Below are positions 1 through 64,000 of a DNA stretch of 64,000 nucleotides, one piece after another. The notes beneath the pieces were generated by a model. That model saw only the letters and a program-made list of their open reading frames with translations. It was not told the origin of the DNA and did not search any database. Positions within the stretch are counted from its first letter, which is position 1. Every line of letters begins with the position of its first letter. A program made the position numbers and the translations under genes. This DNA is from Kondoa subrosea (lineage: Eukaryota), in NCBI GenBank assembly GCA_039545335.1, contig BCIN01000002.1, positions 3,143,564 to 3,207,563 of the forward strand. Reading direction: 5' to 3'.

Positions 1-95
1 ATAGTCCGGATCTTTTGGCAACGCTTTTGACGAAGAGGACTCCGATACATCACCTCAGTTTCACTCAGAGGAACTTGGGATTGGCAGTTGGACCT
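1..95 (+). repeat. Direct repeat, identical to 5307-5401
   Basis: Base-by-base match over 95 nt at an offset of 5306. Confidence 0.97.
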
Positions 96-134
96 ATGCG
101 CCTCTTCGCGAACGCAGGTTGCAGACTACTTTGA
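1..134 (+). CDS. TAF5: Last exon of a second (upstream) TAF5 copy with an altered C-terminal tail; partial, runs off the window start
   Basis: Bases 1-95 are identical to 5307-5401 (acceptor ATAG plus [30 protein letters not shown]). The sequence then diverges to MRLFANAGCRLL* (TGA 132-134). Confidence 0.75.
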   Translation, partial: SPDLLATLLTKRTPIHHLSFTQRNLGLAVGPMRLFANAGCRLL

Positions 135-494
135 CGGTGCCAAACAGTGAACGGGAGAAAGTCAAGCCTTGAGTTGTCAATTATAAAGGAGACAATTAGT
201 ACAGCTACCGGTTGGGCTTTCGAATGGGCCTCATTGAACAGTTAGGGCGCCTTTGCATGTTGTCTGGCACATGCTATAACGCAAAGCCCGAGGAGTCATT
301 CCGATATTTGCGAATCCCTTCTCCAGAGAGCCAAAAACATGTTGCGCTCATACCATTGCATGTTCCGAAATACCAGTCTGATTTGATTCCAAACTCATAA
401 CAACAGCGCAATACCTAAGCAGCCTGTGTTCTAAGTTCGCACTGTAAATGCCACTGAACCCACCTAGACGAAACTCGAACATCTTCAATCTGCC

Positions 495-2555
495 ATGGCT
501 ACCTATCCTTTATACTCTGAAACTGCTGTCGACGAAGCAGGTCGGCTGCCTGGTACTGAAGAGGCCTCATACCGCTTCAAATTTCTTCCCTCTTCCGTTT
601 CGCCTCCAACTTCTAAACCACATTCTCGGTATTCTTCAGGCTCAACAGGCTTGCTTTCCCGGCCAGACCTTTCTACAGCCGCAACATCTGTAGAAACATC
701 TCCTAAGGGATTATACAGCCCGACTTTCTCTCCAAATACCAATCCTAGCCCTACCTTATCCATTCGCCAGGCTCAAGACCTCCTCGTGCTCTTTGGATCT
801 ACCTCATCATTTTCTACATGGGTCAACAAATTATCTCTCGAAGGCGCAACGGCAATTTACTCAGACTTTGCATATGAAATTGCACACCGGTTAGAGCAGT
901 CAAGTCCACGATTCTCCTCCTTCTTACCCTACGAACCCGCAATAACGGTCTTCTGCCGACCCAATATCTCTGATCAGCTACTGCACCTTCTCGCTGAGTT
1001 AGCAAACGAACTTCATTTGATCGTGTACGGTGTGATTAGTGCGGCTCCTGGGCAGCAATTTGAAAGGGGTAAAGGCGTAGAGGTCGGAATTGGGAGTCAA
1101 AGTTCACAGCAAACTGGGAAAGTTCACGGCGACTCGATATCTAGTCAAAGCGATTGGGATCCGGTTGTGCCAAAAAGCGGGAAAAGTCCGAAGTCAAAGA
1201 ATTCAGATTCAGAAGTTTCTGTAGCCAAAGTCTACACTAGCCAGCTGTCGATCACTGGACAGGCCGATGGCTTGTTGGCTCAATTCTGCTTCAAGACACA
1301 GGTTAGTAATGCTAGCAGTTCTTACAATCCTAGTTGAAGTGTTTATTAGGTCACGCAGTCTACCGAATACACAAATAGGCTTCTTCTGTCCACTAAATTA
1401 GACTTTTCGGGATCGGAAAGCACCCTGCTGAACAAGTCGTATGTGGAAATTGGAAGCAACGAAGAGAGTACGTCCTCTATGGAAACGTGCGTCTGACAAG
1501 TGTAAATGCAGGTGTTGTGCTGATAACATTGACAGTTCCTGGCCCGAGACCAAGGAGACTAAGCAAGCGGTGCACAAGAATGGGAATATTAAAGTTAATA
1601 CCATTGCTGGCAATGTGGGATTTGGAGGCCGCAGTGGTATTCTTGGTGGCTTAAATTTTAGCCGTGCGCAAACGGATGAAGCTAAGCAAGAATATCCGGT
1701 AGGTCTGAGCGCTAGTACGTTTTACCTAGCTTGACTCTCCAAACTCTAGGCGAATCGCTACTTCACTTGCGAAAAACTGGAATCACGAAGTTTGTTCAAC
1801 TCCAACGCTCGATTGAATCATGCTCGATTCTCCTCAGCTCTTGACGGGTCAAACGATATCCTATCCACCAGCGTAGATGTAAAGTGCGAGCTCACCGCTT
1901 GGCCTGACAATTCTGTGAGTCTTCGTTTCGAGTCATACCAACCGAAATTGAACAAACATCTCAGATGCCAGCATCCCTACGTATATCTACATTGACGCAT
2001 GCCTATCGCTCGTCTGCCGGGCCATTCAGCTCGCAAAGCGCAGCCTTGCTAATCGAACATCATGTGTGTCACCGATGCGCTCTGTCTTTTCAGGTTCTGA
2101 CTAATACGCTCTGTTAGCATTACATCCCAGATCTTACTTCTGGTTTCGGCTCTCTTGACGCAGCGGAACTTCAAATAAACGATGATGCTTCTTCAGCCGC
2201 AATCACCCATACAATGCACAAGAAGGACAAGGCTGCTACATCCTATGCACTCAATTTTCTTCTGGCAGTCGCAACAATAAAGCCTTCAAGATTGCAAATT
2301 GTCAAGAATCTCATCACAAGACTACCTTTCAAACTCATCAAGCCTAAGCCTTTAAAGATAGAACAAGTGAATCAATTTGTGCTACAAGATGGTCAAGTGA
2401 TCGGTAGTGTCGAGCAGCAAGCGTGGCTGCGCCTCCACCCGTATTTCTCAAGCAGTTTTAGACCGAACTCTGTCTCTTTCGGTCGTCAACCAGCAGAGGG
2501 CATGACTAGAACGGGCGTTTGGACGAGGGACAATCCAGCTTTTGTGTACACATGA
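495..2555 (+). CDS. Hypothetical multi-exon protein with a Ser/Pro-rich N-terminus; no family recognised
   Basis: ORF 495-1337 joins downstream ORF segments through five GT-AG introns (donors GTTAGT at 1302, GTGCGT, GTAGGT, GTGAGT, GTGTGT). Stop at 2555. Confidence 0.65.
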
Positions 2556-2694
2556 ACTATTTAGGCATAGTGACAGGACGGAGCTTGTACAGTACTTATT
2601 ATGTATATCGAGCACTTACATGTCATGCTTACTGCTTGCAACGGAGTTCGTGAAATAGCATGGTTTGTCCCAAACTGTCAGTTCGTCGACAAAA

Positions 2695-5425
2695 ATGCCG
2701 CCTCGCGCTGCAGCTCCTCAGTCAGTCCAAGCAAGCAATAGCACTCAATCAAATGGTGCCCAGCCGCTGAGCAATGCAGCTCCAGCAGACCGTAATGCTG
2801 TGATACGAGATTATTTGGAAAGACGAGGATTTGGTAGAACTCTGGCTGCTTTGGATGCTGAGATCGCAGCAGAGGGGACAGGAACTTCCACAGCTAGTGC
2901 GAGTGGTGCAGGAAGAGGAGCGCAACAGAATGCAGATGACTTCGCTCAACGCAACGCTCCAGCTTCTATAGCTAAATCTGAAGAAGCCCTGCGACATTGG
3001 AGAGCTTCGATAGATTTCTCAGCTTGGGAAACTGGTCTGCAAGGACTTTATCATTTCGTTCATGGATCTCTAGACATACATCGAGCTGAACTGTTGCCTA
3101 TTCTTTTACCTGTCTTTGTGCACATCTACCTGGATCTCGTACTTGGTGGAGCGGATCTCCGACCTCAAGCAGATACATTGTTCGACAAGTACTCGAAAGA
3201 ACATGAATATACTCAACCTAAATTAATGCAACATCTGAAAGGCTTAAGATTACCTGCGCATGTCTTTGAATCTGAATGGGCNACAAGATGGAGGAGCGAT
3301 CGATATCTCATGCCGCTCAGTCAAAGAGGTTGGGGACTGTTGAACGGTTGGCTGCAAGGAGCTGGTTTTCTATCGCTTGATAACAAGGCTAATCTGGACA
3401 GAGGGAGAGATAAGGTTTTGGCTATCATCAATGAGAGGATCAAGATACATCAAGGTAGGAGCTCTTCTGATCATACACAATATTGGAGCTCAGCTTTGAT
3501 CCAGGAGGTGCTTTGACTGGCTCAAATAATGCAGAATACAATCGAATAGGTCTCGAATCAGAATTCGGTTTACCCTCATCTACTCCAGCATCGAAAGACG
3601 CACGAATCAATGCTCAAATTGCTCAAGCATCCGCTTACCATGCNGCTCATCTCAAATTAGGTCAAGCACCTCGAGATCCGAAACTAGAAAAGGAAATCAA
3701 TCGGTATCTACAAGAAGCGAATGACGAACCTCTACCGCCTTCCACCGCACCTCCAGCGCCAGGTGAAGAACCTGAACTGTCATCTACAGATTTAATCGCA
3801 CCAGCTCTAGGCGAAGGTCCGCCTTACCCACCTTCTTTCCGTGTAGTGGACGTAAAGAGGGAAGTAGAGAAAGTAAGAGAAGCAAGGAAAAGGATTCGTT
3901 TAGCTCCAGAGGCATATGCTTCAGATGGGTCTTTGTCAATTCAAGACGTTCAAGCAGCAAAACAAGGGAGAGCTGCCAAGCCTAGCGTGTGTCTTTTCAC
4001 GATGCAAGATACCGGCGATACGTAAGTGGACTGTGCACTGGTCGGGTGCGTGCTGAACAAAGTAATTAGACTTACTTCTTCTACTTTCTCGGATGATGCT
4101 ACTTTAATGGCTACTGGTTTCTCTGATAGCTCAATCAAGCTATGGAACCTCAAAGGAGATAAGTTCAGACCTATGCGATCAGATTTCGATCCGGAAAAGG
4201 TCACTTCTTGTGAGTCTTGGTCTTTTCGTGCTCGAGGCCCGCATTGACAATCCAAGTAGCTGCTCAACTGAAGAAGCTTCGGCAGAAAGGTGGATCTACT
4301 ACGATGAAGCTCATCGGTCATTCAGGACCTGTTTATGGTCTTTCTTTCGATCCTCTTTCCGGTCCTGGTGCACCACCTAAATACCTTTTATCCTCTTCAC
4401 AAGATGCAACTGTTCGCCTATGGTCTCTCGATACCTATACGAACGTCGTGGCGTACCGCGGCCATCGTGAACCAGTGTGGGATGTTCAATGGGGTCCAAA
4501 GGGAGTTTATTTCGCTACCGCTTCGAGAGATAGGACAGCTAGGATTTGGAGTACGGAACATACGACTCCTATGCGCTTGTTGGCTGGTCATCTGAGTGAT
4601 GTAGACGTGCGTGTTACAATTACGTTATTGTATCGATCAAGCTGACTTGCTGACTTCAAATACAGTGCGTTCGCTTTCACCCTAATTCACTCTACGTCGC
4701 TACTGGATCATCAGATCGGACGTGTCGGCTGTGGGATGTTCAGAGGGGAAACTGCGTGCGAGTCTTCACTGGCCATCAAGGTGGAGTTTCTACTTTAGCT
4801 ATGAGTCCCTGTGGAAGGTATATGGCCAGTGCAGGTAATTCCATCCTGTTCTAAAGACATATATAATGCTGAACTCATGAATCCGATAGCTGACGACATG
4901 GATATCAATCTTTGGGATCTCGGTTCAGGCAAACTAATCAAAACCATGCGAGGTCATACATCAGCCATTCAATCTCTAGTCTTCAGTCAAGAATCAGCAG
5001 TCCTCATGTCTGGTGGTCTAGATTGCACTGTGCGAATCTGGGATGTGGAAGCGAGACATAAATCAACGACTTCAGCAAATGGATTGATCAAGAACCTAGG
5101 ATTGAGCGGAGAAGCCTTGAGTGGTTTGAGAGGAGCTTCAGCTTTGTCCTTGAGTGGAATGGCTACTTCTGATGCATTGGGGTTGTCCGGTGATGGCAAG
5201 ACGAGCGCTACTTTGGGCGTTTTACCAAAATCTGCTTTTACCGACGAGGCAGACAAGTCGAGGTGAGTCTATTGCTATTGTAGACACGGATGGCGCTGAT
5301 CATAGAATAGTCCGGATCTTTTGGCAACGCTTTTGACGAAGAGGACTCCGATACATCACCTCAGTTTCACTCAGAGGAACTTGGGATTGGCAGTTGGACC
5401 TGCGATAGCTCCTGATCAGTCGTAG
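2695..5425 (+). CDS. TAF5: TFIID/SAGA subunit TAF5 (LisH, NTD2, WD40 repeats)
   Basis: LisH-like [14 protein letters not shown]2 [27 protein letters not shown]40 repeats ([38 protein letters not shown]) and C-terminal [16 protein letters not shown]. Introns are GT-AG. Confidence 0.95.
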
Positions 5426-6001
5426 AGTAGCGGAATGTCTGATGTATATGCACTAGCTAGAAGGCAATGTAATACTGAAAGCGAAAGCTATTCATACACT
5501 GTCATCTCTCAGCCTTCTTCGTTGTTTGCTGCTCTAGCGCTCGACTGTCTAGGTATGTGTGAGGAGGCGTCTGGTGCATGTCTTGTCCGAGTCATCGTGA
5601 CATCGGTCGAGTCGAACTTATATTCTTTCTTCATTCCCAACTCTCCACTAACAGTAGCTTGTTCAAAGTAGGTTGCCGTATGCACGCCATTTGGAGACTG
5701 TCAAGCTATCCCTTGCCTGACATCTTTTGAATATGTACTCGCTGTCTTCCCAGTCCTTCTTTCTGTTGAAATACATGATCGCCTCACATTCGCTGCTCTC
5801 TCGCTACATTGAGCCCTCTCATACTTCCGCACCTTATGCAATGACGGCCTTCCGCTTTCTTATCCTTATCGCTTTCGAAATTAGTTCCCGTTCCCTTGGC
5901 AAAGGGAATTCTCAAATTTTCGTTGCGGGGCTGCATCACGAGATTTTGCAGTCTAGCTGCCTCTTGTCTCATACCGTATTTGCTGCGACTGTCAAGTGAT
6001 C

Positions 6002-9000
6002 ATGGCAGCCTTCGAAAGACAAGCAGAGGAGAAGAAGATACACGATTATGAAAAGACCTCAGACCCAGGAGCGACTCTGGAGCCTGCTTTCGATGGAGAG
6101 CCGCCCAAGCAGCGAGAGGATACTCTACACAGAGGGCTCAACTCCCGTGTATGTATACATAGCTTTGAGATGGAATACAAGGCTAAGATTGACTGTCGGA
6201 TAGCAAATCTCTATGATTGCGATTGGAGGTGCAGTGAGTCTCGAAACTTAATAGCTACATGCAATTTTGATTAACAAGTGGCACAGGTCGGTACAGGGTT
6301 AGTTTCTTATCGCCTAGGCTCCTCAAATCGCTCAAATGCTATTCAAGTCTAATCATCGGATCTGGTACCGCGCTTTCTAGAGGAGGTCCGGTAGGAATGA
6401 TTATGGGATACTTCATTATGGGTAAGAAAGACTATCAGCTCGTAGTGTTGCATGCTGATTGGGCTATAGGCATGATCTGCTATCTTGTTGTCAGTAATGC
6501 TGGCTCTACTACCAGACTATGTCTGATCTGTTCCAGATGTGTGCTCTTGGCGAGATGGCCACCTACATTCCCCATCGAAAGGGTTTCTCTGGCTATGCTT
6601 CGCGCTTTGTTGATCCAGCACTGGGTGAGCGAGTATGCCGTAGCCTCAAACTCGAGCTGAGATAGTCCATATCCACCAGGCGTTGCCAGTACGTATACAT
6701 GTCAGCCGGGAAAAGTCATTGGCTGACATCTTCTCGCACAGCCGGTTACAACTACTTGTTCAAGGTTCGTCGAGCGGATAGATTTTTCGACGACACAGCT
6801 CAAAGACAAAGATCCGCAGTATTTAATTGGTCAGTCCACATAAGCCTTCACAAATATATGTTAGCTGAATTCTTTCCATCAACAGTTACGTGAGCTTCAG
6901 CCTTGATGTTTCAAAATTCGCTTCGCTGAAATCAGAGCCCGTCTTATGAAAGTCCAAACAACATTGTAGCCTGCAGTATTGTCCTTCGCTATTGGCCAGG
7001 AGGACAAGATATTCCGATAGCGGCGTCTCTTATCGTGTTCTTGGTTGCTATACTTCTGATTGTAGGCCCATTCATTGACATACATAGAAGTATGCTGATC
7101 CTCTATGAAGAATGCTTTGGGCATCCGATTTTTCGGAGAGCTGGAATTTTGGCTATCTCTCGTTAAGTGCGTGCCATCTAATCTATAAGCATGGCATGCT
7201 AACAATGATCTGACCTTATCCACCAGAGTCATTACACTCGTAAGCATTGACTCGGCAGTACCTCCCACTCACTGATATTTGCTCGAAGATCGGTCTTATC
7301 ATCATGTAAGTGAAGGTGATGGGCTTGCAATCATGATCCGCACTAATGTGCTCTTGATCACACATAGGTCTTTATGTCTGACCCTTGGCGCGAACCCTCA
7401 TCATGACGCAAGCTTCTTCCCGCAACATGTTTCTCTTTTGCTGATCTTCATGATCTTTCTCGATTGTAGCGAATAGGCTTCCGGTACTGGGTTGATCCTG
7501 GTACTTCTGCCTTCTGATGTGTACAAGTGGAAGCTGATATGTTTGCTTTTAGGTCCCTTTGCAAGTTACAAGTTCAAGAACGATTTAGGAGCCTTTCTTG
7601 GGGTGTGGGCTGTTTTTGTGGTTAGCCACGGACTCCTCCTTCTCTGATGAGTCCCTATTGATCAACGCTGATCTACAGAACGCCTTGTTGTATGTTCAAT
7701 GCCAGCGTTTCAAGTCCTTCTGATTTTGGATTAGCGCTTACATGGGTACTGAACTTATCGGTGTCACTGTTGGAGAGTGCGCCAATCCAAGACGTAACAT
7801 TCCTAGTGCCATGTGAGTTCGATGTACGTAATATTGATCAGAGCTGATAAAAGGTAAACCTGCCGCAGTAAAAAGACGTGAGTCCACATTTCTTCTTGAT
7901 GCCTGCTGCACTCGGCGGTACTCAATGGCTATCTTTTTGATCAGATTTTGGCGTATTTTGATCTTCTATGTCGGAGGTGTGCTCTTTACGCATTCTGCAG
8001 ATGCATTTACCAATCGCTTCGATGACAGGTGTCTACTGTATCTCTATGATCATCGCCTCGAACGATCCTGGTCTCTTTGTCGCCTCTAAAGCGTAAATTT
8101 CCCCTCAAGCTGTGTCTACACACCTGATATTCGCGTCATCAGATCTACCTCAGCAGCTGCTTCTCCGTTCGTTGTTGCCGTCAAGACAATGGGCATCAAG
8201 GCATTGCCTTCGATTGTGAGCCAGTTCGGCATTTGCGCCGGAGATTGTTCATCTTTGTCAATAGCTAAACGCAGCAATCTTGGTCTTTGTGGTATGTTTC
8301 CTTTCACGTTTGCCCATGTGCTCGCTCATTACTTACATGTCTTTTCTTCTAGTTCTCTGCGGCCAACTCGGATCTCTATATCGCATCAAGAACTCTTTTC
8401 GCGCTCGCTGAAGAAGGTCATGCGCCTGCTTTCCTTCTCCGGGTCACGAAGACCGGAGTTCCTTATCTCTGCTTATTGATAGGGTGCTTTACTCTCTTCT
8501 AGTCTCTAAGCTTACAGCGTGTAATCAGGTCACTTGGGCTTTCTGCTTCCTCAGTTTCCTTCGAGTCAGTGCTGACGGTGCTGTCGTGTGTGAGTCGTCC
8601 TGAAAACGAATTTTTGATTCACGCTGATATTTGTCCTACCTAGTTGGCTATTGTGAGATTAGACCTGTCCGCATCTCGCTTTTCTGAAACTGACGTCTTG
8701 GTAGTCGTCAATCTGGTCGCTATGTTCGGTGGACTGACATGGATGAGCATAGGTATAGATACCCTCTACATTGAAGCAGAAGCTAAGCTAATGCCATCCC
8801 GCAATCGAACAGCTTACTGCCACATCCGCTTCATCAAGGCTTTTGAGACGCAAGGCATCGATCGACAGACCCTCAGATACCGCGCACCTCTCGGTAAAGC
8901 AGGATCATGGCTAGCTCTCATTTGCACTGGCATTGTTTGCTTCTTCAAAGGATGGGATTCGTAAGTCTTTCATATCTCACAGATTTGGATCCAACTGGAT

Positions 9001-9412
9001 GAGTGCTGTTTTTCTTCTTAGATTCGTCCCTTCATTCACTTTGTCCACCTTGTGAGTCTTTGCATCGAGCAGCGGAATATCCCTCATTATGGTTTAGCAT
9101 GACCAATTACATTGGTATCGTGTGAGCACACTGATCTATTGCCCCAATACCTGCTAAGATGCTCTTGACCAGCTCATTTGTTGCAATCTACGGCTATCAT
9201 AAACTTCGCTATCGCACCAAACTCATTCCATTGCGCGAAATTGACTTGATCGATGGTAAAGCAGAGATCGATGCTGATGAAGCGTACTGGCTCGCCAAAG
9301 AAGCTGAGAAGGGTCCTAGAAACTGGTATCAAAGAGTTTGTCCCATTCTTCTTAACGAAGTGAAGTCATTCTTTGCTGACATTCCTCAAAGTTGTATGAT
9401 AACTTCGTCTGA
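6002..9412 (+). CDS. Amino-acid permease (APC/YAT family, DIP5-like), about 32 introns
   Basis: Spliced translation gives [78 protein letters not shown] and VNLVAMFGGLTW. Confidence 0.93.
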
Positions 9413-9761
9413 TCTTCTTTGTCCACCTACAATTATGAATGGAATACAAGTGTACATAAGGCTCGTCATGAAGAGGATCAACATGGAAGTATGGGATTGT
9501 ATCGAGTTCAGCTCTCGAGAATGTGCATTCTATAGAGTAGATATTTCCAACCCGACAGCTTGCGGTCTATCTATTCCTTGACTGAGACTCCGCCAAAAGG
9601 CGTGCATCCGCCAAAATGGTCCCAGACAATCAACGTCGCAACCTTCGAATTCAAATCATCCCTCTTCCTGCGACAATCACTAGCGTTGCATACCACAGAC
9701 AAGACAGAGACACATACCCTTGCTAGTATAGTCGCACAGCACACCAGGACGGACAGCAAGC

Positions 9762-11464
9762 ATGACGAGCCAGTTCATTGGCAGTCTCATCAGCTTGAGT
9801 TCGTGATTCCATGTAATTGAAGCCTGAGTTCTGAAGCTCACACCGATCATAGTATCCAATAGTGGTATCAGGTATCAAGGTACAGTGCTGTCAAGGACTC
9901 AGAGCTGGACACTCATGTAGCTGACTTTGTAAAGGCATTTTGAACAACATCAATGCAGAAGAGTCTACAATCTCGCTTGAGCAAGTACGATCTCTAGGTA
10001 CAGAAGGAAGGAAAGGTGGTGATCCGTCAGCTGAGATCCCGCCCAATCTGGATCAAGTCTATGATTTTATCGTCTTCCGGGCAAGCGATGTCAAGGATCT
10101 CAAGATTGAGCAAAGTCCAGCTCAACAACCTCCTCCGCAGCAGAAACAGATGCCTCACGATCCTGCTATACTGGGTGTAAGCCGATATAAAGAAGCAGAC
10201 AGGTTGTAGATCTCATTACGACATACAGACTAGCAGACAACAGCCGCAACAAAGTCAGCAGCAATTCCAGCAGCAGCAGAATCCTTTCGGTCCTCCCTGT
10301 GGAATGCCTATGTATCCACCTCCTGCGAATTACGGAATGCAACAACATCCTGGTTATAACCCTTATGGCTATCCTCAACAGCCTCCCTTTGGTCAACCTT
10401 CGCCTTTTGGTCATCCAGGACAACAGCAGCAAAATTCTTTCGGTCAAATGGCACCTTCCCAACAACAACAACAAGTAATGCAGCAGCCAAGCAAACCTTC
10501 TGCTCCTTCACCTGCTGTACAAGAAGCTAGCAAACCTCAAGCAGTAGAACCTTCTGCACCACCTCTATCTGCAACATCTGAAGAAGCGAAACCTTTACCT
10601 GTTCAAGCTGCTAAACCTACGCCTACCGCTCCTTCAGCTATGGCCAGCAAAGCAGCTCAAACGCCAGCCAAATCTGTTCCTCTTGCCAACTCAAATTCAG
10701 CAACTGGCAATGGTTTGCCGCCTCCCACTGGTCCTAAAGCAATGTCACCGCAAAGTGTATCAAAACCTTTGCAACCAACATCATCATCAAATGCTACTAC
10801 TGCTGTTTCGCCCGTCGCACCAAAAGCTGAAGCACCAAAAGTAGCTGCTCCTACTCCAAGCTCAGTAGAAAGATTAGCAGCCGATTTGTCCAAAGCATCC
10901 GTTTTCGATTCTTTCCCTAAACCCAATTCTCTTCCTCAACCAAGATCGCGTCAATCGCCTGCAGCATCTCAAGCAAACAACAACAACAATAATCGTAGAT
11001 CATCTAGACCTGCTCCTTCTTCCAACAACAACAACGCAGTTCAAACTCGCAATTTGCCCGAATTCGATTTCTTAGCTTCCAACGCCAAATTCGCAACCGA
11101 AGTAGCTTCTTCTGATCCAGGTGTTGAAATTAACAAACAACAAGGTGGAATTTCAGTGATTCCTATCAAAAGTGGAGAAACGTTTTATGAAAAGAAATCT
11201 TCGTTTTTCGATAACATTTCTTCTGATTTGAAAGAAAGGGAAGAAAATGTTGGTTCCGCTGGTGGTCATAGAGGAGGCAGAGGTGGAAGAGGAGGGAATA
11301 TGGGAAATAATAATGGAAGATTTGATAGAGGTGCTGAAAGGTTGAAGAATTTGGAAGCCTTTGGTGAAGAAGGTAATTCGAGAATTGGGAACGGAAGAGG
11401 TGGAAGAGGTCGTGGACGTGGTAGAGGTCGTGGTGGCAGAGGTGGACCCAGAGCGCAAGCATGA
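9762..11464 (+). CDS. SCD6: Scd6/Lsm14 (RAP55) P-body translational repressor
   Basis: Lsm domain FIGSLISLISNSGIRYQGILNNIN...RSLGTEGR...YDFIVFRASDVKDL, FDF motif (EFDFLASNAKF), FFD box (SFFDNISSD), TFG-like NLEAFG and an RGG tail. Confidence 0.93.
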
Positions 11465-12018
11465 AGAGGGAGAGAGACATCGATTGGTTAAGCAATATGC
11501 AAATGAATATAGACCATCGGAAAGGACGTGGAAAGAAGGGTCTTGCACTGTCATTATAGACAAATTACCATAGCGTTGGTATGCATCAGGGCAGCAAAAA
11601 CCATCATGACATTGAAATCATAAAGCTAAGTTCTTCTCCCGTCTTGACCAGCCTAAAGCTTGTCTGTCCAATCCACTCTTGTGACAATGTGCGCACTACG
11701 GATCTTTGCAACGACTGGACTACATTTACACCTTCTTTTCGCCTTGCTTAAGTGGGCACGAGCTGAATGGACCAGATCTTAACATAGGACTTCCTGATCA
11801 GTGTACTGTCTGCGCAGGGTCTCAAGTCCCGCAAGCCGTTACGTATGCAGTGCACAGACGCATGCGATGTATTCAGAACTGGCAAGCGTCTAGATGTTCG
11901 CTTCCCAAACTGATGATAATCTCTTTCCTTTGTACTTTACGGGAGAATTCGCTCCTGCGCGGCCTAATAATCTTTTCCTGATGCTGCCATCTTTCGCCTT
12001 GATGTTTTTGGCCATTCT

Positions 12019-13728
12019 ATGCTGTTGAATCGTTTCTTCTATCTCCTCGTCTATGGCTTGAGCTACGTTTACGCTCAAACAACCAAAGGTCCGTCAACGC
12101 AAGAGTACAGCCTCGCTTAAAATCTCATTCTCAATTCAATCAATGATATAGACTACGCTTCGATACTAGGAGATACCTTGACTGGGCAAACAATTACTTT
12201 GGATAGCTTTACTTTGACTGCCGTTGCGAATGCTTCGCATGTCATCTTTTCTTTCGATATTAGTCACCAGACTGGATGGGTTGCTATCGGTACAGGAAAG
12301 ACGTGAGCTCAATCGAGTTCATGATAGTAGAAGGACTAATTCAAGCGATGCGGATAGTATGGCTGGAAGCGAGATGTCCGTCGGAACTCATCAATCAGGT
12401 CGATGCGTCGCTAACACTGCTGGACTATGATAGATATATGCTTTGGCCTAATGCGGATGAAAGCTGGACCTTGTCTCATCGAAAAGCTAGCGGAGTACGA
12501 TTCTTTTCAGATATGATCGGCATTGCTGAAGACTTATGATAGGAGGTTGAACCAAAGGCGCAGGCAGATGAAGGAGGAGCCTCTTTGGTCGCTTCATTCT
12601 CAAGCGGCGACCCTACTTCAAATACCGCTTCGGTAGCATTCGTGGCACCTGTTAGCTATATTGCTGCAGAAGCCGGAGTAGATATAATCTGGGCTTCGTC
12701 CAAGACTAGTAAGTGCTGCTCGATTCTAACTCAGGATGCAGCTGATTATTGGGCAAGATCCTGGCGATGCGGATTCATCAGCTAAAACGCAGGTAAGCTC
12801 TCTTAAACATCTGCTCGTGTATATTCTGATCATTAGCATACAGCAACACGATCCAGGCGCCTACGGAACAACCACGATAGACTTATCAAAAGCTTTTGAT
12901 GCTGGTTCTGCGACTAAAGCTAAAAGCACCTCTACTTCCAATACTGTCTTGATCGTCCATGCCATTGCTGGAGGACTAGCTTGGGGTTTAATCACACCTT
13001 TGGCTGTATTGATCGCAAGATTGGGCACGAATATTGGATTTCTTCAAAGTAGAAGAATACCAATTCATACAGTATATTTTACGCCTTATGCTTGATATCA
13101 AGCTCAAGATAAACTACAGGTATTACAAAAGTATCTTACACCGGCTTTGACGGTAGTTGCAATAGCTACTGCTATCATGTCGGTTGATCAAAAGAAGGGA
13201 GCTCATTTTGACGAAACGCATCAAGTAAGCTTATGTGAAAGATGACAAACTTTGTCATAGATGCTGATTCAGTATAATAGCTATACGGAATGGTTCTCGC
13301 TTCTTTGCTATTTGTGCAAGTTTCGTTCGGCTGGATGATCCATCACGTCTATGCAAATCTCTACCGAAAGTTGGGTCGGACACGAACATCAAGACCTTGG
13401 GTCAGTCATCTGCTGAGCAGCGGAAGATGCATTGTGCTTATGCTATTTCGATTCAAGCAAAACTATTTTCACATCGTATTAGGCTTAACTCTGCTAGTTG
13501 GTGGTCTATGGCAAGTCTATACTGGTCTAGATCTGGCGGAAAGTACATTGAAGCCTCCGGTGATCTGGAAAACAATAGGTAAGCTTCATTTACGTTGACA
13601 TTCGATCTTGCTGACCCATTATTACAGCAAAAGTTGTCATGGGTACAACAATAGGGCTCTACGCTCTCTCTGGCCTCTATCTTGTCTATACATCTATGCA
13701 ACAACGAAAGCTGCGGTCAAGAACATGA
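12019..13728 (+). CDS. DOMON (CDH cytochrome-like) plus cytochrome b561 membrane protein
   Basis: Signal peptide MLLNRFFYLLVYGLSYVYA; GWVAIGTGKTMAGSEIYMLWP...WTLSHR; IIWA; HD; b561 helices with conserved His (IVHAIAGGLAWGLITPLAVLIAR, IPIH, ETHQ, YFHIVLG). Confidence 0.8.
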
Positions 13729-13881
13729 ATATAGCTCGAGCTGTGTGAACCGTAAATTGCTTCTATAGGTTTGTCAGTATTGTCATATGTTGTACATAGA
13801 GCGCAATGCAGGTCGTTGCTCCTCTGGCGTGTCTGCCCTCATGCAGAAATCCAGAAGTCGACAGCAAGTTCCTCCCAAACA

Positions 13882-15410
13882 ATGACGCGCTTCAACTCGC
13901 AGATTGATCTGTACAGACGTGTCGAAGTCCTAGAAGTCTTAGCTTTCCTGGCAGCAGTGGTCAAGAACCTGTTAGCTACTGTTCCACTACTCATCTTGGT
14001 CGAAACGGCTGTTCTGCTGTTGCTGTATACATTTCTGATCTTCCCTTTCGATTTCCTCTATTCTCGACGCCAGCAATATCAGATCTTCAGCACTCGGTTG
14101 AGGCTGAACTGGCTGCAAGATGCTGCTAATCGCTTTGTTCGCTTTGCTTTCCGCTATATGGATTTCAGAATAGGAAGTCCGTCGCTTTTGCTGAGGCATC
14201 CAGTGTTGCACCTACTCAGTGGAATCCGATAGAATCATTCTTCTGTCATGATGCTTCTATGGCCTTGATGCGAAGACGGCTTGGACCTGCTTTGAAAGAG
14301 AATTGCAAGCTTATACAAACGAAAGAAGATGTTGATGGATGGTGGATTGCAGATAGTGGAGATCTCCAAGCTCTGATCGAAGGGAAAGAGGGAGACGAAA
14401 CGATCACCACAATGATGTTCATTCATGTAAGCCTTTGCTGCAAAGAAGCTTTGACCAAATCTGACCTCTACATCTTCAGGGAGGAGCTTTCGCTTTCGCA
14501 TGCCCTGTAAGTCTCGATTTATAGCTCGATCGCGCAGCAGCTGAATTCTTAGGTACAGTCGTTTTACCTCGAGTTCCTTCATGTTCTTCGCAAGGAGCTT
14601 TCGACTGCTCTCAAGCGTCCTGTTGCAATATTTGCACCTTTCTATCCTCTTACACCCGAACATCAATTGGACGATGCTGCTCAAGTCATCTCATCAGCGT
14701 GGAAATATCTTTCGCAACATCCAGCGGTCAATAGAGATAAGATGATCCTGGCTTCCGAATCGGCTGGAGGAGCTCTAGCTTGCGATCTATTGTGCACTAT
14801 TGCAAAAGAAGGTCAACCATTTGCCAAAGTCTCGCAAGCAATGTAAGACATCTCTTGGTGTGTTCCAGAATTATACTGATCAGTACTGTAGCTTCGTCAG
14901 CCCTTGGGTGAAACTAGATCTGACCGCTGAAAGGAACACTTCAACTTCGAGCAACTCCTTTACCGACTTTGTGCAAGCTGAAAGACTTCGGGAGTTCTCA
15001 TACATGCTTACCGGACAAAGGCCGTAAGTCTCGTCTCTTGACCAACAGCCATAACTCATGTGATATCCTGCAGTCGTGCTAAATCTCGACCCCTCTTGTC
15101 CTTCCTAAAAGATCATCTCTTCTTTCCCTTCTCTTCGTCGAAAGCGAGTCCATCAGATCCCTCATTACCTATCTTCACTTTCCCAGCCCAAGTCTCTATG
15201 CCACGAAAAACGCTTGTAACCTACGGAGGCGCAGAAGTCTTGAAAGATCAAGCATCGGCCTTAGCTCGAAGCAGGAAAGGCGTTACAGAGTATTCAGCAC
15301 CGAACAAAGTACATGCGTATACTATGCAATTGTTCTATCTCGGAAGAGATAGGCAAGAGAGGATGAGCGGGATACAAAACTTGGTTGGGTTCTTGGTTTC
15401 AAGTAGCTAG
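13882..15410 (+). CDS. Alpha/beta hydrolase (HSL/SAY1-like esterase) with an N-terminal TM segment
   Basis: MTRFNSQ... exon spliced (GTCCGT..TAG) into KSFFCHDASMALMRRR; oxyanion motif IH|GGAF, nucleophile elbow SESAGG, SPWV, YGGAEVL and KVHAY. Confidence 0.82.
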
Positions 15411-15553
15411 TGTAGCTTTTGGAAACAATGCGTGCGAGAATATTTTACATGCTCATCTATGCTATATAACCTACAAGGCTAATGTCCATCAACTACTTCT
15501 GATCTCAACAGCATAGTCCATAGGTAGTGTTGAACTGTCCCCGCACATCTGGT

Positions 15554-18024
15554 CTAAGCAGACCCTAATTGTACAAATGCATCTACGGAAGTCTGAATCA
15601 GTATACAATCGCCTGTCACAGGAGAAAATTGTTGACTCACAGATATTTGCTGCTACTACTATAAGCCAAATCAAAGAACCAATAATAATCACGCTCGGTT
15701 GATTAGCAAACGTGACAAATTCGTTGCTCGGATGTCGACGTCTGTGAAAAGGATTGATGAGTTGCAGAATCGACTGGATTTTCTGTTTCTTTGTGAGCGG
15801 GACTTCAGGTGTTGATTCTTCTGTGCTGGATATTGGGATTTGATGATCTCGTATTGACATGATTGGTATAGAAGAAGTGAAGATGACCAATCTGCTCGTG
15901 TGATCGCTGATCAGATCAATTCAATAGAAAGGATTAAAAGGTTGAACTTACGGAGCGATAACAAAAGGTAAAATGACGGACAACCCGACTTGAGAAGCGA
16001 CCAAAAGAGTATCTATCCCTGACCGACCACTACTGACTGCTACTGCCACAGAAGGTATGATACTGATCAATCTAGTGATAACTCTTCTTTTCCATGGCGC
16101 TATTGTCCAGTTTAGGAAACCTTCCGAAACTACTTGTCCAGCTAAAAGCAAATGGATCAGCCAAAGGACTTGATCTACGCGCATGTAGACATACCCAGAG
16201 TAGCTGTACAGATTAAGATTGAATTATGAGTTGAAATACGCAGCAGAGAAAGAGTAAACTGACCTGTTATTGAAGCCAATTGACCACTTAGAAGCAAAGC
16301 CAAAGCGAAAAGGAAAGCAAAAGCAGGACCTAATCGTCTCTTGATCAATTCGTGCGCATCAAACAAATCCCCCGTATCGAGATCTGGATCTGGGTTCTCA
16401 TGAAAAGCAGCACCAGCGACAATAAGGATAGCCGAACTGTAATAAATTACAGCTCAGTTTAACACTTGGCCTTGCATTTGGATAGAGAAGACGTACTTGA
16501 TAACTAAAGCAAATGAAATCAAACTCAAAGCGATATCCACACCAGCATGTTTAACATGAGTCCGAATAAAAGGAACTGTAGGTTCAGGTCGAACAGATTT
16601 CGGTAAATCTGTTTCATCATTATCGGTTTCTGATGATGATGCTTTCGCTTGTTGTTGTTGTTGAGGTAGAGATAAGGAATAAGCTATTTGACTTTGAGCA
16701 GAAGAAGATGGTTTAGTAAATTCTCCATTTGCGATTTCTTGATGTTCTTCTTCTGGGTAACGTTCTACTGTAGCGATTCTTGATCCCAATATCAAAGCAT
16801 GAGGCATGACAGTAGCTCTAAGCATTCAACAATCTCAGACGTGTTTATCTGCAAAAAGATGAACTCTTACCCGACAATACCAATAGCAATGTAAAGACCG
16901 CCTGGTTTGACAAAACCAGAATTAGGTAGATAATTACGGAAAACGCCATCATCTCCTCCCCATTGAGGTTGGACTTTGACCAGTAGTACAATGAAACCTG
17001 TATTGCTTCTCGTCAGACAAGAACATTTGTAGACAGAAAAACAGTGACATACAGCCCAGTACGACTGCTACAAGAGCACCTATCGAGAATTCAAAGATGC
17101 GCATGCTTTTCGACGCGTTGGCAGATGGATAATTCGCAAAGAGGGCAAGAATGATTAAAACATCGAGAGAGGTGAGCTGTAAATCGCCTTCGAGTTCTCA
17201 CCTACACAAGCAGGAGAAACTCAGGAGACTTACGAGAACGCCAGCGTAGAGAGGTATTTGAGGTACTAGGCTATGAAACAAGATGAGGCAATCTAATTGT
17301 TTTACGACAAAGAAGCATACAGGTTGATAGCGATGGCACTTCCCAACAATTCACATAAATCCGTAAGGATTATACCCGCTGTAACATCCTTCGCATCAGC
17401 TCTTCTATGGAATCCGATCATAATATAGCACTCACTCTCACATAACGCGTACAAAGGGTACAAAACTCCCCATCTCCATAGCAAAGTATGCTTCGGTCGA
17501 TTGTGTAAAGCTCTTCTGCAATGTTGAGGCAGATCCAAACCAGAAACGACTCCCAATCTAGTTGCCAAAGTTTGCAAACAAATTGCAAACAAACCCGATA
17601 GTAGAATAATGAAGAGATGGGAATAACCATAATTCGCTCCAGCGTTCAAATCAGTAGACCTGTTTCACCATCAATCATCAGAGAGAAGTTCGGACTTGAT
17701 TGCTTAGATTTACCAATTGCCTGGATCTATGTAAGCTACGGCCGCTACTAATCCAGGACCTAAGAAAGCTGCATGCCGTTTCAATACAAGCACAGCACTC
17801 TTGAATTTCTTCTTAACCCTTGAATCCTCTTTATAGTCATCGGATCGAACACTTTCATCATTTGGTGCCAGACTTTCACTTTGGATAGTCAAGGTAGAAG
17901 TGGATTGCTCGCGTTGTAAATGAGGTGTTGAACTATTGAGGAATGTATTGTAATCCACAGCCGTTTGTTTCTTGCTGCTTCTGCCATTGTGAGATTTATG
18001 ACTTGCTAATGGAGGACCTTGCAT
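15554..18024 (-). CDS. NRAMP family divalent metal (Mn/Fe) transporter, SMF-like
   Basis: FLGPGLVAAVAYIDPGNW, GATVMPH, GQVVSEGFL, RLISIIP and LVASQVGLS. Confidence 0.95.
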
Positions 18025-19731
18025 GCTCTCTCGTCCCTCTTACAGATGAGATGGATATGTACAATGGAACGTGTGAGATATAGATATCCAAAGTATTGAT
18101 TGGTTCGAGGCCAAGAGAAACTTAAGATCAGCTGATTACCTAATTTTATATCGGAAGTTATCGGTCTTTGAAGAGCTGTGTTGCTACTGCAGTACGAGCA
18201 AGCCAGTCACGGACAGTATAGCATAAGTCAATTTGATACAGCAAATATTATTACCTTGATCAGATGACGAAAATATTAGCCCAATTGAAAGCCTCTCTGC
18301 ATGGAAAGCTTGTGGATCGCCTGTGAATAACATTATCCTATAATTCAAGAATCAAGATGAAATCACAATGAGTATTCTCTCAGCCAGGCATAAGAAAGAT
18401 TGAGTCATCGATTAAGAAAGGTGAATGTATTAATAGAGTTGGAGCAGCTAGTCAACAGGATAAGACAATATCCAATCATTTTCAAATAAGATCATATCAA
18501 GATTGAAAGCCTTGATCAATATATAAAGTCTGCTAGGTTGATCTCGTATGAGAAGAAAATAATGCAGATTGATTCAGAGCACTATTGCTAGAGGATCAGA
18601 ACTACTACAAGCAGTGTTTTCCATCTTCAGCGTCGTTCGTCAGACGATGACAGAAATGATCTTAGGGTATGCTAGAAACATATGTACAAGAAGAAAGCGA
18701 AGATGTAAAAAAACAGCAGCCAAAGGTAAGGTAGCGGAATAGAAAGAAGAGGGGAACATTGTTGCAAAAGCATCCAGCATACCAGAAAGTACAAGAAGAG
18801 ACTTATTGCGATTGAGATAATCCCGACATTACATACGAGGATCGCTCAAAAGAGCAAAGCTTTGAATAGGAATCCTTTTCAGCGCAGCAGCAAATCATCA
18901 CAAGAGATGGCAGACTGCCAGAAACGGAAAAGAGCATGACAGAGTAACTTCCCTATCAACTTGACCAGTTCCTCTCGCTGAAGCTGGATTCTTCCGCTCC
19001 GGCCTGCTGTAACCTTGTCAATCAGACAGTCTACACACTTTCAGACAGTCTCACGCAAAGGGCTCTCAGTTTGCGAGATCCGAATTCAAGCGATTCTATG
19101 TGGTTGCATTGAATCAAGCCTTGTTCTTATTTCAAAACCATCAAGACATGTTGCCTACACTCATCGCCTTAGAAAGAGGTTCCCTCTCGTGCGTCGTGTT
19201 ACATTCCTTCTGCCTTTTCATCCTCTGAAGCTCAAGTATTTCGCTTCAAACACACAGATTCACTAAATACATTTCCATCACTGCTCGGTAGCTTCTTCTT
19301 TGTCTGGCAAAAAGGAATCAAAGGGAAGCTGAGATTTAGCGGTGTTCTTGTAACAGGGCCACAAGGCAAGCTTTGAAAGAAGAAGAGCGAGTGAAATCTG
19401 AGAAACGAGGTGATGTGGGTTTGAGATATCAGCAATGGGAGAATGGCAAAGCAGGTCAGCAGCTATCATCACTCTTCATGCAGTAATGATCGCTAAGTCT
19501 CGTTATACATCTTTCAGGTGAACAAGTAAAGTCTCATTACTACTACAAGGGAGATGCTGTGCTAAATGATTGCTGTGAATCAGACCTGGGTCCGTGAGCC
19601 AACAGAAGATGACAAGTAAACCTCTTTTGGCAAGCAGTAGAGGCAGTAGTAGTTTTTTGTTTCAAGGCGCGCAAGAAATGGAAGTGTGGTACAATTACAA
19701 AAGAATCTTACATTTGTGATACGACATGATT

Positions 19732-20908
<1,177 letters not shown>

Positions 20909-21613
20909 TGAATGATTCCTCTACTTGATTGACGTTCAAAGCCTGAGGAAGAGAATGAAGATACTTTGAAGCTTCACAGATAAAGCAGACCGGACTGAGC
21001 AGAAGCCCAAGCACAAGACACAGAGGAGTAGGACAGCGTCGCTGTTTGAACGAAGCGAGCAAGTTGATCAGTTTCGACGATGTCAATGCATTGCAAGAGT
21101 GCCATAACAGTGTCTCGAACAGAATATCAGTGCCTCTATGATGCCCTATGCTGCGATATCCCAGCTCCAACTGGTCTTCAACGCGCTGACGGGTTCGACT
21201 GGAAAATGTAAACAACTTTGACAGCTGCGGACTCTGCCAATACACAGCAAGGGACAGCAAGGGATCTCCATGGCCATTGATAGCCAGCTGCGATTGAAAT
21301 CTTGTGCAATTGCTTGATGTTTGCGTAGATTTCCATTCAGACTGTCGTGCCACTTTGCAGCTATAACTCTGCTTTTCGCTGCTTCTTCTCTTCTTCTTCT
21401 CTCACCAAGCAAAGCATCTAGTCTTTACTTCTCACCAAGAGTCGATCTCATCAACTTTTCAACTTCAGCCGGTCTGAACAAATCGCTCCAGTAGCCCATA
21501 CTCTTCGAATCAAACTTAATCCACAGCTCTCCTCGAACCACTCTACTTGAACTTATCCTATTCTTCCATTTTAATCAACCCAACCTTTATATTTTCACTT
21601 CCATTCTAACAAT

Positions 21614-23706
21614 ATGAAGATCACCCAAGGTTCCATCATCGCTGCTCTCGCTCTCGCTGCTACTTCACCTGCAATGGGTGCACCAGTTGGTCTTACTTCA
21701 CCTGATCCAGCTCAAGAAGGTGCTCTTTCACCTCGTCAAGCTCAAGCTAAAGGAAACTTTGCTGGTCATCGTCCTGCTTTGCGCAGAAGTACTGGTGCTC
21801 CTATTCAGAGTATGTTGCTTTTCGTTTGAGCTCTACTTTCTATTTACTTATTGTCCGATTATAGTGCTTGAACGTAGCGAAGATGCTTCAATGATGCATG
21901 GCCTTGGATTTGATATGGAAGAACGTTCATTACAATCTTCTCAACCTTCTCATTTGGCAGAACGTTCAGACCCAAGCTTTATCGACCCACTTCCTATTGT
22001 TGGTCCAACTGTGGGCGGTTTGCTTACTACAGCTGCAAACACGGTTGCTGGTCTACCGGTTGTTGGTCCTGTGGTTCAAGCAGTTGGTCAAGCGGCTACT
22101 ACGATTCCAGTTGCTGGTCCTCTGGTCAAAAGTGAGCTTCCTTTTCTTTCGTTTCATCTTGCTTAATAGCTTACAATCATTAATTTTATTCAGCTCTTGG
22201 TGATGGCTTGAATCTTGGTCCGCTGGTCGATGGCCCTAAATCTATGCTCGCTTCCGTTCCTGGTAATAACTTTGCCGCTCAGCAACAAGCTCAACAATTC
22301 CAGCAAGTGGTTGATCCAGCTACTGGTCTTTTGAGCAACGTTCCTCTCGCTGGCGGTCTTACTTCCGGTCTCAATTTAGGTGGTCTTACTTCTGGTTTAC
22401 CCCTATCAACAGCTACTGGCTTGCTCAACAACTTACCTCTCGGCTCTGTTCAGGATACTCTGCCTTTGGGTTCGGTCTTGGGAACAGCTGGTGGTTTAGC
22501 TAGTGGTTTGACTGGAAGTCTACCTTTAGGTGGTGGAAATGGTCAAGGAGGAAATCCTTTGGCAGCGCTTCAAGGCATTGTCGGCAGTGAGTTTGCTTTT
22601 TTCTTGCGGCGTCTAAAACTGCATACTTATTGCTTTGTCTTTTATTAGCTGATGGGCAAACCTATTATTCTGGTTCTGCTTTGCAAGGCTTACTTGGTGG
22701 AGCTCTCGGTCAAGCTGGTCAACAAGTTCAGCAGCAAGCTCAACAATTGCAACAAACTGCTCAACCAGTTCGAGATCAGCTCAACAATGCTGATGCTGCT
22801 GCATACGGTGCCTCAACTTCAGCTTGGCAGACTGCAACAGACAACACAATTGATCCAGCTCAGCAATGGCAGCAAACCCAGCAAATGCAAGCTCAGCAAC
22901 AACAAGCTGCTTGGGCTCAAATTCAGCAACAACAACAGCAAGCTGCTGCTCAAGCTCAAAGACAATTAGCTCAGCAACAATTAGCTCAAGCTCAGCAGCA
23001 GCAAGCTCAAGGATTTGCTCAAACTCAACAAGTTGCTCAACCTGCCAATGTATCTCCTCAGCAATATGCAGCAGCTTTCAATCACAATGGTTTCAAAGCA
23101 CAACCTTCTTCTGCTCCTTCTTCGGCCCTACCTTCAGCTTTCTCTGCTCACTTGCCAAGCGCGTCAGTTGTACCATCTTCGGCTCATTCTGCTTCTGAAG
23201 CATTAGCAAGTCCGGCCTACCTACAGAAGACTACCGAAGCTTCTTCTGCTCCTTCTGTCACTGCTCCTGCTTCGGTTTGGTCAGCTCCAGCAGAGTTAAG
23301 CTCCAAAGCAACAGCAGCCTTGCCTTCAATCACTTTTTCAGCTGCTACACCTTCAACTGAAATAAGTCAACCAACGGCTATGCCAGCATCTGAACTTGGA
23401 ACTCCACCCCTACCTTCTTCTTCTGCTTTAGTTGAACCTGCTTCTGCCGCGGAATCTGGTGCACCTTTAGCTAGAAGAGCAACTATTCTCAATGCTCAAT
23501 TAGCTCCTTTACGATTGAATGTTGAAGCTGGCACTGGTGAATACTATGATGAAGAAGAAGATGAAGTTGATTCTTGTGATTACATGTCTTGCGAAGATGG
23601 GCAATCGCTCAAGAGTGCGGAAAAGCAGAAGAAGGATAGCAAAGTTAAGAGATTTGCTGCAAAGATGAAGAGATTCATCAAGTCTACTAAGAGGGCTAAA
23701 CAGTAG
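21614..23706 (+). CDS. Secreted low-complexity protein (Gly/Leu repeats, Gln-rich and Ser/Ala/Pro-rich regions, basic C-terminus)
   Basis: Signal peptide MKITQGSIIAALALAATSPAMG. Three GT-AG introns join the ORFs. Strong T/C third-position codon bias. Confidence 0.8.
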
Positions 23707-23904
23707 AAGTAGATTAGGGACTTTAGCTTGCAATGCACTTTCATTACATTGGGTCACTTTTGACTTCGCGTTTCGTCTCTTGTTCTGTGCAACCATTCAA
23801 TATACCCAAGCATCTGCTTTATTATATCCTTTGACTGCTCCTATACCTCTTGCTTCCTTGGCTATTGCTGCTCTTTCCACAGCTCTGTGTTGACTGTTTA
23901 TCGA

Positions 23905-25301
23905 ATGACTTCTTCGAAATTAGAGCGCGCTCTTGCCTCAAAATCGCTAATCAGTCTTCAACGAGTGCTTCAACAAGGTTCTCCATCTTTATTCGTTGCA
24001 GCAATCGTAGCCAGCGCGAAACAAGACAATAACTTTGGGTTGGAAGCTTTGGATTGGTTACTTTCCCAAGGCATCGAAGGCAATTCAGAAGAATTCATCG
24101 CTCGAGACGAAGAGGATAACACTGTGTTGCATTTGGCTAGCTTGAGCGGGAATTTAGAGATTCTTAAGCTTTACTACGAGCATTGCCCGTGTGTCCTTGT
24201 TGCACTAGATCGCGCGACATGCCCTGATTCTAAGGATGAATAGATTCGTACTGGACTGGGCGAACGACAAAGGTCAAACCGCGCTGCATCTGGCTGCACA
24301 GAAGGGTCATGTCGAAATAGTCACGGTGCGTAAGAATCGCTCAAAGACATCCTAGACGTCTTTCTCAGCGATAAATTGCACAGTTATTACTGGACTACGG
24401 AGCAGACTACAATCTAGCAGATGACGAAGGCGATTCTCCTTTGCATTAGTGAGCCTTCTCGATTTCGTCCCACAAACTGCGCTGATCAGTCTTCAGCTCG
24501 TCGGCTTGGGGTCATGAGCAAGTAAGAATCAATTAATAATCTCTTTGCGAAGCTTATTGCAAGTTCAGGTTCTGAGACTGCTCATCGAGCGGAATGCTGC
24601 CTATCAGATGAAGAACAACCGCGGTTATACAGCCGAGAACTGTAAAGTGCTGTGCTGGCTACGCTATATCTCGCTAATGATACTCTGTAGACGCCTATAG
24701 CCATCAAATTCTTACCAGTCTGCAAGACGCTGTCCGCTTGGCCTATGAAGCGCAGAAACGAGAGAAGTCGCAACGCAAACAAGCAGCTAAGCAATCTTCT
24801 AGACCCTACCAATCGACTTCAGAGGACTCGCAATCGTCGGACGTGGCATCCTCGTCACAAAATCGTTCAAGTCCATCAAAAAGAGACGCTCATCCTGATC
24901 TTGCCGAACTTGCTGGTCTTGGCTTACTCAATACACCTCCACCTCGATCTCTTTCTCTACCATCAGTCAATGGTGCTCTAAGTACCAGTTCTTCTTACTC
25001 TCAATTGCCTACCGAAAGCCGAACGAGCAAAAGCAGCGTTCAACAAGCTCTAGACAAAGATGCAGCAGCAATGGAACGCTATCGAACTCGACCCAATAGA
25101 TCTGAATCTCAAGCAAGCTCAAGAACGACTAGTCAAGAATCAGCTCTTTCTACTTCATCTTCTTCAACGGCTACCAGTTTAGGATTACCTGCTGCAATAG
25201 ATTATGGTCCTCCTTTACAACCTAGATCGAGGAGTGGTAGTACTCAAGCTTTGCAATTCTTAGGCGAAACTCAAGCTCTGCAATTTTTAGGCGATCGATG
25301 A
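23905..25301 (+). CDS. Ankyrin-repeat protein (Avo2-like architecture)
   Basis: NTVLHLASLSG, GQTALHLAAQKGHVEIV and GDSPLHYSSAWGH, followed by a Ser-rich tail. Confidence 0.85.
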
Positions 25302-25371
25302 CGAATAGGACATGCAAGCGAAAGAATTGTGAACTGTACATTATGTATACGAGATACTTCAAGACATAGTT

Positions 25372-27211
25372 TCACCTCCTTCCTGTTCTTGGTTGTGAAC
25401 GAGCACTGGCCGGCTCGGAAGAAGTAGTCGTGTCTCTACTTGAATGGGTATTGGGTAATGATCGAGCAGGAGACGGACCGCTAGAATTTGTGTACGTTGG
25501 CGCACCTTTGCTGTAATCCTCTATGAAGTTCAAAGCTGATTCAGGCTGTGTGCTTGCAGTGTTCTTTGGCTTGCTATACGTCTCAATAAAGTTCAAGGCG
25601 GATTCAGGCTTGGTTTTGGCTACTTGAGGCTTACTGTAGTAGGAAATGTAATCAAGAGCTTCTTTCGGTTGAGCTGTAGAAGGTTGTTTCATGGCAGATT
25701 TGATTGCTGGAACAGGTGGAGCGGAGATACTTGGAACGAATTGACTGCCTTGATAGCGTGGTGCTTGACCTGCGGAGGAAGAAGATGGTTGTTGTTGTTG
25801 TATGCGAGATTGACTGGCTGCATTCTGCGCTGCTTGCTCAGCTTGTCCTGCTCCAGCTTTGAAGTATTCTGTTTGGCTTCTGAGGGATTCGGAATAGGAA
25901 GAGAGCTGAGGATTAGCTTGTACAGGAGGTCTAGAAGCTGTTGCCGAAGATTGAGATTGGCTTTGCATCAAACCTTTGCCGAAGTTGTTGAGAGTCTGCT
26001 ACCTAAATCAGATCGCCAACAATCATCGAGTGATGTCCGCTTACTGCTGCAGACTGATCATAGGAAGACATGCGGGTAGGTGGAAAGAGCTCTCCAGTAT
26101 GTTCCTTCTGTCCATCAAACCATCCGCCTTCGAGTTTACGTTTAGCTGATCCGCTTGATCACACGGATGCAAACACACCTGTATTCCTGTTGACCAATCT
26201 AACATTCTGGTCTTGAGCTTCAGATGGACCAGGTCTAGGATTTAAGGGAACCATTCCTCTCATAACAGATTCGTTGCTTTGACTGTAAGGCGGTGCTGTG
26301 CCTCTTCCTTGTTGTTGGGGTTGATTTGGTGGTGAATCTTGATAAGCGCTTCCTGCATAAGGTCCCTCTAATTCTTCCTCTTCCTCGTCTGCTTCATGTA
26401 TCGTACTTCTCGTTCGTTGTAAATTGTCATAGGATTGACCTTGAGCGGCAGCACCAGCTTGAGAAGCAGCAGGAGCATAAAGAATGACACTTTTGTCTGA
26501 AGGTGATCTTCTAGCTGAGGAATGGAGAGACTCCGTTTTCTCAGAATGACCAGAAGCATAGGGCGCAGCTCGTTGAGCAGCCATACTTTCTTCTCGTTTT
26601 CTTTTGGCTGCTCTCCGGAATAAGAACAATGCAGCAGCTAGTAATAGCAACACTAGAGCAACAGCAGCGACGACTGTCATACAGCCCCTTAGAAACGTTC
26701 AGAGTGATGAGACGAGGCAGCTTACTTCCTCCAATCACGGCGCCTTTGTTGTTACCTTCTTCTGCTACTGTTCCAGCTCCTGCGCTAGCTTTTGTACCAA
26801 GTGATGAGAGAGGCCCATTAGTGATCATTGTATCAAGCCGAGAAGTAGCTGATTCCAAGCGAGAAGTAAGGGAGTCCGCGGCTGAAGCATGTCACACCTC
26901 TATCAGGTAACATCGCGCAACAATCCAGAAGACATACCACTCTGTATCGATGCTGCTCTTGAACTCAAATCCGTTTCTAAATTGCTCGCAATAGTCCGAG
27001 AAGCTTCATTCCTGCTAGTTGTTTCTCTTGTATTGACGAAGGTATTACTTGCTGTTCGTTGGATAGTAGTAGTCGGCGTTCCTCGCATAGTAGTATCAAT
27101 GACCGGAGCAGGTTGATTATTTTCCCCATCATCGATAATGCGATCCGGTGGTAAGATTACTATTCGCTTGACTCTTCTGCGAGCATGTCGATAGTGATGA
27201 ATATGAGACAT
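25372..27211 (-). CDS. Single-pass membrane protein (Ser/Thr-rich ectodomain, Mid2/Skg6-like topology)
   Basis: Four GT-AG introns join the separate ORFs. TM segment GAVIGGIVAAVALVLLLLAAALFLF is followed by RRAAKRKR and a long cytoplasmic tail. Confidence 0.75.
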
Positions 27212-27479
27212 AGAGAAGTAGCCTGGCTCAAGAGATGGTAGCGAGCAGGAAGAGATAGATTTCAAGTTTAAAGTTTAAGAAGAAGTCATCTGAAAAAGAC
27301 GGAAACAAAGGGAGATGGTAATCACATTCCAGATAGACAGCTCTGTATAGTCCACGGCTATCTGAATTCTCAAATCGACGAGGGAAAGACAAACGATCGG
27401 ACAAGTAAGAACATCATCAATGCGACAACAGGATAACATGGGTATACAGAAGCAGTACAAGTCAAGCAATTGAGCGCAT

Positions 27480-28053
27480 GTTCGAGCTTCAAGCTTCTTT
27501 GCCTGTTGCGTATAGACTCGTACTTCGTTCAGTAGAAAAGATTTGCGGCCCAAGAGAGTACTGTAGGCTCCGCCTTCTGCTCCAGCTGATTTCCGAAATT
27601 GTAAGATCCGATTGAATAGGCTGTTATAAGGGATCAGCGAAACTTCTACTCGCTGCACGGAAAAGACTGACGCAGTAAGCTGAGAGAATGAAACGTATGG
27701 TTGCTCCATGATCTGGCCGGGAAATCAGCATGAAGTTGGCAATCAACGAATGAATCTTGTGCCATGCGAAAATACCTTCTGACCAGAAATGAAGAGATCT
27801 CTCAATGTCTAAGCAATCATTCTGCATCAATTATAGACTTTTATAATCCTGATCCGAAGACTCTTACCTCAGCTAAAGTCTTCAGTTCAATTTCAACGCG
27901 TTTCCTCAGCTCTTCATTCAAGAACAGCTTCTTATTGATCTGGCCCAATTCGGTTTCCAGAGAGACATGTCGAGCGTTACATCGATTCAGAGCTACTTCC
28001 GCTGGCGAGACCTGGAACTGATTGGATTGATAATAAGCTTTTCGTGCGTTCAT
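27480..28053 (-). CDS. Small hypothetical coiled-coil protein; 3' exon structure ambiguous
   Basis: ORF MNARKAYY...ELKTLAE is followed by plausible GT-AG introns, but the downstream frame cannot be fixed. Confidence 0.35.
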
Positions 28054-28497
28054 TGATCAGCTCGAAGCAAGGAAGAGAAGGCTCGGTAAGTATAGAGGAG
28101 TCAAAGAGACAGAGAATATAGAAATGAGCAGAGAAGGCAAGCCAGCCTTGTAGCAGAAAAGGCGAGGCATATCCATGATTAATTCAAAAGCGCAATCGTA
28201 GGCGCCCTTTGTTCTCCAGCTAAAAGCAAGCACCTTGATATCTTATCACTTATGGTATCTCTCCATCCAATTGGAAGAGTCCAGCCATTGCTGCTCCTCG
28301 CAAGTTTCGTAGGTATCTGACAAGCACGACTAAAAGATTCTGAAACAAATAATCAAGCAGAGGCTAAGTAGAGCTTAGTGTTACGTTATCTCACTTCTTC
28401 AGAGGCATCAAATCAAACGAGAATTAATATGATCTTTGCAAATTGACGACGGTTCCGCATAACAACAACTAATCTAGCAGCAACCCAAGGCGGCAAT

Positions 28498-31013
28498 TTA
28501 CCAACCCTGCTTGGCCATGTCCATTTCACTGAGAGGGGACAATCCAATGAGAGCCCTGTGACGTGCGTTCAGCAATGCTCAAATATATACAAGACGCAGA
28601 AGTTTACCTGAGAGTGTGCTGAAGAGCATCACGTTGACGAGCCAAGCCATTGACGACCTCAGTACCACTATTGACAAGTGATCAGCTTCCTGAATATGTC
28701 AAAGCAGGAGAGACGCACGGCTTGACCAAAGGTGCTTTCAACATGTAAGACAAGAGCGAGATGATGCTGTACATTCCTTGGTGCTGACCATCTTCACGAG
28801 CGTAGGTGACACGAGTAAAGAGTTCAGCCAAGATAGCCAGATCGATGACTTAGAAAATAGTTAAGTCAGTTTGTCCTTCGAGTGAATATGCAGCAAACTC
28901 ACTTAGAGGAGTGGCAAGAAGACTGTCTTCGCAGACCTGTAGGAAAGGATTACACTCACTAAGCAACAAGCCGCCAATCATGTATCACCACCTACATTGA
29001 ACATGCTGATAGTAGATCGACCGCCCATCATGATCTCGGAAGTGTCTGTAAGTGTCAAAGATTGGTGAGACACAAATGTCATACAGGAGACTCATCACTC
29101 ACATTCATCAATAGCTCTCTTGGAATCACCAACAGCTGGAACGTATTTCTGTTCCTCAGAATCAGCATCTAACTCGTTTTGTCTGACAAATAACGCTACT
29201 AACGATAACAACAATCTACGACAAGCAATCAGATGCAGCTCTGGCGCTTGACAATGAAACACTCACATGATCAGGGTGCTCAGTAGTTCTAGCTTTCTCG
29301 CCCTTAGCAATAGCCTTCTCGTCGCCAGGAGCAGCAAGAGTAGGTTTGTAGAGCAAGTGATTAGCAGCGACCACTGTCAACCCATCAGCAATGAATACTA
29401 CGAAAAAGTAGACCAGGCTGTTGACTGACTATCATCAATAACGGAAGCTTTGCTAATTTCCTTGCTTCGGAACTGAGCTTGAGCATTCAAGTTCAAACCG
29501 TCGTTATTGCCTGTACGTCCGAAGATAGCTCATCAGTATTCTGATAAGTCAACCTGATCACAAACGCACCCAAATGATTGTAAGAAGCAACGGCCAAAGG
29601 TTTGATACCAGCATTGACCAAGAATTCAGCCAGAACGGATTTCATCTTTGTTTGACCAGATTTGAAATCATCACCACCAATGAAAGAGCGGTGTTGTTCT
29701 GCTAATTCAATGCAACCGGGAACGAAAGTGTTCTGAGGAGCACCGTCTACAAAGCACAATGAGCACAGAGCTACATGTCTATTAGGAAAAGAGACCTACT
29801 GATGAAGGGAACACCTTCAAGGATGGATGCAATAGCAAAAATGGTTGAGGGAGCGACTTCAGCATGAGAGTTCTCGACAGCAGCCATCAAGTTATCAGCA
29901 GTGTCGTTGATACCAGGAACGAGAGCGGCATAGCGTTCTGTGAAAGGGACAACCGGTTAAATCAGATACGAAGCTGATACGAGAATGTCCTTCTCACCGG
30001 TATTGGCAGTCCAGAGCACGATAACCTTATCCAAGCCGTTGGCAGACTTGAAGTCTCTGATATCCTTGCGAATTTGTTCGAGATGAGCCTTCTTGTCACT
30101 ACCAGGCAAAACGTTATCGGCTCTTTCTCCTTGATTGGCATCTGTACCATTTGAAGTCAGTATAATTTTTCAATATATTGGAAGCAAGTACGCACTGATA
30201 AAGTCTGGGTAGTAGACTGATGGAAGAGGGCGTAGGTCAGTCATGAAAGGAGCGACTTGACGCTGCAAATCGTAATCCATAACTTTGGCTCTCTTCATTG
30301 CTTGATCCAAGCTCATGGCAGAAATATCCCAACCACCAACAACGAAGTCCTGTCATGCACAAACCGATTCAGCTTCATGCCCAGCTATATCGCGCCTATG
30401 ACCGACATTGGGGTGAACCATAGGAACAATATCAGAGAAAGGAATGTTGACATCTTTTCCATTGGCATCTTGACCTAAACGCAAAGTGGAAGCTCTGACC
30501 AAAGAACCATAGTAGTTTGGAGTTTGAGGTCCTTCTTTGGTGTTCCAGTTAATGTTGCGTTGGTTGGCAATAATAGTAGCAGTGAGAGTGCTTCCGTTGT
30601 TGCCTCCCCATCCGACAAGCATAAGACTGTGAAACATATACCTCTATGAGCAAACATTTTGCACACAGACGAGACGCGGTCTCACCCAGTTTTTGGTACT
30701 TTGCGTTCGGTACGGAACTCATAAGTCATTTCTTTTGGAGTAACATTGTAAACGCCATTCTCAACCGAAACTTCAGTAGCGGTGTGAGTGTAGGTAGCGG
30801 TAATGTGTTCCTCCGAGTAAGACACATTGGGCGAATGAACTCGAACGCAATCTGGGTTGCGTTTAGCGCTCGTTGGGTCTACGATAGGAACAGCAGCTGA
30901 AGGAGCAGCAGCAGCAGTGCCGTCTAGCAACACAGATATCAGCTTAGATATGGCTATAGAGAGAGTGGTCGAGGGCGCGTACTAGATTGAGTGTAGTTGA
31001 TTGAAGGGGTCAT
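28498..31013 (-). CDS. INO1: Myo-inositol-1-phosphate synthase
   Basis: [25 protein letters not shown]-like [34 protein letters not shown] and CEDSLLATP. Confidence 0.97.
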
Positions 31014-31491
31014 ATTGGTTTGTTGAATTTAGAAGCAGAGTAATATTGCACCAGAAGCAGAAACTTTGCGACTGTACATACAAAAGCACGCGGCAGGAAA
31101 GTATCAGCTCGGTCCTCAAATAAGGGTGAAGTCGGATGTTGAGCATACCTGTAAGCGTTGTGACACTGCAAGCAGACAACATGCATCAGATGCTGCCATC
31201 GGTAGAGCCTCAATAGTCAATACTCACGCTGGATACTATAAGAGCCAAGCAAAGTCAGCCTTATCTCGGTCCGAGCGAATGTCAAATGTAAAGGGCTTAC
31301 AGTGTGTTGAGAACGTTTTGATCTACGAATGAGGACTAGGGATGCTAGTCCGTGTGAGATTTGAGAGGGTTGAAGTGAATCGGTTGGGAGCAAGAGAGGT
31401 TGAGAAAAAAAACACAAGTGTGCGATTTCGGAGCCGAAAGGAAATTTCTTGTTAGGCTTACCGACGACTCTGCAAGCTCGCTAGGCTTACG

Positions 31492-32414
31492 ATGTCTTCA
31501 CAGACTCATCCAGTAAGTCTTAGCTACATTCAGATGCATTCACTGAACTGATTTATTGAAATGTCCAGCTTGTCCGTTTCATCTCATGATATCCATTTTC
31601 CTGCTCAAGGTACTATAGACTGCACCTTTTATAATACCAGGATGTTGGCCAGGCTGTATGTCGTCAATCTCTCACAACTGAGTTGGCCTGATATTTGTGT
31701 ACAGCAACGGAAGAAGACAAAGTCACTTCAAGAGCTCTAGTCAAACAAGAACTGGCTTCATCCTTATTAATGGAACACTGTGCTTCTAAATCTATACTAT
31801 CAGGAGTAATGGGTGCAGGTTTAGGAGCTTTCTTTTCACTGATGCAAGCAAGTTTTCGTTATGAAGATCCTTTCTCTTCTCCTGTTATGAAGGAGATGAA
31901 GACGAGTCAGAAAGCTAGGGAAATGTTTAAAGATATGGGTAAAGGCATGTACAGAGGTGGAAGACAGTGGGGTTTGCTTGGGTTCTTGTTTGCTGGGATC
32001 GAATGCTGTATAGAGGGTGTGAGTTGTTCTTCCCTTTCCCGCAAAAGGTGTTCTCTAATCTCGTTCAATAAGTATCGAGCGAAACATGATGTTTGTCAGT
32101 CAATCTCTGAATTAATATCCATGCCGGGATTTATCTGTTTGAGTTGTGACAGATAATGTAATGAGTGGTGGCTTCATTACCGGTTGTCTGATAGCACGGC
32201 ACAACGGCATGAAGAGTGGGATATTATCAGGCCTCGGATTCGGCGCATTTGGCGCAGCGATAGATAAATTGGTCAGTCGGCTTTTCAGATTAGCATTTTG
32301 GAAATGCTAATTTGTTTGACCGTCGGACAGTGGGTCGAGAAAGAGCCTGTGAGTATGCTGCGTTGTATTAAAGACCTCAAAATTGACACATGGAGTTAGC
32401 CGGATGCCCCATAA
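31492..32414 (+). CDS. TIM22: Mitochondrial inner-membrane translocase subunit Tim22
   Basis: MEHCASKSILSGVMGAGLGAFFSLM...IECCIEG|YRAKHD and GFGAFGAAID. Confidence 0.92.
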
Positions 32415-32624
32415 AAGTCGCTGCAAAGTGAAAGCACCGGTTTACACATCGGAAGTCTTCAAAATGATCTGTCGCTAACATGTCTCAGCGCGATAACATC
32501 ATGTAAGCTATATCGTTTTCTCAGTCTATACTGCAATCTAAGGGCTCGACAGAACGTATACCATGCATTGATTACATTACATACACCTTTCTATAACAAA
32601 TATATGACATTAACGAACATTACT

Positions 32625-35600
32625 TTACACATCCTCTGCCTGCGCAACAGTAGTTTTCCTCCTCAACATCGCAATAGGAGCTGGTAATTCCCTTTCGTCA
32701 GCCGTACTGCTTCTAGAATCGCTTTCCTCTTCTTCAGCAGGAGGAGAAGTTTCTTGCGATTTTCTTCCTCCGTTATGCTTCGTTCCGCTCACTGCGTAAG
32801 ATTCGCCTACTAGGTTCTTGACTACGAAAATGAGCTTGTCGAGTCGGTTTAAGATCGATGTCAGAGAAGTTGAAGAGACTGCGAAAGCTTGATACTCCTT
32901 GGAACTAACGGTTGCTAGATCGCTATTATACACAATAAGATAAGACGAAGACATCTTAAGTCAAGAAAAACACGAACACATGACGAGGTAGTTCTGTATC
33001 TTCTTCCATAGTTATGGTAAAACCATACACGAAGAAGGACTGGAAGCCTCCAATTAGACTATGCAACCGTTAGATCATGCTTTTTCGAAATGTTGCATAG
33101 AACGTACGGGTTATAAAAGGTAGGTAAAGGTGTTCCAGAAGCCAAACTTGTGGACATTTGATGAAGAGCCGAGAAGATTTGTCCGAGGAAAACTTCATCG
33201 TCCAATCGAGATCGTTTGAGAAAAGCTTGCATCCAAGGTTCCGGCAATATGCTGATGGATTCTAGAAAGAGAGTAATCCAGTCTGCTAATTCGATCTGTA
33301 GTTCGAGCAAAGCTTCATATTCTGCTGTGGGCCTTTTTAGCTTTATTAGTACACATACGGAGGTTAATGATACACAGCACTGACCAATCACCACGAAAGG
33401 CAACTTCGAACTTGATATATTTCATGTGCGCTCGAGTTGCTCGAAGTTTGCCTCGAATCGAAAACAGATTTGATAAGATGTGTCGCGGTGCCACTGCAGC
33501 TCCTTGCTTCGAATTTGCATAGCTGAAGACATCGCACAGACTCCAGCCAAGCTCGTGAATCGTTCGAGAATAGACTTCACGCAAGTAGCCCTTCTGAGTA
33601 GATCTAGGCGGAATGTAGGACTGAGAAAATTTGTTAGCAAGTTCACGGTTCGAATAGAGTGAGTAATACCCAAAGGAAAGATGCGGAAAGACCCAAAGCC
33701 CTTTAAAGTAAAGCTCAGTAGAGTTCGAGGGAAACAGGGAGACCTGACGCACGTTGTAACGAATCGAATACTGGGGAAAGTCAGTAGAGTACGATCAGTC
33801 AAAGATCATGACTGACTAAGCAACGCGAAAGCCTGAGCCGATATTGCCAAAGGAATCGTTTCGTCTATTTGCTGCGTTTAGTCTGTAATCATGCCAAATA
33901 TATTCACGCACTTATTCTGATAGCTATAGCCGATGACAAGACCAGCTGTAGACTGCTTGAATTTCAGCACTTGCTAAATGATGCACTGGAGAGACGTACA
34001 AGGGAAATCACGCTCATGCTGTGCTCGCATCAGCTAAGGAAACAAAAACTTCAATATACACTTACATTTGTTGCGGATAGAATATACTGAAGAAAGCTCC
34101 AGGGAAGAAGGCGACAACACAAATGGCGGCGAGGCCATATGGATTACCTCGACTGATTTCCCAGACCGCCAAGCCCAAGCAAGCTCCAAGAAGTGTACCT
34201 AGCAACCTCATCGAGAAACCATGTGTCGCTATCAGTTCGATCAGAACAAGTCTAGTAGAAATACAACGTTGACGCACTATCACCTAAGAATCTGACCAGC
34301 GTGAAAGCTGCTAGAATTGGGGCCCAAACTGCCTTATAGCGATAGTATCGAAGTGCAAAGCTGGGGAGAACAGAGGGAAAGAGCAACAATGCAACAAGCA
34401 ATCCACCTTTAAGACCGAAAAGAATAGCCGGTCTGGTGATTTGAAGTGAAGCTGTATGAAAGAAAAGACCGGCACTCTGAGCCATTGATTTTGGTGGATG
34501 TGCATCTGGATCTCGAGCCTTTTGTCGACGCCGAATAGAATGCAAGCCGGTAATTTGACCTGGATCAACATCGGCTTGATCATCATCATTGTCTTCAGCA
34601 GGTGCGGAAGAAGCTAAGAACATCTGCTTGAAGGAAGGAATCCATAATCGCCTTCTTTTGCGCTTATACTCGAGCCGGACAGTATCGGTGAGCAGTGATA
34701 AAACGCAGATTGCGAATTGCTGTAGGCAGAATTGAAAGAGGAAAGCCCAATAGAGACCTCGGTGAGAAGGTCGCAGCTTGTCTTCTTTTTCTTCCGAAAG
34801 AGGTTCGAAGAGGAAAGCGAAGGGAAGAATGACTTTTTGTCGTTCTTCTTCGTCGTATTGATGCAGGACTTGTTCTAGCTTGTAGATCATTTTCTGTTGT
34901 CTCTTTCAGCTTCATAACAAGATGCATCAGTAGCTAGACTCACTGCACCAGATTCGCGTAGCTCCTCTCTGCCTTTGGCTTTCTTGAAGAAGCTTTGCCT
35001 TTGTAATGCCACCAATGCAAGTAGAATATGATCAATAGCACCACAGCAGGCATCAATCAATTCAGCCGAAGTAGCTTCAAGCAGTTTGATCAATTCTTTG
35101 ATGTGAGCTTCATCCGCTTGATGGGCTGCCAAATGCTCCAGTTCGGAATATTTACTAGCCATAAACAGACCAACTGGTGTCAAAGCTTGTTTAGGTGTAT
35201 AAGAACCGAAATAGTTGCTGCTTCCCGTTCGTTCTCTTCGATGAGCAAAAAGGCTATCGAAATGAGCATGACGGCTATTCGAGCGAGAATCATCTTCATG
35301 TCTACTTATAGGTCGAGACATTGATTCGTTATAGGTATGACGGGTTTCTGTTCTGGCAAAAAAAGACCTTCGGCTTCTATGCGTTGCTCCGCCAACTCGT
35401 ATATTCAGTTGAGAAGTGAGAGGATCTAACGAGGTTTCAGTTCCATCTTCTCTACAGACATGGCGAAGAACCAAATGATGAAATTTGATAAACCCCGAGG
35501 CTCTCGCAGCCAGACGTTGAGTTGTTCTTAAAATTTGCTTCGAATCCCTTCCGCTAAGTCTTCGCACAGACACTTCTCTAGACAGAAGGTGCTGAGTTTT

Positions 35601-36509
35601 GCTCAAAGAAATGACTGCAGCGCTTGTTGCCCTTAATTCTGTTTTTAGCGCTACAAACTTCTTCCACTCCGGCGAAGCTGGATCAGTAGCCAAAACTTCC
35701 TTTTGCTTCTGCGCCAGGAATTTCAGAGGTCGCAAGACTGCTATGAGTTGATTGATGAAGCGATGATTGAGTGTTTCAGGAAAAATAAAAAGTGTGCATG
35801 CGAGATTGATGAGCATTTGAAATGCAAAAGGAACGAAAAAGATTAGTCCATAGTCGTATCTTGGATAAGGATGATATGGAATAGCCGAAAGTGTGACCAA
35901 GAGGAAGAGGATCACATTGATTATAGCTGCGCTGTGTATAGTTGGGCTCATATGGGTGCGCAGCCAGAAGAGAAATGCCATGCCTGTGCTAGTGAGAGCT
36001 ACCAGACAGATAGATGAGCTTGTTTCGAGATAATTGCCTGAATAGACCTCTTGATTGATCGCGTAAGGTGTTGTGATACCTCGACTTGCTAATTGAGCTA
36101 AGAATTCCGATTTTGACACACGATATTGACTTCGCGAAAGCCAAGTAACTCTGACAGTGAATGCAATCCATGCCCATGCGAAAGCTGTGAAGATGAATGC
36201 AACCAAAGTCTTCTCGCATTGCAGAGCTATTGGCTCGAGAGGCGGATTCAGAAAGGCGATAATGAGAGTCAGGTAGGAAGCATAGCCAGTGTAAGACCGA
36301 GAGGTGTCCACGAGAAGAAGCAGAAGACCGAGCCATGCAGCCAAAGCGACTCTTGCTGTGATCTTCAAATCTCGCTTGTTCAGATGTGGACCGATCCATG
36401 CCAGATAATGCTTGTGGAAAGAATTATAGTATCCTATAAGCCTGCTCTTGATGTTCTTCTGCCTGTCCTGCGACTCTTGCCCACCATCTGACTTTTCGAG
36501 TTTGGTCAT
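32625..36509 (-). CDS. Aromatic acid exporter / FUSC-like multi-pass membrane protein (ArAE_2 / Bre4-like)
   Basis: Two TM clusters, NLACTLFIFPETLNH, RRRLWIP, RDPDAHPP, GFSMRLLGTLLG and GNPYGL. Confidence 0.8.
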
Positions 36510-37381
36510 AATAACGCGCTCTTGCTCAATCAACGACTGGCACAGGATATTCCCAGCACAAGCATCGGCATGGTATAAGTCCTTTCACTGCTTCGTCAGC
36601 TCGTAGTCCGGGCATACACAGGTCGCTCGTTTCAAAGCAAGAAAATGCAAGCATCGAGAATGTTTCAGTCTGTCTCCTCTCTCCGCTACAATGTCTTCGC
36701 ACAAATGATCATCTTAAGACTTACTCGTAATACTATTGCGTCATTTGGATTGATTTGGTGTCTGGTGCTTTCCTTGACTTTGCGCGCGATTGCAAATACC
36801 GCTATGTATGTCTGGGCTCAGCCATTTCATGATTGGATAAAGCCAGCTTCTTCTTCCTCTTGCTCTTCTCTTTCTTCATCATCTTCTTCGCTTCAGTGCG
36901 TGGCTTGAGAACAGTCTGCCTAGACGGTAAATAGCTGGACAGTTTTCTAAGGCTTGCCTTTGCCGGACTTCGAGAGTTGCCTGACCGAACATCAGTGCAT
37001 GCCTTGAATGCGGAAGGAGATGAATTCGTGTCTTTTGACTTCGCGACGTGGTTGAGCCTTGCTAGCGTGGTTAGTTTTCAAGTTAACCAGTCAGTAAAGT
37101 GCACAACTCTTCGCCTTTTGCTCTATACTCTTAGACGGAAGTTCAAGTACACGTTTTGGGACAAAGGAAAGCGCCATTTTTGAACGACGCTGATCGATGT
37201 CTCTTCGCTTTAAATGTCGAACGGTCGAGCCTTTCCAGCTGCAGATAAATGAGCAGAACATACTTGTATGAATAACAGAGCATCTCAATGCAACAATGCC
37301 TACTACACAATGATGCTTAACAAACAATGCGCCAATAAATATGCCCAGAAAAATGTGATATCCTCTCTCCCTTCCTTGCTT

Positions 37382-39265
37382 TTAAACTCTGATAGATCCT
37401 TTCTCTCTTTCTCTTCTCCAGCGCTTCAATCTCTTCCGTACAAATTCCATAAAGGCATCTTCATTCTCAACAACGTAACTTCCACTGAGTGAATTCATGA
37501 TGCTTTCGAAATCAGCCTTCGGATGTTGTATGTACCCTACAAGATCTATTAGTAGCTCTCTCTCGCTAGTTATGAATGCCGACTTACCTCTCAGACCCCA
37601 TAGAATGGCCAAAGCGACAATGACAAGCAATTCAGTCCCTTCCAACAAATAGGCATCCCATATCCTCAATTGCGTACTGAACTCAAATGTCGAGGAAGTA
37701 TATAAAGTAATGTACCATTTGGTAGCATAAGATGAAGGGTGTATAAGATGATGATTCTATTGCCATTTGCATTAGCATTAGTCCAAATCTTCTGGAGAAA
37801 GTAAGAGATGGACTGACTAATATTTTAGCTACGTTAGGCATCCAAAGTTGACACAATATTTCTTGAGCTTCAAAACAAACTTGAAGTCCTGGAAACCCAT
37901 TTCGAAGAATATGATGTAGATTGAATTTATTTCTTGGATCACCTAATCGCATGACTGCTTGTTTTTCAGGTTGGACTGATCCATTTTGGGTTGAAGAAGG
38001 GGAGGAGGAAGGCGAGCCATGCATTGCTTGCATGAGAGATCGAGCGCCATAAGCTACGCAAACACTAGCTATTCCTGCCATTCCTTGACAATAACCGCAC
38101 TCGTCGCCTGTAGCTTTGGTAAGCAATAAAGTCACAGTAAGCCACGAGAGGACCAACAAGTTCCGCTGAGCTCGTGCAGGACATCAAAGAGCATTCGTTG
38201 ACCTTTCCCATACCGAGTAACGAAAAGAGTATGAGTCGGTTGAGTTCTAGGTATATCCAGATCGATCTGGGTGTCGTGAGCTAGAAGTATATCAGATGGG
38301 CATCAGATGAGAACGGAAAAGCATACATGTCGGTCTACTACGACTGTCGAAGCTATATGTCGACGATCTTGATATGCCTAGAAGAGACATCAACTTCAGA
38401 TGCGCGAGACAATAACAGGTTACGAACCTTCTACAAATTCGACTGTCTCAAATTGAGGCGACATAGAAACTAGGGCAGGCCAGACAGCAGGTCGCCAACG
38501 ATCAGGTATGCCTTTATATATTCGTTTGCGCAACTGTCCATCCGCAAGAATTGTGAGCCCATAATAGAGCACAGAGACCTTAGGACAGACCTTATTTTTT
38601 CCTGCTGTAGAAGACAGCGTCTCCGTCCGTATTGACCAATCTGTTCCGCTGGCAGCTTTAGGTTTGTCCAGCATATCCAACCACTTCTCTATCCTACTAT
38701 TTTCCTTGGATAGCTCTTCAGGTGTAGGAGAATGCGCATGCCGCATGGGAGTATAAACAGGTTTAGGTGAAGGTAATTTTGAAGTCGACGCTTCTTTTGA
38801 CGAAGAAGTATAAGAGTCACTCTTCAACAAAGCAGATCTTCTATCCGAATTACTGGATTCGTTTAATCTCTTGACAGGTTGAATAAAGAATCCATATCGA
38901 TCCGTTTCCTTTACTTCTTCTTCCTGAAATCTTGATGATTGATTGACAGACCAAGATCTTTTAGCAGCAGGACCAAATCTCGCTTCATCCAACCTTTCTT
39001 CCCAATCTTGTTTCTGACCAATTGAAGCAAAACAAGCTTGAGCTCTTCCATCTCTAGTTAATTCCACTCCTTCAATTACACCATCTCCATATACTCCGCC
39101 TACTTTATCCAACAAAGAATACACATGAAAGATCTGAGCGGCTTCATCCACCGAAGGACAAACGAAAGATTCGGTTGAAGTGGAAGCGCTGGGACTGAAT
39201 TGCGGTAAGGGTGGTGAGAGGTATTGTTTGGGTTGGGTAACTTCTCTGCTGGATCGTTTGTTCAT
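37382..39265 (-). CDS. TBC-domain Rab GTPase-activating protein
   Basis: DRYGF, RKRIYKGIPDRWRPAVW, QIDLDIPRT (Arg finger), GYCQGM (Gln finger) and RIWDAYLLEG. Confidence 0.93.
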
Positions 39266-39699
39266 GAGCTATGTAATAGCTGTTACTGCCTGTATTCCTC
39301 GAAGCAAGTGGCAGAAACTCGCGCTCCGACCAAGATGCGAACTTCCACTGAAATCAGGGCAGCGGATCAAATGCTACTATGCCAGACTGGTGGAGTAGGT
39401 AACGATGATACTCTGTAGGAGGCCTTGGACTAGCAGACTTGACGTGGACAGATGTCTGTTTGTATTTCCGTCGATTGTTTGAATGAGTGACTGCAAAGGC
39501 GGAGAAAGCCTAGCCAAGCGAATGTCCAAGAGAGAGAGCGCCGAAGGGACAAGCAAGCCTGCAGAGAACCAGGACGAGCAGGCACAGAAGGAAACTTATG
39601 AACAGTTTGAAGGCAAGCCCTGATGTTTCGATCAGCTCAACACAGCAAGGTCAGGTAGTCAATCCGAATTCTCTATTCTACATTTGTTTATTCTGTATC

Positions 39700-41238
39700 T
39701 TACAGCATTCCGATCATACGGTTTGAGCTACTCGATCGTCGTCTCTTGCAATCTTCAAAGCTTGCAAAGGAGCTTGAGGTACTTCGACAAACTCTTCCTT
39801 CTTCTCGCTTGCTGTGGGTCCATTGATCGCCTGAGAACCTCTTGATCTGTTCTCCAACCAAGGTCCTGCACCGTTCATACAGTTCTTGCAAGTACATTTG
39901 CCGCCAGATAAAAAGGGCGGCAAATTCTCAGCTTCAATATCTCTCAAAAGAACGGATTCGTAGTCGCTGCCAAGAATATCAATCTTCTCTTGAGTTTCTT
40001 TCGCTAGCCAATGTTTGACGACCTAAAAAAACATAATCAACGGTGGGTCAGGAATGCTTGAATCTACTCACTTTCCATACCACTCCAAAAGCAGAAGGTG
40101 CATTAATAATTCGTAAGCGGCCCATAGTCTCCGCTAAATATCATTCATCAGATCAACAATGATAAAGATCGAAGATGGATGCACGATAATAATCTTGCGA
40201 AATTTGGAACGAATTCTTTGCCAACTCTTTCATCTGACTAAATTGACTGATCGAGAATCCCTTGAGCTGAATAGCAAATCCATCAGATAAGACAAACATC
40301 CTGAACACTGCTCTGAACTCACATCCACTATACAATAAGCGCCTGAGATATTGTCGTTCCCTGATGCCTTCCGGCAAGCTGGTAAGACTTCTCGAGTAAG
40401 GCATTCGCAGTTGACTAGAACAGTTTGCCTTCATCGAAACCTCAGCTTTGTAATTACTGTTTGTCGCATATGCTTACCACTGTGAGTTGCATCAATCACC
40501 TGAATCAGCAATCTGAAATCCGGTTCGCCCCACTCACGTGATAATCTGGATCTGTGACTTTGTACAGCTTTTCCACGTCGACTGAGAGACAAAATCAATT
40601 ATTGATCTGCAGAGCGAGATCAGCACTTACTATTGCCAAGCCGTTGTATGTTGACTGGTCTCCCCAGCTATCACATCAATGAGACCTTCGCAAGCTAAGG
40701 ATGTGAGGATAAACCACTTTATCTGTTTTATGACTGCACACTCTTTTTCAGTGAAGTCGCGCTGAAGTCTATTCGAAGACATACAAGAACATAGGCCTGA
40801 CATCGCATAAGCGATCGCGGTGACTCAAAAAGCTATGGGCTTACCAATACTGAGCAATTTCCTCCTTCTTATCGAAGTAGAATGGGTCTATGGTATCATA
40901 GAGTTGATCCATAGATTTGCCTTTGTTAACATTCTTCCTCCCTGATCAACGCAGTCAGTATCTTTCATCTTATACCATACAAAGAAGTCACAAGCTATAC
41001 AGTCCGCCAACATATTCTTAGATTTCTTAATGTCCTAGTCTCAGATATTCAGCTCTGCGTTGTAGCGGGCAGAGCAGGATAGACGTACCCAATTTCTAGC
41101 TCTCAAGAATCTCACAAGCGTTCGATCTACTCCTTCACTAGCTACACTATCCCCTTGTACCAATAACCCAGATTTCTCGCATACTTGACGGAAAGTGAGG
41201 AGTTTCTCTTGTTGTGCTGCTGTGAGTTGACGATCCAT
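39700..41238 (-). CDS. Sec14/CRAL-TRIO lipid-transfer protein
   Basis: TLVRFLRARNW, HKTDKLGRPV, DLKG, QDYYPETMG, IINAP, KIDILG and IEAENLPPFLSGG. Confidence 0.92.
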
Positions 41239-41685
41239 AGTCTTGAGATGATGGGTGGTAGAGTAAAGAAGAGCGATAAGTAAGCAAAGGCAAGGGATTA
41301 AGGTCGGCCGATTGCTGACGCTTGCTTGTCGGAAACCACGAGACTTGCAAGGGAGTAGAGCAGGCTCGTGTGGATATGAAGATACTAGAAGCTATAGAGA
41401 TAGCCAATCTCTTGCTTGTCGGTGAACAAAGGGCTTTGTTTCGACCATATTTCGCTGGATGTCGAGCTTGCCATGTTTGCTCCCCCACGTTCTGTCCTAG
41501 CATGTCTGTTTCTGTCGCTTGTTGACTCTTGGTGTTTCTCCTCTTCCTTCAAGCAAAGCACAAGTCGTATTGGGCCAGTTCTTATGAATCGGGTGCTGAC
41601 TTCCTTCGTTTTTATTGAGCACTCTCAGGATTCTCCCTCCTTCATATCACTCCCAATATAGACTTGGAACACCTTTGTCAAGGGA

Positions 41686-43090
41686 ATGTGTTCTTGTTCA
41701 GTAGAATTCTACTTCAACTTGGCCCGCATTGAAGTGTTGGATTTCCGTGCTTGTTCTTCTTCTTTCCTGCTTAACTATCTGTGCATCATTCGAGCTGGTC
41801 TCGTGAAAGCAACCCTTGTCAAGCTGGTTATTGCCAAGAAATGTTGTATCAAGCAGAGTTCGTTTCTCCTGATATTGTTTTTGATAACGCTATTCGGGTC
41901 TATCACGCTTTGCGTTGTAAACAGGTAGCAAACAGAAGTAATAAGAAAGAACGTAAACTTAAGAAAGAATTACAAGATTATGCTCGAGCTTTACAACCTG
42001 CTTTGGAGAAATATCAGAAGAGCATGACTTTACTGAGGGACGCTGCATGTCAAAGTGAGATATCAAATTATGATCGCAAGTAAAAGGAGCTGATCACAAT
42101 ACGCTAGCTGAAACGTCTACTTTAGATAAGCATGTTACACCAAGATCACCTCGCAGGTCGAAGATCTTGGAAAGGGTCGTTAGTCGTTCAATACCTATAC
42201 CGGTACAGACAGAAGAAGTTGAACAAGAACATGGACTATATGAATTGGCACCAAGTGCAGAGGAGACCTCAGCAGATTCAGATACATCTCCTTGTTCGTC
42301 TTTATGAATCAATACTTTCGCATACTAAGATTTGACAACAGCTGGTCAAATGTACACTTCATCAATCAAGCAAGAGGGCAGATCTGAGGCATTCGAAGTT
42401 CCCTTTGATACAAAGCGAGAAGAGCGGGAGCTGGAAGAGTCTACTCCCTCGCCGAAAGTCAAACAAGAAGATTCATTCCAGCGCTCAATACCTGCAGAAG
42501 AGATCAAAGTCGAGATGGATGAGCAGAAGAGACAAGAGTCACAAGCTATTGCGAATGAAGACTATCATGATTTGCCCGAAGCTGAAGACTGGCACCATAA
42601 ACAAAAACAGTTTGCCTGCGATCAGCTGGAAGAGCAGAAAGCATCACCAAGGGTGTCAACTTTACCGTCCGAAAAACCCGTCAAGCGTATATTACAACGA
42701 AAGTTGTCTACAGCTCGAGTCTGGATCAAACCTGATTGTGAGTGTTGCACTTCTGCTACCTACTATGTAGCTTACAATGACTGCAGATAAACGCGTTCGC
42801 CGAGAGCTTGAGGCAGTTGCTCATTTACCTAGAGGAAGAGGACACTCTCGCTGGACACACGAAGACCTACTTCAACCTGGCTTCAATTCCGATCGAGCAA
42901 CTATGGCAAGATTAAGAGAAGTACTGGATCAATTACCTACGGCGCTCAAAAGCATCAAGTACCACATGAGGTCAAACCTGAAGAAGAATGAATTGGTGAG
43001 TTCTTTAAACTCACTGGAGCTCTCGTCGTCGATCGCAATCAGCTCAGAACCTATGTGTCTAGGTCGCATTGTTCGAATGCTATGTTGAGC
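41686..43090 (+). CDS. Hypothetical multi-exon protein (coiled-coil, acidic region, CECC motif); boundaries uncertain
   Basis: A chain of plus-strand ORFs (41781, 42332, 42777) separated by intron-like gaps. No family recognised. Confidence 0.45.
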
Positions 43091-43569
43091 CCAATCAAGC
43101 TGCTTTGCTAAAGAGATGGGAAGAGAGACAATTGGGAGCAAATGCAATTTAGCTTCGCACTGAGTCTAATGTTTGCCATACTTGCTTCTCGCGTACTTTC
43201 ATGTCACATAGACTTGTCCTCGCTATCTAAAAGGATTTAAGCTGATGAAAGGGCGCAATTTCTAAGAGCGCGACGAAGCTGAGATCAGAGAAATGCATGG
43301 TTGAGTTTGAGTAGGGAGATCGCGGAAAGGGGCTGTACAAGAGGAGAGAAATAGAGACGATAGTAGAAGAGATGAAATATAATGCAAAATGCGACTACAT
43401 GGAATTCAGCAAACCCTTATTGACAGGAGTCTTGGTGCAAATCACTCCACTTGTGTGCACTAACAAAGTCGACAATGTTATCTTGCATAATTGCTACAGC
43501 AAGTCTGACAAATATTGCAGGCACAGTGAGTCTCAAAACGAACAATGATCGAATCGAAACACCCACTTG

Positions 43570-44796
43570 TTATTGCAAGGGAGCAGCAAAGCCAGACCAA
43601 CGTTTCGAAAGACGCCATCGATCGATGAATGATCTGTCGCTCATCGTTCCAGATCGTCCCAAATGTAGAAGCGGAACATGACTGGCTAAGGCGAGCCTAT
43701 CAGTATGCGAAAGACTTCGATATCTTGCTTGAGCTTGTTCAAAGGAAACAGCGCCAAGGGAATCAGACAGCTGCAAGATATCTGACAGGTTGAGTGGCAG
43801 TGACCGAACTTCATATGCGAATGTACGCAAATCACGAGTGTTTCTTGCGACCAGCGAGACATCTGTGCTGAACGTATGAGCTCCAGGAAAAAGCGTTATA
43901 GTCAGACTTACGGTTCCGCAGATAGGCTTCCAATTCCAACACCGCAATTTCCCAAGCACATTCGGATCCTTGAAGTATAGTCATGCAGTTTTCGATGATC
44001 TTAGAAGGTGCTTTATACGTGACAAACAGGTGTCTAGCTGATAAGAGCTTGTATATATAGATGTAGCTTGTAGCAGTGTCGAGCTTCAGGCCGAATTGCG
44101 CAAGAAGATGACCGATCGCTAAAATTGCTGTTCTATGGTTGCCATCTTGGAACGCTTGTTTTCTTCTAATGGAAAAGCTAAGATGAGAAGCTTGTAGACA
44201 GGCCGAATGATAGCCAGGGAAAGCCTGTGAGCTTCGTTCAGAGACTGACGAGTATAATGTCGAAAGTACTTACCAGAGGCACTGTAATATCGTCATCGCG
44301 ACGAGCGCCTGATTCCACTTCAATCTGCCTGACCATCATCTTGCGCTCCAAGTTCAAGTCCTCATACCCGCCATGAACACCGCCTGTTACAAACCTGTTC
44401 AACTGCCATAAACGATATGGATCTTCAGTAGAGAGATGACCAGTAAGAACGTTCTCATATGCTAGCCCAGCGTAGACTTGATCACCGTAGCGCGAAAGGA
44501 CACTGGAGTGTAGGGGATAAGCAAGTGAACTTGAAGTAAGGCAACGAATGCTTTGGGCCGGTTGAGCAAAGGAAGGCTTCGAAAAGGCAATTGAATGCGA
44601 CCAGGGACTAGAGGCTGTTGTACTGGTAATGTCATCTGATTTACTACTCAGAGAGGTGATACGCGTGTGGAACATAGGCGTTTCTGTCGAGGATCTCAGC
44701 ACGAGCAGCACGAGCACATACTTTCAAGCAATACGTACGAGATATTTTGCTCTGCTCCATGGCCGCAAGTACCAACGAAGCACCTGAGGAATGCAT
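43570..44796 (-). CDS. Fido-domain (Doc/Fic-like) protein with variant motif QAFQDGNHRTA
   Basis: ATG at 44796 and three GT-AG introns. An exon missing from the ORF track reads AFPGYHSACLQASHLSFSIRRKQAFQDGNHRTAILAIGHLLAQFGLKL, with the motif at 44126-44158. Confidence 0.75.
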
Positions 44797-46791
44797 TGTC
44801 TCGTAATCTGCTCGAGCAATGAGTCATTAGACTGTTGCCTGGGGAAGTACATACTCAAGTATTCTTTCCGCAAAATTCAGCTGAGAAAGAGGACTGAAGA
44901 TAGTATAGCTGAATTGAGAGTGCTGCCTTGATTCCTGAGCGATATAGGTTAGGGCTCGGAAAGGTCTTGATCCAGCAAAGGAGGTGAAGATGACAAATAA
45001 AGCTAGCGAACTATGACACTGCGCAAATCAAAGATGGTAGGTCGAAAGAAGCGTCGGTCCAACGAATTGGCCCATCGTGTAGCGCGGTCGAAATACAGAT
45101 TTTCGAAATATCATGAGGTAGGAAGTCTAGGCATGCATCAGGCTTCTCAAGCGTATTAAGATAGATGGTCGCCGCCAATACTGCTTAGCTTGACAAGTGG
45201 CTCTTAGAAATCAAGCCTTGACCTTCTTGTCCCAAACTTCCAACTTGCTTCCGAACACCGAAATCAAGCACATCTTAGCTGGTTCGTAGCCGATACTGCC
45301 ACGCTGCCTATCGAGTCTCAGTCATTGATACCAATTGCCTTTTCATAATTGTGCTGGACCTTGGAAGGACGAAATTCGAAATTCGAAATCTCAATGTTTA
45401 GGACTTGCTCTGCTTCCCTATGATTCCAAGACTGCGCTCATGTTGTCGTCAAAGATACTTGCTAAGACTCTCTGTGCTGGCGTCTGTCTGATGCTTCAAT
45501 ATACCTATGCAAATTGCTCAATTACGCGACCGCGCTTGCCTTCCCCTTCTCTTGCCCTCTCAATCAGCGCCAGCCGTGTCGCCTCCGACAAAGATCTCTT
45601 GATCTGCTTTCATGGGTACCACACTGGCCTAAAGTCTGTTATGCTGCTGCTCATAGCGTTATTACATCACCAATTGGCAATAACCCCTTAAAGCCATTCA
45701 AGAATGGCTGTATAAGCCTACATTTGCCTGTAGACTGTTCTGCATTCTTATACGTCCCGGCTACAACTGGGCTTGGCAGCATCACGTCGAAAACTGCCTA
45801 GTGTGCCATCTTTTTTGTGCGAGCGATTTTAAATGGCTCTGTGTATCGCACGTGTGGCGAAAAGCGCACAAAACTGGGCATTTTCAGTCTTCCTCTCTTT
45901 TCTTTCTCATCATCTCCTTGCAGTGCGAGTCGTTGAGCTCTGTGGGCAAAGCGGATAGTTTTCAAGTTATCTTGTCTGCAGAGTAATCAAGTCTCTGCCT
46001 TTGCTGCTCTTAAGGACTGCCTGACCGAAAATCAAGTGCATGCCTTTATTAAAGGAGATGATCGTTTTGGGATTTTTTGTTTGTTTGGGTTCAAGATTAC
46101 ATTGCGGTCAGCTTTTCTATTGCTGCCTTTTCTTATGGTTGATCACTATCTAGATACTTCAACGATCAACGCTCTCTATACTATAGCTGTTTTTGTTGGG
46201 ATCCATTGTACATGCGCTGTCAGGTTTGCTTAGTCAGCAATGTATTTGTAGACTGTTCGCGTCCTATCTTGAAGTGATCTCTGCGTATTCGTCTGTGCTC
46301 TTCGAGCTAAGCTAAAGGTTCCTCGCCTCTTGCTTCGCCAATCAGACACCTTTCGATATTTTCCCTGTGTCAAGTTGCTCTCAACCATCATTATTACACT
46401 CGTTCAAGCTCTCACTCACTCATTTACATCTCAGTCCACTCTGGAACCTTCAAAGAAGCTGTTCTTCAATCTGAAGCCTTTTGTAATCAGGTATGTACAC
46501 CGGAGCCCCTAAACTCAAGATCGCAAGATTGAAGGCAAGGTGTGCAGTTCTTTGCTGGTCTACGCTTTCTCTGTCCTGTTCTTGTCTACGCTCTACCTGT
46601 CGTCCTGTTCCTTTTTGGCTCAGCCAATCATTAGCTGTTCTCGGCTTGCTATCTCTCCTTGTGAGCTTTTGTACTTCTGGCAAATATAGCAAGCGCTGAG
46701 GATACACTGTCTCATACCAGTACCATATCTCTGTCCTGCGCACGGATCTAGCTGCTCGTCAATCTATCTCAATCGTCTAGTTTCAACCAAA

Positions 46792-48126
46792 ATGGATTCC
46801 GTGCCTTCTCCAGCTGACCACAAGCGGCACAAAGAAACCTTGAAGCATCAAGATCGCGGTGTGGCTCTTTTCAATTCTCCATCTCGTGCCGCTGTACGTG
46901 GAGACGCAGAATCAATCAAGGCGCATGCTACAAGCAGCGAAACAGCTTCCAGTGTTCGATCATCTTCAGAAGAAACGATACTTGATACTGGCAATCGCTC
47001 TGACACTTCTATGGAAGATGTCTTCTCAGCTGAATCTGCAGACAAGTTTAGCCAATCTGAAGAGAAACTTAGCAAAGGCTTTGAGGTTGCAGGTACGTCT
47101 ATTCCGCTAGTGTTAGCTTGACGATGATTTCATATACCGTGCTGTCCCTACAGTCAGAAAACCCCTTGGTCAGTTTCGGATTTCTACCGCATCACAGCAT
47201 ACTGAACTTACTTCGCTCAGCCGAATATTCCTTGCCAGTGGATCGTTCTTGGGAGGAATTGGACAAAGACCTTCAAGACTCTATTGATGCTGGTGAGTGG
47301 TCATGCATCGCATTCGACTTGCAAATCTGATTAGTTCCCTTTAGCCGATATCCCCTCTATTGCTGCCAAGACTGGACATTTCAGTAAGCTGACTTCGCTA
47401 CTGACTTCATGCGAGCGAGTCTAAGATCATGTTTGACAGAACCCCCGACTACTATGCTTCCTCTCGACATGATTCGAGCATTTAAAGAAGAGGATCAACC
47501 TATCTCAGAGGAAGATCAGAAGATGATGGATGCTCTCAAAGCTGGTAAGTCTACTATACTTCATCTTACATTATACTAAGATAGTCAACAGCTAGCCTTG
47601 TCATCCAAGAGGGGCTGAGCAGTGCAATTATTGTCAACTTTCTGCCTGAAGGATCATTGTTGAGTACCACGGGTGAATTCAAGCCTGTCTCCTTGATATC
47701 AATCTGCTTTCTTATCACGATTCAATAGTTCCTCTCCAGAACAACCAATCGAACAAGAACACGCCAGTCTATAAGGTCGACACGCCAGACCATTATTCCC
47801 TGCCGGCCTCTCTCGTTGGAACACCTGAAAAGATTGATTCAACTACTGTAACCCCTCATCGCAAGATGTTCAGTGCAGTCAATTGTCAACATTTGATCTA
47901 CAAATTGGATAAGTGGTTAGCGCTGGAGGAGTCAAAGGATGAACTCGAAAGAATAGGTTCTGCTCGATACAAGGGAGAGGAGGCTGTTATGGTGCAGGAG
48001 TTGAATGCATTGGAATGGGTCAATTGGATTGCAAACATGTCTGGCTTGGTAAGTTTCTCCTTGTGTCCTTCTGACGAAGTTCATTGTGTTTGTTCTTAGA
48101 TTCCATGGTCCGCCTACTGGAAGTAG
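46792..48126 (+). CDS. Hypothetical protein, about 7 introns
   Basis: Continuous spliced frame from MDSVPSPADHK to IPWSAYWK* using canonical GT-AG introns. Confidence 0.7.
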
Positions 48127-48495
48127 AAGAGACAATTCAACTAGTAGCAGATATCAAGATCTTCTCATCCCACTCTCCTTGCTTCCACCTTAACAACACC
48201 ACCTTCCTTTATTTACTATATTATCGAAACCTAATACTCTGTACTATTTCGTCGTATGGTCTTCTTTGGCTCTAATACTTGTATGATTCATTCATGAAGG
48301 GTAATCAGCACAGCATCAAGGGTCAACAAGAGGAATTGTTTCATTTTATTTATTGTCAATGTCATCGGAATATTCTGTAGCATCTGTACCCCGCATCAGT
48401 CGTTATTTGTGAGCCTAGCTCGGCTTTGTAGAAGCAATCGTTTGCATTTCACATCATTGTCGTTTTGCACTCACTTCTTTCCATTGACTTTGCTT

Positions 48496-48601
48496 GCTTC
48501 AGTTGTCCTTCATTACTACTCTTTCTGATAAGACATCAAGAGAGTTTGGCTTCAGTTGTCCTTCATTACTACTCTTTCTGATAAGACATCAAGAGAGTTT
48601 G
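48496..48601. repeat. Perfect 53-bp tandem duplication in an intergenic / 3' region
   Basis: 48496-48548 is identical to 48549-48601 (gcttcagttgtcc...gagagtttg). Confidence 0.97.
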
Positions 48602-48819
48602 CACAATTAGGGCCTTAAGCGAGACAGAAGCACACAGAGCACATGCAACAGTTGGTAAGAGGAAGACAGTAAGGAACAGTCAGGAAAATGAGCCAGTAAA
48701 GACGATGCACAAATAGGGAAAAGGTCAAGTGAACAAAAACATAGTATGACAATGCAAAGAGAGGGAAGAAACAACACTGCTGCTACTCAAGAGCCGGATT
48801 ACAAGCAACTCTTGCTAGA

Positions 48820-50148
48820 TTATGAAGCAGCCAGCTCCTGTTTGATACTGGCGATTGCCTTTGCAGGGTTCAAGCCTGAAGCATTAAAAAGAAAACGTTA
48901 GTGTTCAGAACAAACAAAGGGTAGAAGCAGCAATCACCTTTCGGGCAAGTCTTGGTGCAATTGAAGATAGTGTGGCATCGGTACAGCGAGAAAGAGTTTT
49001 GCAAAGCTTCTCTTCGTTCGGTAGAGAATGAATCTCTCGAGTCGGCCAACCAACGATAAGCTTGCATGAGGACAGCAGGTCCCAAGTATTCATCTTGATT
49101 CCACCAATCTGTTCGTCATCGAACCCGATAAGTATTTCAAATACCTAAAGAAGTGATAGAAACGAACAAGATGGGCATGAAGTTGAGCAGCAGGCGCAAA
49201 GAATGCATTCGTACAATCCATCGAGCTTCTTGCGCTCTTCGCGAGATTGACGGTGTTCTGTTCCATCTTCTGGTACTGAGCTAGCTTTCAAGTATGGCTT
49301 GATGGATTTGTCTGCAAAGAAATGGTAAGCCAAAGTCATTCAGGCCGCAATCAAAGACGGACATTGCTTGTAGAATTGGGCTACCGAGCATGTCAACGAT
49401 GAACCAGACTGCAGAAGCTAAACATACTCATATCTGGCACTAGATCCTTGATAATGTACACTGAAAGGACTTAAGGACTGAAATAGAAAATCTTCATGGG
49501 AAAGCTTACTGTGAGGCAAAGGATAGACCTTGACGTCGCTGCTTGATGAATTGATGCGCTTCAAGCAAGCAAGAGTACTGTAGCACCCATCAATGTCATC
49601 CTTAACACCTTGACGATTGAAACATACTTTTGACCATCAATGTTCATAGCGCAAGAACCGCAAATACCCTCTCTGCAAGATCTCCTCAAAGTCAAAGTAG
49701 GATCAATCTCATTCTTAATCTTGAGCAAAGCATCGAGAACCATTGGACCGCATTTGCCTAAATCGACAGTGTATTGTTGCATTTTAGGTTTCTCTGCTGG
49801 TTTGTCTGGGTTCCAACGATAGATGGAGAAAGTCTTCATCTTTGATGCTTTGCCTTTACCAGGAACCTTAAGTAATTTCACATCAGATCGGGCTAACAAA
49901 GCTCCATTTGCGTAATGCCCTTACCTGAGTTTCTTCTGATCGCATTGCTCCTTCAGTATATTTGGTACCTCTCTCTTCTACAGGTGAAGCAAAGGCAGCT
50001 TTAGCACTGGTTTGAATGCCTCGATGGGCCATGAGCCTTTGCGGCTAGACAATTTGGCGGATACAATCAGCTGTTTAATCCTCTTTGGACCTTGATAGCT
50101 GTTACTTGCCTGTTTGAATGACTGGAGTGCAATGCGTGTAGCTGCCAT
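48820..50148 (-). CDS. SDH2: Succinate dehydrogenase iron-sulfur subunit
   Basis: [34 protein letters not shown] and [14 protein letters not shown]. The first intron has a GC donor. Confidence 0.98.
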
Positions 50149-50889
50149 GTTGTGTTGCAGGGTAAATGGTAGATCGAGACAACGATATTCGCGCAACTTG
50201 ATTGGCTCGTGGCGAGATATCGGGACTTAGCGGAAAGCGACGAGTTTCCCAGTGAGTACTAATACATTGTAGGACCGTCTAGCAAACTACATCTATGACA
50301 TTCGCTGCGTCTCCGAACACTTCTTCGTCCGCTAGAGTGAAAACTCCATTTAAAAGCTACCTCTCTCGATCACCTGTATATCACATCAACTAGAGACCGT
50401 ATAATTCGTTCAGAAGAATTGCTTTACCTGCTATTAGGCACTTCTGAGCTGAGAGGGATCAGAGTAGATTTAAAGAAGAGGAGGGCACGAATGAAATGCC
50501 GTGGTAGATAGATCAGCAGAAGACAAGTCATACCATGCGTATGGCCGTCATAGACACAAGCACCAGAGGAGCCTCAGAGTACGAAATCTGAGACTATTCA
50601 GCATCGATAAGGGTGGGCATGTTGGAGGAGAATATGAGGTGACATTAACAGCCGCATTTTAGTGAGCAATATCATTCGCATCCAATGGATACGGAACAAC
50701 GAATACATTGAACAATACCTTGCAGAGAGAAGACTGAAGGCAGAGCGAGAAAATGAAGACAAAGGACATGATTGTTTGACGGTGCGGAAGAATACTGATA
50801 CAACAATGAGAGATTGAGTTCGCAAGAAAGTGCTAGATATATTCTGCTGCTGCCTTCAAGCTGAAAACCAAGAAGAGAGAGTCGGTCCT

Positions 50890-51450
50890 TCACTTCCCAG
50901 ACCTATAACTCGAAATGAGTATTGCTTTAGATACACATGAAGCATTGCTTACTTCTTGATCCCAGCGCCTAGTAGCAGTGACATACTTGAGCTGTAATCT
51001 ACAAGGTGACGCAAAGAGCTCACCAAGCGGTTTTCCAGCCTAGTTTCGGTAATCAGCTCTTATACAGAAGCTGGAAGATAATGTCTTTACCTTCAAATTC
51101 CCTGCAGCTTCCTTCTGTTTCGCTAGATCTGCCTTCTGCTTGGCCTATCCTCGCACATATGAGACCAATTCCACCGAGTGCAGAATCCGACTATACCTTA
51201 AACGCAGCTGTTTCCTCATCATCTTCCTCTTTTGGGCCTGCCATAATTCATCAGATCGGTATCTAGACAGATTTGACAAGTCTCTAACCTTTCTTAGCTT
51301 GTTTTAAAGGCTTTCGAACCAAAACATCAGAAAATTGAAATACTTGCTTGGACAGGTAGCAAGCACCTTGAGCTTTCCTCCCTAGACATGGAACATATCA
51401 GTACTGTATCGCGATCTCATCTATCAAGCAGCTACCTGTCGTCCGCCCAT
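50890..51450 (-). CDS. TMA7: Translation machinery-associated protein 7 (63 aa, 8 exons)
   Basis: Spliced product MGGRQGGKLKPLKQAKKGPKEEDDEETAAFKAKQKADLAKQKEAAGNLKAGKPLGAGIKKSGK*. It is absent from the ORF track. Confidence 0.93.
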
Positions 51451-51534
51451 GCTTGCACGAGTCTAACCTCTTCAGAAATCGATAATCAACAAGACTTGAG
51501 GTCACCGGGTGCTCGCGATAAAGTACATTGATAT

Positions 51535-54500
51535 TCATATTACAGCGCTTCCTCTACTCCTTTCTGGACTGTTACTAGCACTTCCAGTCGTTAATCTTCT
51601 CGCAGCAGTAGAGATCAAATCCGTCATTGGTCCATTAGAAGCAGCTTGCTGAACATTGAACAGTTGAACCCTCGTTCCACCTAAATACGGTACCGAAATA
51701 TAAACCAAACTCCATACTAAGCTGAGTAGCCATCTGAGTGACATTGAAGAATGAACGAATCTACGTGAAGAAAAAGAAGAAGAATTGCGTTGTGGTAAGA
51801 CATCGAGAAGGGTAACGCTTCGTAAGAAATCCATAACTGCTTGATTCGTGCTTGGTGAAACTACAGAACATAGCGAGGAGACTTTTGGTCGGAGTTCAGC
51901 GAGCATGATGAGGATAGAATCCAGTGGCAAATGTTCTCTCCACGAAGCGACCCCTGTTATTATTTATGAGCTCATGGCTCAACGGCAATCTGACTTCAAC
52001 TTACAAGATTCAGTAGGCACGAATCCAGACTTTGATTTATAAGGTCCTGGTGGTCCAATATCACCAACAACGCTATCAAAACTCCCACTTCTTTCCCTCA
52101 TTTTCCCTCTAGCTTTCTCACTCATGCGTACTGGATCTTCTTCTTCCGATAACACGCCGCCGTCGAACTTCTCTTCACCCAACAAGGTACCAAGTGAAGC
52201 TAAACTGGTATTACTAGGAGTGGATTTAAATTCAGGTCGGGAAGGTGATTCGGAGGTAGCATCTGAATTGGAAGTCGACTTTCGTTCGGATCGAACTCGT
52301 CGTATCTCATCTACTGCTCCGCGAAGTGTAAAGCTGGCTAATGATTCGAACCGACGGTGAGAACGAATGATGGCATAGATGAGATATGGGTTTTCTGTAT
52401 ATGACAGAGAACAGTGAGTATGGCATCGGAAGGGACAGGATTGTGAACTATACCTGCAAGCTGATAATGTACAACATTGTTAAATGCTTCGACCCTGTTA
52501 TGCAATCAGCTTTCAGTTCTCTCATTGGGTCCACATTACTTACAGGTAGTAGAGCAGTCGAGGATTACCATCTTCTGCCAAGATAAAGGAAGGTTGAGAG
52601 AAAGCGAGGAAGAGCTGGGTGAGGCGAGTCGAGGCAACGCTAGAGAGTGATTTGATATAAGGCGAACAATTCGTGATGCAGAGTATGAGTGCAGGATATA
52701 GGCTGTTAATTCGTCAGCGGAGATGCAGGCCAAAAATCTGCCCAAACTCACGAGTTGAAAGTAAGGTTGGTATTGAAGATTAGGGTATAGACAGACTGAG
52801 CAGATCGTCAGCATCACTATATTCTCAGTCGAGAATACATACCATAACAAGGTAATCTACGACTTTCGGATTCTGAATTTGCGCAGGTGGATATCTTTTT
52901 CCACCAGTAACATTAATGAGCGGTTTACTCAGTGCCGAGCCAAACATCTTTTCTGCTGTCAATGATTGTAGAGTGAATACGCATAGTCTGACTAAGCCAA
53001 ACTGAGCAGGATCTTCTTTGTTATCAAGGCAGATATTCAGGAGTGAGACGAGTAATTCAGATGCTCGATCGCTTTCCATCAAGTATTGAAGAAAACCCTG
53101 CTAAAATCTGAGCTACTGTTAGCGATACTTGAACTTTTCAACATACCTTATTGCATTCTATTAGCCGCCAGAGAAGAACAATAGTTTCTGTCAGATTCCA
53201 GCCCGTCGTACTGTTCGAAGCGGCACCGAGTATTGCAGAAGGAGGCGATACAGAAAGAATAGCCAATATTCGCTCAGCTAAGAACTGGTAATCGCTTTGT
53301 CTGTGAATCTTGGCTGCGTAAACCCAAAATACGTTCTGCTCATTCTGCTTTGCATCCGCTAATGTCGTAGAAGAAGGAGTTCGACTTATGTTTGGACTAC
53401 CTGAGATGGCTAGAGAAGTATCGTTGACTAAAAGAACATCGAGTAATTGACAGCATAATTTGGGTAAAGTGCTGGCTTGATCTTGTTCTGATTTAGCCTC
53501 AGCAGTCAAGGTAAGGGAAGCGATCCGTTTGTAAGCATTCTGTGTCGAAATTTGATAAGCTTCGAGGAAAGTCAGATCCAGTGCGGTATTGAGAAAAGAG
53601 CAAAGAAGAGTCAGAATCAGTTTGCGGTCCTTGATGGCCAGTAATTGGTTCAGCCAAAGATTATTCGTATTAGGAGAGTAGATTGTATGGGATAAAAGAA
53701 CCAGAAGCAGTCGAAGTACTTCTGCTCGGTTGGAGAGCTGACTTCGATCAGATGATAAATCCGCCGAAGAACCTATTCCAGCTTGCCTATACCCTTCTTT
53801 AGCATTAGTCAATCTCTAATGAGCTATTACTCACCAGATGCTGTATCTGACTGCTGAGTTGTCTTCCTCAGGAGCTGCTGGAATAGTAAATCCCGAAGTA
53901 TATAGCAGGTCGAGGATTGCTTTCAGTCTGTCACATAGTCTCAGCATATGATGAATACCACATTGAACTGTTTCTCACAGGGTCTGACCCAAGGATGGTT
54001 CATCGTCAACTACTGCGATATCTTCTTCATCGTCTATGGTAAATTGAGCCTCGCTTTCATGCTTCGACTTGGACCAGAAGAGTTTGAAGAACATAGCCCT
54101 ATCTTCCTCATTCCTTACATCCGCGCAGCGTTCGTGTATAAAAGGTAAGATTCTCGCCAGGACACGAATGCAATTCAATATTTCGCTCCATTTCTGGCTC
54201 TTCCCGTTTGTGTCGCGTACATTGACCAGACGATCACAAATTACTTGAATCAACGTGTTTACATTGGCAGGTCGTGCAGACAAGGTCGACCGTATGATAT
54301 CAGCAGGTAGCAATCCAAGAACGTCTGATGCAGCCGTAGGAATTAGCCAGAACTGAGACCAGAACTCAGTGTCTCGTGCTGGAACAGTCTGCGAAGTCAG
54401 GCGAGCGAGAGATTGTCGAAATTGAAGTTTCGCTGCATCTTGGCTGGCTCCCCCGCTGTCGTAGACAAGTGCAAGCTTCAGCGTATGCTCTAAGACATTG

Positions 54501-54543
54501 ATAGACGAGCATACAAAAGCAGCTTGGTGCCGTACGAGAACAT
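51535..54543 (-). CDS. HID1: HID1/Ecm30 family Golgi protein
   Basis: KLQFRQSLARL...FWSQFW, LNCIRVLARILPFIHE, DLLYTSGFT, NRAEVLRLLLVLLS, GLVRLCVFTLQSL, NPYLIYAIIRSHRRFESLA and LPLDSI. Confidence 0.88.
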
Positions 54544-54963
54544 TGACTTGGCCGCAGGGAAATGACAGAGACACTGAAACGCCTTTGCTTGTCCTGCTAC
54601 TGCCAAAACCTGCTTAGAGTATACCAGCTAACTTGTATCCGTACACAGCAATATGGCCGATTCCCCTCATTTGAGCCTAGTAGAATGATGCCTGTGGAGA
54701 TGCTGTGAGAGTTGTCTTGTGTGCAATGAGCTTCGATGGTGCTTCGAAATCCCTACAGATTCTGAAGTCTTCAATGTACTGAGCTCGCTACGCTTATCTC
54801 ATAAGCCAAAGGAAGATTTAAGAGTCTCGAGGTCAGGGGAGTAATATGAGATCAAACAAGCTTATAATACCAGCTTATAAGATGAGGAGCCCATAACCTT
54901 CTCAGTCATAAAGAGTTCCATTGTATTACATATTCATGCCCGTACAAAACCAAACCCTCCACT

Positions 54964-64000: not shown

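What the first reader, a model, noticed from the sequence alone, without database searches (positions are those of the whole stretch)
43570..44796. Intron-containing fungal Doc/Fic-like gene with a rewired active site
Seen: the spliced protein has Doc-like organisation (LWQLNRFVTGGVHGGYEDLNL...FPGYHSACLQASHLSFSIRRK-QAFQDGNHRTA-ILAIGHLLAQFGLKL). Established: Doc toxins carry HxFx(D/N)(G/A)NKR, where the His is catalytic and the Lys is linked to kinase rather than AMPylase chemistry. Here the His is Gln and the Lys is His. Inference: either a pseudo-enzyme or a Fido enzyme with a relocated catalytic His and different chemistry, domesticated in a eukaryote. The motif exon is invisible in the ORF track.
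Basis: partly seen in the sequence, partly recalled or inferred. Interest (0 to 1): 0.7.

Follow-up and report, generated by a model that had tools for sequence, protein, structure and literature searches.

The report
Fungal histidine-less Doc-like protein family
This intact four-exon fungal gene belongs to an overlooked, conserved fungal family related to bacterial Doc/Fic toxin-like proteins that had already lost their catalytic histidine, so the odd active site is mostly inherited, but what these proteins do remains an open and testable question.

Summary
The gene is real: four exons (44796-43570, minus strand), three 49-55 nt GT-AG introns, 357 aa, no stop; motif Q179-A-F-Q-D-G-N-H186-R. 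It is not a lone oddity. Seventeen eukaryote-type sequences (two named Mycena species, unnamed metagenome genes in eukaryotic surroundings) form one clade (99/96) with invariant R-x-x-Q-x-[FL]-x-D-G-N-H-R; relatives show dN/dS 0.03-0.12 around the motif; a full-length relative folds as Fido (top 19 structural hits all Fido, Doc Z 8.0). But the His-to-Gln change is old and published: bacterial Doc clade D2, Qx[FY]x[DE][GV]NKR (PMC4454073), and the fungal clade is sister to plasmid-borne Q..K proteins in a tree with both trait columns masked (100/95). Bacteria show Q..K, Q..R, Q..H and even H..H, so position 8 behaves as a basic Lys substitute, not as a relocated catalytic His. Best reading: a D2-derived, His-independent nucleotide-using enzyme with Doc-like inverted substrate binding (0.5); pseudo-enzyme 0.25; relocated His 0.12. 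No expression data and no activity data. Fungal Doc-like transfers were noted in 2015 without a motif; I found this family and its NHR motif in no paper searched. The scan had not noted it before. New variant of a known kind; moderate interest.

The parts
44739..44796 (-). Exon 1 (start codon; residues 1-19, poorly conserved N-terminus)
   Evidence: ATG choice inferred, no homology support
44684..44738 (-). Intron 1, 55 nt, GTACGT...CAG, phase 1
44274..44683 (-). Exon 2 (residues 20-156): Ser/Thr-rich leader, then conserved Y85-G86 and first Fido helix with N115
44379..44492 (-). Conserved exon-2 segment R84-G121 (YG ... QLNRFVTGG)
   Evidence: hhalign probability 90, E 1.6e-6 to family alignment A5; Y85 11/12, G86 11/12, N115 12/13
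44225..44273 (-). Intron 2, 49 nt, GTAAGT...CAG, phase 0
   Evidence: P0001 and P0002 homology starts at this edge; L007 has an apparent phase-0 intron 19 codons before the Gln versus 22 here
43912..44224 (-). Exon 3 (residues 157-260): Fido catalytic loop and following helices
   Evidence: Pfam Fic E 3e-4; 56-63% identity to P0001, P0002
44126..44167 (-). Signature motif R176-x-x-Q179-A-F-Q-D183-G-N-H186-R187-T-A189
   Evidence: R176, Q179, D183, G184, N185, H186, R187, A189 in 17 of 17 eukaryote-type rows
43863..43911 (-). Intron 3, 49 nt, GTAAGT...CAG, phase 1 (alternative acceptor 43868 gives 320 aa)
   Evidence: P0001/P0002 homology ends at this edge
43570..43862 (-). Exon 4 (residues 261-357 and stop): C-terminal helical extension
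   Evidence: adds about 9 bits and extends profile cover to 232 of 242; weak alone, E 0.11
44808..44854 (-). Possible 47-nt 5' UTR intron (GTATGT...CAG)
   Evidence: splice signals only; no in-frame upstream ATG; unverified

Best explanation
The gene encodes a cytoplasmic, single-domain Fido protein of a fungal family descended by horizontal transfer from the bacterial Doc D2 (Gln) lineage, since furnished with introns and N- and C-terminal helical extensions. It most likely remains an enzyme that binds a nucleoside di- or triphosphate with Mg2+ in the conserved D183/G184-N185/R187 pocket. His186 stands in for the Doc lysine: a bulky basic side chain at position 8, with no Arg at position 12, favours the inverted (Doc/AnkX-like) orientation, so the group transferred is a phosphate or another group X from NDP-X rather than AMP. 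Gln179 hydrogen-bonds and positions the target hydroxyl but is not a base; deprotonation would be substrate-assisted. Family-specific R176, Y214, S218, R220 and N115 shape the pocket or target site. Shown: gene model consistency, family, motif conservation, purifying selection in relatives, fold of a relative, tree position. Inferred: splicing, expression, nucleotide binding, orientation, catalysis, direction of transfer, target (EF-Tu/eEF1A-like GTPase is only a guess from Doc).
For: Phosphate/metal-binding residues invariant in 17 of 17 rows spanning 24-32% identity for the distant ones. dN/dS 0.03-0.12 in the 59 codons around the motif versus 0.27-0.66 elsewhere in 7 pairs of relatives. AlphaFold model of relative P0008 (pLDDT 81.8): ranks 1-19 of 48,161 chains are all Fido, Doc 3dd7 Z 8.0, rmsd 3.5, 114 of 123 aligned. 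Profile A6 finds a Doc-family chain best (9vzc E 2e-4; P1 Doc 3k33 E 0.065). Tree with positions 1 and 8 masked: eukaryotic clade 99/96, sister to 7 plasmid Q..K proteins 100/95. K/R/H series at position 8 in bacteria. Lys8 forces inverted ATP in Doc (PMC4177925, passages). A Fido without the motif, AvrB, is an active NDP-sugar transferase (PMC10866546, passages). D2 authors also argue for retained activity (PMC4454073 section 6).
Against: His-to-Ala abolishes auto-AMPylation of VopS and Drosophila Fic (PMC2686095, passages), and no tested Gln-1 Fido was found in searches. Conservation of a binding pocket is also expected of a nucleotide-binding pseudo-enzyme. Homologues were collected with motif-bearing profiles and the pattern DGNHR[TS]A[LI]L, so invariance of D, G, N, H, R is partly built in (Gln was not in that pattern and is in 16 of 16 loci). 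dN/dS and the fold come from relatives, not from this gene; best Z 8.0 is within the range the tool calls common for helical proteins and Foldseek gave no E<=0.001 (best 0.15). The donor is not pinned: a single origin with the Solirubrobacterales Q..H clade is not rejected (AU p 0.126), and profile scores do not separate bacterial groups (medians 15-22 bits).
Confidence: 0.5

Rival explanations
1. Pseudo-enzyme: the family keeps the Fido pocket to bind a nucleotide, a phosphorylated or AMPylated protein, or a GTPase, and acts as sensor, inhibitor or scaffold without catalysis.
For: Loss of the general-base His that is essential in tested Fic enzymes. Added N- and C-terminal helices in the model of P0008 could be interaction surfaces. 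The same genome keeps a separate canonical HPFxDGNGRxxR Fic gene that a dead relative could regulate.
Against: Gln, not a random residue, is fixed at position 1 across fungi and several bacterial clades; one bacterial member nested in the Q..H clade carries His again (P0017), suggesting catalytic geometry is kept; AvrB precedent.
Confidence: 0.25
2. One reading: His186 is a relocated catalytic base (or phospho-His intermediate) giving a new Fido chemistry.
For: His186 is the only conserved His of the 15 in the protein, 17 of 17 rows; Q..H may have arisen twice, in fungi and in Solirubrobacterales (best trees), which would fit selection for imidazole once Gln was fixed.
Against: Many Gln-1 proteins have no His in the motif (Q..K 18, Q..R 3; 6 of 7 plasmid loci with a readable Q..K motif); P0017 has both histidines; bacterial Q..H is sister to Q..R (98/87), a conservative basic series; H invariance is partly a search artefact; two origins are not statistically shown. 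Position 8 lies in the phosphate-binding nest, away from the position-1 base (own knowledge; not measured here).
Confidence: 0.12
3. Role-level rival: a retained toxin used in conflict (antibacterial, self/non-self or programmed cell death), held in check by a partner or by its own extensions, rather than a housekeeping modifier.
For: Descent from toxin-antitoxin-like mobile genes (plasmid records); sparse, patchy occurrence and fast divergence outside the core; F-box and LRR neighbours in some relatives.
Against: Single copy among housekeeping genes: Tim17, BRE4, TBC, CRAL-TRIO, SDH2-type Fe-S, Hid1, tyrosine phosphatase; weakly hydrophobic N-termini in the 7 sequences examined (best 11-residue mean 0.8-2.0, a crude scan); no conserved neighbour seen.
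Confidence: 0.2
4. Decaying remnant of a transferred gene, or a mis-assembled gene model.
For: No RNA evidence obtained; exon 1 and exon 4 have little or weak homology support.
Against: 357 open codons over three canonical introns; 56-63% identical orthologues with the whole motif and the same exon edges; all family-invariant residues present; GC like the window (0.47 versus 0.45).
Confidence: 0.05

Closest known systems
Doc clade D2 (Khater and Mohanty 2015, PMC4454073), consensus Qx[F|Y]x[D|E][G|V]NKR
   Same: Gln for the catalytic His; F-x-D-G-N and Arg9; single Fido domain; sister group in the masked tree is a set of plasmid proteins fitting this consensus; function untested in both.
   Different: His instead of Lys at position 8; invariant Arg at -3 and Y/S/R residues downstream; eukaryotic, with introns in some members; 215-357 aa with extra helices; D2 was described as restricted to bacteria.
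Phage P1 Doc kinase (PDB 3k33, 3dd7; TIGR01550)
   Same: Fold (Z 8.0, 114 of 123 residues, for relative P0008); bulky residue at position 8; no Arg at position 12.
   Different: Lacks His1 and Lys8; below the TIGR01550 cut-off (15.8 versus 38.65 bits); no antitoxin operon; EF-Tu phosphorylation not shown.
Fungal Doc-like group E4 (PMC4454073 supplement)
   Same: Fungal Doc-like proteins ascribed to transfer from bacteria; Fido in 'a few fungi' also in PMC2686095.
   Different: The passage gives no motif or species; whether E4 is this family could not be told from the text (its figure was not visible).
Solirubrobacterales Q..H Doc-like proteins (P0011, P0013, P0014, P0016-P0021, L004, L005; database label 'prophage maintenance system killer protein')
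   Same: Same Q-x-F-x-D-G-N-H-R-T loop and Asn in the first helix.
   Different: About 155 aa; different C-terminal half; groups with Q..R proteins, not with the fungal clade, in the best trees, though a common origin is not rejected.
AvrB/AvrC Fido rhamnosyltransferases
   Same: Fido fold active without the canonical His motif (PMC10866546); AvrB at Z 5.6.
   Different: AvrB lacks the motif altogether and needs no divalent cation; this family keeps the Asp-Gly-Asn-x-Arg loop.
Canonical Fic AMPylases (FicD/HYPE, VopS)
   Same: Fido fold and D-G-N-x-R loop.
   Different: No His1, Gly8 or Arg12; the genome's own canonical Fic gene (L093) is unrelated at the level of the family profile (no hit).

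Membership tests
Fido superfamily | Helical Fido core fold | tested here: met
   For full-length relative P0008: ranks 1-19 all Fido, Z up to 8.0; top 10 Foldseek rows all Fic, none with E<=0.001. Transfer to this gene rests on the 86.9-bit profile match.
Fido superfamily | Fold of this gene's own product | tested here: inconclusive
   Only exon 3 (104 aa, 3-row alignment) was folded: pLDDT 57; searches with it were uninformative.
Pfam Fic PF02661 | Score at or over the 24-bit gathering cut-off | tested here: inconclusive
   Exon 3 alone 22 bits, E 3e-4; 21 of 31 rows of A6 match at E<=0.05; the spliced protein was not scanned.
Doc kinases (clade D1, P1 Doc) | Catalytic His at motif position 1 | tested here: not met
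   Gln179; Gln in 17 of 17 family rows.
Doc kinases (clade D1, P1 Doc) | Lys at position 8 | tested here: not met
   His186.
Doc kinases (clade D1, P1 Doc) | F3, D/N5, G/A6, N7, R9 and no Arg at position 12 | tested here: met
   F181, D183, G184, N185, R187, I190.
Doc kinases (clade D1, P1 Doc) | Adjacent Phd-type antitoxin gene | tested here: inconclusive
   No such Pfam hit among 35 long ORFs at 31.7-58.1 kb; small or intron-split partners would be missed.
Doc kinases (clade D1, P1 Doc) | Phosphorylates EF-Tu with inverted NTP | not testable with these tools
   Needs biochemistry.
Doc clade D2 | Gln1 with x[FY]x[DE][GV]N and Arg9 | tested here: met
   QAFQDGN-R in the window; Phe at position 3 in 13 of 17 rows, Leu in 4.
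Doc clade D2 | Lys at position 8 | tested here: not met
   His in 17 of 17.
Doc clade D2 | Groups with Gln-type bacterial Docs in a tree | tested here: met
   Sister to 7 plasmid Q..K rows 100/95; all 44 Gln-lineage rows against 20 H..K rows only 86/67; 131 columns, long branches. That these plasmid proteins are the paper's D2 is judged from the consensus alone.
Doc clade D2 | Restricted to bacteria | tested here: not met
   Intron-containing fungal gene; named Mycena members; eukaryotic neighbours TFIIA, F-box, NIF in metagenome loci.
Canonical Fic AMPylases | H1, G8 and R12 of HxFx(D/E)GNGRxxR | tested here: not met
   Q179, H186, I190.
Canonical Fic AMPylases | Inhibitory (S/T)xxxE(G/N) helix | tested here: inconclusive
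   Pattern match at residue 230 here and in P0002 only, 2 of 17 rows; may be chance. Pattern recalled, not from a call.
Fungal Doc-like group E4 | Identity with the sequences of that group | not testable with these tools
   Supplement text names no sequences or motif.

The most novel reading that the evidence does not exclude
Fungi domesticated a His-less Doc into a new kind of protein-modifying enzyme, in which the fixed Gln/His pair and the family-specific Arg, Tyr and Ser residues support a chemistry not yet seen in Fido proteins (transfer from an NDP-linked donor, or His186 as base or phospho-intermediate), acting on a fungal target; the same Q..H solution arose independently in soil Actinomycetota.
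Probability: 0.2. Interest if true: 0.75.

Novelty: new variant of a known kind. Interest (0 to 1): 0.42.

Why it matters
Gln-type Fido proteins are widespread (548 plasmid records match one of them) and were flagged in 2015 as of unknown function; I found no experimental test. A conserved eukaryotic branch under purifying selection argues that the His-less site does something useful outside a toxin-antitoxin operon, and gives tractable proteins for asking whether Fido enzymes can work without the general-base His. It also adds a fungal family that sits below Pfam's cut-off and is annotated as hypothetical. It does not overturn anything until activity is shown.

Tried and rejected
RNA evidence: no RNA holder listed; no evidence either way, and no reads were laid. 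Search for longer homologues with exon 3: none of 193 candidates (weak). First metagenome scan: 0 of 346 pattern matches confirmed. Viral vector idea: L002/L003 (2 of 62) are antisense chance matches without the motif; further viral scans confirmed 0 of 14, 0 of 74, 0 of 5. P0003 and P0004 are repeat proteins, dropped. Exon 3 against PDB sequences: one irrelevant hit. Exon-3-only model: pLDDT 57, no Fido row listed by Foldseek or VIA; uninformative for a fragment lacking the first helix. Acceptor 44232 for intron 2 rejected: frame lost at 173 aa. Idea that the fungal family came directly from the Solirubrobacterales Q..H clade: not favoured by two trees, not rejected. ESM Atlas: Fic-type clusters at 0.90-0.93 with low recognition scores, leads only. 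Paper searches (DGNHR, 4 irrelevant) showed no description of this family or test of a Gln-1 Fido; the library lacks most subscription papers. Earlier scan notes: nothing bearing on this gene. No complex prediction was run, as no partner is indicated.

Full report
Observation. The best model has exons 44796-44739, 44683-44274, 44224-43912 and 43862-43570 and introns of 55, 49 and 49 nt, giving 357 codons without a stop. The motif reads R176-R-K-Q179-A-F-Q-D183-G-N-H186-R187-T-A at 44167-44126: Gln where Fido enzymes have the catalytic His (position 1) and His where Doc has Lys (position 8). Exon 3 hits Pfam Fic at E 3e-4, 22 bits, just under the cut-off, and the NCBIfam Doc model at E 0.012. 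A profile from 7 homologues, excluding the window and its two close relatives, prefers the 357-aa form (86.9 bits, positions 25-232 of 242) to the 320-aa (76.7) and 286-aa (77.5) forms, and among 866 window ORFs picks out only the exon-3 and exon-2 frames at E<0.5. Exon 4 alone is weakly supported and exon 1 not at all. No RNA run was listed, so splicing is inferred. The gene is single copy in an 18.9-Mb, 27-contig genome among housekeeping genes, including the BRE4/ArAE_2_N transporter type, which with the intron style marks a fungus (fungal assignment partly own knowledge). Its GC matches the window.

The family. A search of 1.84 billion representatives gave 4 hits, 2 real: P0001 and P0002, 63 and 56% identical, with the same Q..H motif; their homology starts and stops at the edges of exon 3, as expected of shared introns. 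A profile of the three found 13 proteins: these two, eight eukaryote-type proteins including Mycena amicta and Mycena floridula hypotheticals, and three bacterial-type proteins. A metagenome scan with the pattern DGNHR[TS]A[LI]L confirmed 16 of 61 matches; all 16 have Gln at position 1, which the pattern did not demand; neighbours include TFIIA, F-box, NIF phosphatase and an amino-acid transporter; most are intronless, L006-L008 are interrupted, and L007 has an apparent phase-0 intron three codons from intron 2. In 17 aligned eukaryote-type rows (the window, 10 proteins, 6 of the 16 loci, near-copies left out) R176, Q179, D183, G184, N185, H186, R187, A189, L191, Y214 and S218 are invariant, with R220 15 of 17, N115 12 of 13 and Y85-G86 11 of 12. 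The searches were seeded on the motif, so part of this invariance is built in. Seven pairs of close relatives give dN/dS 0.22-0.37 overall and 0.03-0.12 in the 59 codons round the motif; this was not measurable for the window gene itself.

Fold. The exon-3 fragment folded poorly (pLDDT 57) and its searches were uninformative. The full-length relative P0008 with 31 rows folded at pLDDT 81.8. Against 48,161 chains ranks 1-19 were all Fido proteins, with a Mycoplasma Fic and P1 Doc tied at Z 8.0 (Doc: rmsd 3.5, 114 of 123 residues); Foldseek's first ten rows were all Fic, none at E<=0.001. The Z is moderate, but rank consistency and the sequence profile, whose best PDB hits are Doc-family chains (9vzc E 2e-4, 3k33 E 0.065), agree. 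The Doc core covers residues 59-196 of P0008; helices before and after it are additions.

Where the odd residues come from. The Gln is not new. Khater and Mohanty (PMC4454073; section 6 read whole) describe Doc clade D2, 45 bacterial sequences with Qx[F|Y]x[D|E][G|V]NKR, untested. Their supplement (passages) notes fungal Doc-like proteins, group E4, transferred from bacteria, with no motif given; Kinch et al. (PMC2686095, passages) mention Fido in a few fungi. In bacteria I found every combination. Among 28 published loci from 301 Actinomycetota genomes the motifs were H..K 24, H..G 2, Q..H 1, Q..K 1, H..E 1 (best 30 loci plus L024, 3 unpublished dropped). Among 30 loci (29 from 301 genomes of the order of G001, plus plasmid L055) they were Q..K 18, H..K 8, Q..R 3, one spurious and one without a match (chosen by a Q..H profile, so enriched for Gln). 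Solirubrobacterales carry Q..H, and P0017 carries H..H. In a tree of 64 rows and 131 columns with positions 1 and 8 masked (23 long or redundant rows of the earlier 81-row set dropped, 6 plasmid rows added), the eukaryotic family is one clade (99/96), sister to 7 plasmid Q..K proteins (100/95); bacterial Q..H is sister to Q..R (98/87); P0017 sits inside the Q..H clade (unmasked tree agrees). Forcing the two Q..H groups together costs 12.95 log-likelihood units but is not rejected (AU p 0.126), branches are long, and profile scores do not single out a donor. So: descent from the Gln lineage is well supported, the donor and the number of origins of His8 are open, and transfer from bacteria to fungi is inferred from nesting and from rooting on H..K Docs.

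How it most likely works. The residues that hold Mg2+ and phosphates in Fido enzymes are kept (roles of Asp5, Gly-Asn and Arg9 partly from PMC4454073, partly own knowledge). In Doc a Lys at position 8 forces ATP in backwards and makes the enzyme a kinase (PMC4177925, passages). His at 8, reached through a K/R/H series and found both with and without His1, is best read as a Lys substitute, and Arg12 of AMPylases is absent, so inverted binding is predicted. With Gln at 1 there is no general base; His-to-Ala kills tested Fic enzymes, but AvrB lacks the motif and is an active rhamnosyltransferase (PMC10866546, passages). I put 0.5 on a His-independent transferase of phosphate or another group, 0.25 on a nucleotide- or protein-binding pseudo-enzyme, 0.12 on His186 as a relocated base and 0.05 on decay. 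Whether it serves as a conflict toxin (0.2, a separate axis) is open: it is single copy, has no clear signal peptide in a crude scan and no visible antitoxin. The genome also holds an unrelated canonical Fic gene.

Comparison and novelty. It works most like Doc, is closest in descent to clade D2, and is a member of neither by their defining residues (no His1 or Lys8; not Lys8 and not bacterial). Searches showed no paper on this family, on a DGNHR Fido motif or on the activity of a Gln-1 Fido; PMC8097203, PMC11291939 and PMC10532202 (term look-ups only) added nothing. The library omits most subscription papers, and the figure that shows group E4 was not visible, so E4 may be this family.

Noticed in passing
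G000:C2:2185147-2185248 minus strand (L093, about 1354-2541): A second, intron-split Fic gene in the same genome with the canonical motif HPFHDGNGRVSR (Pfam 40.5 bits); a short tandem duplication with N letters lies in its 3' part (L093 about 982-1382).
   Followed up: partly
L004 2804-3040 and L005 2726-3040: In both Solirubrobacterales loci a small ORF overlaps the start of the Q..H Doc-like gene and the two share a C-terminal stretch; no Pfam hit. Candidate antitoxin, though the overlap may explain part of the likeness. Transposase-like ORFs lie near both loci.
   Followed up: no
P0017, P0025: Bacterial proteins nested in the Q..H clade that carry His at both motif positions 1 and 8, an apparent return of the canonical His.
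   Followed up: partly
L088 301-921: Acinetobacter plasmid proteins annotated as zeta toxin family match a Gln-type Fic protein over about 190 residues (E 1e-4) but show no readable motif: possible Fido-zeta fusion.
   Followed up: no
window 41775-43085 (+): Convergent neighbour made of charged, low-complexity ORFs without a Pfam hit in the 6 ORFs scanned; an unannotated gene.
   Followed up: no
window 48430-48610: ORF translations repeat the same peptides twice in shifted frames, suggesting a short tandem repeat of about 50 bases.
   Followed up: no
window 44808-44854 (-): A 47-nt intron-like element just upstream of the start codon; probably a 5' UTR intron.
   Followed up: partly
L010-L021: One metagenomic lineage carries at least two versions of the intronless family gene (dS about 0.22-0.25 between them), beside F-box or LRR-type ORFs.
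   Followed up: partly
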